In this document: positions 1 through 64,000 of the stretch, in pieces
Layout: the number at the start of each line of letters is the position of its first letter
How positions within the stretch are numbered: position 1 is the first letter of the stretch
Assembly (NCBI GenBank): GCA_963728205.1
Contig: CAVSIV010000006.1
Location: 160,001-224,000, forward strand
Direction of reading: 5' to 3'
From: an uncultured Chloroflexia bacterium
GTDB lineage: Bacteria; Chloroflexota; Dehalococcoidia; UBA2979
DNA length: 64,000 nucleotides
The notes under the pieces: model-generated
What the model was told of the DNA's origin: nothing
Database searches by the model: none
The model's input: the letters and a program-made list of their open reading frames with translations, nothing else
Position numbers and translations under genes: made by a program

Positions 1-809
1 CGCGCCGGCGATCGCGATGATGGCCGGGGTCGGCCTCGTCGAGGGGTGGCGCGCGAGCGACGGCCGGCGCGCGGCGGTGCTCCCGCTGTCGCTCGCCGTC
101 GTCGCGGCGTTCGCGTGGTGGGCGGTGCGCATCGAGGCGCCGCTCGCGACGGCGATGCACCGCGCAGCGATCGCGGTCGTCGCGACGTCCGGCGTCGCGG
201 TCGCGTCGCTCGCGATCGCGCGGGCGGCGCCGGCGCGCGGCGTGCTGCGCGCGCTGCCCGCGGTGGCGGTGCTCGCGCTGCCGCTGGTCGCGTCGCTCTG
301 GATCGCGCGCGCGGCGCCGCGCGGCGGGCAGATCACGCGGCCCAACCCGCTCGTCTACGCGACGCGCGACGCGCCGTCGACGGCGCGGCGGCTCGTCCCG
401 GCCGAGGCGATGCTGCGCGCCGCACAGGCCGTCGCGCCGGCTGGCGTCGCGAGCGGCGGCGGCGACGGCGGCAACAGCGCGACCGCGGGGCGCGGGCGCG
501 GGGCCGCGCTACGCGTTCGGCATCGACGGCGTGAACAACGCCGGCGAGGCGATCGCCTACACGGGCGCGTCCGTGCTCCCCGTCTGGAACGAGTACCTGC
601 GCGCGCCGGTGCTGCCGCCCGCGCGGCTCGACGCACTGCTGAGGGCCGGCGACGTCCCGCTGCTGGCGCTGTCGCGCGAGCGCATCGCGACCGGGCAGCT
701 CGCGGACGTCCTCCCCATCGTGCAGCGGAACTGCCGCGCGCTGCCGCGCACCGCCGGCTTCGCGTGGACGCTCTGGACCTGCGGCCCGGCTCCGACGGCC
801 GCGCGCTGA
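1..809 (+). CDS. 3' part of a membrane glycosyltransferase (ArnT/PMT, GT39-like); partial, apparent frameshift near 500-530
   Basis: Hydrophobic helices in the frame of ORF 17; the C-terminal segment in ORF 531-809 resembles the GT39 C-terminal domain. Confidence 0.4.
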
Positions 810-862
810 CGGCGGCGGGTAGGATGCGGCCCGCCACGCGCAGGGCCGTCGGGAGGATCGAG

Positions 863-1252
863 ATGAGCCAGCCCCTGCCCGCCGCCGCCATCGAGCGCCT
901 CGCGCCGTACCGGCCGCTCGAGGACCTGCGCGCCATGCGCGTCGTCACGGAGTCCCCGTGGGCGCGCATCCCGCCGCTGCTCGGCGCCGACGCCACGACG
1001 CTCGGCCACCACGTCCTGATCCGGCCGGACCGCTACCGGCCCGACACCGCCTGGGGCCTCGCGCTGCTGGCCCACGAGTGCGGCCACATCCGCCAGTGGC
1101 GCGAGCTCGGCGTCACCGGCTTCGTCTTCGCGTACGCCCGCGGGCTGCTGACGTCGCGGTTCCGCCACGACGCGCACCCGATGGAGGCGCCGCTCGTCGC
1201 GGAGCAGCGCCGCATCGAGCAGGAGCTGTCCGCCGGCCCGGCGCCGGCATAG
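863..1252 (+). CDS. DUF4157 (eCIS-core-like) zincin domain protein
   Basis: GGAGG RBS; motif ATTLGHHV...ALLAHECGHIRQ (HExxH). Confidence 0.75.
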   Translation: MSQPLPAAAIERLAPYRPLEDLRAMRVVTESPWARIPPLLGADATTLGHHVLIRPDRYRPDTAWGLALLAHECGHIRQWRELGVTGFVFAYARGLLTSRFRHDAHPMEAPLVAEQRRIEQELSAGPAPA

Positions 1253-1293
1253 CCCCGGCGCCCGCGCGGGCGGCAGCGTCTAGGATCGGGCGC

Positions 1294-1923
1294 GTGGACT
1301 CGCCCGCTGCCCCCGCCGACGTCGATCGCCTGCGCCGCCGCCTCAGCCGGTGGCTCGCCGGGGCGGCGGTCGCCCTGCTCATCGCGCTCGCGCTCGCCGG
1401 GCTGGCCGCCCGCCGCGCCGGCGGCGTCGCCCCCGGCGTGCCCGCTCCGCGGTTCGACCTCGCGCTGCTCACCGGCGACGGGCGCGTCACGAACGCCGAC
1501 CTCGCGGGCCGCGTCGCCGTCGTCAACGTGTGGGCGTCGTGGTGCCCGCCCTGCCGCGACGAGGCGCCCGCGCTGCAGCGCGTCTACGCGAGCAGCGACG
1601 CAGCGCGCGTCGCGTTCCTCGGGGTCGCGCACGACGACACCGCGCACGCCGCGCGCGGCTTCCTCGACCGCTTCCATGTGGGCTACGCGAGCGCGCTCGA
1701 CGACGGCTCGTTCGGCGCCGCCTACGGCGTGCGCGGCCTGCCCACGACCTACGTGATCGCCGCCGACGGCACGCTCGTGAGCCGCCACTTCGGCCCGATC
1801 GGCGAGACCGAGCTGCGCGCGCTGATCGCGAGCGCGCTGGCCCGGCCCGCCGCAACGCCCGCGCCGGGCGCGAGCGCCACCGCGCCCGCGGCCGCGGCCG
1901 CGGCCGCGGGCGGCGGGGGATAG
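1294..1923 (+). CDS. TlpA/ResA-type membrane-anchored thiol-disulfide oxidoreductase
   Basis: N-terminal TM helix, VNVWASWCPPCRDE, GLPTT cis-Pro motif; GTG start 7 nt after TAGGAT. Confidence 0.88.
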   Translation: MDSPAAPADVDRLRRRLSRWLAGAAVALLIALALAGLAARRAGGVAPGVPAPRFDLALLTGDGRVTNADLAGRVAVVNVWASWCPPCRDEAPALQRVYASSDAARVAFLGVAHDDTAHAARGFLDRFHVGYASALDDGSFGAAYGVRGLPTTYVIAADGTLVSRHFGPIGETELRALIASALARPAATPAPGASATAPAAAAAAAGGGG

Positions 1924-1927
1924 CGCG

Positions 1928-2674
1928 ATGCCCGAGTTCATCCGGGTGCGCGGCGAGGCGCTCTCGCTGCTCGTGGCGGCGCTGCTGCTCGCGGGGTCGG
2001 CGCGGCCGATTGCCGACCTGCTCGGGCTCGACCGCCGTCGTGTCGGCGACCTCTTCTGGAACGCCGGCGCGGCGTTCGTGATCGCGGGGCGGGTCGCGTA
2101 CCTGGTCGCGGCGTCGCCGCGCAGCCTGGTCGACGCGCTCGTGGTGATCCGCTTCTGGGGCGGCATCGATCCCATCGCCGGCGTGCTCGCCGCCGCCGCG
2201 GCCGGCTGGTGGATCGCGCGCCGCGCGCCGGCGCTGCGCGCGCCGTGGGCCGCGGCGACCGCGCTCGGGCTCGCGGTCGCGACCGTCGGCTACGACGCCG
2301 CGTGCGTCGTCCGCGACGCGTGCTACGGCGCCACCGCCCCGCCGCCGCTCGGGTTCCGCATGTCGGGCCTCGCCGACACGCGGCTCGCCACCCCGCTGGT
2401 CGAGGCCGCCGCCGTGCTGCTCGTGCTCGCCGCGCTGCTCGCCGCGTGGCGGCGGCTCGGCGCCGCGACCGTCGCCGCGTGGACGTTCGCCGCGCTCGCG
2501 CTGCTGCGCGCCGCGCTGACGCCGGCGTCGGTCGCCGGCCGGTCCGCCGTCGACGCCGTGACGTGGCTCACGCTGATCGCCGGCCTCGCCGCGCTCGCCG
2601 CCGGCGCCTGGCTCACACGTCGCGCCCGCCGGCCGGACACCCCCCGGACGAACGGCCCCGCGTCGGCGGGCTGA
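1928..2674 (+). CDS. Lgt-like membrane protein with degenerate motifs
   Basis: Multiple TM helices; GRVAY, WGG and ACYG..PPLG segments resemble prolipoprotein diacylglyceryl transferase. Confidence 0.55.
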   Translation: MPEFIRVRGEALSLLVAALLLAGSARPIADLLGLDRRRVGDLFWNAGAAFVIAGRVAYLVAASPRSLVDALVVIRFWGGIDPIAGVLAAAAAGWWIARRAPALRAPWAAATALGLAVATVGYDAACVVRDACYGATAPPPLGFRMSGLADTRLATPLVEAAAVLLVLAALLAAWRRLGAATVAAWTFAALALLRAALTPASVAGRSAVDAVTWLTLIAGLAALAAGAWLTRRARRPDTPRTNGPASAG

Positions 2675-2770
2675 GCGGGCCGCGCCGTCCCCGCGCCCTC
2701 GCGGCGAAGGCCCCCGCGTCAGTGGGCTGGGGAGCCGCCCCGCCCCCGTCCTCCCGTCGGCGCGCCCGCG

Positions 2771-3592
2771 TCAGCGAGCCGCGCCACCGCCACCGCCATC
2801 CCCACCGCCCCCATCCCTCCGCGGCCGCTCGAGAAACGCGCGCATCCGCGCTCGCGGCTCGTCGCCCGCATACGCCGCGCGGAACGCCGCGATCCCCGCC
2901 TCGATCGCCTCCGCGAGCGGCAGCCGCTCCCACCGCGCGATCAGCGCCTTCTGCGCCCGCATCGCCCGCGGCCCCGCCGCGAGAATCGCCGACACCCGCC
3001 GCTCCACCGCCGCGTCGAGCCCGCCCGCCGGCGCCACCGCCTCCACGAGCCCCGCCGCCAGCGCCTCGGCCGCCCCGATCGCCTCGCCCGTGAACAGCAG
3101 CTCGCGCGTCTTCCCCCACCCGATCAGCGACGGCAGTAGCGCGGCCTCGATCACCGACGGGATCCCGACCCGCACCTCCGGCATGCCGAACGTCGCGTCC
3201 GCCGACGCTATCCGCACGTCGCAGGCCGCCGCGACCTCGAGTCCCGCGCCCAGGCAGTACCCGCTCACGCTCGCGATCACCGGCACCGGGCATGCGCGGA
3301 TCGCCGCGCACGCCTCGTGCAGCCGCGTGATGAACGCCTCCGCCGACGCCGGCTCCAGCCCCACCATCTCGCCGATGTCCGCCCCGCCGATGAACGCCCG
3401 CTCCCCCGCGCCCGCCAGCACCACGACGCGCAGCGCGTCGTCGCCGGCCAGCCCCGTGAACGCCCCGGCCAGCGCGTCGATCAGCGCCCCGTCGAGCACG
3501 TTGAGCCGCGCGCGCCGGTCGACCGTCACGCGCGCCACGCGGCCCTCCGGGCGCTCCTCGATCTCGACCCGCACCTCGCCGTCGCCCGCCAT
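2771..3592 (-). CDS. Enoyl-CoA hydratase/isomerase
   Basis: AFIGGADI, GYCLGAGLE, FGMPEVRVG motifs. Confidence 0.9.
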   Translation of the reverse strand: MAGDGEVRVEIEERPEGRVARVTVDRRARLNVLDGALIDALAGAFTGLAGDDALRVVVLAGAGERAFIGGADIGEMVGLEPASAEAFITRLHEACAAIRACPVPVIASVSGYCLGAGLEVAAACDVRIASADATFGMPEVRVGIPSVIEAALLPSLIGWGKTRELLFTGEAIGAAEALAAGLVEAVAPAGGLDAAVERRVSAILAAGPRAMRAQKALIARWERLPLAEAIEAGIAAFRAAYAGDEPRARMRAFLERPRRDGGGGDGGGGGAAR

Positions 3593-3808
3593 CTCGCCTC
3601 CCCGCAAGCGACGGCCGACATGCCGCCGATGTCCCGGCGGCGTCCGCCGCCGACGCTGCCCGCGCCGCGCCTGCCCGCAGCGCGCGCATCCTATCCGCCA
3701 TCCCGCGCGGCACGGCGGCGCGGCGGCCCGACGGGGGTGGCCCGGCCGCGCCGCCAGCCCCTACGCTCGATCGGTTGCCGCCGAGCAGGCGGCCCGAGCG
3801 GAGGCCCC

Positions 3809-5020
3809 GTGACCGTCGAGATCCGTCCGATCACCGCCGACGAGCTGGTCGACTACCGGCGCGTGTGGTCCTACGTCTTCGCGGAGAACAGCGTCGACCC
3901 GACCGACGTGAGCGACGACTGGACGCAGCCCGAGTGGACGCTGTGCGCGTTCGTCGACGGCCGCATCGCGTCCACGATGGGCGCCTACCCGTTCACGATG
4001 CGCTGGAACGGCGCGCCGGTCGCGGCCGCCGGCATCACCGCCGTGGGCACGCTCCCCGAGTACCGCCGCCGCGGCCTGCTGCGCAGCGTCATGACGCATG
4101 CGCTGCGCGATCAGCGCGAACGCGGGCAGTCCATCGCGATCCTCTGGGCGAGCATGGGCGCGATCTACCAGCGGTTCGGCTACGGCCTCGCGAGCAGCGT
4201 CGTCCGCTACGACGTCGCGCCGCGCGACGCCGTCTTCCAGCAGCCGGCCGAGCCCACGGGCGGCGTCCACCTCACCCCGCAGGCCGAGGCGCGCGACGTC
4301 ATCGAGGGCGTCTACGCCGAGTACGCCGCGCCGCGCAACGTCATGCTCCACCGCTCGTCCTGGATGTGGGACAACCAGTTCCGCGAGCGCGAGAAGCGAC
4401 GGCGCTACGTCGGCGTCTATCGCGACGGCGACGATCGCCCCTCCGGTTATGTCATCTATTCGACTCGCGAGGAGCCCGTCCACTTCGAGCCGGCGCCCGA
4501 CCAGGTGATGGAGGTGCACGACTTCGTCGCGCTCGACCTCGACGCCTACCGCGGTCTCTGGGCGTACCTGCGGGCGCACGACCTGGTGGCGCGCGTGCAG
4601 ATGGCGGTCCCCGAGGACGACCCCGCGCCGGCGCTGCTGCTCGAGCCGCGCGTGCTCCGCCGCCGCGCCGGCGACGGCATCTGGATGCGCATCGTCGACG
4701 TCGAGCGCGCGCTGCCGCAGCGGCCGTACGGCGACGCCGGTGCGCTCACGCTGCGCGTGCACGACGACGTCTGCGACTGGAACGACGCGACGTTCCGCCT
4801 CGAGACCGACGGCGCGGACACGACGGTCGCGCGCACCGACCGCCACGAGCCCGACCTCGTGCTGCCGGCGCGCAGCCTCTCGATGCTCGCGAGCGGCTAC
4901 GCCTCCGCCACGCACCTCGCGCGCTGGGGCCTCGCCGAGACGCGCGAGTCCGCCTCGCTCCGCCTCGCGGATCGCCTCTTCGCGACGGAGTACCGGGGGT
5001 ACTGCCCGGACGGGTTCTAG
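3809..5020 (+). CDS. Eis-like GNAT acetyltransferase with C-terminal SCP2-like domain
   Basis: VGTLPEYRRRGL acetyl-CoA motif, IYQRFGYG, C-terminal CPDGF; GGAGG RBS before GTG. Confidence 0.88.
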   Translation: MTVEIRPITADELVDYRRVWSYVFAENSVDPTDVSDDWTQPEWTLCAFVDGRIASTMGAYPFTMRWNGAPVAAAGITAVGTLPEYRRRGLLRSVMTHALRDQRERGQSIAILWASMGAIYQRFGYGLASSVVRYDVAPRDAVFQQPAEPTGGVHLTPQAEARDVIEGVYAEYAAPRNVMLHRSSWMWDNQFREREKRRRYVGVYRDGDDRPSGYVIYSTREEPVHFEPAPDQVMEVHDFVALDLDAYRGLWAYLRAHDLVARVQMAVPEDDPAPALLLEPRVLRRRAGDGIWMRIVDVERALPQRPYGDAGALTLRVHDDVCDWNDATFRLETDGADTTVARTDRHEPDLVLPARSLSMLASGYASATHLARWGLAETRESASLRLADRLFATEYRGYCPDGF

Positions 5021-5131
5021 ATCCGTCCGCCCAACCACACGGGGTCGCGCCCTCGCGGGCCGCGCTGGCATCGGCGGCGTGTCTGCCGCCGCTTGCCGCG
5101 GACTCGACGAAGTCCGCCGCCCGCCGCGCGC

Positions 5132-6259
5132 CTACCAGCGCGTGATGCCGAGCACGCCCTCGTAGCGATCGAGCATCGCGTCGGCGCGCGCGACCAGCAC
5201 GCCCGCGCCGTGCGTCAGTGCCGCCGCGAGCAGGTCCTCGATCGCCGCGCCGTCCAGCGTCGACGCGTGCTTGCGCGCGTCGCGCGCGACGCCGAAATGC
5301 GTGATCGCGGCCTCGTGCACGAGCAACGTCCCGAGCTGGCCGCGCTCCGCCGCCTCGCGCGCCGCGCCAATCCCGGACACCGCCTGGTCGCGGAAGTCGC
5401 CGGCGAGCCAGCGCTCCGCCTCGCGGTCGGCCATCGCCTGCTGCGCGTCCGCCGCCAGCGCCATCGCCATGTCGGCGATCTCGGCGTCCGTCAGCTGCGG
5501 ATGGATGTCGGGCGTCTGCACGGCGCGCTCCGCGAGGCCCGGCGGCAGCCGCTTCATGAGGTCCGCGCGCGGCTCGTCCGCGCCGGCGATCAGCAGGATG
5601 TCGTCGCGGCCCACGAACTCCTGGAGCCGCGCCGCCTCGTCGGCCGCGAACTGCGTGCGGTGCGCGAGGATCTGCTTCTCAATCCGCGACCGCGAGTGGC
5701 CGCCGGCCGCGCCCTCGCCGGCCGACGCGACGCGCCCTTCGACGTTCGTCCGGCCGTGCGCCGACCCCAGCTCGCTCTCGTCGTGCTGCACGACGGCGGT
5801 CGCCTCGACGACGCCGTAGTGCACGCGCATCGCGTGCATCGCGGTCAGGTCGGTCGCGACCACGGATACCGGCCGGCGCGTGAGCATGTCGAAACGCACC
5901 AGCTCGAAGAGCGCCGGCGTGAGCGCGAGCGCCGCGGAGTTGCGGAACGGCTGCGCCGTTTCGACCTCGACGCGCAGGTCCCCCGCGGCGCTGCCCGCGT
6001 AGAAGAGGCCGCGCGCGCCGGCCGCAAGCCCGCGTTCCATCGCCGCCTCCACCGCCGCCTCGTCGGCCTCTACCGCGCGACGCACGTCGTGCTCGAGCGA
6101 GTGGCCCGCCTCGGCCTCGCGCAGCATCTCCTTCAGCACCTGGCGCGCCGACGGGATGCCGTCGGTGCCCGGCCCAAGGTCCAGCGACACGGTCAGCACG
6201 AGGTGCCCGCCGGCGGTCCGTCCCGGCAGCTCGCGGCAGAGTTGTTCGATGCGGTTCAT
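5132..6259 (-). CDS. baeRF1-family (aeRF1/Pelota-like) protein
   Basis: Three-domain layout with GGHS loop, LLIAG, AVSG...GQLGTLLV and C-terminal GVLGITRW. Confidence 0.7.
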   Translation of the reverse strand: MNRIEQLCRELPGRTAGGHLVLTVSLDLGPGTDGIPSARQVLKEMLREAEAGHSLEHDVRRAVEADEAAVEAAMERGLAAGARGLFYAGSAAGDLRVEVETAQPFRNSAALALTPALFELVRFDMLTRRPVSVVATDLTAMHAMRVHYGVVEATAVVQHDESELGSAHGRTNVEGRVASAGEGAAGGHSRSRIEKQILAHRTQFAADEAARLQEFVGRDDILLIAGADEPRADLMKRLPPGLAERAVQTPDIHPQLTDAEIADMAMALAADAQQAMADREAERWLAGDFRDQAVSGIGAAREAAERGQLGTLLVHEAAITHFGVARDARKHASTLDGAAIEDLLAAALTHGAGVLVARADAMLDRYEGVLGITRW

Positions 6260-6511
6260 CGCGCGCTCCATCTCTCGCCCGGCCGCGACCCGCGCGGCCA
6301 ATCCATCCAACTCCCACGCTACGCGGGCCGATCGAGCGCGGCAGCGGGCGAACGTCAGCCGATGCGCCGGACGTGTGCGTCGCCTCCGCAAGCGGCGGCA
6401 GACACGCCGCCGATGTCGACGGCGGCAACTGCCGCCAATCCAGATCGGCGGCCGACCGCCGCCGATGGAGTCGGCGGCGTATCTGCCGCCGCTTGCGTCT
6501 GATCGCGGAGG

Positions 6512-9500
6512 TCAGCCCCGGTCGTCCGCCTCGTCCAGCGCGAGGTCGGCGCCGTGCCGCAGCGTCCGCACGGCCACCGCCTTCGCCCAGGCGAACCGGC
6601 GCGGGAACCCCGGCTCGCGCGGCTGCGGGCCGTCGAGCGGCGAGAGCAGCGCCTTGAGCGACCGCTGCCGCGGCGCAGTTGGTCCCAGCCGCCGGTAGAC
6701 CGCGTCGGCCAGCGCGCCGGCGGCGTCGGTCGCGACGAACGCGACGTCCGGCGACTCGGCGAGCGTGAGCAGCGCGCCCGGCGCGTCGCCGGCCGCGGCG
6801 AGCGCGCCCGGCGGCGCGCCGGCCTCGCGCAGCGCGTCCACCACCGGCGCCAGCGCCGGCGACGCGACGACGCACACCGCGTTGCCGGCGAGCAGCGGCG
6901 CCGCCAGCCACCACGCCGCATCGGCGCCCGTCGCGTGCACGAGCCCGAGTCCGCGCGCCGGCCCGAAGCGCAGCTCGTTGTGCTGGCCCGCGACCGGCAG
7001 CGTCGGCAGCGCGCGGTCGAGCTCACGGCGCGCCGACTGCGCGGCGTCGAGCAGCCGTCCCGCCGCCACCGCCTCGCCGCGCGCGCCGAGCAGCGCGGCG
7101 GCGCCCTCCACGACCGCGACGCGACGCTCGAACGGGGCGTCCCATCGCTTCGCGAGCTCCGCCGGCAGCGCGGCGGCGACCGGCGCGGTCGCCGCCGGCC
7201 CGGCGCCCGCGGACGGATCGCCCGCGTCGGCGGCGTCGGCCCGCCGCGTGAACGCCCACAGGTAGTCTGGCCCGCCGGCCTTCGGCCCGGTGCCCGACAT
7301 CCACATCCCGCCGAACGGCTCCACGCCGACGCGCGAGCCGGTGATCGACCGATTCACGTAGATGTTGCCGGCCTCGAGCGCGCGCACCGCGCGGGCCACC
7401 GTCCGCGGGCTGCGCGAGAACACGCCCGCCGTCAGCCCGTACTCCGTCGCGTTCGCCAGGCGGTACGCCTGCTGTTCGTCGTCGAAGGGCACGAGCAGCA
7501 GGATCGGCCCGAACAGCTCCTCGGTGGCCGTCGTCCCGCGCGTCGCGCGCTCGGGCGGCAGCGTCGACGATCAGCGGCGCGAGGTTCAGGTTCTCGGCCG
7601 CCGGCGAGGGGCCGGTGAAGCGGTCGAGCAGCACCTCGCACTCGCCCCGCGCGCGGTCGGCGGCGGCGAGCAGCCGCATGTCGCGTCGCGGTCGATCACG
7701 GGGTTCACCTGCGTCGACGGGTCGTCGGCGCGCCCGACGTGCAGGCTGCGCGCGGCCTCGACCAGCCGCCGCCGCAGCCGCGCGAACACCGGCCGCTCGA
7801 CGTAGACGCGCGACGCCGCGGAGCACCGCTGGTTCGCGTGCCCGAACGCCGACGCGAGGATGCCCGACACCGCCTCGTCGAGGTCGGCGTCGGCGAACAC
7901 GATCACCGGGTTCTTGCCGCCCATCTCCGCGACGAGCGCCTTCACGCCCCCGCCGGGCGCGCCCGGCGTGCCGCCCCCGGCGAGCTCGATGCCGGCCACC
8001 GTCGCGTGCAGCGCGGTGCCCACCGCGCGCGAGCCGGTGAACGCGACCATCGCGACCTCCGGGCTCTCCGCCAGCGCGGCGCCCACCGTCTCGCCGCGAC
8101 CCGGCAGCCACGTCACGACGTCGCGCGGCACGCCGGCCTCGTGCAGCAGCGCGACCAGCCGCCCGGCGATCAGCGGCGTCTGCTCCGCGGGCTTGAGGAT
8201 CGCCGTGTTGCCGCACACCAGCGCCGCGCTCGTCATCCCGCACGGGATCGACAGCGAGAAGTTCCACGGCGGGATCACCGCGACGACACCGCGCGGCGCC
8301 AGCGCGTCGCCGTGCCGCGCGAACAGCGCCGCGGCCTGCATCGCGTAGTAGCGAAGGAAGTCGATCGTCTCCTCGACCTCCGCGTAAGCGGCTGCGCGGT
8401 CGCGACCGCCCTCGTGCACGATCCACGCCGCGAACGTGTGGCGGCGCTCCCACAGCAGGTCCGCCGCGCGGCGCAGCGCGGCCGCTCGCTGCGGGGCGGG
8501 CGTCGCGGCCCACGCCGGCAGCGCGGCGCCGGCCACGGCGATCGCGCGCGCCACCCCCGCGCGCCCCGCGAGCTCGACCTCGCCGATCGGCGGCCCGTCG
8601 GGGTGCGACGGGCTGTGCACCGCGACCGTCTCCGCCGCCGGCTCCCGCTCGCCGACGATCACGAGCAGCGTCCGGCCGCCCCACTCCGCGCGCGTCGCCG
8701 CGAGCGCCGCCTCGAACGCCGCGCGGTGCTCGGCGCGGAACCACGGCGCGGACGGCGCGCGCTGGAAGTCGCCCGCGTCGCGCGGCTCCTCGGGCGGCTC
8801 CGGCTCGCCGTGCGGCGGCGGCCGCAGCAGCTCGTCGTCCGATACGCCGCTGCGGCTCTGCAGCAGGAACCCCGCCTGCGACGAGTTCTCGAGCACGCGC
8901 CGCACCAGGTACGCCATCCCCGGCAGCAGCTCGCCGACCGGCACGTAGTCGCGCGCCACCCAGCCGAGACGCGCGAGACCCTCGCTCATGCCCTCGGCGG
9001 TGCGATAGAGCGTCTGGTGCTCGAGCGCCGCCGCCGGCAGCCCGTGCGCCTCGGCCAGCGCATGCGCTACGGCGTGCGACCGGGCGTTGTGGCTGCCGAC
9101 CGCCAGCCGCAGGCTCGGCCACGCGCCGAGCAGCACCGGCAGCACGCGCTCGAACTGCGCGTCGGTGTCGCCCTTGCGCGCGAACACCGGCGACGGCCAC
9201 TTCGCCTCGCGCGCGACAATCGTCTCGTAGTCCCAGTACGCGCCCTTCACGAGCCGCACCTGGAACGGCGCGCCCCGCTCGCGCGCGAAGTCCGCGACCG
9301 CGGCGGCGTGCGTGTCGGCGTCGCGCAGGTACGCCTGCACGACGACCCCGGCGCCCTCCCACGCGCCGAACCGCTCGCCACGCCCGAACGTCGCGCGGAA
9401 CACGTCCCAGGTGAGGTCGCGGTAGGCGTACTGCTCCATGTCGACGGTGATGCCGACCCCGGCGTGCTCCGCCGCCTCGCGAATCGCCTCGAGCGCCGGT

Positions 9501-10145
9501 CGCACACGGCGCACGGTCCCCTCCGGGTCGACCGGCGTGAACAGCGACGTCAGCGAGGTGAGCTTGAGCGACACCTGCAGCTGCGCGACGCCGCCGGCCG
9601 TCACCTGCCCCGCCTCCGGCCGGCCGCCCAATTGCTCGAATCAGCCGCAGGTACGCCTCGACGTACGCGCGCGCCTCGGCCTCGCTCAGCACCGCCTCGC
9701 CGAGCAGGTCGAACGACGGGTGCCGCCCCGCCGCGGCCAGGGCGTCGAGCGTGCGTGCCACGGTCGCGTCGCCGGGCGGCGTGATGAAGCGCCGCGCGAA
9801 CACCTCCGCCGACCGCCGCGCCGTCTCGCCGACCACCGCCGCCGGCAGGCGGTCGTCGCGGCCGATGCGCAGCAGCCAGCGCAGCGCGCGCGGCAGGCCG
9901 GGGAAGTCGTCGCCGAAGTACTCCTGCGCGAGGCGCTTCGCCTCCTCGCCGCCGCGGTCGTAGTCGAGCGAGGCAAGGACGTCCATGTAGCGCAGCAGGC
10001 GCGTGCGGAAGCGGTCGTCCGCGACGGCGCGCGTGAGCAGCCAGTCCTCGATGCGCTCGGCGGCGCCGGGCCGGTACGCGCGCGCCGCGTCGAGCAGCAG
10101 CCGCCCGACGGCCTGGGTGCGCGCTTCCGTGTCGTCGTCCGCCAC
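6512..10145 (-). CDS. putA: Bifunctional proline dehydrogenase/P5C dehydrogenase, split by frameshifts
   Basis: FDLLGEAVLS, VDME, VRLVKGAYWDYE, AYLVRRVLEN, PWNF, EMGGKN, QRCSA, YGLTAG distributed over ORFs 7023-10262, 7586-9631 and 6512-7492. Confidence 0.88.
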
Positions 10146-10378
10146 GTGCCCTCCAGGGCGAGGATAGCGGCCGGCCCGAGGCGAGCAGGGCGGCGTCAGC
10201 CCCTGTTTCCGTCGAGCGCGCCGGTCCGGCATGCGCCGCCGCACCGCCGCCGCCGCGCGCAACGCGTCGTGCCGTCCTGCTGCCGCGTCGGCCCGCGCCG
10301 CCCGGAAACCGGGTGCTCACGCCACCGGCGCGCCGCGGGGCGCCTCGTACACTGACCACCGCACGGAAAGGACCCCTG

Positions 10379-11396
10379 ATGGAATATCGCAACCTCGGAC
10401 GCACCGGGGTGAAGGTCAGCCCCCTCTGCCTCGGCTGCATGATGTTCGGCGGCCGCACGACCCCGGACGACTCGTACGCGATCATCGACCGCGCGCTCGA
10501 CGCCGGCATCAACTTCATCGACACCGCCAACGTCTACAGCCGCGGCCGCAGCGAGGAGGCCGTCGGCGAGGCGCTCAAGCGCAACGGCAAGCGCGACCGC
10601 GTCGTCCTCGCCACGAAGGTCCACGGCCAGCATGGACGACGACGACCCGAACGCGCAGGGGCAATCAGCCGCCGCCACATCATCGAGCAGTGCGAGGCGA
10701 GCCTCACGCCGCCTGCAGACCGACTACATCGACCTCTACCAGCTCCACCGGCCCGATCCCGACATCGCCGATCGACGAGACGCTGCGGGCGCTCGACGAC
10801 CTCGTGCGCGCCGGCAAGGTCCGCTACATCGGCACGAGCACGTTCGCCGCGTGGCAGGTCGTGGAGGCGCTCTGGGTCGTCGAAGGAGCTCGGGCTGAAC
10901 CGCTTCGTCTGCGAGCAGCCGCCGTACAACCTGCTCGACCGGCGCATCGAGCGCGAGCTGCTGCCGATGGCGCAGACCTACGGCATGGCGACGATCCCGT
11001 GGAGCCCGCTCGCCGGCGGGCTGCTCACCGGCAAGTACCGCCGCGGCAACGCCGCCGCCCGAGGACAGCCGCTACGACGCGACGAGCAACCCCATGCGCC
11101 AGCGCCGCATGAACGAGCACGTCTTCGACGTCGTCGAGGCGCTGGAGCCGTCGGCGCAGGAGAAGGGCGCGACGCTGGCGCAGTTCGCGCTGGCGTGGGT
11201 GCTGCACCAGCCCGGCGTCACGAGCCCGATCATCGGCCCGCGCACGATGGAGCAGCTCGAGGACAACCTCGGCGCGCTCGAGGTGGAGATCACGGACGAG
11301 GACCGCGAGCGCATCGACCACGCGTCGGCGCCCGGCCGCACGATCGCGCCGTTCTACGAGGCGCCGTTCGGCCCGCACCCGCACCGCGTGCTGTAG
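10379..11396 (+). CDS. Aldo/keto reductase, split by several frameshifts
   Basis: [54 protein letters not shown] in alternating frames. Confidence 0.88.
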
Positions 11397-11425
11397 CCAG
11401 GTCCGCGCGCCCAACGTGACCGGCG

Positions 11426-11514
11426 TCGAGCGGCACCAGGCAGGGTGCCGATCGCGCCCGACCGCGTCGCTCGCTCGCGCCCGTGCGATCGGCAGCCTGC
11501 CTGCTGCCGCTCGA
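11426..11514. repeat. REP-like inverted pair, family TCGAGCGGCACC-n6-GGTGCCG(C/A)TCG
   Basis: Two hairpins; related copies at 52506-52586. Confidence 0.6.
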
Positions 11515-11596
11515 ACCACCATCGGGGTTGCCCGCCCCCGCGCCATCGCTCAGGCTGTAAGCCGGCGGGGCCGCCAGCGGCGGGTCGGGAGGCGGC

Positions 11597-12721
11597 ATGA
11601 GCGGCGTGACGCTCGACGGGCAGCAGGTGATCGACTGGCTCGTGGCGGCCGGCATCGCCGTCGCGACGCTGTTCGTCCTCGAGGTCGTCAAATGGGTCGC
11701 GCGCCGCTATGCGGACCGCAGCGACAACGACGGCAGCTGGCACGAGCTGCCCGCGATACTCGTCGGGCACGCGCAGAACTACGTCCTCGTCCTCACCGCC
11801 ATCTTCGCCGGCTCGTTCGCCATCAATCTGCACGACACCGTCGACCGCGCGATCCACGCGGTCGCGCTCGCGGCGATCCTGCTGCAGGTCGGCCTCTGGG
11901 CGAACGAGATCATCGCCTTCTCCGCGAACCGTTACCAGCAGCGCTCGCAGCACGACCCCGAGGGCGGCATCGCGCCGTCGACCGTGTACGCCGTGCGCTT
12001 CCTCGCCAACCTCGCGCTGTGGTCGCTGCTCGTCCTCGTCGCGCTCGACAACGTCGGCGTCCAGATCACGACGCTGGTCGCCGGCCTTGGCATCGGCGGC
12101 ATCGCCGTGGCGCTTGCCGCGCAGAGCGTGCTCGGCGACCTCTTCGCGTCGCTCGTGATCGTGCTCGACCGGCCGTTCGCCGTCGGCGACTTCATCATCC
12201 TCGGCGACTTCATGGGCTCCGTGGAGCGCATCGGCATCAAGACGACGCGCCTGCGCAGCATCTCCGGCGAGCAGCTGATCTTCGCCAACCACGACCTGGT
12301 GACGAGCCGCATCCGCAACTTCAAGCGGATGCTCGAGCGTCGCGTCGTGTTCCAGCTCGGGCTGACCTACGACACGACGGCCGCGCAGATGCAGCAGGCG
12401 GTGCAGCTGGTGCGCGACGCGATCGAGCGGCAGTCGACCGTCCGCTTCGACCGTGCGCACTTCGCGAGCTACGGCAACTTCTCGCTGAACATCGAGGCCG
12501 TGTATTACGTGATGAGTCCCGACTACCCCGTCTACATGGACACGCAGCAGGCCATCAACCTCGAGCTGCTGCAGAAGTTCGGCGAGGCCGGCCTCGAGTT
12601 CGCCTTCCCGACGCAGACGATCTACGTGTCCGGGGCCGGCGCGGCCGGTGGCGGCAACGGCTCGAGCGCGACCGCGGCGCCGATGATGCCGGCGCCCGCG
12701 CCCGGCGAGCCCGCGCGCTGA
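11597..12721 (+). CDS. MscS-family mechanosensitive channel
   Basis: LVAGLGIGGIAVALAAQ, DRPFAVGDFI, GSVERIGIKTTRLRS. Confidence 0.92.
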   Translation: MSGVTLDGQQVIDWLVAAGIAVATLFVLEVVKWVARRYADRSDNDGSWHELPAILVGHAQNYVLVLTAIFAGSFAINLHDTVDRAIHAVALAAILLQVGLWANEIIAFSANRYQQRSQHDPEGGIAPSTVYAVRFLANLALWSLLVLVALDNVGVQITTLVAGLGIGGIAVALAAQSVLGDLFASLVIVLDRPFAVGDFIILGDFMGSVERIGIKTTRLRSISGEQLIFANHDLVTSRIRNFKRMLERRVVFQLGLTYDTTAAQMQQAVQLVRDAIERQSTVRFDRAHFASYGNFSLNIEAVYYVMSPDYPVYMDTQQAINLELLQKFGEAGLEFAFPTQTIYVSGAGAAGGGNGSSATAAPMMPAPAPGEPAR

Positions 12722-13974
12722 CCCGGCCCGCGCGCGCGGCGGCGGCGATCCGCGGATCGCTCGGCCGGCGGCGGGCGTTCTACGCGCTGCGCGACCCGCG
12801 CTTCCGGCGCGTCTGGCTCGCCAGCATCCTCAACGGCCTCGCGAACTGGATGGAGCGCCTGGTCGTCGGGTGGCTGGTGCTCGCCGAGACCGGGTCGATC
12901 TTCCTCGCCGCCCTCAGCTTCGCCGTGCGCGCCGCGCCCAATATCGTGCTGGGGCCCGTCGGCGGCGCCGTCGCCGACCGCTTCGACCGTCCGCGCGTGC
13001 TGCGCGACGTCGCCCTGGCGAAGGCCGCGCTCGAGCTCGTCATCGGTGTGGCGGTGATCGCCGGCGTGACATCCGCCTGGCCGGTCCTCGTCCTGGTCGC
13101 TGCGATCGGCGCCGTCCGCACGAGCGAGGTCCCCGCGACCCAGGCGCTGATCACCGACATCGTCGGGCCGGCACGCGCGGCGAACGCGATCGGGCTGAAC
13201 GCGCTGGGCGTGCGCGCCGTCGGCGTGGCCGGCGCCTTCGCCGGCGGGGTGATGATCGAGTGGATCGGCGCCGGCCCGGTGTTCGTGGTCGCCGCCGCCG
13301 CGCTCGTGCTCGCGGCCGTGGTCTACGCGACGGTCCGCGTGCCGCGCGAGCGCGCGTCGACCGTGGCGGGGGCCGCCGGTTCGCTCTGGGGCGACGCCGT
13401 CGACGGCCTGCGCGTGACGCTGCGCATCCCCGTCGTGACGACGCTGCTGCTGCTCGCCGTCGGCGTCGAGGTGTTCGCGTTCTCCTACCAGTCGCTGCTC
13501 CCCGCCGTCGCCGACCGCGTCCTGCACGTCGACGCCGCCGGGCTCGGAGCGCTCACGCTCTGTGCCGGCCTGGGCGCCATCGTCGGGACGGGCGCCGTCT
13601 CCGTGCTCGGCGACGCGACGCGGCGCGGCCCGCTGCTCCTCGGCGCGACGCTCGTCTTCGGCGTCTGCCTGGTCGGGTTCGGCGCCTCGCACCTGTTCCC
13701 GCTGTCGCTGCTGCTCGTGGCCGGCATCGGCGCCATGGCCGCGACGTTCGACGCGCTGCAGTGGGTGCTGCTGCAGGCGAGCGTGCCCGACGAGATGCGC
13801 GGCCGCGTGATCGGCGGCTGGATGTCCGCGATCGGCTTCGGGTGGATCGGCCCGATCCTGCTCGGGGCGCTCGCGCAGGCGGCCGGCACGCAGTGGGCGC
13901 TCGCCGCCGCCGGCGCGCTCGTGATCGCGCTCGCGTTCGTGGGATCGGCGTCCCGCGGGCTGCGTCAGCTGTAG
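12718..13974 (+). CDS. MFS transporter (start codon uncertain)
   Basis: About 12 TM helices, GAVADRFDRPR motif A, VPDEMRGRV; no ATG/GTG at the expected N-terminus. Confidence 0.8.
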   Translation: MTRPARAAAAIRGSLGRRRAFYALRDPRFRRVWLASILNGLANWMERLVVGWLVLAETGSIFLAALSFAVRAAPNIVLGPVGGAVADRFDRPRVLRDVALAKAALELVIGVAVIAGVTSAWPVLVLVAAIGAVRTSEVPATQALITDIVGPARAANAIGLNALGVRAVGVAGAFAGGVMIEWIGAGPVFVVAAAALVLAAVVYATVRVPRERASTVAGAAGSLWGDAVDGLRVTLRIPVVTTLLLLAVGVEVFAFSYQSLLPAVADRVLHVDAAGLGALTLCAGLGAIVGTGAVSVLGDATRRGPLLLGATLVFGVCLVGFGASHLFPLSLLLVAGIGAMAATFDALQWVLLQASVPDEMRGRVIGGWMSAIGFGWIGPILLGALAQAAGTQWALAAAGALVIALAFVGSASRGLRQL

Positions 13975-14191
13975 GCGCGCCACCGCCCCGCGCCCGCCGC
14001 CCGGACCGCAGCGCAGCGCGCCGCCCGCAGCGGCGGCGGATACGCCGCCGACAGACCGCGGGCGCCCGCCTGCGACCGCGCCCCGCGGCCCGCGCTCCGC
14101 GCCTGGTTCGCGGTCGCCTCCCGCGCCGACGCCGCCCTACGATCGACCGCCGCCGGCGCTGCGCCAGCCGCCCACCCCGAAGGAGCCACGC

Positions 14192-15145
14192 GTGCCTCGC
14201 CTCTACCCGCCCATCGAGCCGCACGCGCACGGGATGCTCGACGTCGGCGACGGCCACTCCCTCTACTGGGAGGTCTGCGGCAACCCGGCCGGCAAGCCCG
14301 CACTCGTCCTCCACGGCGGCCCGGGCTCGGGCTGCACCCCCGGCGCACGCCGCTACTTCGATCCCGCCGTCTACCGCGTCGTCCTCTTCGATCAGCGCAA
14401 CTGCGGCCGCAGCCTGCCGCATGCCAGCGACCCCGTCGTGGACCTCGCCACCAACACCACCGCGCACCTGCTGGAGGACATCGAGCGGCTGCGGCGCCAC
14501 CTCGCCATCGACCGCTGGCTCGTCTTCGGCGGCTCATGGGGCGCGGCGCTCGCGCTCGCGTACGCCGAGCGACACCCGGCGCGCGTGTCGGAGCTCGTGC
14601 TCACGGGCGTCGCGACCGGCCGCCGCGCGGAGACCGAGCTGCTGACGCGCGGCCTCGGCCGCCTCTTCCCCGACGCGTGGACCCGCTTCGTCGCCGGCGT
14701 CCCCGAGAGCGAGCGCGACGGCGATCTTGCCGCCGCCTACGCGCGGCGGCTGCGCGAGCCGGACCCCGCCGCGCGCGACCAAGCCGCGCGCGACTGGTGC
14801 GACTGGGAGACCGCGATGCTCCCGACCTCGCCGCCGCTCGCGCGTTACGAGAGCCCGCAGTTCCGGATGGCGTTCGCGCGCATCGTCACGCACTACTGGA
14901 GCCACGGGTCGTGGCTCGACGAGGGCGCCGTGCTCCGCGACGCGGGTGCGGTCGCGGGCATCCCCGGCGTGATGGTCCAGGGCGTGCTCGACCTCGGCAA
15001 CCTGCTCGGCACGGCCTGGATGCTGGCGCGGGCCTGGCCGGCCGGCGAGCTCGTGCTGGTGGACGACGCCGGCCACAACTCGAGCGACACGGGGATCGCC
15101 TCGGCGCTGGTCGCTGCGACGGACCGCTTCGGGGCGCGCCGGTAG
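14192..15145 (+). CDS. pip: Prolyl aminopeptidase (proline iminopeptidase)
   Basis: LHGGPGSG, FDQRNCGRS, FGGSWG, AGH. Confidence 0.92.
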   Translation: MPRLYPPIEPHAHGMLDVGDGHSLYWEVCGNPAGKPALVLHGGPGSGCTPGARRYFDPAVYRVVLFDQRNCGRSLPHASDPVVDLATNTTAHLLEDIERLRRHLAIDRWLVFGGSWGAALALAYAERHPARVSELVLTGVATGRRAETELLTRGLGRLFPDAWTRFVAGVPESERDGDLAAAYARRLREPDPAARDQAARDWCDWETAMLPTSPPLARYESPQFRMAFARIVTHYWSHGSWLDEGAVLRDAGAVAGIPGVMVQGVLDLGNLLGTAWMLARAWPAGELVLVDDAGHNSSDTGIASALVAATDRFGARR

Positions 15146-15197
15146 GCGCGTCCGCCGCAGCAGGGCCGCCGACGCCGCCCCCTCCCCCACGCACCGA

Positions 15198-15948
15198 CCG
15201 CGAGCGCGGCGAAGCGCTGCCTCTGCACCGATCGCGCGCCGACGGAGCCGCGCCCGGCGTCAGCCGACGCGGCGGAGGAGGTCCAGCCCGCGGCGGCGGC
15301 AGCCGTCGCGGGCGCGAGCGCGGCAACTCACTGCCCGGCGTCAGCCGACGCGGCGGAGGAGGTCTAGCCCATGGCGGCCTTCAGCCGCCATGGGCGCGAG
15401 CGCGGCAAAGCGCTGCCTCTGCACCGACCGCGCGCCGACGGAGCCGTGCCCGGCGCCAGCCGACGCGGCGGAGGAGGTCTAGCCCGCGGCGGCGGCAGCC
15501 GTCGCGGGCGCGAGCGCGGCGAAGCGCTGCCTCTGCACCGACCGCGCGCCGACGGAGCCGCGCCCGGCGTCAGCCGACGCGGCGGAGGAGGTCCAGCCCG
15601 CGGCGGCGGCAGCCGTCGCGGGCGCGAGCGCGGCGAAGCGCTACCTCTGCACCGACCGCGCGCCGACGGAGCCGCGCCCGGCGCCAGCCGACGCGGCGGA
15701 GGAGGTCCAGCCCGCGGCGGCGGCAGCCGTCGCGGGCGCGAGCGCGGCAACTCACTGCCCGGCGTCAGCCGACGCGGCGGAGGAGGTCTAGCCCATGGCG
15801 GCCTTCAGCCGCCATGGGCGCGAGCGCGGCAAAGCGCTGCCTCTGCACCGACCGCGCGCCGACGGAGCCGCGCCCGGCGCCAGCCGACGCGGCGGAGGAG
15901 GTCTAGCCCGCGGCGGCGGCAGCCGTCGCGGGCGCGAGCGCGGCGAAA
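15198..15948. repeat. Tandem array of 7 hairpin-containing units (BIME-like)
   Basis: Core GCCGACGCGGCGGAGGAGGTC at 15263, 15344, 15459, 15573, 15687, 15768, 15883 (spacings 81,115,114,114,81,115). Confidence 0.9.
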
Positions 15949-15960
15949 CTCAGCGCGCGG

Positions 15961-16410
15961 CTAGATCGGTCCGTGCACGCGTCGGCGCTCGTCGCGCGGC
16001 TGCTCGGCCACGAAGCGCTCGATGCGGTCTTGGGGAAACTCGTCGCGCGTGGTCGCCAGCAGGCGGCGCGTCCACACCGATGGCAGCCGGCGCAGCTCGG
16101 GGAACTCGCGACGCAGGATGCCGGCGGAGTAGCGCTTCAGCCGCTCCGCGATCGTCGCCGGCGCCAGGTGCGGCGGCGCGTCCACCGTCACCACCACGTA
16201 GTCCTCGCCGCTGCGCACGTGCACGACGCGCGCACCGATGCCGCGTGCCGCCTCCGCGAACAGCTCCTCGGCGCGCTCGAGCAGCGCGCCATGCAGGAAG
16301 CGCTTGCGACGGCGCGTCGGCCAGACGAGGTAGTAGCGCAGGTCGCCGACCGCGTCCGTCTCATAGACGGAGCGGTCCGTGAACGGAACGTCACCGGCGG
16401 GGTCGGACAT
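15961..16410 (-). CDS. IS200/IS605 TnpA (Y1) homologue lacking catalytic residues
   Basis: LRYYLVWPTRRRK, PP..A...LK..S..LRREFPEL..LPSVWT match TnpA; the HUH site reads DYVV and the YxxxQ site reads FVAEQ. Confidence 0.85.
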   Translation of the reverse strand: MSDPAGDVPFTDRSVYETDAVGDLRYYLVWPTRRRKRFLHGALLERAEELFAEAARGIGARVVHVRSGEDYVVVTVDAPPHLAPATIAERLKRYSAGILRREFPELRRLPSVWTRRLLATTRDEFPQDRIERFVAEQPRDERRRVHGPI

Positions 16411-16416
16411 CGCTCC

Positions 16417-18578
16417 CTATCCCTGGCGCGCCCTGGGCTTCCGCGGCGGCCGCTCGGCGCGCACCGGCGGCGTCTTTGATTGCTGCAGCTCCAGCAAATC
16501 ACCAATCGGGATGTGGCAATAGATCTCGTGATCGGGGGCGTTCGGCCCCACCTGGCGCGGCGGGGGCTGCTCGTCGCAGATCGCGCCCAGGTAGCGCGGG
16601 CAGCGGTCGGCGAAGAAGCAGCCGGTGAAGGCCTCGCGCAGGGTCGGCACCGCGCCCTCCAGCCGGATCGGCGAGTGCTCGGCGTCCGGGTCGGGCACCG
16701 GTGCGGCCGAGAGCAGCGCCTCCGTATACGGCGCGTACGGCGGGCGCAGCAGCGCCTCCGTCGGCCCGGACTCGGCGACGTGGCCCGCATACAGCACGAG
16801 GATGTGGTCGGACACGTAGCGGACCACGCCGAGGTCGTGCGTGATGAAGAGGTACGACGTCCCGTGCTCGCGCTGGTGCTCGGCGAGCAGGTTCAGCACC
16901 TGCGCCTGCACGGAGACGTCGAGCGCGGAGACGGCCTCGTCGGCGATCACCAGGTCGGGGCTTGCGGCGAACGCCGTCGCCAGCGCGACGCGCTGCTGCT
17001 GCCCCCGCTCAGCTCCGTCGGCAGCCGGTCGAGGTACGACGGGTCGAGCCCCACCGACTCCAGCAGCGCACCCGCCCGCTCGCGCGCGTCTTCCGAGCCT
17101 ATCCCGGTGAGCTTCTTCAGCGACCGGATCAGCGCGTGCCGGATCGGGAGCTTCGGGTTGAGCGACGCCGTCGGGTTCTGGAACACCATGCGGATCGCCG
17201 CGCGCTGCTCCCACGAGCGGTCGGCGACGTCCGGCGCCAGGTCCTCGCCGCGCAGCCGCACCGCGCCGCGGTTGCGCCGCTCCAGGCCGACCACCGCCCG
17301 CGCCGTGGTCGACTTCCCCGAGCCGCTCTCGCCGACGATCCCCAGCGTGCGCCCCTGCGGCACGTCGAAGTCAATATCGACGACGGCGCGCACCGGTCGC
17401 CGCGTGGGTGGCCCCCAGAAGACGAACCGCTTGGTCCGCCCGCCGTAGAACTGCCGCAGCCCGCGCACCTCGAGCACCGGCTCCGGTGCCTCCGCGGTCT
17501 CGCGCCGCGGCCGGGGCTCGGGCCGGCCCCAGATGTCCGGGCTCACCTCGTCGGCGAAGAAGCACCGCGCGTCGTGGCCCGGCTCCGTGTAGACGTCGAT
17601 CGCCGGGTGCGACGACTCGCACTCCTCGCGCGCCAGCGGGCAGCGCGTCGCGAACAGGCAGCGGTCGCCGGCCGCCTCCGATGCCTCGTACACGCTGCCG
17701 GGGATGCTGCGCAGCTTCGGCACGATCCCGGTGCCCGTCACGGGCGCCGGCACGCAGGTCAGCAGCCCCTGCGTGTACGGGTGACGCGGCTGCCGAAACA
17801 GGTCGCGCACGCCCGCGGTCTCCACCGTCTCGCCGGCGTACATCACCACGACGCGATCCGCGACGCGCGCAATCACCCCGAGGTTGTGGCTGACGAAGAG
17901 AATGCCCGCGTTCACGCGCTCCTTCAGCTCGGAGACGAGGTCGAGGATCGTCGCCTCGGTGGTGACGTCGAGCCCGGTCGTCGGCTCGTCCATGATCAGC
18001 AGGTCGGGGTCGCACGCCAGCGCCATCGCGATCACGACGCGCTGCTGCTGGCCGCCGCTCAGCTCGTGCGGAAAGCGCCGGCCGATCCGCTCCGGCGTCG
18101 GAAGGCCCACGCTCGCGAACAGCTCCGCCGCGCGCGCCTGCGCTTCCGACTTGCTCCGGTCCAGGTGCATCTGCACCGCCTCGGCAAGCTGGTCGCCGAC
18201 GCGCATCGTCGGGTTCAGCGACGTCACCGGGTCCTGGTAGACCATCGCCATGCGGTTGCCGCGCAGCGTCCGCAGCTCCGATTCCGAGAGCGCCGTGAGG
18301 TCGCGCCCCTCGAACTCGATCGTCCCCTGCACCTCGGCGGTGCCGGGGAGGTAGCCCATCATCGCGTAGGCGACGGTGGACTTGCCGCAGCCCGACTCGC
18401 CGACGAGGCCGAGCACCTCGCCGCGGCGGACCTGCAGCGTCGCCTCGCGCACGGCCTGCACGGTGCCGCGGGGCGTGTAGAAGGTCACGGACATGTTGCG
18501 GACGTCCAGCAGCGGCGCATCGGACGCTGGGGGCGTGGCGACGCCGGTCTGGCCGGACTCGGGTGCGGTAGTGGTCAT
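16417..18578 (-). CDS. Fused Dpp/OppD-F ABC ATPase, one frameshift near 17000
   Basis: GESGCGKS and GESGSGKS; LSGGQQQR; frame breaks in the G run of the second LSGG. Confidence 0.9.
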
Positions 18579-19519
18579 GGCTGTGGCTCGCTGTTCGGGA
18601 GTGCATGGGCCTGGCGGATGCCGTCGGCCAGCAGGTTGACGCCGATCACCAGCGACGACACCGCCGCCGCCGGGACCAGCGCCACGAGCGGCGCGACGCT
18701 GACGAAGTTGCGGCTCTCGCTGATCATGCGTCCCCAGTCCGGCGACGGCGGTTGCACGCCGAGCCCGAGGAATCCGAGGGACGCGGCCAGCAGGATCGCG
18801 TAGCTGAAGCGGACCGACGCCTCGACGCCGAGCACCGGCACCGCGTTCGGCAGGATCTCGCGGAACACGATGTACCAGCCCGGCTCGCCACGCAGCCGCG
18901 CGTTCTGCACGAACTCCTTCGTCTTGATGTCGAGCACAGCGCCGCGCATCACGCGCGCCACGCGCGGCATGAACACGACGCCGATCGTGATCACGATGTT
19001 GGTGCGGCTCGGGCCGAGCGTGCTGATCACGAGCAGCGCCAGCAGCAGCCCCGGGAACGACATCAGGCCGTCCATGATCCGCATCACGACCTCGTCGGTG
19101 CGGCCGCCCTTGTAGCCGCTGCTCATCCCGACGAGCGTGCCGCTCGCGATGCCGAGCAGCGTGCCGAGCAGCGATACGGCGATGATGGACGACGCGCCGG
19201 ACATCACGCGGCTGAGCAGGTCGCGCCCGTACTGATCGGTGCCCAGCAGGTACTGCGTCGTCGGGCCGCTGAAGCGCAGGATCTTGCCGGCGGCCGTGCG
19301 CTGGAAGGCGTCGGGCGAGTAGGGCGCGAGCGCCGGGCCGAAGACCGCGAGCACGAGGTGGAGCGTGACGAGCGCCAGGCCGATGCGGCCGGCGTTCGTG
19401 CGCAGCGCGAAGCCGATCTCGCGGCGCAGCACGCGGCCGGCGGTGGCGACGGCCCGCGCCGCGCGTGCGAGCGGCGAAGGGATCGCGGTGCCGATGGCGG
19501 GAGCAGGTGGGGTGGTCAT
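18575..19519 (-). CDS. Peptide/nickel ABC permease (DppC/OppC-like)
   Basis: LLGTDQYGRD, LGFLGLGVQPPSPDWG. Confidence 0.92.
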   Translation of the reverse strand: MTTPPAPAIGTAIPSPLARAARAVATAGRVLRREIGFALRTNAGRIGLALVTLHLVLAVFGPALAPYSPDAFQRTAAGKILRFSGPTTQYLLGTDQYGRDLLSRVMSGASSIIAVSLLGTLLGIASGTLVGMSSGYKGGRTDEVVMRIMDGLMSFPGLLLALLVISTLGPSRTNIVITIGVVFMPRVARVMRGAVLDIKTKEFVQNARLRGEPGWYIVFREILPNAVPVLGVEASVRFSYAILLAASLGFLGLGVQPPSPDWGRMISESRNFVSVAPLVALVPAAAVSSLVIGVNLLADGIRQAHALPNSEPQP

Positions 19520-20463
19520 CAGGAGTACCGGATCCTCGGGTTGAGCGCGGCGTAGAGCAGGTCGCCGGCCAGGTTGCTGAACGCGTACACGGCGGCGATC
19601 AGCAGCGCCAGCGCCTGCAGCAGCGGCACGTCGCGCTTGATGATGCCGTCGAGCAGCAGCCGGCCCAGCCCCGGGTACGAGAACACCGTCTCGACGATGA
19701 TCAGCCCGCCGAGCATGTAGCCGATGTTGATCGTGACGACGCTGATCGTCGGCAGCATCGCGTTGCGCAGGACGTGCTGCATGATCACGCGCCGCATCGG
19801 CAGGCCCTTGAGGATCGCGGTGCGCACGTAGTTGGTGTGCATCACCTCGATCACGTTGGCCCGCGTCATCCGCATGATGTAGCCGAACAGCACCGCCGTG
19901 AGCGTGACCGCCGGCAGCACCAGCACCTTCGGCTCGTTCAGCGGCGTCTTCCCCGGCGCCAGCAGGCTCGACGACGGGAACCAGCCGAGCCCCGACGCGA
20001 ACACCATGATCAGCAGCACGCCGGTGACGAACTCGGGCAGCGAGATGCCCATCAGCCCCGACATGCTCGCGACGCGGTCGAACAGCGAGTCCTCGCGCAC
20101 GCCCGCCCACACGCCGACCGCGATCGCCGTCGGCACCGTGATCACGAACGCGAAGGACGCGAGCAGCACGGAGTTGAACAGCCGGTCCTTGATCAGGCTC
20201 GCCACCGGCACCGACCGCGAGAGCGACGTCCCGAAGTCGCCGTGCAGCGCGCCGCCGATCCACTGCAGGTAGCGCACGTACATCGGCTGATCGATCCCGA
20301 GGCGGTGCCGCAGCACCTCGACGGCGCTCGGCGTCGCGCCCTGGCCGAGGATCGCCTGCGCCACGTCGCCGGGCAGGATCTCGGTGATCGCGAAGATGGC
20401 CATCGAGATGACGAACAGCGTGAGCACGATGAGGCCGAGTCGAACGACCAGGAATCGCACCAC
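19519..20463 (-). CDS. Peptide/nickel ABC permease (DppB/OppB-like)
   Basis: LPGD, GDFGTS, YVRTAILKGL, VETVFSYPGLG. Confidence 0.92.
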   Translation of the reverse strand: MVRFLVVRLGLIVLTLFVISMAIFAITEILPGDVAQAILGQGATPSAVEVLRHRLGIDQPMYVRYLQWIGGALHGDFGTSLSRSVPVASLIKDRLFNSVLLASFAFVITVPTAIAVGVWAGVREDSLFDRVASMSGLMGISLPEFVTGVLLIMVFASGLGWFPSSSLLAPGKTPLNEPKVLVLPAVTLTAVLFGYIMRMTRANVIEVMHTNYVRTAILKGLPMRRVIMQHVLRNAMLPTISVVTINIGYMLGGLIIVETVFSYPGLGRLLLDGIIKRDVPLLQALALLIAAVYAFSNLAGDLLYAALNPRIRYS

Positions 20464-20520
20464 GACAGGCCTCCTTCCGCCGCTGCGCGGCTCCCGGCCA
20501 CGCGACGGACGGACAAAACG

Positions 20521-20565
20521 GGCGGACCTCCTCGCCGCCGGCGGGCGACGACGAGGAGGTCCGCC
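20521..20565. terminator. Intergenic hairpin after the SBP gene (terminator or mRNA stabiliser)
   Basis: GGCGGACCTCCTCG...CGAGGAGGTCCGCC inverted repeat, followed by TTTT on the minus strand. Confidence 0.6.
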
Positions 20566-20579
20566 GAATCAGATCGTGG

Positions 20580-22208
20580 CTAGGCGTCCTTCAGGTACGC
20601 ACCGTAGACGAGCAGCCAGTTGCCCGGGTGCGGCGTGATGCCGCCCACGCGGTCGCGCAGGCCCACGGTGACCGGCAGGTGCACGGGGATCGGCCGGATC
20701 GCGAGGTCGATCAGCATCTTCTGCACCTCGGCGTACGACTGCTTGCGCTCTTCCTCCGTCTGGCCGCGCGCGCCCTTGATCAGGCCGTCGAGCTTGTCGC
20801 TCTTGTAGTGCGACTCGTTCCAGTCGGCGTCCGAGAGGTAGACGATCGACAGCGCCTGGTCGTCCGGGCGGCCGTTCCACTGCACGCAGGTGAACGGCTT
20901 CTTCAGCCACACGTCGGACCAGTAGCTGTCCTCCGGCGACTGCACGATGTCGACGTTCACGCCGCCCTGCGCGGCGCCCTGCTTGAACGCCGTCGCGTGC
21001 TCGACCATGCCCTGCGCGACGGTGCTCGTGTAGAGCGTGAGGTCGAGGCTGTCGTGGCCGGCCGCGGAGAGCAGCTGCTTGGCCTGCTTCGGGTCGTACT
21101 CGCCCCACTTCTGGCCGTCCCACCACATCGGGTCGTCCGGCACGAACGGGTGGTCGTTCCCTTTGCCGCCGAGGCCGTAGAACGCGGCGTCCAGGATCGT
21201 GTCGCGGTCCTGCAGCAGCTGGATCGCCGTGCGCACGCGCTGGTCGTCGAACGGCTTCTCGTCGCTGAACATCGAGAGCGTCAGGTAGCCCGGGCTCGTG
21301 ACGTTGAGGACGTTCGTCTTCGGCGCGGCGTTCACCTGCTGCACGTCCGCCGGGTCGACCGGGAACAGCACGTCGATCTGGCCGCTCTTCAGCGCCTCGC
21401 TGCGCTGGCTGGGGTCGGGGATGAAGTTGGCGACGACGCCGTCCGGGTAGATCCCGTCGGCGCCCCAGTAGTCCGGCCAGCGCTTCCACGTCCCGCGCGT
21501 GCCGGAGTCGTACGACTCCATCGTGTACGGGCCCGTGCCGTACTCGCCGGTGTTGAGCTTCGCCGGGTCGACGTCCGACGGGAGGATGCGGCCCTGGTAC
21601 AGCGAGAGCGTGTCCGGCAGGAACACGTTCGGCGCGTCCAGCGTGAACTTCACGGTGCGGTCGTCCTGCGCCTCGACCTTCGTGATGGTCGAGAGCGGCG
21701 CCGCGGCCGCCGACGCGGTCTTCGGGTCCTTCAGGCGGTTGATCGTGTAGACGACGTCCTCCGCCTTGAAGTCCTTGCCGTGGTGGAACTTCACGTTCTC
21801 GCGCAGGTGGAACACGTACTCGCTGTTGTCGCCGTTCGGCTCCCACTTCGTCGCCAGCATCGGGCGGAGCGAGAAGTCCTCCATGCGCTGCACGAGGTTG
21901 TCGTAGTGGAAGAGGCTGATCGTGGCGTCGGCCGTGGAGAGGCTGAGCGCCGGGTCGAGACCCGCGTTGATTGAGACCAGGCCCAGCGTGAGCGTGCCGC
22001 CGCGCTTCGGCGTGCCCGTCGCGCCCGCCGCCGCCGTCGACCCGCCGGCGGCGGGCGTGCCCGTCGCGCTGCCGCCGCTGCCGCAGCCGATCAGCGCCGC
22101 GCCGGCGAGGCCGGCGCCGCCGACGGCCGCCCCCCGCAGCACCCCGCGGCGCGAGATGCGCGCACGCATGCCGCGCGTCCAGTAATTCGCATCGTTCTGT
22201 CGATCCAT
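20580..22208 (-). CDS. Family-5 ABC solute-binding lipoprotein with Tat signal
   Basis: ISRRGVL twin-Arg, LIGC lipobox, LRENVKFH, GTGPY. Confidence 0.92.
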   Translation of the reverse strand: MDRQNDANYWTRGMRARISRRGVLRGAAVGGAGLAGAALIGCGSGGSATGTPAAGGSTAAAGATGTPKRGGTLTLGLVSINAGLDPALSLSTADATISLFHYDNLVQRMEDFSLRPMLATKWEPNGDNSEYVFHLRENVKFHHGKDFKAEDVVYTINRLKDPKTASAAAAPLSTITKVEAQDDRTVKFTLDAPNVFLPDTLSLYQGRILPSDVDPAKLNTGEYGTGPYTMESYDSGTRGTWKRWPDYWGADGIYPDGVVANFIPDPSQRSEALKSGQIDVLFPVDPADVQQVNAAPKTNVLNVTSPGYLTLSMFSDEKPFDDQRVRTAIQLLQDRDTILDAAFYGLGGKGNDHPFVPDDPMWWDGQKWGEYDPKQAKQLLSAAGHDSLDLTLYTSTVAQGMVEHATAFKQGAAQGGVNVDIVQSPEDSYWSDVWLKKPFTCVQWNGRPDDQALSIVYLSDADWNESHYKSDKLDGLIKGARGQTEEERKQSYAEVQKMLIDLAIRPIPVHLPVTVGLRDRVGGITPHPGNWLLVYGAYLKDA

Positions 22209-22403
22209 GGGACTTCCCTCCGTGGTGCCCGCGTACGACGGCTCGCGTGAGCGGTCGCACCTGCCGCCGAACGGACAGTGGGGAGCCCGGTCGTGGTGGA
22301 CGGCGGCTGCGGGCGGGTTTTCCGCACCTTACCGAAATCTCGCAGTTTTGTCTTCCTCGCCATGTCTATAGACGAATTCTCGTAGATGCCGCCGCGCGTC
22401 GTG

Positions 22404-22432
22404 TTCACCCGGCCATTGCGAGCGCGTACCAT
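22404..22432 (+). promoter_or_regulatory. Putative sigma70 promoter of the ABC-F gene
   Basis: TTCACC-17 nt-TACCAT. Confidence 0.45.
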
Positions 22433-22482
22433 GCCCGCGTTCGCACGGCCCCCACGCCGCGCGGCACACGTCGAGGAGCCCG

Positions 22483-22494
22483 ATGACTCGCTAG
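22483..22494 (+). promoter_or_regulatory. Leader micro-ORF MTR*
   Basis: GAGGAG-cccg-ATG ACT CGC TAG in the 5' leader of the ABC-F gene. Confidence 0.6.
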
Positions 22495-22647
22495 CCCCGG
22501 GGCGATCCGCGAACGCGACTCCGACCCGTCCCCGGGTCCGGACCACGCTCGTGCCCCGGTGCGCATCGGCCCGCCGCGCCGACCTCCCGCACCCCCTCGC
22601 TCGCCCCGCACCGCATCTCGCCGCGGCCGCGACTGCTCGGGGTCCAC

Positions 22648-24354
22648 ATGCCATCAGCCATCCAGGCCATTGCCATCACGAAGGCCTTCGGGCCGCGCAT
22701 CGTGCTGCGGGGCGTGTCCCTCGTCGTCAACGCCGGCGAGACGCTCGGGGTCGTCGGGCCGAACGGCAGGGGCAAGACCACGCTGCTGCACGTGCTCGCG
22801 GGCACGCTCGCGCCCGACGCGGGCCGGGTCGAGGTCGCGGCGGGCGCGCGCGTCGCGCTGCTCGCGCAGGGCTACGCCGGCCGCGAGGCCGACCCGGTCG
22901 GCGCGCTGTTCCCGGCGCTGTTCGGCGACGCGAGCGACGCCGGCGCCGCGCGTGCCGCCGCGCCCGAGGCGCGGCTCGCGGCGCTCGGCGCAACGCTCGC
23001 GCGCGAGCGCGACCCCGCGGCGCTCGCCCGCGCCGCCGAGGCCTACGACGCGCTGCTCCGCGAGATCGAGGCCGGCGCCGCGGCCGCCGCGGCCGGCCCG
23101 CCCGGCGACGCCGACCCCGTCGCCGACGCCCGCGCCGCGCTCGGGCTGCGGCCCGTGGACGCCGGCACGCCGGCGCGCGACGTCTCGGGCGGCGAGCTCG
23201 CGAAGCTCGGCCTGCTCGACCTCGTCGCGCGCCGGCCCGACGTCCTCCTGCTCGATGAGCCGACGAACCACCTCGACCTCGCCGGCGCCGAGTGGGTGGA
23301 GTCGCTGATCGACGGCTTCGCCGGCCCCGTCGTCGTCGTGTCGCACAATCGCGCGCTGCTCGACGCGGTGTGCGACGGCATCCTCGACCTCGACCCCGCG
23401 GCCGCGGACGGGCCGCCCGCCGTCTTCCCCGGCGCCTACTCCGACTACGCCGCCGACCGCGCACGGCGCGTCGCGGAGCAGTGGGCCGCCTATGGGCGCC
23501 AGCAGCGCGAGGAGCGGCGGCTGCGCAAGGAGATCGCGGCGGCGGAGACGCGCGGGCGCGGCCTCGAGCGCCGCTTCGTGCGCGCCGCGACGAACCGGCC
23601 GTCGATCAAGATCGCGCGGCGCGCGACGACGCTGAAGGCGCGGCTCGAGCGTCGGCTGACGTCGGGCGAGCACGTCGAGCGCCCGGCGAAGCCGGCTGCG
23701 GGGCTCGGCGGCGGGTTCGCCGCCGGCGAGCGGTCCGCGTCGCGCGTGCTGGCGCTCGAGGGCGTCGCACTCGACGTCGCCGGCCGCCGCCTGCTCGAGG
23801 CGGCGAGCCTCGTCGTGCGGCGCGGCGAGCGCGTCGTGCTGATGGGCGCGAACGGGAGCGGCAAGAGCACACTGCTGCGCGCCGTGCTCGGCGAGCACGC
23901 GCCGGCGGCGGGACGGGTCGTCGTCCCGCCGTCGGTGCGCGTCGGCTACCTGCCGCAGGAGCAGGTCGTCGATGCCGCGGCCGACGGTGCGACGCCCGTC
24001 GACGTCCTGCGCCGGGCCGCGCCGGCGGGCCGGCCGCTGTCGGAGGCCGACGCCTACAACTACCTGCACCGCTTCCTGTTCGGTCACGACCAGGCGCGCG
24101 CGCCGCTGTCACGTCTCAGCTACGGCGAGCGCCGGCGGCTGGCGCTGGCGCGGCTCGTGCTCGGCGGCGCGCACCTGCTGCTGCTCGACGAGCCCACGAA
24201 CCACCTGGATCTGCCGGCCCGCGAAGCCTTCGAGCAGGCGTTCGACGGCTTCGACGGCGGCGCGCTCATCGTCACGCACGACCGCTACTTCATCGAGCGC
24301 TTCGCCGACGTCGCGTGGTCGATCGAGGAAGGCCGGCTCGTGCCGGTGCTGTAG
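22648..24354 (+). CDS. ABC-F family ATPase, possible ribosome-protection type
   Basis: Two NBDs (GPNGRGKT, GANGSGKS), LLDEPTNHLD twice, long helical linker, no TM helices. Confidence 0.92.
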   Translation: MPSAIQAIAITKAFGPRIVLRGVSLVVNAGETLGVVGPNGRGKTTLLHVLAGTLAPDAGRVEVAAGARVALLAQGYAGREADPVGALFPALFGDASDAGAARAAAPEARLAALGATLARERDPAALARAAEAYDALLREIEAGAAAAAAGPPGDADPVADARAALGLRPVDAGTPARDVSGGELAKLGLLDLVARRPDVLLLDEPTNHLDLAGAEWVESLIDGFAGPVVVVSHNRALLDAVCDGILDLDPAAADGPPAVFPGAYSDYAADRARRVAEQWAAYGRQQREERRLRKEIAAAETRGRGLERRFVRAATNRPSIKIARRATTLKARLERRLTSGEHVERPAKPAAGLGGGFAAGERSASRVLALEGVALDVAGRRLLEAASLVVRRGERVVLMGANGSGKSTLLRAVLGEHAPAAGRVVVPPSVRVGYLPQEQVVDAAADGATPVDVLRRAAPAGRPLSEADAYNYLHRFLFGHDQARAPLSRLSYGERRRLALARLVLGGAHLLLLDEPTNHLDLPAREAFEQAFDGFDGGALIVTHDRYFIERFADVAWSIEEGRLVPVL

Positions 24355-24461
24355 CTCGTCGCAAGCGGCGGCGGACATGCCGCCGATATCAACCGCGGCC
24401 GGAGGCCGCGCTGCGCATCGCGTCCTCGCACCTCCACGGCGCCGCCGTCCGTTTCGCTTCG

Positions 24462-24890
24462 CGCGCGGGCGGCGGTCGCCGCCCGTCATATCGGCGGCGT
24501 GTCTGCCGCCGCTTGCCCACGCGGGTTTCGGGCGCGCCGCCCGTCACATCGGCGGCGTGTCTGCCGCCGCTTGCCCGCGCGGGGTTCGGGCGCGCCGCCC
24601 GTCACATCGGCGGCGTGTCTGCCGCCGCTTGCCCGCGCGGGGTTCGGGCGCGCCGCCCGTCACATCGGCGGCGTGTCTGCCGCCACTTGCCCGCGCGGGC
24701 GGCGGTCGCCGCCCGTCATATCGGCGGCGTGTCTGCCGCCGCTTGCCCGCGCGGGGTTCGGGCGCGCCGCCCGTCACATCGGCGGCGTGTCTGCCGCCGC
24801 TTGCCCGCGCGGGGTTCGGGCGCGCCGCCCGTCACATCGGCGGCGTGTCTGCCGCCGCTTGCCCGCGCGGGGTTCGGGCGCGCCGCCGCC
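24462..24890. repeat. Tandem array of 7 REP-like units of 56-58 bp
   Basis: ATCGGCGGCGTGTCTGCCGCC at 24490, 24548, 24606, 24664, 24720, 24778, 24836; inverted copy at 24361. Confidence 0.92.
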
Positions 24891-24893
24891 GCC

Positions 24894-25874
24894 CTACCCG
24901 CGGACGAGCACGTCCGCACGGGCGACCGCCGCGAACGCCCGCGCGAGCGACCCTTCGCGATCGTCCGGGTCGATCAGCGGCGCGGCCAGCACCTCGCCCA
25001 TCCCGTCCTCGCGCACGTACGCCGCCAGCCGCTCCGCGACCGTCTCCGCCGATCCGCTCACCACCAGCGAGTCGAGCAGCTCCGGCGGGTACCCGTTTTC
25101 CAGCGACGAGAACCCCGCCGCCTCGAACATCGCGCGGTAGAAGGGCACGCGCGCGTACATCCCGAGCTGCCGCTGCGCCAGCGCGCGCACCGCCTCGCGG
25201 TCCTCGCTCACCGCCATCGGCACGTGCGCGACCAGCGGCGGCGCCGGCCGGCCCGCGCGCTCCGCGCCCCGCCGCAGCGCCGGCAGCGCCTCCGCGACGA
25301 GGTACGGCCGCGGGCACATCCACGAGATCGCGCCGTCCGCCAGCTCGCCGCACGCCTCGAACGACCGCGGACGCAGGGCCGACGCCATCACCGGCACCGG
25401 CGCCGGCTCGCGCAGCCGCGAGCGCGCCGTCACGTGCTCGCCCTCGAAGTCGACCTCGCCCTCGTGTAGGAGCGCGCGCAGCACCACCAGGTACTCGCGC
25501 AGGTTCGTGAGCGGTGACTGCCAGTGCACGCCGTAGGCCGGCACCATCGCCGGCTCGTGCGACGGACCGATGCCGAGCCGCAGCCGGCCCGGCGCCAGCT
25601 GGTGCAGCGCCACCGCCTGCTGCGCGAGCACGATCGGGTGGCGCGGCCACGTGGGCACGATCGCGGTGCCGAGCACGATCCCGCGCGTCGCGGTGAGCGC
25701 CGCGGCGTACGTCGTGAGCGGGTCCGCCCCGCCCGCGCCGCCGATCGTGGCCCACGCCGTGCGCACACCCGCCGCCTCCGCCTGCCGGATCTGCTCGACC
25801 GCCAGCGGCGCCGAGAACGCCTGGATCGAGACCCCGACCACCGGACCCGTCGTCGCCGTCGCGTCGTCCGCCAT
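24894..25874 (-). CDS. LLM-class flavin/F420-dependent oxidoreductase
   Basis: LGTAIVPTWPRHP, GRLRLGIGPSH, GELADG. Confidence 0.9.
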   Translation of the reverse strand: MADDATATTGPVVGVSIQAFSAPLAVEQIRQAEAAGVRTAWATIGGAGGADPLTTYAAALTATRGIVLGTAIVPTWPRHPIVLAQQAVALHQLAPGRLRLGIGPSHEPAMVPAYGVHWQSPLTNLREYLVVLRALLHEGEVDFEGEHVTARSRLREPAPVPVMASALRPRSFEACGELADGAISWMCPRPYLVAEALPALRRGAERAGRPAPPLVAHVPMAVSEDREAVRALAQRQLGMYARVPFYRAMFEAAGFSSLENGYPPELLDSLVVSGSAETVAERLAAYVREDGMGEVLAAPLIDPDDREGSLARAFAAVARADVLVRG

Positions 25875-26150
25875 CTGCGCACCTCCCTCGCGGCACGCGC
25901 GCGAGCCTAGCACGCACTCGATCTCGATCTGTCGCGGCGGGACCAATCACGAACGCGCATGTCCGAACGTCGAATCGATGCCTCATAACACATGTAGGCT
26001 CATCCGCCATCACAGGTGAAGTCGAGAACGCCGAAAAATCCGCCACACTCAGCAGCCGCGACCGCACCACATACGGCATTCATCTGCGATGATGCGCGCA
26101 CATTATTCGTCGCACGGCACGTGCCGTGCACTGCTCGGAGGGGACACCAC

Positions 26151-27932
26151 TTGAGCGACTCGACCACCAGATCCTGGACGCGGGCGATGCGCCGCCCCGT
26201 CACGCGTCGCGGCCTGATCCGCGGCTCCGCCACGGCCGGCGCGGGACTCGCCGGCGCGGCGCTGATCGGCTGCGGCAGCAGCAACAACGCGACCAGCACG
26301 CCCGCCCCCGCCGCCACCACCGCGGCCGCGGGCGGCACCGCCTCCGCCTCCGCGACCGCGGCCGCCGGCGGCCCGAAGACGGGCGGCACCTACAAGTACT
26401 TCCTCGCGCTCGACCCGACCACGCTCGACCCGTACGCCAACGCGTCGTACACGGCCAAGGGCTTCGCCGGCTTCGTCTACAGCCGCCTCTACAAGGTCGA
26501 CGCCCAGCCCGGCGCCAACCCGTACGACCAGCCGCCCACCCCGGACCTGGCCGAGAGCGCCGAGAGCCCGGACGGCCAGACCTGGACGGTCAAGCTCAAG
26601 CAGGGCGCGAAGTTCCACAACATCGCGCCGGTCAACGGCCGCGAGGTCACGGCCGCCGACGTGAAGTTCTCGTGGGACCGCCTCAACGACCCGAAGTCGC
26701 CGAACGTCGCGCAGGTGCCGAAGGGCGCGAAGCTCGACGTCGTCGACGACCACACGCTGAAGTTCACGCTCGCGTCTCCCTCGCCGACCTTCCTCGAGTT
26801 CATCGCCGACTCGAACACGCTCTGGATCCAGCCGACCGAGATGGGCGGCGCGGCCGACCCGACGAAGACGCCGATCGGCACCGGCCCCTGGGTGATGTCC
26901 GACTACGCGGTGTCGTCGAAGCTCACCTTCAAGAAGCACCCCGAGTACTTCCTCAAGGGCCAGCCGTACATGGACGGCGTCGAGCTCGCGATCATCCCGG
27001 AGTACGCCAACCAGAAGGCGCAGTTCGAGGCCGGCAGCCTCCACGGCTTCGTGCCGCAGCTCTCCGACGTCCTCGACATGAAGAAGCAGATGACGAAGGC
27101 GCAGTGGGTCGGCTACACCAGCGCCGTCCTCTACATGCTCTACTTCTCGCCCGAGTCCATGGAGCCGAACGCGCCCTGGCGCGACGACCGCTTCCGGCAG
27201 GCCGTGTCGATGGCCATCGACCGCGACGGCTACCTCGACCTCCAGTACAGCGTCAGCGAGCTGAAGAAGGCCGGCCTCGACGTCTCGTCGTCGTGGAACA
27301 ACCTGCTGCCGGATGGCTTCGGCACGCGCTTCTGGCTCGACCCGAAGTCGTCGGACCAGGGCCCCTCGGGCAAGTTCTTCAACTACGACGAGGCCGAGTC
27401 GAAGAAGCTCCTCGCCGCGGTGGGGAACACCGACCAGCCGTTCAAGTACCAGTACACCGGCAACGGGTACGGCAGCGTCTGGGTCCACTACGCCGAGGCG
27501 ATCGGGAACTGGCTCACGGCGGTCGGCCTCAAGCCGCAGACCGAGACCCAGGACTACAGCTCGAAGTACATCACGCAGACGTTCCGCGGGAACTTCACCG
27601 GCGTGACCTTCGGCATCGAGACGCCGTTCCCGGAGGCGGGCAGCTACATCGACCGCATGTTCGGCGACGACCCGGCCAACCACGGCAAGATCCACGACAA
27701 GGACATCGACGCGCAGAACGCGAAGCAGAAGGTCGAGCTCGACCCGAAGCAGCGCACCCAGCAGCTCTACGAGATCCAGCGCATCAACGACCAGCACATG
27801 TACTACGTCCCGACGCCCGGCGGCGGTGGGACGGGCTTCACGTCGTACCAGCCGAACGTGCACGGCCTCCGGCACACGCGCGGCTACGGCTACGCCACCG
27901 AGGAGCTCATGCAGTACTGGCTCGACGCCTAG
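26151..27932 (+). CDS. Orphan family-5 solute-binding lipoprotein with Tat signal
   Basis: TTG start after GGAGG; VTRRGLI, LIGC, KFHNIAPVNGRE, GTGPW. Confidence 0.9.
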   Translation: MSDSTTRSWTRAMRRPVTRRGLIRGSATAGAGLAGAALIGCGSSNNATSTPAPAATTAAAGGTASASATAAAGGPKTGGTYKYFLALDPTTLDPYANASYTAKGFAGFVYSRLYKVDAQPGANPYDQPPTPDLAESAESPDGQTWTVKLKQGAKFHNIAPVNGREVTAADVKFSWDRLNDPKSPNVAQVPKGAKLDVVDDHTLKFTLASPSPTFLEFIADSNTLWIQPTEMGGAADPTKTPIGTGPWVMSDYAVSSKLTFKKHPEYFLKGQPYMDGVELAIIPEYANQKAQFEAGSLHGFVPQLSDVLDMKKQMTKAQWVGYTSAVLYMLYFSPESMEPNAPWRDDRFRQAVSMAIDRDGYLDLQYSVSELKKAGLDVSSSWNNLLPDGFGTRFWLDPKSSDQGPSGKFFNYDEAESKKLLAAVGNTDQPFKYQYTGNGYGSVWVHYAEAIGNWLTAVGLKPQTETQDYSSKYITQTFRGNFTGVTFGIETPFPEAGSYIDRMFGDDPANHGKIHDKDIDAQNAKQKVELDPKQRTQQLYEIQRINDQHMYYVPTPGGGGTGFTSYQPNVHGLRHTRGYGYATEELMQYWLDA

Positions 27933-28067
27933 CCCGCCACGCGGCCGCCGGCCGCACGCGGATCAGCACGGAAGGCCGGGCGGCAGCGCCCGGCCTTCCG
28001 CATGCCGGGGCCGCATGCCCGGGCCGCTCGCAGGCCCGTGCTACGTTCGACGGAAGGAGGGCAGCCC

Positions 28068-28493
28068 GTGATCGCCTTCGAATGGGCCGTTCAGGAAGCG
28101 ACCGCCGACGCCTTCGCCGCCGTGCTCCACGACGCCGGGATCTCCGTGGAGCGCCGCGAGCGCGACGACGCGGGGGACGACACCGAGACGTTCGCGCTGC
28201 TCGAGCGCGCCGGACTGGCGTTCGACCAGCAGGCGCGCGAGAACCCCCGCCCGAACCGCGTGCTGCTCGTGGGGCGCGCCGCACCCGCGGAGCTCGCCAC
28301 CGCCATCTTCCGCGTCGCCTCGGACGCCTCGCTCGGCGGCGTACTGATCGATGTCGCGAGCGACCCGGTGCAGTGCACCGAGGTCCGCGGCGTCAACGGC
28401 CCCGTGGTCGTGCTCGCGGACGACGACGGCGCACGGCAACTCACGCTGGGGCTCGACGCGATCGGCGCCGCGCTCGAGCGCGCGCACGCCTGA
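28068..28493 (+). CDS. Hypothetical protein
   Basis: AAGGAGG RBS before GTG; host-like codon usage. Confidence 0.6.
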   Translation: MIAFEWAVQEATADAFAAVLHDAGISVERRERDDAGDDTETFALLERAGLAFDQQARENPRPNRVLLVGRAAPAELATAIFRVASDASLGGVLIDVASDPVQCTEVRGVNGPVVVLADDDGARQLTLGLDAIGAALERAHA

Positions 28494-28622
28494 CCGGCGG
28501 ATTCCTCGCCAAATTGGCGGTGCGCCGGCGTCGCGCGCAGGTGCGCCTGCGCTATAACATACGCACCGAAACATACGGACCGATCGCATCCCACCCACAA
28601 CGCGAACAGGAGCCGCGCCCAC

Positions 28623-29759
28623 ATGGCCATCGAGACTCGCCCCGACCAGCAATCGGACAGCGCGCCAAACCCGTTCGAAGCGCTGATGGCCTACGGCCGT
28701 GAGCGGGGCTACAAGCTCGACTGGCTCCGCCCGGGCGAGACGTTCGGCAGCCGCCTCGAGACCGGCGCCGGCACCGGCGGGCTGCTCCTGCAGGACGTGG
28801 ACCGCGGCCCCTACGGCCAGGTCCCGGAGTGGAGCGACAACCAGACGGGCCGCCCGCGTGGCGCGATCGCGCGACCGACGGCGCCGAAGGTCGGCAACTA
28901 CTCCGTGCGCACGAAGGCCGACATCTGGCTGCGCAACGGCGCGCAGCTCTACGAGGAGGCCGTGCAGCGGCAGTGGTCGTCCGCCGTCGACATCCCGTGG
29001 GAGACGCTCGAGGAGCTGCCCGATGAGATCGAGCGCGCCGAGTGCCAGCTCACGACGTTCCTCACCGAGGTCGAGTTCGTCGCCGGCGACGTCCCCGGCA
29101 AGTGGATCTCCGAGACGTCCCCCGACTACTACGAGCCGCGCATGTACCTGATCACGCAGATCATGGACGAGGCGCGCCACCTCGACGTCTTCCGCAAGCG
29201 CGCCTTCGCCAACGGCGGCGGGCTGCTGGAGCAGGTCAGGACGTCGACGGGCGGCGGCGGCGTGATCGACTCGGCGCGCGACTTCACGGAGATGTCGGCC
29301 CGCCTGCACATCTCGGGCGAGGGCTCGGTGCTGTCGCTGTTCCGCATGGGCGAGCGCATGTCGTACAACGACGCGGAGAAGGCGATCTACCGCCTGGCGG
29401 CGTCGGACGAGTCGCGCCACGTCGCGTTCGGCGTGATGCACCTGCAGTACCTCGCGCAGACCGACCCGGAGCGCAAGGAAGAGATCCACGGCTACCTCGA
29501 CGAGATCGAGATGGCGCTCGCCGCGGCAAGCGACTCGCAGAACCCCGCGGCGCGCGGCACGGTGTCGAACACCGCGCTGTCGATCCTGCTCGGCGGCGGC
29601 GCCGACGCGACGTCGATCCACGAGGGCAACCAGATCCTGCTCGCGGTGCGCCAGCGGCAGGTGAAGGAGTACATCCAGCGCATGAAGGTCGCCGGCTTCG
29701 GCGACCGCTTCGAGAACGGCCGCGCCAACCCGGCGCTGCAGCAGTACCTGTCCGCGTAG
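28623..29759 (+). CDS. Ferritin-like di-iron protein
   Basis: Two ExxH motifs (DEARH, DESRH), QW....DIPW segment; AGGAG RBS. Confidence 0.82.
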   Translation: MAIETRPDQQSDSAPNPFEALMAYGRERGYKLDWLRPGETFGSRLETGAGTGGLLLQDVDRGPYGQVPEWSDNQTGRPRGAIARPTAPKVGNYSVRTKADIWLRNGAQLYEEAVQRQWSSAVDIPWETLEELPDEIERAECQLTTFLTEVEFVAGDVPGKWISETSPDYYEPRMYLITQIMDEARHLDVFRKRAFANGGGLLEQVRTSTGGGGVIDSARDFTEMSARLHISGEGSVLSLFRMGERMSYNDAEKAIYRLAASDESRHVAFGVMHLQYLAQTDPERKEEIHGYLDEIEMALAAASDSQNPAARGTVSNTALSILLGGGADATSIHEGNQILLAVRQRQVKEYIQRMKVAGFGDRFENGRANPALQQYLSA

Positions 29760-29801
29760 GCGCGCGGCGGGCGTCGGGCCTGCCGCGCCGCGTCCCCGAG
29801 C

Positions 29802-29836
29802 CGCCCCCGCTCGTGACGAGCGGGGGCGTTGCTTTA
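29802..29836 (+). terminator. Probable intrinsic terminator
   Basis: CGCCCCCGCTCGT-g-ACGAGCGGGGGCG followed by TTGCTTT. Confidence 0.6.
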
Positions 29837-29880
29837 CCCGGCTCGGACCGGTCACGCGCGCGCCGGGCGGCGCGCGCGCC

Positions 29881-30369
29881 TTACGCGCCGGCGCGCCGCT
29901 CCAGCAGCAGGTCCTTGATCAGCATCAGCTCGCCGAGGTGCTCCGCCGCGTGCGCGAGCGCCGACACGATCGCGGCGCGGCGCGCGATCTCGACCGCCGG
30001 CGCGAGCCCCGCGAGCGACTGCGCCGGCACCACCACCTCGTCCAGCCGCGCCGGCGCCAGCGTCGCGAGCGCGCCGTCGATCTCCGCCGCGAGCGCGCGC
30101 AGCCCCGCCGTCAGCACCGGTGCCGCGACGCCGTGCGACGCGAACTCCGCCGCGCGGTCGCGCGTCGCGTCGCGCCCGCAGCCGATGCCGAGCACCCACG
30201 CGCGCACCGCCCCGACCACGTGCGCCACGATCGTGTTCGCGCTGTTGCCGCCCCCCAGCACGCGGGCGTCGAGCGTGCCCGGCGGGAACTCGTCGATCTG
30301 CGCGGCGAAGCGGTCGAGCAGGATCCGCAGGCGCGCTGCCAGCACCGCGCGCTCGTCGACCGGTGGCAT
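29881..30369 (-). CDS. DinB/DUF664-like thiol-transferase superfamily protein
   Basis: NS...IVAH, RDRAAEF, HAAEHLG metal-binding His triad. Confidence 0.75.
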   Translation of the reverse strand: MPPVDERAVLAARLRILLDRFAAQIDEFPPGTLDARVLGGGNSANTIVAHVVGAVRAWVLGIGCGRDATRDRAAEFASHGVAAPVLTAGLRALAAEIDGALATLAPARLDEVVVPAQSLAGLAPAVEIARRAAIVSALAHAAEHLGELMLIKDLLLERRAGA

Positions 30370-30578
30370 GCGCCCCTCCTTCGCCCCGGGCACGCCCCGG
30401 GAGGTGCGGTAGTGTCGGGCAGCGGGGAGGGCGGCGCAACGACGGCCGGCCGACCCCCGACGGGGCGGCGCGGACGGGCGCCGCCGTCGCGCGACCGCCG
30501 GGCCCCCCGCATACTGGCCGGGCGGCCAGCGCCGCACGCATCCGGCGCCCGGCCGCCGGCCGCGAAACGCGAGGACCG

Positions 30579-31421
30579 ATGCCACGCGAGCCCGGCTCCG
30601 ACGACGCGACCGTCCTCGCCTACCTGCGCCGGCGCTGGCGACACCGCCTCGACGCCACCACCATCCCGCAGGCTCAGCGGGCGCTCGCGCTCCCGCCGGG
30701 CACCGCCCAGCGCCTGCGCCTCCACGACCACCTCGCCGCCCACCCCGCCGCCCTGCGCACGCTGCGCACCTACGGCGAGTCGCCGCTCTCGCTCACGCTC
30801 ACCGACGACGAGAAGCTCCTCGCCCGCCGCGTGCTCGCGGGCGCCACGCCGGCCGCCGCCGCGCACGACCTCGGCCTGCCGCCCGACACGCGGCGCGCGG
30901 CGCGGCGCGTGCTCCGCCACGCCGGCATCCTCCGCGACGACCGGCCCGCCCCCGGGGCGGACGGCGTCGTCGACGGCGTCGGCCTCAACTTCCACACGAT
31001 CCGCATCGAGGGCGAGTCGACCTTCGGCGTGCACTGAGCGGTCGACTTCCTGCTGTTGGTCAACAGCGAGTACCCCGGCCGCCACCTGAGCATCGAGGAC
31101 GCCTGCGCGCAGTCGCACCGCCGGATGCGCGTCGACGTGTACGACGGCGAGATCGTCGCCACCGACCCGGCGTCGCTCTACCTGCTGCGCGGCGGCACCT
31201 GAGGCACGAACAACCTCTTCTGGTCAGAGGAGCACGCCCGGTCCTGGCTCCAGTCGCACCCCGACGCGCACAGCGAGGGCGCGCGCCTCGCGACCTACTA
31301 CGCGGCGATGCGCGACGCGCGCATCACCCTGCGCAACGTCGAGGACCTGCGCGCCGACTCCGAGACGTACCGCCGCCGCATCCGGCGCGCGCTGCGGCGC
31401 CTCGGGGACGCGACCCCGTAG
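30579..31421 (+). CDS. MerB-like organometal lyase, predicted selenoprotein with Sec153 and Sec208 (280 aa)
   Basis: Frame continues through TGA 31035-31037 (VH-U-AVD) and TGA 31200-31202 (GGT-U-GTNNLFWSEEHARSW) to TAG 31419; GAGGA RBS; SECIS-like hairpins after both TGAs. Confidence 0.85.
31038..31082 (+). promoter_or_regulatory. Bacterial SECIS-like element 1
   Basis: Upper stem GCTGTT-GGTC-AACAGC (31052-31067); lower stem GCGGTCG/CGGCCGC. Confidence 0.8.
31203..31238 (+). promoter_or_regulatory. Bacterial SECIS-like element 2
   Basis: Stem CTCTTCT-GGTC-AGAGGAG (31215-31232), same loop as element 1. Confidence 0.8.
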
Positions 31422-31526
31422 CGCGGGGTTCGTGGTTCGATTGCGCTCACCCCGAACGGCCACGGCCGGCGACGGATGCCCGCGAGCCGCTCCGTTCGCG
31501 CCGAGCGCAGTCGAACCGCGGGCCCG

Positions 31527-33317
31527 TCACGCCGGCTGCGCCAGCGCGTCGTCCTGCACCGGCGGCGAGCGGAAGCGGCCCGCGACGTAGTCGACGCCCA
31601 GCGCCAGCGCGAGCAGCACGAACGGCGCCGCGCCAATCACCCCGCGCGCGCCCACCGCTCGCGCCGCCGCGCCGAGCACCAGCAGCGGCACGATCGCCAG
31701 CCCGTCCTTCAGCATCCCCATCACCGCGAACACCCGGCCCTGCAGCGCCGCCGGCACCGCGCGCCCCACGTACGTCTGCGCCGCCGCTGCCGCCAGCGTG
31801 ATGCCGAACCCCAGCGGGATCGAGAGCAGCGCCGCCACCTCGAGCTCGTGCGTGATGCCCGGCCAGTCCTCCACCAGCCACGGCAGCAGGTGCTGCGTCA
31901 GCGGCTGCACCGCCCCCAGCCCCACCATCGCCGCCGCCGCCAGCGAGAAGCCCACCGCCGCCGTCATGCGCTCGCCGGCCAGCGCGATCGCCTTCGGCGC
32001 GACCGCCAGCGCCGCCAGCAGCCCGATCGCCGCCGGCATGAAGACGTACAGCGTGAGCGTCGGGTCGATGTGCAGCACCTCGTGCACGTACGCCGGCCCG
32101 AGCATCCCCAGCACCACGCCGACCGTGCTCGCGAGCCCCGCCAGCAGCAGCATCCACAGCACACGACGCTCGCCGGCCAGCCAGCGCAGCGCCTCGCCGG
32201 TGTCGGCGCCCAGCCGCATCGTGCCGGCCCGCGCGCGCGTCTCGCGCGGCGGCGTCAGCTCGAAGACGCGCGTGAACGCGAGGATGAACAGCACCCCCGC
32301 GAAGGTCACCACCGGCTCCACGCCGAAGCGACGCACCAGCAGCGGCGCCAGCGCCGCCTTGCCCAGCACCTCGCCCGTCGACGACGCCAGCGACATGAAC
32401 GAGTTCGCCGACGCCAGCTCCTCGGCGTCCGCCACCAGCGGCACCGCCGACGCCTCCGACGGCTGCGAGACCTGGTGCAGCGTGCGCACCAGGAAGATGA
32501 TCGCGAGCAGCGACGCGAACCCCGTGCCGAGCAGCGCCGGCACCGCGAAGCACAGCAGGCCCATCGCGACGTAGGCGCCGGCCAGCGCCACGCGCTTCGG
32601 CAGCACGTCGGCCACGGCGCCGCCGTAGAGCCCGAGCAGCACGCCCGGCAGCAGGTACGCCGTGCCCACGAGCGCCGCGTCGAACGCCGTGCCCCCGCGC
32701 CGCACCACCGCGATCAGCGTGCCGTAGAGCAGCGCCTGCAGCGCCATGTCCGTGAGGAAGCGCGACGCCAGCAGCGCCTGGAAGTGCACGTCGAACGCCA
32801 GCGACCCGGGGGGCACCGTGAACCAGAGGATGCGAAAGAGCCGGCGCTGACCGCGGTTCACCGCGCGGTCGAGCCGCGCCGCCTGGCGGATCAGCCGCGG
32901 GCGCGTCGACGCCGACGCCCGCTGCAGCAGCCGTACCGCACCGCGCACGCGGCCCTCGGTCTCGCGCGCCGCCTGCTGCACCTGCGCCGGCGTGCCGGCG
33001 TGCGCCACGCGCATCAGCCGGTCGCCGGCGTCGCGCAGCAGCTGCTCGGCGTCGCGGCCGGCGCCGCGCACCGGGTCGGGCACCGCGCCCTCGCCCAGGC
33101 GGCGCAGGTGGTCGGCCGTCGCGCGCAGGCTGCGCTCGAGGTCGGCGGAGGCGCGGCGCACCACGTCCGGCGTCGCCGACGACGACGCCGCGGTCAGCTC
33201 CGCGCGCGCCAGGCGCAGCACGACCTCCAGCTCGACGAGCGTCTCGTCGAGCGCGGCCTCGGTCTCGGCGAGCGACCGGTCCGGCGTCGCGCGGTCGCGA
33301 CGGCGCTCGTCCTGCAT
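31527..33317 (-). CDS. MFS transporter with long N-terminal helical extension
   Basis: GGAVADVLPKR, VPAALQGRVF, about 12 TM helices after about 160 soluble residues; AAGGAG RBS. Confidence 0.85.
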   Translation of the reverse strand: MQDERRRDRATPDRSLAETEAALDETLVELEVVLRLARAELTAASSSATPDVVRRASADLERSLRATADHLRRLGEGAVPDPVRGAGRDAEQLLRDAGDRLMRVAHAGTPAQVQQAARETEGRVRGAVRLLQRASASTRPRLIRQAARLDRAVNRGQRRLFRILWFTVPPGSLAFDVHFQALLASRFLTDMALQALLYGTLIAVVRRGGTAFDAALVGTAYLLPGVLLGLYGGAVADVLPKRVALAGAYVAMGLLCFAVPALLGTGFASLLAIIFLVRTLHQVSQPSEASAVPLVADAEELASANSFMSLASSTGEVLGKAALAPLLVRRFGVEPVVTFAGVLFILAFTRVFELTPPRETRARAGTMRLGADTGEALRWLAGERRVLWMLLLAGLASTVGVVLGMLGPAYVHEVLHIDPTLTLYVFMPAAIGLLAALAVAPKAIALAGERMTAAVGFSLAAAAMVGLGAVQPLTQHLLPWLVEDWPGITHELEVAALLSIPLGFGITLAAAAAQTYVGRAVPAALQGRVFAVMGMLKDGLAIVPLLVLGAAARAVGARGVIGAAPFVLLALALGVDYVAGRFRSPPVQDDALAQPA

Positions 33318-33495
33318 GCGTGCGGGCTCCTTGCGGCTCTCCCCGCAGGGTAGCCGAGCCCGTCGCGCCCGCCCGCCGCCGTTCGCCCTACCGCCCGGGT
33401 GACGAACGGCGTGCCGCCGCCGCGCGACACCGCACCGCCGGCCTGGCGGGCGCCCCGCCGCGGGTGCGACGAGGTGCTGTGCTACCGTCGTCGCC

Positions 33496-34257
33496 ATGGC
33501 GGAACCGACGACCGACGCCCCGCTCGCGCCGGCCTACCGGCACCTCGCGCTGCCCGCGCCGCCGCCCGGCCGCCCCTACGTGATCGTGAACATGGTGATG
33601 TCCGCCGACGGCCGCGTCGTCGTCGAGGACACCGAGCGCGGCCTCGGCTCCCCCACCGACCAGCGCCTGATGCGCGAGCTGCGCTCGCTCGCCGACGTCG
33701 TCCTCGACGGCGCCGGCACCTTCCGCAAGAGCGGCTCGTCGTCGCGCCTGAACGACCCGGAGCTCGAGGCCGCGCGCGTCGCCGCCGGCCGCCCGCGCGT
33801 GCCCCTCGCCGCCGTGATCACCGCCAGCGGCGCGCTGCCGCTCGACCGCGCCTTCTTCACCGCCGACGACTTCGAGGGCGTGGTCTACGTGAGCGAGTCC
33901 GCGCCCGCGGAGCGCCGCCGCGCGCTGGAGGCGACCGGCCGCCGCGTCTTCGCGATGCCGGACGCCGACCCGCTGCCCTGGGTGCTCGCGCACATGCGCC
34001 GCGCGCTCGACGCGCGCGTGCTGCTCGTCGAGGGCGGCCCCTCCACCAACGGCGGCCTCTTCGACGCCGGCCTGATCGACGAGTACTTCCTGACGCTCGC
34101 CCCGCGCATCGTCGGCGGCCGCGACGCGCTGCCGGCCGTGCGCTCTGCGCGCGAGCGGTCGATGGACGACGTCACGCAGCTGGCGCTGGTGTCCGCGGTG
34201 CCGAACCCGGAGACGGGCGAGGTCTACCTGCGGTACCGCGTGCGCCGAGAGGGCTGA
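33496..34257 (+). CDS. RibD C-terminal/DHFR-like reductase
   Basis: NMVMSADG, GAGT, LLVEGGP, GLIDEYFLTLAP. Confidence 0.88.
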   Translation: MAEPTTDAPLAPAYRHLALPAPPPGRPYVIVNMVMSADGRVVVEDTERGLGSPTDQRLMRELRSLADVVLDGAGTFRKSGSSSRLNDPELEAARVAAGRPRVPLAAVITASGALPLDRAFFTADDFEGVVYVSESAPAERRRALEATGRRVFAMPDADPLPWVLAHMRRALDARVLLVEGGPSTNGGLFDAGLIDEYFLTLAPRIVGGRDALPAVRSARERSMDDVTQLALVSAVPNPETGEVYLRYRVRREG

Positions 34258-34339
34258 GCGCGTAAAGCGATCGGATGCCGAACGCCGCGACATCCAGTGA
34301 CCCTCGCTGCTAGTGGAATCAAACGCGTACACAACGGCC

Positions 34340-35159
34340 TCACGGTTGGTCGTCAGAGAACCAGACACCTGGCGTGTCGAGCTGGTAGGCGCGGCTAACC
34401 CAATCTGGAGTCGCATAAGGCTCGCCGTAGCGGAACATCAAGATGAGGCCAGGGTTGAGTTCAGGAGCGCTTGAGCCACCATCGCCCGCCCCGCATGGCC
34501 TCGAATCACCTCTGCGGAAGCTTCGAGCGTGAGGTTCTTGATGTGGAATCCATCAGGACGGAGCTGAGCAGCCGGCCACCAGACAGATACGCTCCCGTTG
34601 TGGACCACCGGTCGCGCCATCAAGAAGTGTTTCGACTTGTTGAAGGCTTCAACGCGTGTCCTATGCTCCTCGGCGCGCTTGCGTGCCGTCCGCACCATTC
34701 CGTCAAGCACATGGGGGAGCGCCGTCGGCAATCTGCTCCCGCCGCGAAGCGTTCACCCTAGCGGCCGCCAACTCGTCGTCACTCGGGAGGTGGAGCACTC
34801 CACGGACTCCGTCTGGCGAAAGGCCCTCGAGCAGGGCGATCGCCTTCTCCTCGGTGTAACTCCCGTCACCGCGGACTTGTACGCGGTCCATCAAAGCCAG
34901 CAGCGAGTGTCGACCGTCTCCGGGCTGCCACTCGTGGAGAGCAAAGAGCGAACCGAGCGTGTCCTCGCTCGCTTCCATCTCCGCCTCGAATGCGGCTACC
35001 AGCAGAAAGCAACGACGCGAAATCACCCATTCCCTCGATGGGCTCGCGGAGAATCGCCTCCGCCTCGAATGCCCGCTGGGCCGTTGCGAACTCGACTGCT
35101 GCCCGGATGATCGCCGCATCATCGAACTCCGGGTTATCCCTCGGATACTGGATGAGCAT
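34340..35159 (-). CDS. Lower-GC hypothetical protein, frameshifted, possibly HEPN-like
   Basis: MLIQYPRDN... joins ORFs 34703-35122 and 34438-34731 and a tail ending WFSDDQP*; contains FNKSKH. Confidence 0.45.
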
Positions 35160-36318
35160 CAGTGACTTGCTCCCCGATCGCCCCCGAACGGAGAAGCGAG
35201 GCGACTTGGGCGGCGCCATAGCCGAGGTCGGGGAGTAGCGCGCGCGTCTGGCCCGGCGAGCGGCGCCGGCTGACCGGCCCGCACCCTGCCTCCGAGAAGA
35301 ACAGCGGCGAGCGCACCACGCGAAATCGCCGGGCCGTCGCCGGGCCCGGCCGCACTTCCATGACCATGCCCCGCTCCGCGAAGTACGGGTGCGCGGCCGC
35401 CTCCGGCATCGTCTGCACGAGCCCGTACGGTGCGCCGGCGCGCTCCATCTCGCGCGCGACCGTTGCCGCGGGCAGCGCGGCGACCCAGCCGCCGACGACT
35501 GCATTCGCCGCCTCCGGGTTCGCCGGCATCGCCTCGCCGGCGTGGCCGAGCGCCGCCGCAATCCGTGCGAAGTTGTGCGCGCCGCCGATGTTGATCGTGA
35601 CGTGGCGGCCGTCGCTCGTCGCGTGGATCGGGTGGCGGAACGGCTTCCAGTCCGCCTCGGTCGCGCCGTTCAGCGCCGGCACCGCGACCTCGCTCAGCAT
35701 CGCGAGCTGGCAGTCCATCAGCGTGGTGTCGATGCGCTGGCCGCGGCCGGTGTGCTCGCGGTCGTAGAGCGCGGCGACGATGGCGGAGAAGCAGGTCATG
35801 CCGGTGACGATGTCGGCGACGGTGACCCCGGGCGCGAACGGCGCGTCGCCGCCCTGCGCCTGCTGCTGCACCCAGAGCCAGCCGGCCTCGGCATGGGCCG
35901 TCGCGCCGTAGGCGCGCCGCGACGAGAACGACCCGCTCTGCCCGAAGCCCGAGATCGACGCGTAGACGAGCCGCGGGTTGGCGCCCGCGAGCGCGTCGTA
36001 GCCGAGCCCCAGGCCGTCCATCACCCCCGGCGTGAAGTTCTCGACGAGCACGTCGGAACGCGCGGCGAGGTCGCGCGCGACCGCCGCGCCGTCGGGGTGC
36101 TTGAGGTCGAGGCTGATCGAGCGCTTCCCCAGGTTGTTCGCGACGCTGCCGTTGCTCGGCACGGGGCCGTCGCGCCGGTCCGGCGGCGGCAGCGGGGCGT
36201 CGACCTTCGTCACCTCGGCGCCCATGTCGGCGAGCAGGCGCGTGCAGTACGGCCCGGCGACGACGCGGGTGACGTCGAGGACACGGATGCCGTCGAGGAT
36301 GCGGCGAGCGGTCGGCAT
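35134..36318 (-). CDS. CaiB/BaiF family III CoA-transferase
   Basis: LDGIRVLD, AGPYC, GKRSISLDLK, VENFTPG, NPRLVYASISGFG. Confidence 0.92.
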   Translation of the reverse strand: MPTARRILDGIRVLDVTRVVAGPYCTRLLADMGAEVTKVDAPLPPPDRRDGPVPSNGSVANNLGKRSISLDLKHPDGAAVARDLAARSDVLVENFTPGVMDGLGLGYDALAGANPRLVYASISGFGQSGSFSSRRAYGATAHAEAGWLWVQQQAQGGDAPFAPGVTVADIVTGMTCFSAIVAALYDREHTGRGQRIDTTLMDCQLAMLSEVAVPALNGATEADWKPFRHPIHATSDGRHVTINIGGAHNFARIAAALGHAGEAMPANPEAANAVVGGWVAALPAATVAREMERAGAPYGLVQTMPEAAAHPYFAERGMVMEVRPGPATARRFRVVRSPLFFSEAGCGPVSRRRSPGQTRALLPDLGYGAAQVASLLRSGAIGEQVTDAHPVSEG

Positions 36319-36671
36319 GGCGGTGGCCTTTCGTGAGCGCCGCCCCAGCGGAGCGAGCGAGGGCGCGCCGCGACAATGCGGCCCTCAGGCGCGAGTGTCC
36401 AGGCACGTGCATGCGAACCGGCCACCACGACGGCTCACGGCGGCGCGACTCGAAGCGATGAGCATTGGTGCAAAGAGGCGACCGTCGGTCGCATGGGGCT
36501 CTCGCGAGCGGAAGTGACCACGCGCCGCTGACCGGCTCTCACTAAGCGCCAGAGGCGCGCCAGCTTAGCCACGTCCTACGCGCAGAGCAGGCCGCTGTCG
36601 ACCGCGCGTCTCGCGCGTCCTGGTCTAGCGTCACCATTTCAAGTTGGCGATTCGCGCCTGGATATGGCGAA

Positions 36672-37132
36672 TTAGATGACTCGCCCGTGCAGGCAATGTT
36701 TCATCGTAACCGTACGCCTGAAGCCCTTCGCTTCGCGCTGAGAGTATCTGGTCAACCAAGCGAGCAGTCGTCCTATCCAACTCTGTCGCGCTGCGATCAA
36801 TTTTAGATTATCAATGAACGGCCCAAACCAATGGTCGAGTTCGCCGTACATACGTTTGTGGATCTCGCTCCACCATTGTTCGCTCACTGTCGTGCTCGTC
36901 CGCTTCGCAACGTCGAGTTCCAACGCGGCGTTGATGAGAAAGTGTGTCCACGAAAATTGGGCCTGAAACATCGCAACAATGGTGCGACGGCGGTCCTCGG
37001 TCCGGATTCTGCGCGCGCTCCTGCCGGCGCAACCAGTAAGAAGCGACCTCCCCGCCGAACGTGCCCAGCAGACTTGCACACCCGAGCAGCAGCAGCGGCG
37101 GCCGCGATCGCGACGGTCAACGTGTCGCTCAT
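36672..37132 (-). CDS. Lower-GC hypothetical protein with probable N-terminal anchor, frameshifted
   Basis: MSDTLTVAIAAAAAA joins the C-terminal part of ORF 36672-37307. Confidence 0.3.
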
Positions 37133-37431
37133 CGCCGCGGAGCGTACTCCAGACGACGTAATGAGACGAACGTCGGGAGCAGGCAAAGTCCCACTTCAGC
37201 GCGACCCTCAGGCAACTCGCCCGGTCGTCCTCGCTACTTCGCTGACTGCAAAACCGGGCGCAGCCCCCGCTCCGCTGGCAAACGGGATGAACCCTAACGA
37301 CGACCAACGGTTTCGCGTGTTCGGTTTGTGGTGGACGCTTTTGAGGCGCGATAGAACACCCTGTCGCTCCGGAACACGTCGACTCCGACCGGTGCTGCTG
37401 AGAGCGCCACTGCGAGCAGGAGAGAGCGTCA

Positions 37432-37950
37432 TCAAGCCCCGGTATGCATACCTTCGATTAACTCTTCGATCGATTCTTCCCATTCACGCAGTGTGCGTCC
37501 GTCGGATACAGATCTCCCGTATGTAGAGAACGCCATCCGGTCACCATACGCCCCGGAAACTTTACCGCGAATTCTGAGTGCAGACTTGCGTATGCTGGCG
37601 ATTGGGTGCCTTGTCTCTATTCGACGCAGCGCGTGGACTACGTCACCAGGGCCGTGGAACGTTGGCGTCGGCAATTGGTACGTATCGTAGTCGAAATCGG
37701 CGCCGTGTAACTCCTCGCGTGCTCGGTACTCGAGCCATTCCGCAATGTCAGTCGGCGGACTCCGATGGCAGCCTCTTTCGCGGGCACGGTTCGCCGCTTC
37801 TTCTCGCCGCCGCCGTCGCTCCTGCGAGCTCACTCTTTCGCTCGAGCACCCACTCTTTAGCGAAGACAATCGCCTGGTTTACCGCGCCTGCGATGAGCCC
37901 AGAAGCTCGCGCCGACAAGTGCCAACTCGCGGGCCTGAGAGATTTGCTCA
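37432..37950 (-). CDS. Lower-GC hypothetical protein (boundaries uncertain)
   Basis: Globular-looking segment IAEWLEYRARE...EELIEGMH preceded by a hydrophobic and charged stretch in a neighbouring frame. Confidence 0.3.
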
Positions 37951-38495
37951 TCGCTATCCTGTTCTTCCGCCCCATCGCGATCTTCTTGATCTGCTTGGCG
38001 TCGAGGTACACGCCCTTCAATTCCCAGTAGTCGAACGTCAGTCGTACGAGAGAGAAGAATGTTAGCAGCGTCCAGATGAACAAGAACCATGCGACGCCAA
38101 CCGTGAGACGAAGCCACAGCAGCATGCTCTCCCACACGCAGGGGCTGGCGATCACCGCGGCGAGTCCCGAAGAAGACGTCATCAGGGCCAAGCCCGCGGC
38201 GAGCGTAAATGGGAACGCGTGCTCCGCGAGTCCTTTCCGATTCGTTCGCATGAACACGAACAGGCTCGCTCGGGGAGGAATGTCAGCAACAACGCAAAGA
38301 CAGCAATGATGATGCCCAACAGCGCGGTCGCCACTCCGACGACAGCAGTCTCGTAACCGTCGAAGGCGCCGGCTAGCCGGCGACAGGGCACGAGGAGGGA
38401 GATTGCCAGCGCGGAAAGGACCGCGGCTGGGAAGGCCACGTCGACGAAGATATTCTTCTCTGCTCCCAGAAGAGCCGCGCGAAGTGCGGAGTCAC
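37950..38495 (-). CDS. About 4-TM membrane protein, frameshifted (3' end uncertain)
   Basis: ORFs 38182-38439 and 37748-38257 together give four hydrophobic helices. Confidence 0.45.
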
Positions 38496-38501
38496 GTGTT
38501 T

Positions 38502-39332
38502 CTAGTTCTCAGCGGCCTGTTGGGTGTCCGGAATCGTGTCGAGCAACCGGTGGGCGAGGGCCTCACCTGTCTCCTCGGCTGGCCGGTCGATAGGGATGAT
38601 CACGTCGGTCAGTGACGTAGTTGTAGACGCGTCGCTCGCCGGCGGAGCTGGCCCTGCGCCTTCACTCGGCCGTAACGATGCGCATAAATGGAGAGGTCCT
38701 CCAACTCGGTGTCGCTCACCTGAAGGGACTCACCGGCGGGAGCCACTGCCGTCACTAGCACGGACTTGGCTTTCCAGTGTTCGAGGAAGTCCTTCGCGGT
38801 TTCAGAACCCTGCGGGAAGTGAGGGTTCGGCAGGTGGAAGGAGACCGTGACTCGCGCTACCGAGTCGACCTCTTCCAACCACCGCTCGAAGTCTTGCTCA
38901 TCAACGAGGAAGTCCACCGTCAGCCCGAGGACCTCGGAGAACGTCTCGTTAAGAATTCCTCGGAACCGAGCCCTGATTGAAGCGACTGTCAATGTCCGGT
39001 AGGTTTCCTCGGCCGCGATCCGCCCGTTTTCAAGGTTGATCGCATAGTGTGTGAATGACGCATGGCCTTCGGTGCCGGGAAGGATTTCGAAGTCTTCCGT
39101 CTCTTCGTTGTACACCGAGGCGCTTGATTCTCTCTCGTAGCCAATCCGACCCCACAACGCGTTCCGGTCCTGCAGGACTGATGGCCGCGACAGGCGCCAA
39201 TGCCTTCGGTAGTATTCGGGCCGTAATGGACGGGGCCAGCGCCCCTGTGATGGCCTGGCGAAGGAGAATATTCTGACCGGGACCGTTCGGCTCCTGAGTG
39301 ATCTGTAGCAAAACAACGCGACGTCTCGCCAT
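38502..39332 (-). CDS. DUF4747-like protein, frameshifted
   Basis: GGAGG RBS; WGRIGY, SFHLPNP, IYAHRYGRVKAQG; family call by eye. Confidence 0.45.
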
Positions 39333-39691
39333 TGACCCCTCCGGCATACGATGCCGGGCGAACTTAGCACGATTACGCCTGCGTGAGGACGTCAGACAGC
39401 CACATCGGTCAGCGCGATCGGTGGAAGCACGACTCCCAACTGTTCCTCCGAACATCCTCCACGAGAAAGGACACCACCATGCCGCACCCTCCGCATTCCG
39501 ATTGGCCGGCGGCCTTTGGCGACCCGCGCGCGACCCGACGCAATCGCGGCCGCGCTGGCGTCGTCAAGATTCATCGATAAGAAGGACGAACGGGCGGACA
39601 CCGAGCGAGGGGAATCGCTCATCGGCTACGTGGGTGAACCCGCACGGGCACATCCCGATTGAAGCTAAGGGGACCCAGTGAAGCGAGGACA

Positions 39692-40600
39692 TCAAGAGCC
39701 GTGTGCCTGCATCAGCACGGCCAGCGCGCGGTGATTCCGATCGAGGGGCTCGGCTGCGGTCTCGACGAAGGCCGCCGCGCGACCGCGCACGCCGTCGATG
39801 CCACCGGCGTTCCGCAGCAGGTCGACGAGTGGCGGGTTGAGCCACTCGGACTCCGGGGCGGCGCGCTGCTCGGGTTCGACGCCGTCGGAGATTCCGTTGG
39901 CGCGTGCGAAGAGACGGGCGCGGATCACGAAGGCCACGAGGCTGCCGGGGTCGGGCAGCGACGCCACGTTCAGATCGTGGTGCGCGATCGCCTCACAGAG
40001 TGCGGGCGGGAAGTTCCAGTGGGTGGCGAGCGCGGCGCCGAGGTCGGCGTCGGTGTAGCCGAGGATCACCTCCTCGGCGCGGACGACGGGGATTCCCTGG
40101 GCCGCGGCCATCTGGCGGGCCGAGGCGAGGGCCCCGGGGCGGTGCTGATCGAGCGCGAGACGGCCGATGTTGTGCAGGACGCCGGCGGTGAACGCCTCGT
40201 CGAGGTGCTGCCGGCGGGCCCTGGAGAGGAGTTCGGCGAGCACGCCGACGGTGACCGAGTATCGCCAGAACCGCTCCTGGTCGACGTCGCCGGGGCCGTG
40301 CATCGTGTCCATCACGCTCGAGGCCAGCGCCGTGGAGCGGATGGTGCGGAATCCCAGCAGCACGACGGCGTCGCGCACGGTGGTGATGCGGCGGGGGAAG
40401 CCGTAGTAGGCGGAGTTCGCGAGGCGCAGGATCTTGGAGGTCAGCGCCTGGTCGCTGGCGATTGCGAGGGCGAGCTCAGGAGCGGAGAGGCGATCTTCGC
40501 CGGCGATCTGGAGGATGCGCACGGTGACGGCCGGCAGCGGGCGGAGTTCCCCGATCTCGGCAACGAGCTCATCGAGCGCCGGGTGAGCGGCCAACGACAT
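39692..40600 (-). CDS. HDOD domain signalling protein
   Basis: LRPLP, DQALTSKILRLANSAYYG, AVVLLG, AGVLHNIG, HWNFP. Confidence 0.92.
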   Translation of the reverse strand: MSLAAHPALDELVAEIGELRPLPAVTVRILQIAGEDRLSAPELALAIASDQALTSKILRLANSAYYGFPRRITTVRDAVVLLGFRTIRSTALASSVMDTMHGPGDVDQERFWRYSVTVGVLAELLSRARRQHLDEAFTAGVLHNIGRLALDQHRPGALASARQMAAAQGIPVVRAEEVILGYTDADLGAALATHWNFPPALCEAIAHHDLNVASLPDPGSLVAFVIRARLFARANGISDGVEPEQRAAPESEWLNPPLVDLLRNAGGIDGVRGRAAAFVETAAEPLDRNHRALAVLMQAHGS

Positions 40601-40733
40601 CCCTGCTGCCTGTGCCGTCGCTCACTCCTCGCGTCCGTGCGGTAGAGCTTGTAGGAAGAGGGGAATGCACCGCGGGGTGAAACGCCTGCCAGGGCCGGTA
40701 GTAGACAGACGTTTCACCCCGCGACGCATTCAG

Positions 40734-40770
40734 TTTCAAACCGGCGCCGCTCGCGGGTGGGCGGCGCCGG
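40734..40770 (-). terminator. Hairpin terminator after the small peptide gene
   Basis: CCGGCGCCGCCC-n6-GAGCGGCGCCGG followed by TTTG on the minus strand. Confidence 0.55.
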
Positions 40771-40780
40771 AATCGTGCTG

Positions 40781-40897
40781 TTACATGCCCCAGATGAAGA
40801 CGCCGAACGTCCCCAGGTGCATAACAATCGCGCTGCCGATAACAGCGGCGCCCACGCCGTACTGAAGAAGCTTGTCCACCGATAGAAGCTTGGCCAC
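40781..40897 (-). CDS. Small hydrophobic peptide, 38 aa, MAKLLSVDKLLQYGVGAAVIGSAIVMHLGTFGVFIWGM
   Basis: GGAGGA 8 nt before GTG; TAA followed by a hairpin; shares VFIWGM with 46296-46433. Confidence 0.72.
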   Translation of the reverse strand: MAKLLSVDKLLQYGVGAAVIGSAIVMHLGTFGVFIWGM

Positions 40898-40944
40898 CGA
40901 CCCGTTCCTCCACTAACTCCCGCCTCTGCAGTCGGGATGCTGTG

Positions 40945-40979
40945 AAACTAGGAACGAGGTTCTCGCCAAGCTCTCGCCA
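40945..40979 (-). promoter_or_regulatory. Putative activator-dependent promoter of the peptide gene
   Basis: TGGCGAGA direct repeats with 11-bp period, then TAGTTT 10 nt downstream. Confidence 0.45.
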
Positions 40980-41081
40980 CACCCCGTAGGCCCTCTTAAA
41001 TCTGATCAAATCTATGAGTCCCTGGCCGGAGCGCGGGCCAGTCCCCCACGAAGAATCGGCGCGAGAGGCGCGGATTAGCAG

Positions 41082-44000
41082 TCAAACTCGGGGGATCTGG
41101 AGCCTCAAGCTGTCGAGTGCTGCGCCAGAAATCACGCGGGCGTACTCCGACTGGACGGCCGCCGACGGCTCCTCCCCGAGCTCGTCCCTCAGCGCATCGT
41201 GATACCGGCGGTATACCCGCGCGGCTAACTCCAAGTGCCCACCACGGGAGTGAGCCTGCATCTGATAGCGGACTGCATCTTCGTTCAACGGGTCGATCGC
41301 AAGAATCGAATCCGTGAGGACAATCACCTCAGGAAACTCTGACCGGCGCAGCGCCTGGACGGCCAGTGTGACGAGCGACGCGACGTAACGGTCCTCATAC
41401 TGGCGACGCGTCTCACTTGCCCACTCCGTTTGGAACGGTTCAGCAAACGGCCCGCGGTAAAGCCGAATCGCGGCGAGAACCTCATCGAGCCAACGTTTGC
41501 CGCCCGGTCGTTCGCGCTCGGCAGCCGACATGTGGGTTTCAAATTCGCGAGCGTCGTACGCGATGTCGAACGCGTCGCTTACCTGATATCCCTCGTCCGA
41601 CTGGACGACGATCTGGCGGTCGATTGCCTTCCGCAGCCGGTAGAGGGTCGAGTGGAAGGCGCTGTTGATTTGGTCCTGTGCCGCGTCAGGCCACAACTCG
41701 AGCGCGATTTGCTCCTTGCGCAATGGCCGTCCGGAGTGCAGTAGGAAGAAGAACATCTCCTTGCTGCGCTCGCTTCGCCACTCCAAGTCGCTTACCTGAC
41801 GCCCCCCCATGAGCACACGCGGCGTTCCAAACGCTTCTGCGCGGATCTGCGACGTGGACGCTGGTGTCGTCGGGAAGGCCGGCTCGGCTCCGCGCACTCG
41901 CGGAATCCGGTCTCGGAGGGTCTTGAAGTAATCACCGCCAGCTCGACGAGCCACGGCGAACTCGACCAACTCAATATGTTGACGCGCTTCGACATAGAGG
42001 AACTCGTCATAGCCAACACGACCCGCGAGATTCGCAACCTGCTCGAGCTCCTGCACCGCGCGGCTGCGTTGCCGGTTGGCGAGGTGGGCGGCCGCCAATC
42101 GGAGCCTCGCAATCGCCTCCTCGCGGGGTTCTTCTGCTTCGCGGGCATCAGCCACGGACTGATTGAGGACGCTAGTCGCAGCCTCGATCCGCCCTTCCGC
42201 GAGAAGAACCGCGCCGAGCGCGCTCCTGAATTGAGCACGAAACAGCAGCATCCCCCCCTGTTCAGCCGTTCGCAGCCCGTGTTCGAGCAGGGAACGCGCG
42301 CGGGTCAGTTCCCCTTGCTCCCGATACACCAGCGCAAGGCCCAAAGTCGCACCCATGATTAACGGCGGGTCATCGATGTCCTGCGCGGCCTTGAGAGCCA
42401 GGGTCCGAAGAGAGGCAGCAGTCTGCAGTCCCCCAGATCGTGCTCCACGGCAGCGAGGTTCTCGTGGCCATAGGCTTCACCTCGTGCGTAGTGCAAATCC
42501 CGCGACCGCTGGATCACGGCGTTGAATGTGTCGCGAGCCGTCTCAAGCTCGCTCATGATCTTTTGCAACTCGCCGATGTTGCCCATCGTCGTCACTTGTT
42601 GCCTGAGGTCTCCGACCGCGCGCCATAGCCGCTGGGACGTCGTGAAGGCCTTCATCGCACCGGCAAGCTCACCGGTGTACCCGAGGCAGTCTGCCGAGCC
42701 CGTCGTAGCATTCAGCGGATCGGTGCTGATCGCCCAACTCCTCGAAGGCACGGGCTCCCCGTTCGAAGTTCTCGCGTGCCCGGTCGAACAAGCCGCTGAC
42801 GCCGAGAGCGATGCCTTCTTCCAAGTCGAGTTCGGCATGAACTTCGGGTTCGTCTACGGACTCCCGCGCAATTCCCCTGGCAGTCCGGCACGCCTCGAGC
42901 GCGTCCGTCAACCGACCCAGATGCCGCAAACCGACAGAGCGATATATCTCGCGTTTTACCTGCTGACTCGGGCTAAGACCGCGCTCGTCCACCGCTTCGA
43001 GCGTGCGAGGCCGCGGTGTCCCTCGCCCGATTTGAGAGCGTGCCGAGCGCGAGCCAAGGCGAGTTCGGTCTCCGAACGCAGCACGTCTTCGGGTAGCCGG
43101 TCCAGCCACCCGACAAGGGTCGACCATTCACCCCGCTGATAGAGCTCGTCACGCAGGTCTAGTATTTCGGGGACAGCCTCCGACCAATCCTTAGCATCAA
43201 GTGCCATCTCAACCGCTTCCCGCCGCATGCCGCGCCGGGCGTACAGGGCAGCAGACGATCGGCGGAGTTCCAGAATCCTCTCCGGATCCTCACGCTCCAT
43301 ACGCGACACCAAGTGCTCACGGAGGATGGAATGGATGCGGTACCAGTTCCCGTCCTCTAGTCGAACTATCAGATGGGTAGCGCGCTCTACGCTCACGCAA
43401 TCTCCGAGCAGCATCACTGTGTCCGCTCAACTCTCGGACGAGGGGCACGTCGAATGACTGCAGTACCGCGCAGGACTCGAGCAGGTCGAGCTGCTCGCTT
43501 GCGAGCCGCGCGAGCACCTCCTGATCGACAAAGTCCGCGAGGATGAACTCTGACGCTGAGGTGTCGCTGGGCCGCGTAGGGTCCGCATGTTCGCCAAGAA
43601 TCGCAAGTGCCGCCGCCCACCCATCAGCTCTGCGGATCACGGATGCCTGGGCAACACCCTCGGTGACGCCAAGCACCCGTAGCAGTTCCAGTGCTTCGTC
43701 GTCGGAGAATTGCAGATCGCGCACGGTAAGGCTCAGCGCCCTCCGCTGGGCAGTGAGACGGGGGAGGGAGGGAAGGAGCGTCCACGAGCGCGTCAAAACA
43801 ACCAGGCGCATGCTCAACGGCAAGCCCTGAGCCAGGGTATCGAGCAGCTCGAGCGCGGCGTCGGCTCCCTCAAGCGCGTTCAAGTCGTCGACCACGAGGA
43901 TGAAGAGCTCATCCACTGACTGGTGGATCACAGCGGCGAACTCAGACACGAGCGCGCTCGGGTCGGCCCGTTCGCCAACGTTCTCCAGACGTTCGGCAAA

Positions 44001-44305
44001 TGCCTGAAGCTCGTCCGGCGCGATCCCGCGCACTGCGCTCGTGAGGTTCGCCAGGAGCGCTAGCGGGTCGCGATCCTGCCGGTCGAGTGACAACCAGCAC
44101 GCGGGCAACCCAACCTCGGCGAGCCAGTCAACCGCCAGCGTTGACTTTCCGTAGCCCGCTGGTGCGCTGACGACGATCACGTCGTGCTCGAGCGCGTCGG
44201 AGAGGATGCGGTGCAAGCGGTCGCGGCGAATCGTGTCTGCCCGCCGACGCGGAGGCGTCAGTCGGGCGAACTACTCAAGAACTTCGGTGGGCGCTTCGCA
44301 GTCAT
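41082..44305 (-). CDS. Large MalT-like ATPase/TPR/winged-helix/BTAD transcriptional regulator, multiple frameshifts
   Basis: APAGYGKS, WLSLD..DRD, VVDD, DGWAAAL, WYRIH, TPR-like helices, LWPD...FHSTLYRLRKA, YRGPF, DPLNE, ELGEEPS. Confidence 0.88.
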
Positions 44306-44436
44306 CGCCAACCCCTCAGGTAACTGTAGGGGTGAAAAATACGGCGCGTCATTACCGGACGGCTCTCAGGGGGGCTGGTGCCCGCGCGCTACCCTGCGCT
44401 CGCCCACTCAGCGCCCCCCGGGGGAAGGATTGCCAC

Positions 44437-45192
44437 ATGCCATACGTCGACCGCGACGGCGTCCAGGTCTACTACGAGAGCCACGGCGACGGTCCGGCCG
44501 TGCTGCTCAGCCACGGCTACTCGTCGACGTCGCACATGTGGGCCGGCCAGGTGGAGGCGCTCGCCGGCGACTACCGCCTCATCACCTGGGACATGCGCGG
44601 CCACGGCAGGACCGACAGCCCCGACGACCGGGACGCCTACAGCGAGCAGGCCACCGTGGAGGACATGGCGGCCATCCTCGCGGCCTGCGGCGAGGAGCGC
44701 GCGGTGATCGGCGGGCTCTCGCTCGGCGGCTACATGTCGCTCGCCTTCTACCTCGCCCACCCCGAGATGACCCGCGCCCTCATGCTCTTCGACACCGGCC
44801 CCGGCTACCGCAACCCGAAGGCGCGCGAGGGCTGGAACGAGACCGCCGTTCGCCGCGCCGAGCGCTTCGAGGAGCGCGGGCTCGACGCCCTCGGCGGCGG
44901 CGACGAGGTCCGGCGCGACCTCCATCGCTCCGCGACCGGCCTCGCCAACGCCGCGCGCGGCATGCTCGCGCAGTTCGACGACCGCGTGATCTCGTCGCTC
45001 GACCAGGTCAGCGTCCCGACGCTCGTGCTCGTCGGCGCGAACGACGAGCCGTTCCTCGCCGGCACCGACTACATGGTGAACAAGATCCCCGGCGCGACGA
45101 AGGTCGTGATCGCCGACGCCGGCCACGCGTCGAACATCCACCAGCCGGCGGCGTTCAACGACGCCGTGCGGTCGTTCCTCGCGACCCTCTAG
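44437..45192 (+). CDS. Alpha/beta hydrolase
   Basis: HGY, WDMRGHG, GLSLGG, AGH. Confidence 0.9.
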   Translation: MPYVDRDGVQVYYESHGDGPAVLLSHGYSSTSHMWAGQVEALAGDYRLITWDMRGHGRTDSPDDRDAYSEQATVEDMAAILAACGEERAVIGGLSLGGYMSLAFYLAHPEMTRALMLFDTGPGYRNPKAREGWNETAVRRAERFEERGLDALGGGDEVRRDLHRSATGLANAARGMLAQFDDRVISSLDQVSVPTLVLVGANDEPFLAGTDYMVNKIPGATKVVIADAGHASNIHQPAAFNDAVRSFLATL

Positions 45193-45196
45193 CGGC

Positions 45197-45733
45197 GTGC
45201 CCGACGCGCCGTCGCCGCGGCTCGTGATCGCGGTGGCCGGCGGGCAGGACGCCGGCGCCGAGGCGCTGCGGCAGGCCCACGAGGTCGGCCGCACGCTCGG
45301 CGCGCTCGGCCATGTCACGCTCACCGGCGGGCGCGGCGGCGTGATGGAGGCGGCCTCGCGCGGCGCGCAGGAGGCCGGCGGCCTCGTGCTCGCCATCCTC
45401 CCGGGCGACGACGCGAGCGAGGCTAACCCCTACGTCGACATCCCCGTCGTCACCGGCCTCGGCCTCGCGCGCAACACGATCGTCGCGCGCACGGCGCAGG
45501 CGCTGATCGCGATCGACGGGCAGTACGGCACGCTCTCCGAGATCGCGTTCGCGCTGATCGCCGGCACGCCGGTCGTCGGGCTCGGCACGTGGGAGGCGCG
45601 CGACGCCGCCGGCACGGCGGCGCCGGTGGTGCCGGCGGCGTCGCCGCTCGACGCCGTGGAGATCGCGGTGCGGCTCGCGAGCGGCCGGCCGCCGCGACGG
45701 CGCGCCTCGCCGCGCGACCGTCCGCGGGGGTAG
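45197..45733 (+). CDS. TIGR00725/LOG-like (SLOG) protein
   Basis: GGRGGVMEAA, TGLGLARN, GQYGTLSEI. Confidence 0.85.
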   Translation: MPDAPSPRLVIAVAGGQDAGAEALRQAHEVGRTLGALGHVTLTGGRGGVMEAASRGAQEAGGLVLAILPGDDASEANPYVDIPVVTGLGLARNTIVARTAQALIAIDGQYGTLSEIAFALIAGTPVVGLGTWEARDAAGTAAPVVPAASPLDAVEIAVRLASGRPPRRRASPRDRPRG

Positions 45734-45791
45734 CCTGCCGCCGCCGCGGGCGGCATGCTCGCACCGCGACCACCGGGGCGGAGGAGGCGCG

Positions 45792-46196
45792 ATGACGGCC
45801 GACACCGAGCGCGAGCCCGACTTCATCTCCTGGGTCGGCTTCCAGACCACCGACCGCCGCGAGGGCTACGTGCTCTCGGAGCTCGACGTCGCGCCGCGCC
45901 ACCTCAACCCCTACGGCACCCTCCACGGCGGCGTCCTCTACGCGATGGCCGACACCGGCATGGGCGCGGCGCTCGCGGGGACGCTGGCGGCCGGGGAGAC
46001 CTCCGCGACGATCGAGATCAACATCGTCTACATCGCGGCCGTGACCTCCGGCCGCGTGCGCTGCGCGACGCGCGTCGTGCACCGCGGCAGCCGCATCGCG
46101 ACGCTGGAGTGCGAGCTGCACAACGACTCCGAGCGCGGCGAGCGGCTCGTGGCGAAGGCGCTGGGCACGTTCGCCGTCGTCCAGGTCCGCTCGTAG
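45792..46196 (+). CDS. PaaI-family thioesterase
   Basis: HLNPYGTLHGGVLYAMAD. Confidence 0.9.
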   Translation: MTADTEREPDFISWVGFQTTDRREGYVLSELDVAPRHLNPYGTLHGGVLYAMADTGMGAALAGTLAAGETSATIEINIVYIAAVTSGRVRCATRVVHRGSRIATLECELHNDSERGERLVAKALGTFAVVQVRS

Positions 46197-46295
46197 CGCC
46201 CGCGGCGCGACGCGTACGGGCGGCGGCGGGCGCTGTGGCCGACTGTCGTCCCGCGGACACTTCCCGCGCACCCGAAACCGCGTAGAATCCGGCGC

Positions 46296-46433
46296 ATGAA
46301 CCGACTCGCTCGAGCCTGTACCCACGTCGCCGTTCCGGCGTTCGCGCTCGTCGCGATCGCCGCCGGCGCGCTGCTCGCGAGCCCGCTCGTGTTCATCTGG
46401 GGCATGTCGGCGCAGCGGATGCTGTTCCGCTAG
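46296..46433 (+). CDS. Small hydrophobic peptide, 45 aa, MNRLARACTHVAVPAFALVAIAAGALLASPLVFIWGMSAQRMLFR
   Basis: TAGAAT 7 nt before ATG (leaderless); GC3-rich codons; VFIWGM motif. Confidence 0.68.
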   Translation: MNRLARACTHVAVPAFALVAIAAGALLASPLVFIWGMSAQRMLFR

Positions 46434-46518
46434 CCGCCCAGGGGCCGGGCCGGGATTCTCGCGTCGCGGTCGAGGCGAGCGCACACCGCTCGCCGTTTCG
46501 TCGTGTCCGCCTCCGGCC

Positions 46519-47325
46519 CTAGCTGCCCAGCACCGCGCGCCACGACGCGGCGTCGAAGCCGCCGTCGAGGTGGATGGTCTGGCCGATGAGCATCGGCGCC
46601 TGGTCCGAGCACACCCACGCCACCGCCGCCGCCACGTCCTCGGGCGCGACGTTGCGCCCGGCCGGGACGTGCGGCCGCACGCGGTCCGAGGTCTCCGCGC
46701 GGTAGGAGTGCTCGCCCTCGGAGCCCTCGACCCAGCCGGCCGACACCGCGTTGACGCGGATACCGCGCGGGGCGAGCTCGACGGCGAGGTACATGGTGAG
46801 CGACGCCAGCGCGGCCTTGCTCACGCCGACGGCGGAGTAGTCGGGCATGTAGTGGAAGGCGCCGGGCGAGAGCAGGTTGACCACCGCGCCGCCGCCGCGC
46901 GCCTCCATCAGCGGCGCGGCGGCCTGCACCGCGCCCCACGGGCCGAAGACGTTGACGTCCATCGTGCGGTGGAGGTGCTTCGGGCGCTGCTCGATCGCCG
47001 GCCGCGGGCGCTCGAGGCCGCGCGCGGCGTTGTTCACGAGGATGTCGAGCCCGCCCCACGCCGCGCCGACGTGCGCGAACAGCGCGTCGACCGCGGCCGC
47101 GTCGCCGACGTCGGCCTGGCGCGTCTCGGACTCCACGCCGAGCGCGCGGCAGTCGGCGGCGGTCTGCTCGGCCGCCTCCGCGGAGCGCGCGTAGTTCACG
47201 AGGACGTGCGCGCCCTCGCGCGCGAGGCGCAGCGCGATGGCGCGGCCGATGCCGCGCGAGCCGCCGAGCACGACGGCGCGCTTGCCGGCGAGGGAGGGGT
47301 AGCGGGGGCCGGTGGGGTCGGTCAT
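46519..47325 (-). CDS. SDR oxidoreductase (FabL-like)
   Basis: GGSRGIG, LVNNAA, Y....VSK, GIRVNAVS. Confidence 0.88.
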   Translation of the reverse strand: MTDPTGPRYPSLAGKRAVVLGGSRGIGRAIALRLAREGAHVLVNYARSAEAAEQTAADCRALGVESETRQADVGDAAAVDALFAHVGAAWGGLDILVNNAARGLERPRPAIEQRPKHLHRTMDVNVFGPWGAVQAAAPLMEARGGGAVVNLLSPGAFHYMPDYSAVGVSKAALASLTMYLAVELAPRGIRVNAVSAGWVEGSEGEHSYRAETSDRVRPHVPAGRNVAPEDVAAAVAWVCSDQAPMLIGQTIHLDGGFDAASWRAVLGS

Positions 47326-47386
47326 GCGACGGAGTATCGCGGGCGGCCGGGAGAGCGTCGATAGCGGCCGCACGGCTCGAGCCGGC

Positions 47387-48253
47387 TCACGCGCGCCGTC
47401 CGCTCCCCGGCCCGAGGTGCTCGAGCCCCGCCCGCACCTCGGCGGTCAACGCGATGCCCATGCGGCGCCCGTCCGGGAACCGGTCGGTCCGATCCCAGCG
47501 CCACGCCGCGACCATCGCGACGGAGAGGATGCGGCAGGCTCGGAGCAGCTCCGGGTCCGCGCCCCGGTACCGCTCGCCGACGGCCGCGGGCGCGTGGACG
47601 ACGTCGAACTCGACGGGCCCGCGGCAGCACGTCTCGAGGTCGATGAAGAGCAGCCCGTCGCGCGTGCCCAGGAGGTTGCCGGGATGCGGCTCGCCGTGCA
47701 GCAGCTGCTCGGCGGCGCCGCGCGCTGCGATCGCGGCGACCATCCCGTCCAGCGCGCCGACCAGCAGCGCCCGGTCGGCGTCGCCGAGGTCCGGGGTCGC
47801 CTCGGCCTCGGCGACGAGCCGCCGCGCCTCCGCCACGCGATCCGTGAAGCGCGGCGCATCGAGCGCAATCTCGCGCAGCCCCGCGTGCAGCCGCTCGAGC
47901 GCCCGGGCGTAGGCGCCCGGGGCGACGTCCTGCGACGCCGTCGGCTCGTAGTAGCGCCACAGCGTGACGACGAAGCCGTCGCGCGCGTACGCCCGCGGCT
48001 CGACGCGCGGGTCGAGGCCGGCCACCGGGGCGTCCGTCTCCGCCAGCCGCCGCGCGACCTCGATCTCGAACTCCGCGCCGGCGCGCGACGCCGGCGTCGC
48101 GATCGCGACGCGCGCGAGCACGTCGCACGGGAGCAGCCGCACGGCGATCCGGTTCGACACCCAGAGGACGGCGGCGTCGTCGGCCGCCAGGCCGAGCGCC
48201 GAGGCGGTCGACATCGCGGCAGCCACGGCGGGCCGCACGAGCGACGGTTGCAT
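47387..48253 (-). CDS. Aminoglycoside phosphotransferase-like kinase
   Basis: LLHGEPHPGN, FIDLE, GPVEFD. Confidence 0.8.
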   Translation of the reverse strand: MQPSLVRPAVAAAMSTASALGLAADDAAVLWVSNRIAVRLLPCDVLARVAIATPASRAGAEFEIEVARRLAETDAPVAGLDPRVEPRAYARDGFVVTLWRYYEPTASQDVAPGAYARALERLHAGLREIALDAPRFTDRVAEARRLVAEAEATPDLGDADRALLVGALDGMVAAIAARGAAEQLLHGEPHPGNLLGTRDGLLFIDLETCCRGPVEFDVVHAPAAVGERYRGADPELLRACRILSVAMVAAWRWDRTDRFPDGRRMGIALTAEVRAGLEHLGPGSGRRA

Positions 48254-48396
48254 CGCGGATCACCTCCGGGCCCTGCGTGGGAAGCACGGCTGCGCTCGCC
48301 GCAGGCTACGCCCCGCCGCGTGCGGGGACTCGCGCTGCCGGTCGCTCGCGGCCCGAACGCCCCGTCGTGCCGCACCCGGGCCGCTATCATCCGCGC

Positions 48397-48921
48397 GTGA
48401 GCGACCTGATTGCCGACCTCTACCGCCAGAACGAGTGGGCGAACCTGCGGCTGATCGACGTCTGCCGCGGGCTCAGCGACGACCAGCTCGACGCGACGGC
48501 CGTCGGCGCGTACGGCTCGATACGGCGCACGCTGATGCACATCGCCTTCGGCGAAGTGAACTCCGTCACGCTGCTCGGGGCCACGCCGGCGCACAGCGTG
48601 ACCCGGGAACAGCCCTGGGTCGGCTTCGACGCCCTCGCGCAGGTCGTGCGCGCGACGGCCGCGGGGCTGGTCGAACGAGCGCGCGCGGTCGGCGGCACGA
48701 CGCTCGTCCTGCCCGACGACCGGGGCGACCCGGACAGGGCCTACGAGATCGACGCCAACGTGCTGCTGATCCAGGCGATCAACCACAGCACCGAGCACCG
48801 CAGCCAGGTCTGCACCGTGCTCACCACGCTCGGCGTCCTGCCGCGCGAGAGCGGCGGCGAGACGATCGTCGACGCGTGGACGTGGGCCGAGGCGGACGGC
48901 CGCGCGCGTCCCGTCGGGTAG
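48397..48921 (+). CDS. DinB family protein
   Basis: NEWAN, SIRRTLMHI, INHSTEHRSQ; TATCAT 6 nt before GTG. Confidence 0.85.
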   Translation: MSDLIADLYRQNEWANLRLIDVCRGLSDDQLDATAVGAYGSIRRTLMHIAFGEVNSVTLLGATPAHSVTREQPWVGFDALAQVVRATAAGLVERARAVGGTTLVLPDDRGDPDRAYEIDANVLLIQAINHSTEHRSQVCTVLTTLGVLPRESGGETIVDAWTWAEADGRARPVG

Positions 48922-49054
48922 GCGGGCGCGAGCCCCGCGAGCGCGGCAACGAGCCCACGAAACTCCACGATTTCCCGACGCGCGGGGACGCCCCGTGCCC
49001 CCGCGAACCCCGACCATGACCGCAGGCAAACCTGTAGCCGGGGGGCAACGCCGC

Positions 49055-49834
49055 ATGACCGCCGTCGAAGACCTCCTGCATCGAGGCCTGATCGCCTTCG
49101 TGGAGCGCGTCCACGGCGCGATGGTCGCGGCCACGGCGTTCGCGCTGTACGCGGGCGCGGGGCTGCTGCTGCCGCTCGCGCGGCACTGGCCGGCGCCCGT
49201 GCTGGCGTATGCGAACTTCGTCGCGACGATGTTCGCCGCCTTCCTCATCCTCGCGTGGCTCGAGGTGCAGCTGCGGGCGCGGGACCGCCGCCACCTCCTC
49301 GAGTGGACGACGAACCTGCGGCTGCTGTCGTCCGAGGAGTTCGAGTGGTTCGTCGGCGAGCTCTTCCGTCGCGACGGCTGGAGCGTCCGCGAGACCGGGA
49401 GGCAGGGCGCGGGGGATGGCAACGTCGACCTGAAGTTAGAGCGCGGCACGGAGCGGCGGCTCGTGCAGTGCAAGCGGTGGTCGTCGTGGAGCGTCGGCGT
49501 CGACGACATCCGGCGCTTCGCGGGGACGCTGATGCGCGAGGGCCTGCCCGGCCCGGCCGGCGTGTTCGTGACGCTGTCGTCGTTCACCGAGCAGGCGGCG
49601 GCGGAGGCCGCGCGCACGGGGATGACGCTCGTCAACGGCCCCGACCTGCTGGCGCGAGCGGAGCAGGCGCGGCGCGCGGAACCCTGCCCCGTGTGCCGCC
49701 GGCCGATGCTGCTCGACCGCTCGCCGCGCGGGTGGTGGTTCCGCTGCACGTGGGCACGCTGCGGCGGCAAGCGCGACCTCGGCAACGAGCCCGGCGCGGC
49801 GGTGGACCTGCTGACGGCCGGTCCCGCGCTCTGA
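49055..49834 (+). CDS. Mrr-like type IV restriction endonuclease with N-terminal TM helices and C-terminal Zn finger
   Basis: EFE, DGNVD, LVQCKRW, FVT.SSFT, CPVC...C..C. Confidence 0.85.
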   Translation: MTAVEDLLHRGLIAFVERVHGAMVAATAFALYAGAGLLLPLARHWPAPVLAYANFVATMFAAFLILAWLEVQLRARDRRHLLEWTTNLRLLSSEEFEWFVGELFRRDGWSVRETGRQGAGDGNVDLKLERGTERRLVQCKRWSSWSVGVDDIRRFAGTLMREGLPGPAGVFVTLSSFTEQAAAEAARTGMTLVNGPDLLARAEQARRAEPCPVCRRPMLLDRSPRGWWFRCTWARCGGKRDLGNEPGAAVDLLTAGPAL

Positions 49835-49937
49835 GCTCAGTCGCGGCCATCCGGCGAGCGCGGGCCATATGGCCTGTGCCGACGGCTCAGAGCGGTGACA
49901 GGCTCGACCATGAGCACGGGGCGGGTTTGCCCCGCCG

Positions 49938-50555
49938 CTACACGGTCGCCCGCGCCACCGTGTAGTCCGGGCCCTGCTTCAGCTTCTCGTAGTTGCCGAA
50001 GTGCTCCTGGATCACGCGCTGCACGAAACGGCGCATGCCGGTGAGGCCGACCAGGTACAGCCGCCCCCCGGGCAGCAGCCGGTCGCGGGCGTCGGCGATC
50101 ATCAGCGTGAGCATCTCGTTGCCGGCGCGCGCGGGGATGTTCGACGCGACGAGCGTGAAGCGCCGCGCGGGGTCGACGTCGCGGAAGCCGTTGCTGAGCA
50201 TCGCCTCGGCGTTCGCGATGCCGTTCGCCGCGGCGTTCTTGCGCGCGTACTCCACCGCGACGAAGTCCTTGTCGAGCAAGAGCGTGCGCCCGCGCGGCGC
50301 GAGGCGCGCCAGCGTCAGCCCGATCGCGCCGTAGCCGCAGCCGACGTCGACGCAATCGTCGTCCTCGCGCACCTCGATGCGGTCGAGCAGCAGGCGCGTG
50401 CCGGAGTCAATCTCGCGCGGCGAGAAGAGGCCCCACGTGCTGCGCAGGTGCAGGCGCTGGCCGGCGAGGTCGGCGTCGAGCTCGATGTCGGCGCGGAGCC
50501 GGTCGAGCGCGGCGGCGCGCGCGCGGGCGGGGTCGTCGGCTGGCGGCTCCGTCAC
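49938..50555 (-). CDS. Small (RsmC/MTS-like) SAM methyltransferase
   Basis: GLFS...IDSGTRLL, DVGCGYG, SNIP. Confidence 0.88.
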   Translation of the reverse strand: MTEPPADDPARARAAALDRLRADIELDADLAGQRLHLRSTWGLFSPREIDSGTRLLLDRIEVREDDDCVDVGCGYGAIGLTLARLAPRGRTLLLDKDFVAVEYARKNAAANGIANAEAMLSNGFRDVDPARRFTLVASNIPARAGNEMLTLMIADARDRLLPGGRLYLVGLTGMRRFVQRVIQEHFGNYEKLKQGPDYTVARATV

Positions 50556-51058
50556 GAGCCGGCGGGCGGGGGCGGCGGGGCGGGCGCCGGCTGCAGGCTG
50601 AACGGTCCGCGCGCGGGCGGGACGAGGACGCCGAGCGCCCACTCGTAGCCGTCCGGGTCGCGCACGAGCACTTCGCGCCAGCCGTGGCCCTTGTTCACGG
50701 GCGGCGCCACGACATCGGCGCCGTGGGCGGCGGCGCGCTCCGCGATCACGTCCGGGTCGCGCGTGCCGAGCAGCCGGATCTGCGCGCCGATCCCGCGCTG
50801 CGCGCCGGCCGCGAGCGCGGCGAACCACGGGTGGCCGTCGTGCGTGTGGTCGGCGTGCAGCATCACCTCGGCCGCGCCGACGCGCACCGCGGCGAAGTCG
50901 ACGTCGACGTAGTGCACCTCGGCGTCGAGCACGTCGCGGTAGAAGTCGGCGGCGCGCGCGGTGTCGCGCACGATCAGGTTGAGCGAGAGCTCCGGCAGCA
51001 GCGCGCCGTAGCGAAAGCCGGGCATCCACGGGACCATGTCGTCGGGTCGCTGCTTCAC
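50552..51058 (-). CDS. VOC/glyoxalase family protein
   Basis: LIVRD...FYRDVL, HGWRE..VRDPDGYEW. Confidence 0.85.
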   Translation of the reverse strand: MKQRPDDMVPWMPGFRYGALLPELSLNLIVRDTARAADFYRDVLDAEVHYVDVDFAAVRVGAAEVMLHADHTHDGHPWFAALAAGAQRGIGAQIRLLGTRDPDVIAERAAAHGADVVAPPVNKGHGWREVLVRDPDGYEWALGVLVPPARGPFSLQPAPAPPPPPAGS

Positions 51059-51576
51059 GGCGCCGCCTCCGTCCCCGGGCCGGCCGCGGCGCCGTGCTCG
51101 GCGCGCAGGGCGCGCACCTGCGCGGCGTGCTCGCGGTCGTGCTTCGCGAGGAACGCGAGCGCCTCGCGGAAGCTGCGTCGACCGCCGTCGGCGGTGGGCC
51201 GGGCGACGTCGAGGTCGGCGGCGCCCTCGGTGCCCGGGCCGCCGGCGAGCTTGCCGAGCAGCACGAGCGTGGCGTGGCGCGACTGGTCGAGCCACGCGCG
51301 CAGCAGATCGGGCGTCTGCATGTGCACCGGGCGCGTGCGCCGCTCGAGCACGGGCAGCGCGGCGCCGCGGCGCGTGGCGTCCATCCAGCGGCGCACGAAG
51401 TCGTCGTAGATGCCGACGTGCCACGCGACGTCGCGGATCGACCAGCGCTCGTCGCCGGGGCTCGCGGCGGCGGCGGGCGGGCGCAGGAAGTCGTCGGGCG
51501 ACACGCCGTCGAGCGCGGCGAGCAGGTCGGCGCGGGCGGCGTCGAGGTCGGTGCGCAGGTCGTCGAGCGCGCTCAT
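51055..51576 (-). CDS. DinB_2 family protein
   Basis: WSIRDVAWH, HDREHAAQ. Confidence 0.82.
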   Translation of the reverse strand: MSALDDLRTDLDAARADLLAALDGVSPDDFLRPPAAAASPGDERWSIRDVAWHVGIYDDFVRRWMDATRRGAALPVLERRTRPVHMQTPDLLRAWLDQSRHATLVLLGKLAGGPGTEGAADLDVARPTADGGRRSFREALAFLAKHDREHAAQVRALRAEHGAAAGPGTEAAP

Positions 51577-51720
51577 CGCGGGGCAGCATACGGGACGCGC
51601 GGCGTGGAGCGCGCGGGGCGCCGCGACGCGAGCGCGGCGCGCACCCGTCGCGTGTAATATCCGCCGCCGAGAGCCCCGGCCGGCGTCCCGCCGCCCGGGC
51701 GGCACGGAGAGGACCGGCGC

Positions 51721-52491
51721 GTGGCGCGTCTCGACGGCAGGGTGGCGCTCGTGACGGGCGCGGGATCGGGCATCGGGCGCGCGATGGCGACACGCCTCGC
51801 CGACGAGGGCGCGGCGGTGATGTGCGCCGACGTCGACGAGGCGGGCGCGCAGGACACGGCGGCGCGCGTCGCGGAGCACGGCGGCCGCGCGGCGGCGCTG
51901 CGCCTCGACGTCACCGACGAGGCGGCGGTGCAGGCGGCGCTCGCACGGACCGTCGACGAGCTGGGCGGGCTCGACGCGATCATGAACAACGCCGGCGTCG
52001 GCGGCGGCTTCGGCTGGGACCGCACGGTGGCGGTGAACCTGAGCGGCGTCTACTACGGGCTGCTGCACGGCGCGGAGCTGCTCGCGCAGCGCGGCGGCGG
52101 CGCGATCGTGAACACGGCGTCGGTGGCGGGGCTGGTCGGGCTCGTGGGCGCGCAGGCGGCGGCGGCCGCGGAGGCGCCGCTCGCGCCGGGCGCGGGCGCG
52201 TACGTCGCGGCGAAGCACGGCGTGGTGGGGCTGACGCGGCAGTTCGCGCTGCACTTCGCGCGACGCGGCGTGCGCGTGAACGCGATCTGCCCCGGGTACA
52301 TCGACACCCCGATGATCGCCGGCATCACCGGCGTGGACGCGGGGCGCCAGTTCCTGGAGTCGCTGCACCCGATGGGGCGGCTCGGCCGCGCGGAGGAGAT
52401 CGCGGCGGCGGCGGCGTTCCTGGCGTCGGACGACGCGTCGTTCATCACCGGCGTGGCGCTGCCCGTCGACGGCGGGTACACCGCGCGATGA
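51721..52491 (+). CDS. SDR oxidoreductase
   Basis: TGAGSGIG, NNAG, YVAAK, VDGG. Confidence 0.92.
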   Translation: MARLDGRVALVTGAGSGIGRAMATRLADEGAAVMCADVDEAGAQDTAARVAEHGGRAAALRLDVTDEAAVQAALARTVDELGGLDAIMNNAGVGGGFGWDRTVAVNLSGVYYGLLHGAELLAQRGGGAIVNTASVAGLVGLVGAQAAAAAEAPLAPGAGAYVAAKHGVVGLTRQFALHFARRGVRVNAICPGYIDTPMIAGITGVDAGRQFLESLHPMGRLGRAEEIAAAAAFLASDDASFITGVALPVDGGYTAR

Positions 52492-52505
52492 ACGAGATCG
52501 CACGT

Positions 52506-52586
52506 TCGAGCGGCACCTGGCAGGGTGCCGCTCGAGGCACGCGACGGGGCCACCCGACGATCGGCACCGTACCCGGTGCCGCTCGA
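52506..52586. repeat. REP-like pair, same family as 11426-11514
   Basis: TCGAGCGGCACC-tggcag-GGTGCCGCTCGA and GATCGGCACC...GGTGCCGCTC. Confidence 0.6.
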
Positions 52587-52609
52587 CGCACGCGGTCGGG
52601 GCGCGCGCG

Positions 52610-55006
52610 ATGACCACCCCCCGCATGCGCCCGCTCGAGGACGTCGTGGTGATCGAGGCGACCCAGGGCGTGGCCGGCGCGTACGCCGGGCGCCTCTACG
52701 CCGACCTCGGCGCGCGCGTGATCAAGATGGAGCCGCCGGGGGGCGACCGCCTGCGCCGGCTCGGGCCGTTCGCCGGCGACGTCGCGGACCCGGAGCGCGG
52801 CGGCCTGCACCTGGCACTCGACGCCGGCAAGGAGAGCGTCGTCGCCGACCTCGACACGGCGGACGGCGTGGCGCGGCTGCGCGGCCTGCTTGCCGGCGCC
52901 GACGTGCTGCTGGAGTCCGCGGGGCCGGGCACGATGGCGGCGCGCGGGCTCGGCGCCGAGACGCTGCTCTGGGATCACCCGTGGCTCGTGGTCGGCTCGC
53001 ACACGCCCTTCGGCCAGGACGGGCCGTACGCCGAGCGCGCGACGAGCGAGATCGTCGACTACGCGATGGGCGGCTACCTCTTCTTCTCGGGCTCGCCCGA
53101 GCACCACCCACTGCTCGTGCCCGGCCACCAGGGCGAGCTGCACGCCGGCATGCAGCTGGCGACCGGCACGCTGCTCGCGCTGTGGCACGCGCGGCAGACC
53201 GGCGCCGGGCAGCACGTCGACGTCTCGACGTTCGAGTCGATGCTGAACGCGCACAGCTGGCTGACGACGTGGTGGACGCACGAGGGCGAGGTGCAGACGC
53301 GCCTGCCGACGACGATCCTGCGCTGCGCGGACGGCCACTTCTTCTGGTTCCCGCGGCCGGACCCGCAGGTGTTCGCGCTGATCGAGCGGCTCGACCTGAT
53401 GGACGACCCGCGCATGCAGACGGTGCTCGGCTTCCGCGCCGCCGTGCAGGAGGTGCGGGACGCGTTCGAGCGCTGGGCGGCGGGGCGAACGAAGGCGGAG
53501 ATCTACCACACGGCGCAGTCGATGCGGATCGCGGTCACGCCGGTGAACACGGCGGCGGACCTCGCGGCATCGGGGCAGCTGGCGGAGCGCGGGTGGTGGC
53601 GCGCGGTGGAGCACCCGCTGGCGGGTCGGCTGGAGCTGCCGGGGCCGCCGTGGAACTTCAGCGACGCGCACGCGGGGCCGGTCGCGCCGGCGCCGCAGCT
53701 CGACGCCGACGCCGCCGCGCCGCCGCCGGCGCGCGCGCGGCGCGAGCCGCCGCACCCGGCGCGCGGCGACGCCGGGCCGCTGGCCGGCGTGCGCGTGCTC
53801 GAGGTGACCGCGAACTGGGCGGGGCCGCTGGCGGGGCGCCACCTCGGCGACCTCGGCGCCGACGTGATCAAGATCGAGCTCGCACGCCGCCCGGCCACGC
53901 GCGCGCTGCACCCGCCCGGCAACCAGCCGTGGAACACCGGCTACAACCGCGCCGGCTACTTCAACCTGCTCAACCGCAACAAGCGCGACCTCGTGCTCGA
54001 CCTCTCGTCCGACGAGGGCCGCGAGCTCTTCCTGCGCATGGTCGAGCGGGCCGACGTCGTGCTCGAGAACAACAGCGCGCGCGTCTTCCCCAACCTCGGG
54101 CTCGCCTACGCGACGCTCGCCGAGCGCAACCCGCGCATCATCATGTGCTCGATGTCGGGCATGGGCGGCAGCGGGCCGGAGATGCACTACCTGGCGTACG
54201 GCTCGAACGTCGAGGCGTCGAGCGGGCTCGTCTCGCAGCTCGGCTACGGCGACGGCGACCTCTACGGCACGGGCTCGTTCTACGCCGACCCGATCTGCGG
54301 GACGCACGGCACGATCGGGATCATGGCGGCGCTGATGCAGCGCGAGCGCACCGGGCGCGGTCAGTTCATCGACATGTCGCTGCAGGAGTCGGGCATCGCG
54401 TTCCAGGTCGAGGCGATCATGGACTACCGGCTGAACGGCCGCGTGGCCGGGCCGGCGAACAACCGCTCGCGGCGCATCGCGCCGCAGGGCGTGTACCGGA
54501 GCGTGGGCGACGACTGCTGGCTGGCGATCGGGGTGGAGACCGACGAGCAGTGGCGCGGGCTGTGCGCGGTGCTCGACCGGCCGGACCTGGCGCGGCGGTA
54601 CGCGACGGTGGAGGCGCGGCTGGCGGCGCACGACGCGATCGACGCGGCGATCGAGCAGTGGAGCGTGACGCTCGACCACCAGCGCGCGACGCGCCGGCTC
54701 CAGGACGCGGGCGTGCCGGCGGGGCCGGTGCTCGCGAACTGGGAGATCGTGAGCGATCCGCACCTCTTCGCGCGCGGCTACTTCGTGGACGTCGTGCACG
54801 CGGACGTCGGGCACTACCGCTGGGACGGCTACCCGTGGCGGCTGTCGCGCACGCCGGGCCGCGTGACGCGCGCGGCGCCGCTGTTCGGCGAGCACAACGA
54901 GGAGGTGCTCCGCGAGCTGGCCGGCTGCGGCGAGGAGCAGGTCGTCGCGCTGCACGCGCGCGGCGTGATCGCCGACGTGCCGGAGGTGCCGGCGGCTCTC
55001 GGGTAG
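52610..55006 (+). CDS. Tandem double-domain CaiB/BaiF CoA-transferase
   Basis: Two repeats of PL.xV.V.E...AG...DLGA.VIK.E and GK/NKR...LDL. Confidence 0.92.
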   Translation: MTTPRMRPLEDVVVIEATQGVAGAYAGRLYADLGARVIKMEPPGGDRLRRLGPFAGDVADPERGGLHLALDAGKESVVADLDTADGVARLRGLLAGADVLLESAGPGTMAARGLGAETLLWDHPWLVVGSHTPFGQDGPYAERATSEIVDYAMGGYLFFSGSPEHHPLLVPGHQGELHAGMQLATGTLLALWHARQTGAGQHVDVSTFESMLNAHSWLTTWWTHEGEVQTRLPTTILRCADGHFFWFPRPDPQVFALIERLDLMDDPRMQTVLGFRAAVQEVRDAFERWAAGRTKAEIYHTAQSMRIAVTPVNTAADLAASGQLAERGWWRAVEHPLAGRLELPGPPWNFSDAHAGPVAPAPQLDADAAAPPPARARREPPHPARGDAGPLAGVRVLEVTANWAGPLAGRHLGDLGADVIKIELARRPATRALHPPGNQPWNTGYNRAGYFNLLNRNKRDLVLDLSSDEGRELFLRMVERADVVLENNSARVFPNLGLAYATLAERNPRIIMCSMSGMGGSGPEMHYLAYGSNVEASSGLVSQLGYGDGDLYGTGSFYADPICGTHGTIGIMAALMQRERTGRGQFIDMSLQESGIAFQVEAIMDYRLNGRVAGPANNRSRRIAPQGVYRSVGDDCWLAIGVETDEQWRGLCAVLDRPDLARRYATVEARLAAHDAIDAAIEQWSVTLDHQRATRRLQDAGVPAGPVLANWEIVSDPHLFARGYFVDVVHADVGHYRWDGYPWRLSRTPGRVTRAAPLFGEHNEEVLRELAGCGEEQVVALHARGVIADVPEVPAALG

Positions 55007-55280
55007 CCGCCGCGGGGCCCTCGCCGCAAGCGGCGGCAGACACGCCGCCGATTTCGGCGCGGCCCGCGGGGCCGCGACAATGTCGGCGGCATATCTGCCG
55101 CCGCTGAGCGAGCACCGTCGCGGGCGGCGCGGCCCCGCGTGGGGCATGCGCGAGGGCCGTGCGCTCGCGCGAGACCGCGCCCGCGCGCGGAACCGCCGGC
55201 GCGCGCGCGACGTCTGATCGCCAACGACACCCACGGCAGCGCTCACGACTGCCGCTCGCCCCGGAACAGCGAGGCAGGCC

Positions 55281-55706
55281 ATGCGGACACCACGGATCAT
55301 CGTCGCGGTCGCGCTCTCGGGACTGCTGCTGCTCGCGACCGCGTGCATCGACGAGCGCACGTCCACGCAGCCGCCGTCACCGACCGTGACGCATCGCGTG
55401 CTCGCGCCGATCGTCGACGCCGCGATCGTCACCACCCCCGGCTCGCCGACCGGCTACGCGGTGCGCGTGGAGTCGGCGCTGCCGAACGGCTGCCACCACT
55501 TCGCGGGCGCCTTCGTCCAGCGGCCGAGCGACGACGAGATCCGCGTGCAGGTCGAGAACGAGGTGCCCGCCGACCCGCACGTCGCATGCACGATGATCTA
55601 CGGCACACACGTCGAGGTGGTGGACCTCGGCTCGAACTTCGTCGCCGGGCGCAGCTACACGGTGATCGTGAACGGCGAGCGCACCCTCGAGTTCACCGCG
55701 CGCTGA
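55281..55706 (+). CDS. Secreted lipoprotein, beta-rich, probable disulfide
   Basis: Signal peptide ending LATAC; LPNGC and ACTMIYG. Confidence 0.7.
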   Translation: MRTPRIIVAVALSGLLLLATACIDERTSTQPPSPTVTHRVLAPIVDAAIVTTPGSPTGYAVRVESALPNGCHHFAGAFVQRPSDDEIRVQVENEVPADPHVACTMIYGTHVEVVDLGSNFVAGRSYTVIVNGERTLEFTAR

Positions 55707-55729
55707 GGCGCGTCCCGGCGGCCCCGCGG

Positions 55730-56116
55730 TCAGGCCAGCTCGAGGTCGGTCTGCGCGAAGTCGTCGCCGGTGCAGAGCAGCGGCCGCCGCGCCGCCTGCG
55801 CGACCGCGTACGACAGGCAGTCGCCGAAGTTGAGGCCGGCCGGGTGGTTGCCGCGGCCGAAGCGGCGCCACGCGTCGATCGCGATGCGCGCCTCCGCCGG
55901 GCCGATCGGCACGACCTCGACGCGGAAGTCGACGAGCAGCGACGCGAGGAAGGCCGAGCCCTGCGCCGGCATGCGCGCGCCGAGCACGATGCCGGCTTCG
56001 ACGAGCGTCGGCGCGCCGATGGCGAGCGGTTCGCCGCGCGACAGCGCCTCGCGCAGGCGCGGCGCTTCGGGCTCGTCGAACGCGATCGCGACGATGGCCG
56101 ACGCGTCGAGGATCAC
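55730..56116 (-). CDS. vapC: VapC PIN-domain toxin
   Basis: MILDASAIVAI, HPAGLNFGDC, GDDFAQTD. Confidence 0.92.
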   Translation of the reverse strand: MILDASAIVAIAFDEPEAPRLREALSRGEPLAIGAPTLVEAGIVLGARMPAQGSAFLASLLVDFRVEVVPIGPAEARIAIDAWRRFGRGNHPAGLNFGDCLSYAVAQAARRPLLCTGDDFAQTDLELA

Positions 56117-56385
56117 ACGCCGTGCCGTCCGTAGCCGAGGATCTCGTCCTCCTCCTCGCGGCTGAGGCGGCGGCCGCGCTCGCCCGGCGGGAGGTGTGGC
56201 CAGACCTCGGACTCGAGGTAGCGCCAGAACATGTCCACCTCCGCGCGGCGCGCCGCGCCCGTGTCCAGGCGCGCCAGGCGCTCCTCGAGCGCGCGGCGAA
56301 CGGCCTCGGTCTTCGTCTCGCCGGTGCGCTCGGCGACCTCGGCCGCGAGCTGCTCGACGCGACGGTTCTTCAGGTTGAGGGCCAT
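56113..56385 (-). CDS. vapB: VapB antitoxin
   Basis: MALNLKN...TGETKTEAVRRAL...EILGY; 4-nt overlap with vapC. Confidence 0.9.
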   Translation of the reverse strand: MALNLKNRRVEQLAAEVAERTGETKTEAVRRALEERLARLDTGAARRAEVDMFWRYLESEVWPHLPPGERGRRLSREEEDEILGYGRHGV

Positions 56386-56403
56386 GGCGCCCCTCCTCGT
56401 GGC

Positions 56404-56438
56404 GTTACACCATCACACCGAATGTTACACCATCATAC
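56404..56438 (-). promoter_or_regulatory. vapBC promoter/operator with direct repeat
   Basis: GTTACACCATCA at 56404 and 56424, overlapping TATGAT on the minus strand. Confidence 0.6.
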
Positions 56439-56534
56439 CATTCCCGCCTGCGATCTCGCGCTCAGCCGGCGCGCGATCCATGCTGGGCGCCCACCCGCGC
56501 GCCGCGCGCGCCATCACCGCACGAGGAGACGACG

Positions 56535-57419
56535 ATGCCCGACCCCGCCACCCCGGCCCCCACGCCCGAGGCCGAGCGCGACCCGAACAAGCGCTACACG
56601 CCCGAGGGCATCGAGGTCCCCGCGCCCTCGGAGAACGACGTCCTCTACGAGGCGCGCGACGGCATCGCGTGGATCACGTTCAACCGGCCGCTGGTGCTGA
56701 ACGCGGTCGACTGGTCGCTCACGCTGCACTTCGGCCGCGCGCTCGAGCGCGCCGACGCCGACGACGCGATCCGCGCGGTGATCGTGCGCGGCGCGGGTCG
56801 CGCGTTCTGCGCGGGCGGCGACCTGCAGTCATCGCCGCGCCCGGAGGGGCTGGAGATCCCCGGGATGCCCGAGGTGATGCAGCGCGCGTGGCGCATGCCG
56901 AAGCCGGTGATCGCGGCGGTGCGTGGCCACGCGGTCGGCCAGGGCTGCGAGATCGCCGGGATGTGCGACCTCACGATCGCCGCCGACGACGCGAAGTTCG
57001 GCGAGATCCAGGTCCGCCACGGCTTCGGCCCGCCGATGCTGATCGCGCCGTTCCTCGTCGGCCTCAAGGCCGCGAAGGAGCTGCTGATGCTCGGCGAGAT
57101 CGTCGAGGCGCAGGACGCGTTGCGGATGGGCCTCTGCAACCGGGTGGTCCCCGCGGACCGGCTCGACGCCGAGGCGGAGCAGATGGCGAAGCGGCTGGCG
57201 TCGCTGCCGGCGACGGCGGTCGCGCTGAACAAATTGCTCGTGAACCGCTCGTACGAGCTCGCCGCGATGGCGCAGGCGATGGACTACCGCAGCGACGCCG
57301 CGCTGGCGCAGCTCTCCGGCCGCACGCGCGACGACCAGGTCGCCGCCGAGCGGCTGCGCACGCTGCGCGAGCAGGGCTGGAACGCGTTCAAGGAGCAGCG
57401 CGACGAGGCGTTCAATTAG
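56535..57419 (+). CDS. Enoyl-CoA hydratase/isomerase
   Basis: ITFNRP, AFCAGGDL, KPVIAAVRG. Confidence 0.9.
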   Translation: MPDPATPAPTPEAERDPNKRYTPEGIEVPAPSENDVLYEARDGIAWITFNRPLVLNAVDWSLTLHFGRALERADADDAIRAVIVRGAGRAFCAGGDLQSSPRPEGLEIPGMPEVMQRAWRMPKPVIAAVRGHAVGQGCEIAGMCDLTIAADDAKFGEIQVRHGFGPPMLIAPFLVGLKAAKELLMLGEIVEAQDALRMGLCNRVVPADRLDAEAEQMAKRLASLPATAVALNKLLVNRSYELAAMAQAMDYRSDAALAQLSGRTRDDQVAAERLRTLREQGWNAFKEQRDEAFN

Positions 57420-57431
57420 CGGCGCTCTGAT

Positions 57432-57496
57432 CCTCCTCCGCCCGTGTCGGCGGACGCCGGCACGGGCTCCGTCGGCGCGCCGTCGGGCGGAGGGGG
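57432..57496. repeat. Dispersed inverted copy of the 15198-15948 repeat unit
   Basis: CCTCCTCCGCC..GTCGGC.GACGCCGG...GGCTCCGTCGGCGCGC.GTCGG is the reverse complement of the array core. Confidence 0.7.
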
Positions 57497-57561
57497 TTCG
57501 GCGGCGGCGTTGAAGCGATGGCGACGCGGTGCGTCGGCCGCTCGCCGGCCCTTCGCTCCGC

Positions 57562-58074
57562 CTACGCCTTCAGGCGCAGGCGGAAGAACGCCAGCGGCTC
57601 GTTCTCGATCAGCGCCTCCGGGGTTCGCCGGAAACCGAGCTTCGTGAGCACATGCTGTGACGCCTCGTGGCGCGGGTCCGTCGTGGCCACGATGGTCGCG
57701 AGCGACAGCTCCTCACGAGCCAACGCCACGCACGCGCTCCCAACCTCCGTTGCGAGGCCCCTGCCCCAGTAGTCGGGCGTCAGCGCGTAGCCGAGCTCCA
57801 CTTCGTCGACGCCGGACACGGGAAGGTGTCGCAGGACGGCTCTCCCGATCGCGGCGCTCCCGCCGCCCTCGCGCAGCATCCAGACGCCGAATCCGAACCG
57901 TTCCCAGTGCTCCAGGTTTCGGGCGAGGTAATCCCGAGTCTGCGCCCGATCGCGGGTCCCGCCGAGGAACGCCATGAACCGCGGATCAGCGTGCATCCGC
58001 ACGAGGTCATCGTAGTGCTCGCGACGGAGCCTCTCGGCGTGCAGCCGCTCCGACGAGAAGGTCTCGATCGCCAC
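57562..58074 (-). CDS. RimJ/RimL-type GNAT acetyltransferase
   Basis: VELGY, YWGRGLATE, SQHVLTKLGF. Confidence 0.88.
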   Translation of the reverse strand: MAIETFSSERLHAERLRREHYDDLVRMHADPRFMAFLGGTRDRAQTRDYLARNLEHWERFGFGVWMLREGGGSAAIGRAVLRHLPVSGVDEVELGYALTPDYWGRGLATEVGSACVALAREELSLATIVATTDPRHEASQHVLTKLGFRRTPEALIENEPLAFFRLRLKA

Positions 58075-58278
58075 GAGGACCGCCCTCCGGAGCCCGGGAC
58101 CGCAACCGGCGCACCCACCGGTAGCGCATCTGCCGGCCGGTCGCACCGCGCGCACCGCCGTGGGGGGACGAAGAAGCCGCCCCCGGGGGCGTCGCTGCTT
58201 TCACGGGCCGGCCACCTCGCGCCGACGGGGCGGGCGCCGGCGTGAGCCGACGCGCGGTCGGCGGCGTATCCGCCGCCG

Positions 58279-58662
58279 CTAGCTCCAGCGCGCGAGCTTC
58301 GGCAGCTCCTTCTTCAGGTCGAGCCGCGTCTTGCCGATCGCCTGCTTGCGCTGGGCGGCGATGCGCGCGACGGCGGCGTGGATGAACTCCTCGGGCGTCT
58401 TCACGTCCTCGGTGAACTTACCGTCCCGATAGCAGCCCGCGCAGTACTGCTCGGTCATCGCGCCACTCTTCTCGGTGCCGAAGTCCGGGTCGCGGCGCAT
58501 GTTGAAGCCGCACGACTGGCAGAAGAGGTTGTCGCGACCCTTCGCGAAGTCCTTCATGTACTCGCGGCTGCCGCCCCCGCGCTTCACGGAGGTCGCGCGG
58601 ACCTTCGTCGCTCCGGCCGGCTTCTTCGCCGCCGTGCCGGGGGTGTTCTTCGCCGTGGGCAT
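58279..58662 (-). CDS. Putative zinc-ribbon protein with Lys/Ala-rich N-tail
   Basis: FCQSCG, GTEK.G, YCAGCY.DG.FT, LPKLARW. Confidence 0.8.
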   Translation of the reverse strand: MPTAKNTPGTAAKKPAGATKVRATSVKRGGGSREYMKDFAKGRDNLFCQSCGFNMRRDPDFGTEKSGAMTEQYCAGCYRDGKFTEDVKTPEEFIHAAVARIAAQRKQAIGKTRLDLKKELPKLARWS

Positions 58663-58969
58663 GCAGTCCTCCTCCCGCCGCGCGCCCGGCGGGGCGCATA
58701 CAGCGTGTATGTGTACGGTCGCGGCCCATGATAACGGATCGTCCCCGAGCGAGAGCCCCGGGCGAGATCCCGTGCCCTGTCGCGTGCGCGACGCCGAGGA
58801 CGCTCCCCGCCCCCTGCGTCGCGCTCTTCGCGTCAGCGGCCCATCGCATCCTCATGCCGACCGCGCGCTCGCCGGAGCCCGCCGCGCGCGCGAGCGCGCC
58901 GCGGGCGCAGGCAGAGAGGGAGCCGGCGCGGCCGTCCTCGGCGGCGCCCGCGACCGGTAGCGCGGCGAA

Positions 58970-59290
58970 TCACTGCAGCGGCGACTTCGGCGTCGGCGTG
59001 AGGCGCGTCACGCGGATCTGCTCGCGGTCCATCAGCTCGGGGATGCGCGGGCCGATGTTCGTCTTCCAGTGGTCGCTCTCGTAGACCGCCGCGTAGAGGC
59101 GCTTGCGCTCGTCCTCGTCGGCGAAGCGGCGGATCCACACGTAGACCGACTCGTCGTCCTCGCCGACGAAGCTGCCGAGGATCACCATCCCCTGCGCGAC
59201 CTGGAAGGGGATGACCTCGTCCTCCATCAGCCGCACCCACGCCTCCCGGCAGCCCGGCCGGATGTGGTACTGGCGCAGTTCGAAGAGCAT
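58970..59290 (-). CDS. NIPSNAP family protein
   Basis: FELRQY...PG, YVWIRRF, L.PT..S. Confidence 0.88.
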   Translation of the reverse strand: MLFELRQYHIRPGCREAWVRLMEDEVIPFQVAQGMVILGSFVGEDDESVYVWIRRFADEDERKRLYAAVYESDHWKTNIGPRIPELMDREQIRVTRLTPTPKSPLQ

Positions 59291-59436
59291 CGGTGAGCCT
59301 TTCCCGTGTCCGACGGTGACGCGGGCGTTCATACGTGCGCGCGGCGCGCGTGGCAAGCCGGGTCCGCGGATCGGACAGTTTCCCGCACGCCGGGCCGCGG
59401 TATCCTGCGGCCGTATCCGTCACGAAGGGGGGAACC

Positions 59437-60648
<1,212 letters not shown>

Positions 60649-60834
60649 CCCCCCCTGCATGTCCGGGCGCGCGGCGGGCTTCAGGCCCGCCGTGTGCAGT
60701 GGCCGCCTCGACCCGCGTGAGGCGGCCACCTCCATACCCCGGAGGCGTGCACGAGCCACGGCGGCCTGAGGCCCGCCGCGCGCCGGCGCGGCGGACCCGG
60801 GGCCCGCGGCGCCGTCCGCGGTACAGTCCCCCGC

Positions 60835-61581
60835 ATGCTCGACGCCTTCCAGGAGTTCCACGACCCGCGCCTCGTCGCGCTCTACGACGCGTGGGACGAG
60901 TCCCGGCGCGACTTCGACTTCTACCTGGCGCTCGCCGCCGAGCTCGGCGCGGCCACCGTCGTCGACATCGGCTGCGGCACGGGTGCGCTCGCCTGCCTGT
61001 TCGCCGCGCGCGGGCTACGGGTCACCGGCATCGATCCCGCGACCGCAATGCTCGAGGTCGCGCGCGCCCGCTCCGGGGGCGACGCTGTGTCCTGGCTCTG
61101 CGGCGACGCATCCGTGTACGCCGGGCCGGCGGCGGACCTCGTCGTGATGACCGCCCATGTCGCGCAGGTGATCGCCGACGAGGACGCCTGGCACGCGACG
61201 CTCGCCGCCGCCCGCCACGGGCTGCGCCCGGGCGGGCACGTCGCGTTCGAGAGCCGCAACCCGGTGGCGCAGGCGTGGCGCACGTGGACGCCCGAGGCGA
61301 CGCGCCGCCGTATGACGGACACGCCGTTCGGCGCCGTCGACGCGTGGTGGGAGCTCATCGACGTGGACGGCGACCTCGTGCGCACGGAGATCCGCTACCG
61401 CTTCGCCGCGACCGGCGAGGAGCTCGTCTCGTCGAACGCGCTGCGCTTCCGCTCGCGCGCGGCCATCGAGCGGGAGGTCGCGGAGGCGGGCTTCGCGGTC
61501 GAGCGCGTGTACGGAGACTGGGATCGCTCGCCGGTCGACGCCGGGAGCCCGGAGCTGATCTTCGTCGCGCGGCGCGACTGA
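60835..61581 (+). CDS. Class I SAM methyltransferase
   Basis: VDIGCGTG, LRPGG; TACAGT 7 nt before ATG. Confidence 0.9.
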   Translation: MLDAFQEFHDPRLVALYDAWDESRRDFDFYLALAAELGAATVVDIGCGTGALACLFAARGLRVTGIDPATAMLEVARARSGGDAVSWLCGDASVYAGPAADLVVMTAHVAQVIADEDAWHATLAAARHGLRPGGHVAFESRNPVAQAWRTWTPEATRRRMTDTPFGAVDAWWELIDVDGDLVRTEIRYRFAATGEELVSSNALRFRSRAAIEREVAEAGFAVERVYGDWDRSPVDAGSPELIFVARRD

Positions 61582-61803
61582 CGAGACGCGGCCCTCCCGG
61601 CGCGCGGCGCGCTTCAGGCGCGCCGTGTGCAGCGCGCGCCTCTCGGCATGCGCCCCGGGGGGCCATGCGCGGATGAACGTCACCCAAAGCGGCGGCAGAT
61701 ATGCCGCCGCTTTGACGTTCCGACGAGGCCTGAAGCCCGCCGTGCGCCAGGAAGGCCGGGGCGATGCCCCGGCCTTCCCTCGCTCTCGAACCTCGCGGTT
61801 CGG

Positions 61804-63576
61804 CTACGACTTCAGCCAGTAGAACGGCAGCAGCTCCGCGGCGCCGCCGTAGCCGCGCGTCTGCGCGACGTTTTGCACCGACGGCTGGTACGCCGTGAAG
61901 CTCGTGCCCGTGCCGGCCTGCACCGGCGCGTAGTACATCTTCTCGGCGTTCGCGCGCTGGATGTCGAAGAGGATCTTCGTGCGCGCCTGCTTGTCCATCT
62001 CCACCTGCTGCTTCTTGTCCAGCGCGGTGATGGCGTCGTCGTGCACGCGACCGTGGTTGTTCGGGTCGTCGCCGAAGAACCGGTTCACGTAGCTCCCGGC
62101 CTCCGAGAAGACCGTCGACGACATGAACGCGATGCCGTGGAAGTTCCCGCGGAACGTCTGCGTGATGTACTTCGACGAGTAGTCCTGCACGTCGGTCGTC
62201 GTCTTCAGGCCGACGCCCGTCAGCCAGTTGCCGATCGCCTCGCCCAGGCTGTCGAACAGCTTCCCGTAGCGGTTCGTGTACTGGTACGTGATCGTCTGCG
62301 ACGGGATGCCCACCGCGTCGAGCAGCTTCTTCGCCTCGGCGACGTCGTACTTGAAGTACTTCGCCGACGCGCCCTGGTCCGCCGACTTCGGGTCGAGCCA
62401 GAACCGCGAGCCGAAGCCGGCCGGGATGAAGTTGTTCCAGTCCGTGTTGATCGCGATGCCGGCCTTCTTCATCTCCGGCGGGTTGAAGATGAGCTGGTTC
62501 ATGCCGTCGCGGTCGACCGCCATGGAGACGCCCTGGCGGAAGCGCTCGTCGCGCCACGCGCCGTTCGGGTCCATGTCGGCGCCCGAGAAGTTCACCCAGT
62601 TGAGGATGTAGTTCAGCGGCGCGTTCCAGATGAGGTCCGGGTGCCGCGAGCGCAGGTCGAGCACGGCGTCGACCGGCGTGCTCAGCACGTGCAGGTTGCC
62701 TGCCTCGAACTGCGTCTGCTGCTGCGCCGTCTCCGGGATGTTCGACAGGGTGACGCCGTCGAGATACGGCACGCCCTTGTCGTAGTAGTCCTTGTTCGCC
62801 TTGAACGTCATCTTCGACGAAGCGACGTACTGGTCCATGATCCACGGACCCGTGCCGACCGGCTTCAGCTTGATGTCGAGCGAGTCGCCGGATTCCTTCG
62901 GCAGCACCCAGAAGATATTGGCGTCGGCGAGCGTCTCCAGGAACGTCGGCGACGGCGCGTCGAGCGCGAACGTGTAGGTCGTGTCGTCGACGGCCTCGAC
63001 CTTCGTGAAGTGCGTGACGAGGTTGGCGCTCGTCGACTTCGGGTCGGTCAGCTTCTTCCAGGACTCGAGGACGTCGTCGCTCGTGAGCGCGCGCCCGTTC
63101 AGCGGGTCGATGTTCTGGAACTTGATCCCGGGCTTGAGCTTGACGGTCCAGTGCTGGCCGTCGCTGCTCTCGGCGCTCTGCGCGAGGTCGCCGACCGGGT
63201 CCTGGTCGAACGGGTTCTTCCCCGGCTGCGCGTTGATGCGGTACATCCGGCTGTAGACGTAGGCGGCGAAGCCCTTCGTCGAGTAGCTGGTGTTGCCGTT
63301 CGGGTCGAGCGTCGGCGGGTCGCCGGTGACGTAGGCGTTGTAGGTGCCGCCGCGCTTGACGGTCTCAGCGGAGCCCGTGGGCGCCGCGGTGGCCGTCTTC
63401 AGGCCGCCGCCGCCGCCGCCCGCGGGCGTGGTCGCGGTCGCGCTGCCGTTGCTCGAGCCGCAGCCGATCAGGGCGGCACCGAGCAGCCCCGCGCCGGCGA
63501 CGCCTCCCCCCCGGACGAGGGCGCGGCGTGAGACCCGACGCCCGGTCATCCTGGACCAGTAGCTGTCATCGGACAT
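61804..63576 (-). CDS. Orphan family-5 solute-binding lipoprotein with Tat signal, paralogue of 26151-27932
   Basis: VSRRAL, LIGC; shared RFWLDPKS and QDYSSKYITQTFRGNF. Confidence 0.92.
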   Translation of the reverse strand: MSDDSYWSRMTGRRVSRRALVRGGGVAGAGLLGAALIGCGSSNGSATATTPAGGGGGGLKTATAAPTGSAETVKRGGTYNAYVTGDPPTLDPNGNTSYSTKGFAAYVYSRMYRINAQPGKNPFDQDPVGDLAQSAESSDGQHWTVKLKPGIKFQNIDPLNGRALTSDDVLESWKKLTDPKSTSANLVTHFTKVEAVDDTTYTFALDAPSPTFLETLADANIFWVLPKESGDSLDIKLKPVGTGPWIMDQYVASSKMTFKANKDYYDKGVPYLDGVTLSNIPETAQQQTQFEAGNLHVLSTPVDAVLDLRSRHPDLIWNAPLNYILNWVNFSGADMDPNGAWRDERFRQGVSMAVDRDGMNQLIFNPPEMKKAGIAINTDWNNFIPAGFGSRFWLDPKSADQGASAKYFKYDVAEAKKLLDAVGIPSQTITYQYTNRYGKLFDSLGEAIGNWLTGVGLKTTTDVQDYSSKYITQTFRGNFHGIAFMSSTVFSEAGSYVNRFFGDDPNNHGRVHDDAITALDKKQQVEMDKQARTKILFDIQRANAEKMYYAPVQAGTGTSFTAYQPSVQNVAQTRGYGGAAELLPFYWLKS

Positions 63577-63873
63577 GTGTGGAAGTCCCCTCTGCGTTCG
63601 CTGCCCCGCCAGGGCGACCGGGTACCGGAACCCCGGGGCGAACTGATCGTCCCGGCATGTTCGGAGCCTGTGATGACCCTGGAGATGCAGCCCGACCCCT
63701 CAGGTTGCTGACCGCGAATGTATGCGCCAAATACCACGTCCGTCGATACGTGAATGTAATTTCATGTACGCGCTCGTGATGTCCCAACACCGGCGGCGCG
63801 CTCGGCGCGGGATGCCGCGGCGTCCGCAGCGCCGCCGCGGCGCATGCTAGTGTCCGCGCGGCAGGAGGCGGCC

Positions 63874-64000
63874 GTGGAGTACCAGGACATCCGCTACGCG
63901 GTCGACGACCGCCACGTCGCGACCATCACCCTCGACCGGCCCCGCTACCGCAACGCGCAGAGCCGGCGCCTGCGCGAGGAGATGGACGACGCCTTCGACC
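63874..64000 (+). CDS. Enoyl-CoA hydratase family, partial
   Basis: AGGAGG RBS; MEYQDIRY...ATITLDRPRYRNAQ. Confidence 0.75.
   Translation, partial: MEYQDIRYAVDDRHVATITLDRPRYRNAQSRRLREEMDDAFD

Follow-up and report, generated by a model that had tools for sequence, protein, structure and literature searches.

A small gene in a 64,000-nucleotide stretch of DNA from an uncultured Chloroflexia bacterium (the window; its genome is designated G000) encodes what is very probably a selected, non-catalytic host protein of IS200/IS605 transposase origin. The protein, here called TnpA*, is conserved in related Dehalococcoidia, where its gene lies beside the same peptide ABC transporter operon, and it therefore looks like a transposase reused by its hosts. 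The best explanation as a whole makes TnpA* a TnpA that has been domesticated, has lost catalysis and may serve as a local regulator of this operon through an inverted repeat, GTCT-N16-AGAC, a reading to which we give slightly less than an even chance. The genes and the site concerned are these:

15961..16410, minus strand: TnpA* gene, an IS200-type Y1 TnpA homologue of 149 aa, by profile matches and alignment
16417..18578, minus strand: fused double ABC ATPase of the peptide/nickel (Opp/Dpp) type, with two Pfam ABC_tran and two oligo_HPY domains
18575..19555, minus strand: ABC permease 2 (Pfam BPD_transp_1)
19519..20463, minus strand: ABC permease 1 (Pfam BPD_transp_1 and its N-terminal domain)
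20580..22208, minus strand: family-5 solute-binding protein (SBP), first gene of the operon (SBP_bac_5, 258.8 bits)
22350..22373, unstranded: AT-rich inverted repeat GTCT-N16-AGAC, 133-156 nt 5' of the SBP start, a candidate operator or hairpin site

An earlier reading, made from the letters of the sequence only (the sequence-only reading), had described an intact, IS200 TnpA-like frame of 149 aa at this place, and three kinds of search agree with it. The frame runs from an ATG start to a TAG stop. Pfam Y1_Tnp covers it at 120 of 121 profile positions (61.9 bits, cut-off 23) and is its sole Pfam match at E<=1, a threshold at which no HTH or similar DNA-binding domain is recognisable; the NCBIfam IS200/IS605 transposase profile also matches (68.3 bits, cut-off 55), and phmmer aligns the protein with ISHp608 TnpA (2a6m/2vhg) at E 7.6e-13. 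The catalytic losses that had been read by eye (DHVH to DYVV, Tyr to Phe) reappear in this alignment: 'DYVVV' stands opposite 'DHIHI', with both His of the HUH motif gone, 'ERFVAEQ' stands opposite 'KQYIENQ', with Tyr replaced by Phe and the Gln retained, and 'YYLVW' stands opposite 'YHIVW', while the segment LRREFPEL is kept. In TnpA* numbering the HUH motif corresponds to Y71-V72-V73, the catalytic Tyr to F133 and the YH pair to Y26-Y27; expressed in ISHp608 positions, the changes are H64Y, H66V and Y127F. According to one study of TnpA, mutation of H64, H66 or Y127 inactivates the enzyme, and the Y127F protein is still able to form a DNA complex (He et al. 2013, PMC3597680). TnpA* is thus predicted to be unable to coordinate metal, both His being lost, or to form a 5'-phosphotyrosine link, the Tyr being Phe.

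The remainder of the protein is that of a TnpA. Along its entire length TnpA* has the domain and fold of the structurally known IS200/IS605 enzymes of ISHp608, ISDra2 and Sulfolobus IS200, and it retains the scaffold residues of active TnpAs (Y26, W30, R35, D70, K92, R100, E102, F103, P104, W113 and Q137, and with them the LRxEFP segment). Arg has been gained at positions 33, 34, 93, 139 and 142-144, and the surface is Arg-rich (25 Arg, pI 9.8). The AF2 model (pLDDT 89.7, pTM 0.79), a structure prediction that the sequence-only reading had proposed as a check, includes at high confidence the C-terminal helix that bears the nucleophile position. A Foldseek search of the PDB gave 29 matches at E<=0.001, those listed all being IS608, IS200 or ISDra2 TnpA chains; the closest is 2vju_B (E 1.2e-10), and 2fyx_A superposes on the model with an rmsd of 1.8 and TM values of 0.72/0.82. 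Judged by alignment and model together, TnpA* has a TnpA fold at full length with all three catalytic residues replaced.

Whereas IS200/IS605 elements occur in multiple copies, carry subterminal LE/RE hairpins and often include tnpB, the TnpA* gene is present just once per genome in its four hosts (G000, G007, G021 and G023), and PF07282 finds no match in the 4.1-Mb, 89% complete G000 assembly, in keeping with the earlier observation that tnpB is missing. In analyses not aimed specifically at LE/RE, no IS ends were recognised in the flanks. The codon usage had been called host-like, and GC3 is indeed 0.91 against 0.93-0.98 in neighbouring genes. Searches farther afield added little: the single tblastn match among plasmids is a Deinococcus IS200/IS605 tnpA at 32.5% identity, the protein atlas returned generic 'Transposase IS200 like' clusters and nothing else, and no fused form of TnpA* appeared among 3392 candidates in a search for longer proteins, which is weak evidence.

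Eleven homologues (P0002-P0012) were recovered at 51-86% identity, and all 11 carry D-Y-[VL]-[VIT] and the Phe, the same catalytic replacements as TnpA* itself; HUH and the Tyr of YxxxQ, present in IS200/IS605 TnpAs, are replaced in 12 of 12 members. TnpA* and its homologues form one clade (SH-aLRT 98, in a tree of 95 of 156 rows), past which scores in a protein library of 1.84 billion fall from 2e-35 to 9e-21. Fifty-six positions are invariant over nine aligned members, and Y71, D70, F133 and Q137 are invariant across the clade. DNA context is available for five TnpA* loci, that of the window included; scans of genome contigs and of metagenome contigs gave one locus each. Between these five genes dN/dS is below 1 in 10 of 10 pairs, at 0.11-0.42, although the ratios are rough because dS (0.8-1.6) is near saturation (pS 0.50-0.66). 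The gene was found in four of the 99 genomes of the family, in none of three congeners and, beyond the family, in none of the samples of 401 genomes from the class and 401 from the phylum; all evidence on TnpA* comes from a single bacterial family, with at most three to four independent lineages.

Together, selection, single copy, lack of tnpB and linkage to host genes constitute a signature of exaptation, not of decay, as the sequence-only reading had supposed when it proposed to look for orthologues with shared residue loss, conserved synteny and dN/dS below 1. Identical replacements down to 51% identity, low dN/dS, the invariant positions, five open frames in spite of frameshifting elsewhere in the G000 assembly, conserved synteny and a divergence too great for recent copies of each other make it scarcely credible that TnpA* is a neutrally decaying IS200 relic, still open by chance. 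This holds even though its distribution is patchy, degenerate motifs are common in metagenomic Y1_Tnp sequences (H, H and Y are all kept in only 36 of 156 aligned matches of a representative search) and the main phylogenomic survey dropped HUH-less or Tyr-less sequences as non-functional (Quentin et al. 2018, PMC6006769). We also regard as very improbable a TnpA* that is still an enzyme with a rewired site, e.g. with Y71 or Y27 as nucleophile beside D70 and Q137, cleaving or joining ssDNA or RNA. The clade-wide invariance of Y71, D70 and Q137 and the recurrence, across many other lineages, of Tyr in place of the first HUH His speak for such a site, but both metal-binding His are absent, the literature searched offers no precedent and the single-copy gene shows no sign of mobility. 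By sequence, TnpA* is a gene under purifying selection and tied to host genes.

The host genes in question are those of the peptide operon, in which, unlike a typical tnpA, the gene is embedded with conserved synteny. As first noted by eye, TnpA* starts 6 nt past the ATPase stop (ATPase ORF end at 16417), and it is co-oriented with an operon of SBP_bac_5, two permeases and fused ATPase in four of the five loci, lying 3' of the ATPase in the window and in L019 and 5' of the SBP in G007 and G023. The fifth locus, in G021, has TnpA* without an ABC operon. The association spans divergent operons, since the window SBP is only ~49% identical to those of the other three TnpA*-linked operons, a distance equalled by the TnpA*-less operon of G470. 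Among sequencing runs, four DNA metagenomes yielded contigs of small share, which are fragments of relatives, and no RNA run was listed. Short metagenome contigs bridge the ATPase/TnpA* junction at ~90% identity (X1 record 3 and X4 record 25). The window ATPase spans two frames, with a shift at ~17001-17004 (a tblastn query with the L019 ATPase passes from frame -3 to -2 at 17001/17004), which may be an assembly error or may mean that in this genome the operon no longer works. Both the patchy distribution of TnpA* and its persistence in G021 without the operon count against its being an operon regulator.

The operon leaders differ with the presence of the gene. In three of eight similar operons that lack TnpA*, a c-di-AMP riboswitch lies 5' of the SBP (Rfam, 81-96 bits); a by-eye identification of this leader as a cobalamin riboswitch was rejected on the Rfam result. 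Leaders of TnpA*-positive operons contain no Rfam element, and positions 14000-24000 of the window give no Rfam match at gathering score (ncS035 falls below threshold, at 26.4 vs 79 bits). No HTH regulator is common to the TnpA* neighbourhoods.

What the TnpA*-linked leaders do share is the repeat. GTCT-N16-AGAC is present exactly once per ABC-linked TnpA* locus (4/4), each time 5' of the SBP and in the same 24-nt frame in L015, L017 and L019, and it has no occurrence in eight operon loci without TnpA*, a 4-versus-8 contrast that overstates the support because the loci belong to one family with at most three to four independent lineages. The half-sites vary jointly on left and right (GTCTGTA/TACAGAC vs GTCTATA/TATAGAC). 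Of the 455 GTCTRT sites in G000, only those of the window repeat form a convergent pair at 30 nt or less; the form found in G007 and G023 has one palindromic place per genome, there only, with none for a control pattern. The window repeat includes a perfect palindrome, GTCTATAGAC, at 22364-22373, found once in the 4.1 Mb genome; this uniqueness alone is not significant, because ~0.5 occurrences per genome are expected from base composition, and it is the conserved position that counts. In G021, four TGTCTAC are clustered in the 320 nt 5' of TnpA*, with none elsewhere in 11.9 kb, an arrangement equalled in 0 of 20000 shuffles. The distal half-site of the window repeat is degenerate (GAAGAC). 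As ssDNA, this repeat folds no better than shuffles (z -0.59) and that of L017 weakly (z -1.76), while those of L019 and L015 fold clearly better (z ~ -3.1). Promoter scans placed a sigma-70-like promoter over the repeat at one of the four loci only (L017). Another candidate site, GTCTCATAGAC, is a near-palindrome of 11 nt at 16358, within an N-terminal part of the TnpA* ORF that is not conserved; as calculation predicts ~1.2 such GTCT-N2-4-AGAC sites in every 64 kb, it was treated as chance.

We infer from these sequence patterns that TnpA* binds nucleic acid, that the repeat is its target and that it regulates the operon with a particular sign; regulation of the adjacent operon through the repeat we hold to be a possibility just short of even. 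An IS200/IS605 Y1 transposase descendant would have been domesticated, keeping its fold and Arg-rich surface and losing catalysis, and would bind the single AT-rich repeat (half-site TGTCTRY) 120-155 nt 5' of the SBP start, in duplex form or as a hairpin, extruded or transcribed. Binding would most likely repress or gate operon transcription. In the window the gene and the repeat are 6 kb apart, with the repeat at the promoter end of the operon; where TnpA* is the last cistron (window and L019), feedback autoregulation could result. A point against this proposal is that known TnpAs bind imperfect ssDNA hairpins and a guide tetranucleotide and are not known to bind fixed-spacing duplex palindromes.

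A parallel exists in TldR, a nuclease-dead TnpB whose gene follows oppF and whose target is the oppA promoter, with both binding and repression shown experimentally (PMC10705468), where the TnpA* counterparts are proposals. Both proteins derive from IS200/IS605 elements and lack catalytic residues, both genes can lie beside the ATPase gene, at one end of a peptide ABC operon (for TnpA*, in the window and L019), and the target proposed for TnpA* is likewise at the SBP promoter, at the opposite end of the operon. Loss of catalysis, selection and linkage to host genes, the marks of a dead IS200/IS605-derived regulator, are all found in TnpA*. The two nevertheless differ in origin and hosts: TldR descends from TnpB (RuvC) and is RNA-guided, whereas TnpA* is a Y1_Tnp protein of ~150 aa without a known guide, and their hosts belong to different phyla. 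More tentatively, and by this analogy, TnpA* might be the TnpA counterpart of oppF-TldR, a TGTCTRY-binding regulator that in these lineages would occupy the leader slot which the c-di-AMP riboswitch has in three related operons.

Rather unlikely, in our estimate, is that TnpA* is conserved and domesticated without regulating the operon via the repeat. It could then be a general binder of ssDNA or RNA hairpins, at replication forks, mRNA 3' ends or leaders, or a partner of the ATPase, and the repeat would belong to an unlinked transcription factor; a conventional factor of this kind could own it, and the motif resembles GntR-type operators. The persistence of TnpA* in G021 fits a role outside the operon, but the TGTCTRY half-site accompanies it even there, and the repeat is missing from the eight operons without TnpA*. 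TnpAs do bind ssDNA hairpins and work at replication forks (PMC5027513). The 6-nt gap in the window suggests close translational coupling with the ATPase, and a short C-terminal tail motif conserved in some clade members (...RRLPPL or ...RLPEIA) resembles a protein-docking peptide; the position of TnpA* at either operon end is nonetheless a better fit to a regulator than to a stoichiometric subunit.

The preferred reading, a regulator acting at the repeat, differs from that first offered, in which the target was a repeat array next to the gene:

15199..15947, unstranded: tandem array of a ~73-nt unit that contains a GC-rich hairpin, in seven copies joined by 41-nt or 8-nt linkers

This array lies between the convergent genes for TnpA* and an alpha/beta-hydrolase (Abhydrolase_1; Serine aminopeptidase S33). 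The adjacency reported by the sequence-only reading, as ~12 nt, stands, the array ending 13 nt from the TnpA* stop; the functional link drawn from it does not, since no tandem array adjoins TnpA* in the three homologue loci scanned (L015, L016 and L019), and array and TnpA* are probably unrelated. The genome is REP-rich, with 66 tandem arrays of which this is one, 144 matches to a dominant REP hairpin whose loop contains the half-site core TGTCT, and six other Y1 genes, all class-2 RAYT-like with HxH and Tyr intact. Even so, it is improbable that TnpA* binds the neighbouring array or REP-like hairpins, as a regulator or as a dominant-negative of IS200/REP mobility: the hairpin pattern of the array is confined to that array (5/5 matches), and shuffled sequences fold about as well as its unit (z -0.3 and -0.6). 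For the dominant-negative role there is, moreover, no class-1 IS200 TnpA partner detected in the four TnpA*-bearing genomes with TnpA* as query, and poisoning of RAYTs through heterodimers is unlikely because these class-2 proteins are only distantly related to the class-1-like TnpA* (weak match to 4er8, E 2.8e-3, TM 0.48). RAYTs (TnpA_REP) resemble TnpA* in Y1 transposase origin, single copy and retention by the host, and in this genome a repeat array adjoins TnpA* as well. They keep HUH and Tyr, however, which TnpA* does not, and they are flanked by cognate REPs or REPINs in a manner conserved across hosts, whereas TnpA* has an array on one side, in this genome only among the loci scanned.

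Domestication within IS200/IS605 is known for TnpB (Cas12, TldR) and for class-2 TnpA (RAYTs, which are still catalytic). Our literature search found no account of a class-1 TnpA that is conserved although catalytically dead. If TnpA* does bind the repeat, the TnpA fold that recognises ssDNA hairpins would prove reusable as a gene regulator, capture of an IS200/IS605 protein by a peptide transporter operon would have a second, independent instance, and a ~130-aa core would be added to the small nucleic-acid-binding scaffolds. It would then be justified to look again at the many metagenomic Y1_Tnp sequences that lack HUH. One or more of the catalytic residues are missing from 120 of the 156 nearest Y1_Tnp clusters in the representative search, so that an overlooked and wide class of TnpA-derived nucleic-acid-binding proteins could exist, of which TnpA* would be the first to be characterised.

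The gene in question codes for an intact protein that the Pfam Y1_Tnp profile covers nearly end to end (positions 2-121 of 121; 61.9 bits against a cut-off of 23), as a reading by eye had proposed, and that passes the NCBIfam equivalog model for the IS200/IS605 transposase (68.3 bits vs 55).

Features of the window around the TnpA homologue
10313-11396: aldo-keto reductase, split over three frames
14192-15145: alpha/beta hydrolase with Abhydrolase_1 and Serine aminopeptidase S33 family matches
15199-15947: tandem hairpin array
15961-16410, minus strand: TnpA homologue, 149 aa, TAG stop
16417-18578, minus strand: fused double ATPase of the peptide ABC operon

The solved structures closest to it in sequence are ISHp608 TnpA (E 7.6e-13), two Sulfolobus IS200 transposases, and ISDra2 TnpA. 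Alignment with ISHp608 bears out the suspected loss of the HUH and Tyr residues: 'gedyvvvtvd' stands opposite 'dkdhihilad', with both His replaced (Y71 and V73), and 'ierfvaeq' opposite 'vkqyienq', with F133 at the place of Tyr127 and the Gln retained; 'ryylvw' likewise aligns with 'kyhivw'. In the mutants described by He et al. (2013, PMC3597680), changes of H64, H66 or Y127 inactivated IS608 TnpA, and the Y127F protein still formed a DNA complex as stable as that of the wild type. An AlphaFold2 model built from a 100-sequence alignment adopts the TnpA fold (mean pLDDT 89.7) with the F133-bearing C-terminal helix confidently placed, and the Foldseek matches listed for it at E<=0.001 are all TnpA structures (2vju_B, 1.2e-10; 2fyx_A, rmsd 1.8 Å); the RAYT structure 4er8, a class-2 domesticated Y1 transposase, reaches only 2.8e-3. 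The remaining observations of the sequence-only reading also held: the start codon lies 6 nt past the ATPase stop, 13 nt separate the TAG stop from the last array unit, GC3 (0.91) is similar to that of neighbouring genes (0.93-0.98), and the TnpB zinc-ribbon family has no match across the 4.1-Mb assembly of this genome (89% complete).

The protein belongs to a conserved clade and is not a decaying copy. In addition to the window protein, a word-indexed search found eight homologues (51-86% identity) and an exhaustive representative search three further ones; D-Y-[VL]-[VIT] and the Phe occur in 11/11, and YY as well in 10/11. Scores in the representative library drop from 2e-35 (P0012, in the clade) to 9e-21 (P0013, the first representative outside it), so the clade constitutes four well-separated 50%-identity clusters. 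Of the 156 aligned hits, 95 went into a maximum-likelihood tree (in id order, the first to have residues at the three catalytic columns), which places the 12 clade sequences in a single group with an SH-aLRT of 98. For the five members with DNA (the window, metagenome contig L019, and genomes G007, G021, and G023), Nei-Gojobori dN/dS lies between 0.11 and 0.42 in all 10 pairs, ratios that are rough because pS is 0.50-0.66 and dS near saturation. Shared loss of HUH/Tyr and dN/dS below 1, both expected had the gene been exapted, are thus found. The clade keeps scaffold residues of active TnpA (Y26, W30, R35, D70, K92, R100, E102, F103, P104, W113, and Q137) and has acquired new arginines (positions 33, 34, 93, 139, and 142-144); its proteins have a pI of 9.8-10.7 and Arg 21-25. 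C-terminal tails of 20-100 aa are present in P0006, P0008, P0009, and the G007 (L015 8636-9121) and G023 (L017 4447-4935) proteins. A short conserved motif (VEVRRLPPL, or RLLPEIA / QRLPEIA), lying within the tail or at its end, may be a docking peptide; the window protein has no such tail.

The gene, hosted here by an uncultured Dehalococcoidia member, is rare and occurs as one match per positive genome.

Occurrence of the gene by genome sample
Host GTDB family: 4/99 genomes, four genera
Congeners of the host: 0/3 genomes
Class sample: 3/401 genomes, all in the same family
Phylum sample: 1/401 genomes, the window's own

The window's genome has six further Y1_Tnp matches, which are class-2, RAYT-like proteins with intact 'NHVH' and 'RYV..Q'; domesticated RAYTs are reportedly the subject of work by Bertels et al. 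in 2017. Catalytic loss is frequent in the Y1_Tnp family: H, H, and Y are all present in only 36/156 aligned hits of the representative search, which covers the nearest Y1_Tnp cluster representatives, and on the tree the inactive states require at least 20 changes. All three residues are absent in 48/156 hits, 12 of them the clade described here, and many separate branches (P0013-P0158) repeatedly show Tyr to Phe, and His to Tyr at the first HUH position. Other selected lineages with lost catalysis may exist.

The sequence-only reading had pointed to the adjoining hairpins as a possible ligand, a tie that comparison did not support. The array comprises seven ~73-nt units with 41-nt or 8-nt linkers. 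Each unit contains a GC-rich hairpin, which exists in two variants that differ by compensating changes; shuffled sequences fold as well as the unit does. TRF (period >=40, >=2.5 copies) counts 66 tandem arrays in this genome. A different hairpin, which has a GTGTCT loop and 144 matches, dominates and forms the basis of many of them; some arrays flank a RAYT-like gene, and one of the six RAYT-like genes is preceded by an array. The hairpin pattern of the adjoining array occurs only there (5/5 matches), related units lie in a few other places, and no tandem array is found beside the homologues in loci L015, L016, and L019; adjacency is thus probably a trait of a very repeat-rich genome and not of the protein. 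Examples of this repeat-richness in the window lie at 24477-24887 and 2640-2776.

The neighbouring peptide ABC operon presents a different picture. In the window and the 352-kb contig L019, genes for SBP_bac_5, two permeases, a fused double ATPase with oligo_HPY, and the TnpA homologue follow on one strand; in G007 and G023 the homologue comes first and, after ~200 nt, the same four operon genes. SBPs of the L019, G007, and G023 operons are 69-78% identical, and the window operon is ~49% identical to all three, which equals its distance from an operon lacking the homologue in G470; the nearest relative of the window protein is nonetheless that of L019 (67%). A gene that accompanies such divergent operons, and does so in two arrangements, is difficult to account for unless it is functionally linked to them. 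Short contigs of relatives from salt-marsh and soil metagenomes (~90% identity) bridge the junction of ATPase and homologue. The synteny expected of an exapted gene appears in four loci and is missing in G021, where no peptide ABC operon adjoins the gene and no close SBP homologue exists genome-wide at E<=1e-60; there, a caa3 CtaG gene and then a universal-stress-like ORF (by eye, no Pfam call) lie on one side, with a convergent DUF2179 gene and a P-type ATPase on the other side. The hydrolase in the window, an M20 peptidase in G023, and an M19 dipeptidase in L019 fit peptide uptake. No HTH regulator is common to the neighbourhoods, the sole one seen being a LacI-type gene 4 kb off in G007. 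In G023, 3 kb from the locus, a cobalamin riboswitch (47.2 bits; L017 8187-8344) precedes a Peripla_BP_2/FecCD/ABC_tran transporter. The reading frame of the window ATPase shifts within the second LSGGQ motif (~17001-17004), and a metagenome contig over 16988-17198 aligns with one gap; as the aldo-keto reductase is also split, assembly error is plausible, and the two are either assembly indel errors or broken genes.

Each of the four ABC-linked loci also contains one AT-rich inverted repeat, GTCT-N16-AGAC, 120-155 nt upstream of the SBP start.

Inverted repeat upstream of SBP
Window, 22350-22373, read on the minus strand: GTCTATAGACATGGCGAGGAAGAC
L019, from 1926: GTCTATAGACAGGCAGAAATAGAC
G007 (L015), 9192-9215: GTCTGTAAGGTATAGTTTACAGAC
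G023 (L017), 4338-4361: GTCTGTAGCGTATGGTTTACAGAC

Its halves covary left and right (G/C in G007 and G023, A/T in the window and L019). In the window's genome the 10-mer GTCTATAGAC occurs once, and among 455 GTCTRT sites no pair other than this one is convergent within 30 nt. The distal half-site of the window repeat is degenerate. The G007/G023 form is found only at the SBP-upstream site of each genome (one palindromic place, both strands; control pattern 0). In G021, the related 7-mer TGTCTAC occurs four times, all within 320 nt upstream of the gene start and nowhere else in 11.9 kb, a cluster equalled in 0/20000 shuffles (background: 8 sites per 145 kb of loci, these four included). As single-stranded DNA, the L019 and G007 repeats fold into hairpins with 9-bp stems and outdo shuffled sequences (z about -3.1); folding is less marked for the G023 repeat (z -1.76) and does not surpass shuffles for the window repeat (z -0.59). 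A sigma-70-like promoter is called in G023 with its -10, TATGGT, at the repeat centre, and G007 has TATAGT at the equivalent position; no promoter was called in the window, L019, or G007. Between repeat and SBP start, L019 carries a terminator-like hairpin with a T-rich tail (2009-2028) that could be an attenuator. TGTCT, the core of the proposed half-site, is also the loop pentamer of the dominant genomic hairpin, which may be coincidence, and an 11-nt near-palindrome, GTCTCATAGAC (window 16358-16368), in a 5' part of the ORF not conserved in the protein, is probably chance.

Known TnpA substrates differ from a palindromic site of fixed spacing, and the repeat could accordingly belong to an unlinked factor. 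Set beside this alternative is the absence of GTCT-N16-AGAC from eight similar operon loci in three genera that lack the homologue (the upstream part of L027 holds many N). In three of these eight, all of genus g18, a c-di-AMP (ydaO) riboswitch of 81-96 bits lies directly upstream of SBP:

L020 8056-8195: c-di-AMP (ydaO) riboswitch
L021 5371-5509: c-di-AMP (ydaO) riboswitch
L022 5404-5541: c-di-AMP (ydaO) riboswitch

The Rfam scan gave no matches in the other five or in the leaders of the loci with the homologue.

What emerges is a selected, single-copy, non-catalytic protein of TnpA fold that is linked to a peptide ABC operon and found together with an inverted repeat specific to the locus. 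The loci represent few independent lineages. We infer from these sequence patterns that the protein may bind the repeat, through which it would control the operon. Its closest mechanistic analogue is the oppF-associated TldR, described as a TnpB that has lost its nuclease activity, is encoded behind oppF and is directed by its guide to the oppA promoter (PMC10705468). No conserved catalytically dead IS200-type TnpA was found described in the literature searched, whose supplementary files could list such sequences; Quentin et al. (2018, PMC6006769) set aside sequences without HuH or Y motifs as probably non-functional. The protein is best counted among the domesticated IS200/IS605 proteins, a known kind.

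Follow-up and report, generated by a model that had tools for sequence, protein, structure and literature searches.

The locus examined here raises the question of whether an open reading frame that gene callers end at position 31035 is in truth a longer gene, read through two TGA codons as selenocysteine (Sec, U). In the window, i.e., the whole stretch of 64,000 nucleotides that was analysed, the frame starts with an ATG at 30579 on the plus strand, passes in-frame TGA codons at 31035-31037 (codon 153) and 31200-31202 (codon 208) and ends with a TAG at 31419-31421. Our translation thereby reproduced the claim of the first-pass annotation, made from the letters alone, that the frame remains open past both TGAs and specifies 280 aa. 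Read with U, the protein contains ...FGVH-U-AVDFLL..., ...EDACAQS... and ...GGT-U-GTNNLFWSEEHARSW... in this order. A candidate Shine-Dalgarno sequence recognized by sequence reading, GAGGA (30571-30575, plus strand), lies 3 nt 5' of the ATG, which is a short spacing. GC3 of the read-through frame ranges from 0.91 to 0.99 (near 0.98) between ~30650 and ~31300 and is unbroken across both TGAs, and orthologues are alignable from residue ~7 to ~275. TGA is otherwise an ordinary stop in the source organism, as it terminates 11 of 30 long window ORFs called with confidence, among them the neighbouring MFS and RibD_C genes; a global reassignment of TGA (codes 4/25) was rejected. Together with the Pfam match and the TGA pairs of homologous loci described below, these features place the coding look downstream of the first TGA beyond chance. 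Judged from its sequence, the ORF at 30579-31421 is a genuine selenoprotein gene. It is unannotated, and family members in public records are named "hypothetical protein", with 150 or 210 residues.

The read-through protein had been claimed to be a homologue of the organomercurial lyase MerB with TGAs at both catalytic Cys sites, and both sequence and structure comparisons upheld this. The Pfam MerB family (PF03243) matched residues 139-241 with 34.8 bits (gathering score 27). Against solved structures, the single sequence found MerB2 (5C17) as its best match (E 0.002), and a family profile matched MerB2 with E 8e-13 and E. coli MerB with E 3e-4. An AF2 model of the 280-aa protein reached a pLDDT of 93.4 and a pTM of 0.90, and a Foldseek search with this predicted model returned MerB or MerB2 for all of the top 11 matches (probability 1.00), the next match having E 0.08. 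Global superposition by Foldseek was poor (TM 0.33/0.44, rmsd ~12.8 Å), good superposition being limited to the catalytic core. Over the MerB structures, VIA-align of the predicted model gave Z 10.1-14.3 and rmsd 2.2-2.8 Å for 115-122 residues, and was best for 3f0o_B (chain 72-204; Z 14.3, rmsd 2.2 Å, 119 residues). In the profile alignment, U153 (31035-31037), aligned to ...YAWC96ALD99... of E. coli MerB, corresponds to C96; D156 (GAC, 31044-31046) to D99, the proton donor; C176 (TGC, 31104-31106) to the structural C117; and U208 (31200-31202), aligned to ...SFC159C..., to C159. D156 and C176 are invariant in the family alignments, D156 in all 38 aligned members. These data show, or at least strongly support, that the predicted 280-aa protein has the MerB fold with two Sec residues.

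Three regions can be distinguished in the predicted protein, all encoded on the plus strand. Residues 1-138 (30579-30992), which matched no Pfam family, would comprise family-specific helices (~1-70) followed by a winged-helix-like domain (~71-138), and residues 139-256 (30993-31346) form the MerB-fold catalytic core delimited by Pfam, Foldseek and VIA-align. The ~70 extra N-terminal residues are kept across the family, with W20, R45, W65 and E78. The helices of this region in the model run from H7-20 to H102-114; residues 71-138 matched MarR/ArsR-type winged-helix proteins with middling VIA-align scores (Z 6.8-7.9), and family profile positions 94-150 aligned to the N-terminal residues 39-87 of MerB2. 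The model thus bears out the extended helical, HTH-like N-terminus that had been predicted. The predicted C-terminal tail was likewise recovered, as residues 257-280 (31347-31418) with model helices H254-259 and H261-275. In the alignment this tail is confined to the clade of the window copy, which shares it only with L029, L030 and P0002; the majority of the remaining members stop around residue 245.

To place the gene in a family, related loci were searched for with peptide patterns from a five-sequence alignment, a procedure that favours close relatives and the site-2 motif. It yielded 40 homologous loci in genome contigs, 34 of which span both sites: TGA occupies both in 32, Cys occupies both in one, and one is Cys/TGA. 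Codon 153 is accordingly TGA in 32 of 34 loci and Cys in two, and codon 208 is TGA in 38 of 40 and Cys in two, the six partial loci contributing five TGA and one Cys at the latter. In the double-TGA loci, which come from several phyla, the frame is open and the protein sequence is conserved beyond the TGAs. Record titles assign family members to Chloroflexota, Acidobacteriota, Marinimicrobia, Bacteroidota and others. Three of 400 further genomes sampled evenly from the phylum carried the family, two with two TGAs and one with one. Moreover, 1.84 billion representative proteins gave 68 matches, of which 16 stop at site 1, another 16 carry Cys153 and stop at site 2, and 14 are Cys/Cys proteins of full length, so that Cys or TGA at positions 153 and 208, the check that had been proposed for homologues, was seen in loci and database proteins alike. 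The predicted MerB-like double-Sec family is therefore widespread, and standard gene calling truncates its members. Matches to the source DNA were also seen in six sequencing runs, all of DNA and all with small shares, and no RNA run was listed.

Each UGA is followed by a hairpin in the reading frame. SECIS 1 (31052-31067, plus strand) has a 6-bp stem and a GGUC tetraloop starting 20 nt after the first UGA, and SECIS 2 (31215-31232, plus strand) has a 7-bp stem and a GGUC tetraloop starting 19 nt after the second. Published bSECIS criteria, as given in the available text of PMC13188914, are a loop of 3-9 nt, a stem of 4-16 bp, a G in the first two loop positions, a distance of 16-37 nt from the UGA and an MFE ≤ -7.5 kcal/mol. 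Both hairpins agree with these in loop size, loop G, spacing and energy, the last with the 45-nt MFE structures that include the hairpin (-12.5 kcal/mol for SECIS 1 and -10.6 kcal/mol for SECIS 2); the upper hairpins alone have -6.9 and -7.1 kcal/mol, respectively. The hairpins were revealed by comparative analysis and not by single-sequence folding. When the 60 nt behind each TGA were folded as single sequences, the result was no better than for shuffles (z -1.44 and +0.87), and at site 2 the MFE structure of this length lacked the conserved hairpin. Across homologues, SECIS 1 is paired in 98.4% of cells (32 distinct sequences) and SECIS 2 in 100% (38 distinct sequences), against 16-70% in controls with slid partners, and a covariation score as high was reached by 0 of 500 shuffles. 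Fully compensatory base-pair changes occur in both hairpins, across 33 homologous sequences for SECIS 1 and 40 for SECIS 2. In SECIS 1, pair 22-29 is U-A in 24 sequences, C-G in 5 and G-C in 3; in SECIS 2, pair 22-27 is U-A in 23, C-G in 14 and A-U in 1, and pair 16-33 is C-G in 37 and U-A in 1. The compensating bases at site 1 alter amino acids (LLLVNS / LLVVTS / LLLVSS), and those at site 2 include a synonymous Ser third position. Because the locus-finding peptide pattern overlaps the site-2 hairpin, sequence conservation at site 2 is partly ascertainment, but the synonymous covariation is not. In addition, 44 of the 45 nt after the first TGA are identical between the source genome and an orthologue with 60% identity. 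An Rfam scan of 30500-31500 (E ≤ 10) gave three chance-level matches and no SECIS family, which is weakly informative because bacterial SECIS elements are diverse.

These results bear on two other explanations. If the TGAs were plain stops or sequencing errors, with the coding look behind them due to chance or to a pseudogene, one would expect what gene callers report at 31035, the mostly truncated family proteins in databases and the unremarkable folding of single sequences. The TGA/TGA pairs with open frames and conserved protein beyond them, the Cys residues at exactly the TGA positions in other members and the covarying hairpins leave this explanation with almost no probability; metagenome contigs from other studies also span both codons, with no difference there among the matches listed. 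A pseudogene or a sequencing error was rejected on the TGA/TGA pairs of the 32 loci and the covarying hairpins. Another explanation concerns the source strain only, in which the gene could be a relic of a broken Sec pathway, stopping at codon 153 to leave a 152-residue N-terminal fragment. The proposed genome search for selA, selB, selC and selD gave a result that was positive for three genes and qualified for the fourth. In the source assembly (6 contigs, 89% completeness, 5.6% contamination), tRNA-Sec (selC; 73.8 bits, anticodon TCA), selB (309.9 bits) and selD (363.6 bits, with its own Sec in the canonical UxxK motif) all scored above cutoff. selA also did (408.5 bits), but its match is divided between two reading frames (model positions 1-128 in one, 117-454 in the other), apparently by a 1-nt indel in a short CT-rich stretch. 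This apparent frameshift is the main caveat on the Sec reading since, if real, the source strain could not make Sec; a relative, G033, does carry a clearly dead copy of the double-Sec gene, with a transposase ORF insertion and a frameshift. However, selA is intact in four relatives and the 1-nt indel may have arisen in assembly; in the source genome the ORF, both SECIS hairpins and the selD Sec codon are intact, and GC3 does not decay past the TGAs. We thus regard a relic as quite improbable. In the other genomes bearing the family, tRNA-Sec and SelB were above cutoffs in 5 of 5.

With respect to known proteins, the double-Sec protein resembles MerB of the E. coli plasmid R831b (3F0O/3F0P/1S6L) in core fold, Pfam domain, order of the four signature positions and a winged-helix-like domain before the core. 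In contrast, MerB ligates the metal with C96 and C159, where the double-Sec protein has Sec at both positions; MerB has Cys160, where the family has Gly or Ala after U208; MerB lacks the ~70 family-specific N-terminal residues; and MerB belongs to a mer operon, which the window copy lacks. In the available text of a survey (PMC8261052), MerB is defined by Cys96, Asp99, Cys117 and Cys159; as written, this Cys signature finds D99 and C117 in the new protein and TGA (Sec) at the C96 and C159 sites, although Sec is a chemical analogue of Cys. MerB2 of Bacillus megaterium (5C17) aligns through the winged-helix-like domain and the core, but its two ligand positions are both Cys and its Asp99 position is Ser, whereas the double-Sec family has Sec/Sec and the invariant Asp. 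SaoL, according to the accessible part of its description (Haft & Gwadz, bioRxiv 10.1101/2022.07.06.499078), is a MerB-like organometallic lyase selenoprotein of ~213 aa found in strict anaerobes, where it marks the nine-gene SAO locus (SaoB/P/T/X/C/E...). As far as that part goes, SaoL is similarly a MerB-homologous selenoprotein truncated at UGA in databases, with Sec at the Cys159 position and the Asp kept, but its single Sec lies in a Cys-Sec dipeptide and it has Cys at the Cys96 position. The double-Sec protein has two Sec residues, no CU dipeptide (T-U-G / G-U-A), 280 aa and another N-terminus, and two Sec without CU are likewise found in the 32 double-TGA loci.

Correspondingly, the protein scored far below the curated NCBIfam cutoffs for MerB (NF009710, 21.7 vs 193 bits; NF033555, 20.0 vs 200 bits) and for SaoL (NF040728, 17.5 vs 140 bits). 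By these model scores the putative double-Sec family is distinct from MerB and SaoL alike, in agreement with the suggestion that it forms a family of its own. MbdU and other listed double selenoproteins were considered and rejected, the NCBIfam matches at E ≤ 10 being to MerB and SaoL models only. A 2026 inventory that covers 119 selenoprotein families does not list this one, and in its available part SaoL is the sole MerB-like selenoprotein. In the literature searched, subscription-only papers and supplements (including the SaoL preprint alignments) aside, no account of a MerB-type protein bearing two Sec residues was found.

The gene stands by itself, flanked by a DinB/mycothiol-S-transferase-like gene in divergent orientation and an MFS transporter gene in convergent orientation, and its neighbours in the window encode SBP_bac_5, a ferritin-like protein, DinB_2, MFS and RibD_C. 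None of the mer operon genes (merR, merT/P, merA) was found among the window ORFs from 22.6 to 37.5 kb, and Sao models (NCBIfam) matched none of the four flanking proteins, the other ORFs being scanned with Pfam only; within this scope the earlier remark that no mer or sao genes lie nearby is correct. The 89%-complete source genome has no MerA above cutoff (best 330.9 vs cutoff 454). The window copy has no signal sequence and looks cytoplasmic. Gene context is unconserved within its own clade. Among the 20 relatives' loci examined, 8 have MerB, MerR-type or MerA-like genes within ~4 kb, including near-canonical MerB paralogues, and the order at locus L041 is MerR, MerB, DsbD_TM, the double-Sec gene and a MerA-like reductase. 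A TlpA/ResA-like CxPC redoxin gene lies directly upstream on the same strand at 9 of the 20 and within ~3 kb at 2 more. The regulators at relatives' loci include ECF sigma/anti-sigma pairs (3 loci) and BlaI/BlaR1-like proteins (3 loci).

Taken together, we consider it probable that this is a double-Sec gene with its own SECIS for each UGA, whose MerB-fold product would most likely work by a MerB-like mechanism. At residues 153 and 208, SelB with Sec-tRNA(Sec) would insert Sec where translation would otherwise terminate; each UGA has its own in-frame GGUC hairpin 19-20 nt on, and Sec insertion is therefore expected. The activity of MerB is the protonolysis of Hg-C bonds (EC 4.99.1.2). The proposed chemistry is modelled on that of MerB as presented in the available text of PMC10114901. 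The two selenolates would capture an organometal cation, for example CH3Hg+, through its metal, and this binding would weaken the carbon-metal bond. Asp156 would then protonate the carbon, the hydrocarbon would depart, and the metal would stay bound to the two selenolates until its removal by a partner thiol or selenol. By this analogy, a carbon-metal lyase is the function we favour by a narrow margin, and an organomercurial would be a plausible substrate, though we put its chances at somewhat under even. Given the great strength of Hg-Se bonds, the diselenolate could be slow to release its product, which would in turn slow turnover.

A double-Sec protein of the MerB fold need not be a lyase, and the selenols could instead form a diselenide/diselenol redox couple or a metal(loid) trap or chaperone for Hg(II), Cu, As, Te or Se, serviced by a thiol-disulfide oxidoreductase. 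The redoxin genes directly upstream at 9 of the 20 loci and nearby at 2 more would suit such a role, as would the ECF sigma/anti-sigma or BlaI/BlaR1-like control, which is typical of extracytoplasmic redox and stress systems. In the sources as available, prokaryotic selenoproteins are mostly redox proteins (PMC13188914), and the D99S mutant of MerB binds Cu(II) via C96 and C159 (PMC10114901). However, the proton-donor Asp is invariant in 38 of 38 members, and what a pure redox couple or trap would need it for is not obvious; the MerB fold is preserved, as are its four signature positions; mer-type neighbours, near-canonical MerB paralogues among them, occur at 8 of the 20 loci; and a redoxin partner would fit equally well with keeping the selenols of a lyase reduced or with removing its metal product. 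A non-lyase role thus appears unlikely, and the assignment as a carbon-metal lyase is preferred.

For the preferred lyase, a broader and rather doubtful extension would be an unrecognised Se-dependent branch of organomercury/organometal detoxification in abundant soil, sediment and ocean lineages, namely Acidobacteriota, Chloroflexota including SAR202, Marinimicrobia and Bacteroidota. Its diselenolate site would break the carbon-metal bonds of substrates present in traces, many Gram-negative members would act extracytoplasmically with a TlpA-like redoxin as partner, and at least one lineage would pair with a MerA-like reductase with Sec in its redox-active motif.

To our knowledge, no enzyme other than MerB is devoted to cleaving the carbon-mercury bond in methylmercury. 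Surveys of demethylation potential, as the available text of one describes, seek predicted proteins with Cys at 96 and 159 (PMC8261052), and a Sec/Sec family is invisible to MerB surveys based on these residues. Gene callers moreover truncate double-Sec genes, so merB-based surveys of methylmercury demethylation would, if the proposed activity is true, have missed them entirely; with a curated HMM and a reference sequence, pipelines could annotate such genes at full length. For selenium biology, the family would present Sec at both metal ligands of one active site, each with a covarying SECIS within the ORF, and for chemistry it would be a naturally occurring case in which to ask whether protonolytic Hg-C cleavage is accelerated or poisoned by selenolates.

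A further observation concerns the MerA-like reductase gene at locus L041. A TGA, a putative Sec codon, is located in its redox-active motif, and the hairpin that follows the TGA has no clear fit to bSECIS spacing.

The window's gene is read on the forward strand from an ATG at 30579, through in-frame TGA codons at 31035-31037 (site 1, codon 153) and 31200-31202 (site 2, codon 208), to a TAG at 31419-31421. Translation with TGA as U yields 280 residues carrying U153 and U208 and reproduces every string quoted in the first-pass annotation, which had proposed a MerB-like lyase with selenocysteine (Sec) at both catalytic sites; its observation of an ORF with two in-frame TGAs is confirmed. The window (G000:C6:160001-224000; 72.7% G+C) belongs to a genome of 4.1 Mb in 6 contigs (89% complete, 5.6% contamination). 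In the frame of the ORF, third-position GC stays at 0.91-0.99 from ~30650 to ~31300 with no break at either TGA, and second-position GC is ~0.5 over the same span. Our data show or strongly support that the gene encodes a MerB-fold protein in which both metal ligands are Sec, each decoded via its own SECIS.

Translated through both TGAs, the protein has a Pfam MerB (PF03243) match over residues 139-241, at 34.8 bits against a gathering score of 27. In a family profile aligned to E. coli MerB, the two TGA positions fall on the metal-binding cysteines (U153=Cys96, U208=Cys159), with D156 on Asp99 and C176 on Cys117; D156, C176, both Sec/Cys positions, R45, E78 and F214 are invariant in the 38-row alignment. 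An AlphaFold2 model built from this 38-sequence family alignment was confident (pLDDT 93.4, pTM 0.90), and the predicted fold retrieved MerB or MerB2 as all 11 best Foldseek matches in the PDB (probability 1.00; next match E 0.08). Global Foldseek superposition of the model was low (TM-scores 0.33/0.44, rmsd ~12.8 Å). With VIA-align, the modelled catalytic core superposed on MerB 3f0o_B with Z 14.3 and an rmsd of 2.2 Å over 119 residues, and residues 71-138 of the model bore a middling likeness to MarR/ArsR-type winged helices (Z up to 7.9). Pfam match, fold superposition and catalytic-residue alignment thus bear out the proposed MerB likeness. The extended helical N-terminus and C-terminal tail noted earlier are also present in the model and the alignment: the first ~70 residues form a family-specific helical extension without a Pfam match, and the helical tail past residue ~256 is limited to the window's own clade.

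The window's protein is not a canonical MerB, because it lacks the Cys signature and falls below the curated cutoffs, the NCBIfam MerB models matching weakly (21.7 vs 193 and 20 vs 200 bits). Nor is it SaoL, because it falls below the SaoL cutoff (17.5 vs 140 bits, a weak match) and has neither the SaoL motif nor its locus. SaoL is described as a ~213-aa protein of anaerobes, encoded in a nine-gene SAO locus; its single Sec belongs to a Cys-Sec dipeptide at the place of Cys159, and Cys is kept at position 96 (bioRxiv 10.1101/2022.07.06.499078). The same source gives Sec as unknown in characterised mercury-resistance families. Table 1 of a 2026 review lists 119 selenoprotein families or subfamilies, with SaoL as the sole MerB-like entry (PMC13188914). 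In the openly accessible literature searched, supplements aside, we found no description of a double-Sec MerB, and SaoL was the only MerB-like selenoprotein found in print. No model of NCBIfam release 20.0 claims the window's protein, and public records label family members "hypothetical protein". The suggestion of a distinct family, neither canonical MerB nor SaoL by curated cutoffs, is therefore upheld, and sequence comparison places it as a distinct, widespread branch of the MerB superfamily with a predicted diselenol active site.

Both TGAs are followed by a hairpin: GCUGUU-GGUC-AACAGC at site 1 (31052-31067, +; 6 bp) and CCUCUUCU-GGUC-AGAGGAGG at site 2 (31215-31232, +; 7 bp scored). At site 1, 98.4% of cells were paired over 32 distinct sequences (slid partners 16-70%), with compensatory pairs U-A in 24, C-G in 5 and G-C in 3. 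Site 2 was paired in 100% of cells over 38 distinct sequences (slid partners 51-67%); its loop-closing pair was U-A in 23, C-G in 14 and A-U in 1, and its basal pair C-G in 37 and U-A in 1. None of 500 shuffles at either site matched the observed covariation score. The compensating bases at site 1 alter encoded residues; at site 2, one of the compensating partners occupies the third position of a Ser codon, where the change is synonymous. The apical loop of the E. coli fdhF SECIS is reportedly likewise GGUC. With GGUC loops and spacings of 20 nt (site 1) and 19 nt (site 2), both hairpins agree with the published bacterial SECIS model, which has a 3-9 nt loop with G in the first loop positions, a 4-16 bp stem, a distance of 16-37 nt from UGA and an energy of at most -7.5 kcal/mol (PMC13188914); the minimum free energies of the 45-nt stretches including the hairpins are -12.5 and -10.6 kcal/mol, respectively. 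Between the window's genome (G000) and G003 of the same genus, 44 of the 45 nt past the first TGA are identical, with proteins only 60% identical.

The gene occurs in 5 of 61 related genomes, G000 counted. TGA stands at both sites in G003 and Cys at both in G034 (46% identical). G033, of the same family, holds a dead copy (L026/L028, G033:C2 ~146311-146800) with TGA at site 1, past which the frame is lost, interrupted by an adjoining 351-aa transposase-like ORF (L026 397-1452). The distant gene in G032 (L027:1504-2085, +) is shorter and different: its first site reads Cys...Glu (QCAFES), its second has a TGA in frame (...YR-U-AGMNFFRSEEHARNW...), and a CUUCC-GGUC-GGAAG hairpin comes after this TGA. 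It represents a further predicted Sec-containing MerB-like lineage. A one-genome-per-species scan, whose peptide patterns favour close relatives, gave 40 loci, by record title from Chloroflexota (Dehalococcoidia, SAR202, Anaerolineae), Acidobacteriota, Marinimicrobia, Caldithrix, Bacteroidota/Cytophagia, Deferribacteres and Armatimonadetes. All 34 loci covering both sites have Cys or TGA at each (32 TGA/TGA, one Cys/Cys, one Cys/TGA), as a Sec reading had called for, and the six partial loci have TGA (five) or Cys (one) at site 2. In L052, L056 and L060, 3 or 4 in-frame TGAs were counted within the aligned span; the extra ones may reflect a third Sec, non-coding sequence further upstream or a read-through TGA stop. 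When 400 genomes drawn evenly from the window's phylum were scanned with a profile, free of peptide patterns, only three contained the family, two with two TGAs and one with a single TGA. Among 68 matches from 1.84 billion representative proteins, 16 end just short of position 153, another 16 have Cys153 and end just short of position 208, 14 run to full length with Cys in both places, and 21 are fragments or divergent paralogues; the remaining one has Trp at both, as would be expected if a gene caller took TGA for Trp. The TGA codons are also spanned by metagenome contigs of three studies; one contig, at 92% identity to the window, covers both, and none of the differences listed falls on 31035-31037 or 31200-31202.

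Of the machinery genes selA, selB, selC and selD, which the first-pass annotation had wanted checked, all but selA are straightforward. G000 holds tRNA-Sec (73.8 bits, anticodon TCA), selB (309.9 bits, above cutoff) and selD (363.6 bits; L001:1501-2439 (-) = G000:C4:155115-156053), the last itself a selenoprotein gene, its canonical ...SCAG-U-AGK... motif containing a TGA in frame. selA was found (408.5 bits) but is split over two frames, model positions 1-128 in one and 117-454 in the other; the switch, in a short CT-rich stretch (L004 ~2440-2450 (-) = G000:C2 ~333040-333050), looks like a 1-nt indel, either an assembly error or a real lesion. In four relatives selA is single-frame (536-545 bits), and tRNA-Sec and SelB exceed their cutoffs in 5 of 5 further genomes with the family (four U/U, one C/C). 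Elsewhere in the window TGA serves as a normal stop, terminating 11 of the 30 confident long ORFs, the next two genes included. A reading of the gene's two TGAs as plain stops is very unlikely in view of the covarying hairpins and the Cys of homologues. An unlikely further reading, to which the split selA lends itself, is a relic in the window's strain; the frame open to its TAG, both hairpins and the Sec codon of selD speak against it. For the family, our confidence that it is a two-Sec selenoprotein is very high; the selA frame switch tempers it for the window's own copy. Among the same 30 ORFs TAG ends 18 and TAA one, a TAG share that seems unusually high for a 73% G+C genome.

In MerB, two thiolates hold R-Hg+, Asp99 protonates the carbon and R-H departs, Hg(II) remaining on two ligands until passed on (PMC10114901). 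By analogy, the chemistry of the window's protein would follow MerB, and a MerB-type lyase appears the best-supported mechanism; the invariant Asp of the family argues for protonolysis over mere binding. At neutral pH selenolates are deprotonated, and they hold soft metals more firmly than thiolates do. A diselenolate should help to capture a substrate present only in traces and to activate its bond, but would make release of the product harder. A recurrent redoxin partner and a putative Sec-bearing reductase in an Anaerolineae MAG (L041) would fit a need for metal stripping or for re-reduction of a diselenide. As a rival to the lyase reading, a redox or metal-trapping role comes first. On sequence grounds, the proposed two-Sec MerB-like protein stands.

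The window's gene stands alone among its neighbours, and no mer or sao genes lie nearby, as first noted. Upstream are an SBP_bac_5 gene (26016-27932, +), a strongly coding ORF (28068-28493, +) and a ferritin-like gene (28623-29759, +; weak sub-cutoff R2-like ligand-binding oxidase match, NF006200, E 1.3e-8), the latter two without a Pfam family and with GC3 of 0.82-1.00, and a divergent DinB_2/mycothiol-S-transferase-like gene (29881 to ~30370, -; 29.2 bits vs cutoff 24.8); a convergent MFS transporter gene (31527-33497, -) and a RibD_C reductase gene (33496-34257, +) follow. No redoxin or reductase partner was found near the window's copy and no MerA above cutoff in the G000 genome. The surroundings differ in G003 and G034, so that context is not conserved.

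Of the 34 two-site loci, 20 were picked for having flanks, and their neighbours were scanned, 147 ORFs in all. A TlpA/ResA-like redoxin gene (CxPC motif, hydrophobic N-terminus) lies immediately upstream on the same strand in 9 of the 20, and within ~3 kb in 2 more. Ahead of the pair lie ECF sigma and zf-HC2 anti-sigma genes in three loci and genes for a BlaI-like repressor and a BlaR1/M56-like sensor protease in three (L034, L047, L057 and L036, L045, L050), which suggests control by an envelope signal. MerB-like proteins of redoxin-paired loci start with hydrophobic segments, absent from the window's protein; these look signal-like, and the redoxin and double-Sec MerB-like unit would be of an exported type. 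Mer-type neighbours occur in 8 of the 20 loci, including MerB paralogues near the curated cutoff in L041 (179 vs 193), L053 (160) and L034 (118) and MerR-type regulators in L041, L048 and L054. Just downstream of the double-Sec gene of L041, a MerA-like or dihydrolipoyl-dehydrogenase-like flavoprotein gene (~5298-6695, +) has an in-frame TGA (5418-5420) at the first Cys of the redox-active CxxxxC motif (...GGT-U-VNEGC-IPTK...), and it may encode a reductase with Sec; past this TGA, the hairpins show no clear fit to SECIS spacing. In L048, a glutaredoxin-like ORF (~3200-3450, +) whose U-H-F-C motif contains a TGA in frame and a C-terminal fragment of MerA (3446-3952, +; model positions 334-465) ending in a Cys-Cys pair lie between the MerR-type gene and the double-Sec gene, and an aquaporin (MIP) gene comes after.

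Follow-up and report, generated by a model that had tools for sequence, protein, structure and literature searches.

Within the window, i.e. the 64,000-nucleotide stretch of DNA from an uncultured Chloroflexia bacterium that was analysed here, a regulator gene is followed by a small ORF and an HDOD-domain gene (Table 1). We consider the chances somewhat better than even that this locus belongs to a widespread Chloroflexota module, in which a gene-encoded hexapeptide would drive an autoinducing loop analogous to RRNPP quorum sensing but assembled from unrelated parts. Such a loop is suggested by a conserved gene order, by how the peptides are built, by a promoter motif, by domain homologies and by a co-fold that passed its controls. 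An earlier sequence-only reading of the same DNA had proposed an RRNPP-like pairing of a TPR regulator with a secreted pre-peptide. This proposal is strengthened by conserved small ORFs, similar tails and the co-fold, whereas two of its elements, a second small ORF and a specific link to Opp import, were not borne out. That reading was aware of no description of such a system, and none was found in literature searches either.

Table 1. Features of the locus and of a second VFIWGM-containing ORF (positions in the window)
Feature	Position	Strand	Description
HDOD-domain protein gene	39692..40600	minus	302 aa, intact; Pfam HDOD 2.8e-54
Long hairpin	40663..40731	minus	26-28-bp arms, 13-nt loop; inverted repeat I6, fold; between small ORF and HDOD gene
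GC-rich hairpin	40741..40770	minus	10-bp stem, then UUU; fold
Small ORF (candidate pre-peptide gene)	40781..40897	minus	GTG start, 38 codons + stop; translation ends GVFIWGM
Shine-Dalgarno-like GGAGGA	40906..40911	minus	8 nt upstream of GTG; sequence
Predicted promoter/operator of small ORF	40945..40979	minus	two direct repeats TGGCGAGA and -10-like TAGTTT
Regulator gene	41082..44305	minus	Pfam AAA_16, TPR_MalT, TPR_12, Trans_reg_C and BTAD on pieces
Second small ORF	46296..46433	plus	45 codons, VFIWGM internal; membership in system doubtful

A conserved small ORF next to the regulator

The start of the small ORF is located 184 nt past the regulator stop codon (41082-41084), on the same strand. 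This spacing, the 38-aa length, the C-terminus GVFIWGM and the strong ribosome-binding site had all been described previously and agree with the coordinates and the translation (GTG start, GGAGGA read from 40911 to 40906). However, the ORF is not unannotated, as then stated, but was already called in the protein collection as the 38-aa protein P0002. Its translation displays a Lys in the N-terminus, an uncharged core, the triplet T-F-G and the tail VFIWGM, and a search of the protein collection with it returned itself as the sole match.

Small ORFs of such build also accompany the regulator in relatives. Among family-level orthologous regulators (48-56% identity), 20 of 20 have one on the same strand within 900 nt, with a charged start, a hydrophobic core, A-x-A and a six-residue tail (EVIWGM, EVIWDL, GVIWPW, EMILPW), and with upstream Shine-Dalgarno sites comparable to that in the window. 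In the alignment A-x-A is almost invariant and directly precedes the tail; T-F-G of the window ORF occupies the same positions, and its tail aligns with the pre-peptides of 19 relatives (EVIWGM versus VFIWGM). The predicted cleavage sites rest on a hand-written -3/-1 rule, which the relatives fit. Eighteen distinct pre-peptide genes have exactly 33 codons, and the differences among the pre-peptide genes fall most often on the third codon position (1575/1291/1911 for positions 1/2/3). Tandem peptide copies occur in loci L018, L021, L025 and L137. On sequence grounds, we regard the window ORF as a positional orthologue of the relatives' pre-peptide genes. The earlier suggestion to look for small ORFs beside homologous regulators has hence met with success across the family (20/20), the class and the phylum, and similar tails were indeed found there, EVIWGM resembling VFIWGM.

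A strict pre-peptide rule (22-50 aa in length, an early K/R, 12 or more uncharged residues, small-x-small, a tail of 4-8 residues and a Shine-Dalgarno site) was matched in 35/53 loci on the regulator strand, as compared with 1/53 on the opposite strand and 6/1060 shuffles. Likewise, among 28 further loci from a phylum-wide search, 9 matched on the same strand and none on the opposite strand. The lack of a strict match in 18/53 and 19/28 loci, respectively, implies that the pairing is not universal, or that such genomes carry the peptide gene at another site. A 33-position pre-peptide profile gave exactly one strong match (E ≤ 1e-8) in each of 20/98 other family genomes, and every strong match sits just 3′ of a regulator orthologue. 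Among curated families none covers the peptides, with only sub-threshold matches to signal-peptide-bearing small proteins.

The window ORF itself is atypical. It fails the strict rule, with a His in the core/c-region and a 12-residue stretch after it, and its profile score of E = 1.1e-10 is circular because the window was part of that alignment; a profile built from the 19 relatives without the window did not recognise its leader. An ORF this short, lacking a homologue in the protein collection and missed by the non-circular profile, could be a chance open frame in the intergenic spacer, but we regard this as highly improbable. Its placement with respect to a conserved promoter is the one seen in 24/26 loci, it has a strong ribosome site and a tail resembling those of the relatives, and shuffles seldom yield such ORFs (6/1060, see above). 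Moreover, its GC content by codon position is 0.63/0.37/0.79 in a region with a GC of 0.62.

The regulator gene and its frame breaks

The regulator comprises a MalT-like STAND NTPase with arm, followed by a TPR sensor and a C-terminal SARP output, i.e. an OmpR-type winged helix plus BTAD. In the window, segment 41082-42476 matches Pfam BTAD (9.6e-18) and Trans_reg_C (0.0046; 17.5 bits, under the 26.2-bit cut-off). In the intact 1096-aa orthologue of locus L054, residues 38-467 match MalT (NCBIfam 1e-67, at 229 bits and hence under the 537-bit equivalog cut-off; PDB 8bob, 5.9e-31), and residues 830-1089 match AfsR and EmbR (PDB 8hvr, 7.7e-13; 2fez, 3.8e-10), with 8jke and 8k60 as further PDB chains matching the SARP domain. 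TPR_12 and TPR_MalT are found both on the window pieces and in the L054 orthologue, so that the TPR domain of RRNPP receptors has its counterpart here.

The STAND-ATPase/TPR/BTAD architecture described earlier is therefore present at the level of domains, but the gene is not one open frame. Between the ATG at 44305 and the stop at 41082 there are five frame changes, near 44275, 43405, 43010, 42680 and 42440, giving the pieces 44305-~44275, 44270-43320, 43426-42959, 43127-42672, 42853-42362 and 42476-41085. These breaks had been overlooked in the sequence-only reading. The pieces share 46-54% identity with the L054 orthologue, and the NOD piece, including the GYGKST P-loop, 53%.

With its frame broken five times in the assembly, the window copy is either inactive or mis-assembled. 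That the module here is a decaying and non-functional remnant, with the regulator as a genuine pseudogene and with drift in the small ORF as well as its leader, whatever relatives may do, is a possibility to which we give appreciable weight, if clearly less than an even chance. Only two of the five breaks are at G runs, GC and GC3 are below those of the flanks and the relatives (GC3 of the regulator is 0.64-0.78 versus 0.88-0.96 in relatives), the leader is atypical by both the strict rule and the non-circular profile, and the neighbours p226 and p355 of the relatives are missing at the window locus. Conversely, frames are also broken elsewhere in the same assembly: the essential rpoB is spread across three frames, and an aldo-keto reductase gene is interrupted at no fewer than five places. 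This indicates that indel errors are common, and the breaks in the regulator may be assembly errors as well. Each regulator piece is stop-free in its own frame, and the operator, the ribosome site, the small ORF and the HDOD gene are intact.

A predicted SARP-type promoter and the downstream genes

The predicted promoter of the small ORF, also overlooked earlier, has its two repeats at 40979-40972 and 40968-40961, with starts 11 nt apart. The second 8-mer is followed by 10 nt (7 nt past its 11-nt unit) and then by TAGTTT at 40950-40945. Exact GGCGAGA-N4-GGCGAGA has a single occurrence in the 4.1-Mb genome. The composite motif of two GGCGAGA-like repeats with 11-nt spacing, 7 nt and TAnnnT was found in 24/26 loci, with no further hit in 544,886 nt, for a pattern that was drawn up after viewing the same sequences. 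It is positioned past the regulator stop and ahead of the pre-peptide start, and the same layout recurs in distant members of the module family. As far as sequence can tell, the motif would thus provide what characterises a SARP target promoter, direct repeats 11 bp apart near a -10 element, and the layout stated in the accessible part of the AfsR paper (PMC10936776) is matched by it.

The two hairpins 3′ of the small ORF fold with an MFE of -76.7 kcal/mol (z = -7.9), and none of 200 shuffles folds equally well. The hairpin terminator previously ascribed to the ORF is supported as a structure, but a consensus scan called no canonical terminator 3′ of the small ORF because only 3 U follow; the shorter hairpin may weakly terminate the small transcript. 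Strong GC hairpins are found 3′ of the pre-peptide genes of relatives too. The long hairpin is single-copy in the genome, and an Rfam search gave no family above threshold. Its loop recurs in loci L095 and L052, where the stem bases differ yet still pair.

The HDOD gene is located downstream of the small ORF, as reported before, and its GC content by codon position is 0.75/0.49/0.90. It follows the pre-peptide gene in 14/20 family loci and is likely a downstream output gene of the module. Like HDOD, a 355-aa protein of no known family (p355) is conserved downstream in relatives.

These data can also be read in another way, with the regulator activating the small gene via the repeats while the peptide is a product rather than a ligand and the TPR domain senses something else. 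The product could be a secreted hexapeptide serving as, for example, an antimicrobial, a metal binder or a matrix component, or else an uncleaved single-pass membrane micro-protein acting jointly with the HDOD protein. The promoter and the gene order fit this account equally well, HDOD and the 355-aa protein are conserved downstream, and the accessible part of PMC10936776 contains no TPR ligand for AfsR-type regulators. Still, no modifying enzyme, exporter or immunity gene was present among the 8 neighbours scanned in L054, and we judge this account unlikely in view of the predicted contacts between receptor and peptide.

Predicted contacts between peptide and TPR domain

Residues 320-845 of the L054 regulator were co-folded with its whole 33-aa pre-peptide, not the mature peptide, using alignments made within this analysis. 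The resulting score was 0.65 (runs 0.65, 0.02 and 0.69), as compared with 0.02 for the best of three controls; the mark applied is reached by 58/80 solved complexes and 2/110 mismatched pairs. The runs share at least 5% of contacts, and the partner pLDDT is at least 33, leaving the partner fold uncertain. The contacts of least error join tail residues 28-31 to TPR residues 527-680, so that in the model the predicted mature tail sits within the groove of the TPR domain. The co-folding of peptide and TPR domain that had been suggested as a check thus speaks for the pairing, with one of the three runs at 0.02.

The predicted contact face combines an invariant T-N-N..N/R/Y/E core with variable positions that track the tail type. 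Divergence at contact positions, taken relative to that at non-contact TPR positions, amounts to 0.41 for same-tail pairs (n = 7) and 0.77 for different-tail pairs (n = 113), a contrast that is confounded by relatedness and drawn from pairs that are not independent. Covariation of regulator and peptide, likewise suggested as a check, is accordingly seen in direction but not separated from relatedness.

Regarding the peptide as product, the failed run (0.02) is in its favour. However, the co-fold puts exactly the predicted mature tail in the groove, well over the controls, and groove residues vary with tail type. In addition, a six-residue product with a fast-changing sequence and one-to-one receptor pairing is typical of signals.

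Uptake genes and the second VFIWGM ORF

The window holds three family-5 binding proteins, a permease and an ABC ATPase. The proposal that Opp/Dpp-type genes in the window supply import is retained as far as the presence of these genes is concerned, but the link is unspecific: the genome contains 27 SBP_bac_5 matches, and no importer gene was found among the 8 neighbours scanned around the L054 module, the only relative's module annotated.

This bears on a further alternative, which we hold to be quite improbable, namely that the regulator senses the tail of its own unexported pre-peptide inside the cell, as a cis-acting feedback on expression or secretion load and with no intercellular signal. 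Such sensing is in line with a co-fold that passed when the full pre-peptide was used, and with the lack of a dedicated importer gene among the neighbours scanned in L054. On the other hand, the relatives keep A-x-A directly ahead of the six-residue tail and their leaders match secreted small proteins below threshold, which together favour export and cleavage, and the 27 family-5 matches could serve uptake.

The repeat of VFIWGM in a second small ORF is real but amounts to one 16-nt identity with flanks lacking similarity. A 16-nt match elsewhere in the window was obtained for 1337/5000 random 117-nt and 204/5000 random 21-nt segments. No homologue was detected in 98 family genomes (best E 0.03), the pre-peptide profile search left the ORF unmatched, and no direct-repeat operator was found near it. 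We doubt that it belongs to the system and consider it an orphan.

A proposed autoinduction loop

In the autoinduction loop that we favour, the small gene would encode a pre-peptide with a Sec-type signal sequence, which signal peptidase would cut after small-x-small (A-x-A in relatives, T-F-G in the window). The freed peptide would be roughly six residues long, with a high share of Trp, Pro and Gly (VFIWGM in the window), and would accumulate outside the cell and re-enter, probably via an oligopeptide ABC importer. Inside, it would bind the concave TPR face of the presumably cytoplasmic MalT-like STAND ATPase, which may then turn on in the manner of MalT with its inducer. The C-terminal SARP domains would bind side by side to the two 11-nt-spaced direct repeats, standing in for a -35 element, and activate the pre-peptide promoter. 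This would create positive feedback, with the HDOD gene possibly expressed by read-through of the hairpins.

On its sequence features the module seems to represent a novel type of peptide signalling in bacteria other than Firmicutes. More generally, we put at about even the chance that Chloroflexota, including Dehalococcoidia, use Sec-exported hexapeptides as cell-to-cell signals read by a STAND-TPR-SARP receptor. If so, RRNPP quorum sensing would have a convergent equivalent outside Bacillota, NOD-TPR-SARP regulators would receive their first proposed class of natural ligand, and pherotypes would arise as receptor groove and peptide tail diversify jointly.

Comparison with known systems

The RRNPP/RRNPPA systems of Bacillota (Rap-Phr, NprR-NprX, PlcR-PapR, Rgg-SHP, AimR-AimP) likewise place a TPR receptor gene beside a short pro-peptide gene, an arrangement seen here, with a predicted secreted pro-peptide, in 20/20 family loci and, under the strict rule, in 35/53. 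Further similarities are a signal formed by the few C-terminal residues (predicted here), tails as diverse as pherotypes and, in some loci, tandem peptide copies. However, RRNPP receptors have an N-terminal XRE-type HTH or a phosphatase, whereas the Chloroflexota receptor starts with the AAA_16/MalT-like STAND NTPase, shows neither the XRE-type HTH nor a Rap-type phosphatase/3-helix effector at its N-terminus, and ends in SARP. It is also longer, at about 1,070-1,100 aa; RRNPP receptors have roughly 300-450 aa. No homology to RRNPP systems was detected, and no RRNPP-specific family was present among the Pfam, NCBIfam and PDB matches of the regulator. The accessible parts of the RRNPP surveys consulted mention neither Chloroflex* nor BTAD.

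MalT of Escherichia coli has a homologous NOD and arm with a TPR-like sensor after them (Pfam TPR_MalT), and in MalT an ATP-dependent switch is released once the inducer binds the sensor, a logic that would be expected here as well. Its output is a LuxR-type HTH, for which no C-terminal counterpart was found here by Pfam or PDB, and its inducer is maltotriose, as opposed to SARP and a proposed gene-encoded peptide.

The SARP domain is homologous to that of AfsR and other large SARPs of Streptomyces and of EmbR of Mycobacterium. AfsR-type regulators also combine NOD and TPR, and act on promoters with two 11-bp direct repeats near -10 that replace the -35 element, but the order is reversed: their SARP is N-terminal, here it follows NOD, arm and TPR. 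According to the accessible part of PMC10936776, AfsR is modulated by phosphorylation; the word 'ligand' occurs 0 times there, and no peptide or TPR ligand of AfsR is named.

Finally, the candidate pre-peptides resemble pro-peptides of the Phr, PapR and NprX type in having a charged start and a hydrophobic core, and in a predicted small-x-small site ahead of a short, putatively active C-terminal part. Unlike in those, only 5-7 residues separate the predicted signal-peptidase site from the stop, so that one cut would yield the mature peptide with no need for a second, extracellular processing step.

Small ORFs downstream of related regulators

Relatives of the window regulator were collected from Dehalococcoidia or Chloroflexota metagenome-assembled genomes, using its C-terminal 464 aa as query. 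The class search returned intact relatives, mostly open frames of ~1,030-1,190 aa, in 66 of 301 genomes (E <= 1e-20); matches were found in 38 of 99 genomes in the family search (E <= 1e-10) and in 66 of 401 in a phylum sample (E <= 1e-25). Downstream of the relatives' regulators, and on the same strand, lie small ORFs with good ribosome sites, whose products begin with a K/R-rich stretch, continue with a core of ~20 uncharged residues and an A-x-A-like site, and end in a 5-7-residue tail, the predicted mature peptide, that is rich in W, P, F and G. The sequence-only reading had proposed searching the flanks of homologous regulators for such ORFs, and with wide flanks one is present downstream in 20 of 20 family-level loci. 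The 33-residue pre-peptides of the family align well, with Ala nearly invariant at -3 and -1 before the tail (EMILPW, EVIYPW, EVIFPW, EVIWPW, GVIWPW, GVVWPW, EVIWDL, EVIWGM, EVIWGS, GMIWGL, GVAWGT, EVVWHG, EFVYG). The window tail VFIWGM aligns with these, T-F-G standing where the relatives have A-x-A. Modules are also present in the single-contig genomes G131 and G316 of 1.7-2.1 Mb (loci L127 and L037) and in a relative assembled in 40 contigs, G212 (L128); the tails predicted at L127 and L128 are WPVATGP and WPVGTCP, respectively. The wide alignment held no conserved stretch usable for a search for related loci; the family alignment was usable.

Some loci show additional features. At L051 (G002:C165) two tandem regulator paralogues lie ~2 kb apart on one contig, with 35% and 56% identity to the C-terminal part of the window regulator. 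Four loci (L024, L026, L033 and L022) carry, <=700 nt downstream of the regulator stop, repeated small ORFs with the motif RNMIKW/RNAIKW and no hydrophobic core; they adjoin QSPFF-type pre-peptides in one family of the class, and may represent either another type of small product or in-frame reading of a DNA repeat. On a contig binned as Phycisphaerales lies a module built almost exactly like those of Dehalococcoidia (L088, QZJT01000025.1; regulator identity 50%, tail EVIWDL, both flanking genes of no known family present); its presence there probably reflects mis-binning and not gene transfer.

A predicted SARP-type promoter ahead of the pre-peptide gene

In 24 of 26 loci the stretch from the regulator stop to the start of the pre-peptide gene holds a SARP-type layout: two (T/C)GGnnAGA repeats with starts 11 nt apart and, 7 nt after the second 11-nt unit, TAnnnT. 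The pattern, which was written after sight of these sequences, had no match elsewhere in these loci (544,886 nt, both strands). The exact form GGCGAGA-N4-GGCGAGA occurs once in the 4.1-Mb genome, and in distant members the layout is kept and the repeat words differ. In the available excerpt of the AfsR structure paper (PMC10936776), SARP targets are described as direct repeats spaced 11 or 22 bp apart, the 3' one lying 8 bp away from the -10 element, and two SARP protomers as binding side by side over the -35 region.

Controls on the pairing

A strict architecture rule (charged start, uncharged core, small-x-small site, short tail, Shine-Dalgarno) was applied to 53 loci, L012 (a duplicate of L054, the locus of an intact 1096-aa orthologue) and L096 (without a full match) having been dropped. 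Matches were found on the regulator's strand in 35 of 53 loci; on the opposite strand 1 of 53 matched, and of the shuffles 6 of 1060. One of the 35, at L069, is a false ORF, the real ORF of that locus having an unusual start, and leaving out L040, whose genome carries an unpublished flag, gives 34 of 52. A His in the core makes the ORF of the window itself fail the rule. The phylum search supplied 28 more loci, among them other classes and low-GC members; 9 of these had a match on the same strand and none on the opposite one.

Twenty other genomes of the family, out of 98, each gave exactly one strong match (E <= 1e-8) to a 33-position pre-peptide profile, and all 20 matches sit directly downstream of the regulator orthologue. 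The window's match to this profile is circular, the window being in the alignment, and a profile from the 19 relatives alone did not find the window ORF among 1009 frames. Judged from its sequence, the leader of the window ORF thus gives no tie to the family, and the connection rests on position, promoter, general build and tail.

Regulator identity and co-folding with the pre-peptide

In L054 numbering, residues 38-467 match the NOD and arm of MalT (NCBIfam 1e-67, below the equivalog cut-off; PDB 8bob, 5.9e-31) and residues 830-1089 the SARP domain of AfsR and EmbR (PDB 8hvr, 7.7e-13; 2fez, 3.8e-10), with TPR repeats in between. The regulator thus joins a MalT-like STAND sensor to a SARP output at its C-terminus.

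Residues 320-845 of this regulator (alignment of 16 rows) were co-folded with its 33-aa pre-peptide (20 rows), a check of peptide against TPR domain that the sequence-only reading had suggested. The resulting score was 0.65 (runs 0.65, 0.02 and 0.69), as against 0.02 for the best of three controls. Among solved complexes 58 of 80 attain the mark thus reached, and among mismatched pairs 2 of 110; the use of own alignments makes these figures approximate here. At least 5% of contacts are shared among the runs, and the partner pLDDT is at least 33. Confident pre-peptide contacts fall in residues 21-33, with least error at 28-31, in the predicted mature tail; those of the regulator are TPR residues 527-531, 564-571, 600-613, 636-651 and 676-687. 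The model supports, rather than shows, binding of the pre-peptide to the TPR region.

Across 16 orthologues T601, N603, N604, R636 and L677 of the contact face are invariant, and N607, Y640 and E643 nearly so. Its variable positions change from one tail type to the next and mostly agree within a type. The divergence of contacts relative to other TPR positions was 0.41 where the tails were the same (7 pairs) and 0.77 where they differed (113 pairs), a difference that is suggestive only, as the pairs are related and not independent.

Neighbouring genes

The pre-peptide gene is followed by an HDOD gene in 14 of 20 family loci, and the HDOD gene by one for a 355-aa protein in 15 loci; a gene for a 226-aa protein lies divergently upstream in 13. 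The latter two proteins belong to no known family, and in the HDOD-bearing clade their genes lie on either side of those for the regulator, pre-peptide and HDOD protein. In the window the HDOD gene is present, with no 355-aa counterpart downstream of it and no 226-aa counterpart. Pfam and NCBIfam returned nothing for the 355-aa or 226-aa proteins, and NCBIfam nothing for the HDOD protein either; in an atlas search the leads for the 355-aa protein were all sub-threshold, and the 226-aa one had none. No maturase, exporter, importer or immunity gene was found among eight neighbours scanned around L054, and the lack of the first, second and fourth of these speaks against reading the locus as a RiPP cluster. 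Elsewhere, the window contains an IS200-like transposase gene (15961-16416, minus; Y1_Tnp, 8.6e-17) and, at 2-1252 on the plus strand, a frame that matches an eCIS core domain (4.1e-11).

Features at and near the module in the window and of flanking genes at L054 (window coordinates unless L054 is given)
Feature	Position	Strand	Basis
Regulator, opening frame	ATG 44305, stop ~44275	minus	short frame
Regulator, homology pieces	44270-43320, 43426-42959, 43127-42672, 42853-42362, 42476-41085	minus	homology to orthologue
Predicted SARP-type promoter	40979-40945	minus	window sequence
Small ORF, 38 codons, GTG start, C-terminus GVFIWGM	40781-40897	minus	translation
10-bp GC stem then UUU	40741-40770	minus	RNA fold, 3' of small-ORF stop
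28-bp stem	40663-40731	minus	RNA fold, 3' of small-ORF stop
HDOD gene, intact	39692-40600	minus	Pfam 2.8e-54
Second VFIWGM ORF	46296-46433	plus	shares only 16 nt with the first
355-aa protein gene	L054 3556-4623	minus	counterparts in 13-15 other loci
226-aa protein gene	L054 9275-9955	plus	counterparts in 13-15 other loci

The window copy of the module

In the window the small ORF starts 184 nt from the regulator stop (41082-41084), with GGAGGA 8 nt ahead of its start. Consensus scans at the small ORF detected neither a canonical terminator nor a sigma-70 promoter. The fold 3' of it has an MFE of -76.7 kcal/mol (z = -7.9), equalled by 0 of 200 shuffles. GC is 0.55-0.65 over ~36500-44400, compared with 0.73-0.80 in the flanks. 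A protein collection queried with the 43-aa stop-to-stop frame returned solely the window's own 38-aa entry, and 60 related genomes gave no homologue better than E = 0.05; by sequence alone the small ORF is an orphan.

The hairpin with the 28-bp stem has an identical 13-nt loop, UCUACUACCGGCC, at the corresponding position in the window and in two related loci (L095 and L052), and the stem bases differ between the three yet still pair. Rfam gave only sub-threshold matches to microRNA-like hairpins, with no family above threshold. A repeated REP-like or MITE-like element was ruled out, because the long hairpin is single-copy in the genome; it may be an RNA element governing read-through into the gene that follows. 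The ~3 kb downstream of the HDOD gene (36500-39690) have the lowest GC of the window (0.54-0.63), and their longer frames have no Pfam match at E <= 0.01.

Pfam places AAA_16/STAND, TPR_MalT, TPR_12, Trans_reg_C and BTAD domains on pieces of the window regulator that alternate between two frames. These are 46-54% identical to the intact L054 orthologue, and each is stop-free in its own frame (GC3 0.64-0.78); two of the five frame changes are at G runs (GGG, GGGGG), the remainder not. What the sequence-only reading had observed at this locus is real, apart from these breaks, which it overlooked. They are not proof of a pseudogene, because other genes of this assembly (6 contigs, 89% complete) are broken too: the pieces of the essential rpoB (C6:1074303-1075737 of the own genome) occupy three frames, with 4 TGA codons read through, and an aldo-keto reductase gene in the window (~10380-11396, plus) has at least five frame switches; SecA, by contrast, is intact. 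A PutA-like gene (window 6512-9640, minus) is also split, and several 600-900-codon frames are intact. The assembly thus seems to carry many indel errors, unevenly spread. In a GC3 phase plot used for counting frame shifts across the window, operon neighbours and shifts were inseparable. The window's copy of the module may be mis-assembled or inactive.

The second VFIWGM ORF and the Opp/Dpp genes

The sequence-only reading had pointed to a second ORF repeating VFIWGM. Its identity with the first is limited to 16 nt, and it has no homologue in 98 family genomes, no match to the pre-peptide profile and no direct-repeat operator. Of 5000 random 21-nt window segments, 204 have a 16-nt match elsewhere, and the repeat is probably, though not certainly, chance. 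At 46282-46298 a TAGAAT ends 8 nt before the ATG of this ORF and a Shine-Dalgarno is absent; should the ORF be expressed, its transcript would have no leader or almost none. The Opp/Dpp genes that had been proposed for import are real; lying 17-20 kb away in a genome with 27 SBP_bac_5 matches, they say little about the system.

Comparison with known systems

Position, exclusivity, promoter, domain logic and the modelled co-fold together support the core of the original proposal, namely that a predicted peptide signal is paired with a STAND/TPR/SARP regulator. In the portions of the literature covered by full-text searching, no published description of a peptide signal paired with a STAND/TPR/BTAD regulator was found, nor one of peptide quorum sensing in Chloroflexota. 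If the pairing is true, it would provide a candidate ligand type for large NOD-TPR-SARP regulators, and would make cell-to-cell communication experimentally accessible in a phylum that is mostly uncultured, since each locus predicts a peptide, a receptor and a promoter; such triads could also serve as orthogonal peptide switches.

The regulator differs from AfsR in that its domain order, with the SARP domain C-terminal, is reversed. RRNPP papers, including the surveys PMC9765709 and PMC10075063, present cytoplasmic-receptor peptide signalling, in their available portions, as characteristic of Firmicutes and of the mobile elements they carry; neither the stem Chloroflex nor BTAD occurs in those portions of the two surveys. 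The predicted workings of the Chloroflexota system are like those of RRNPP systems, but by the membership tests of that family it falls outside it. If true, it would be a second, independently built version, and such signalling logic would have evolved more than once.
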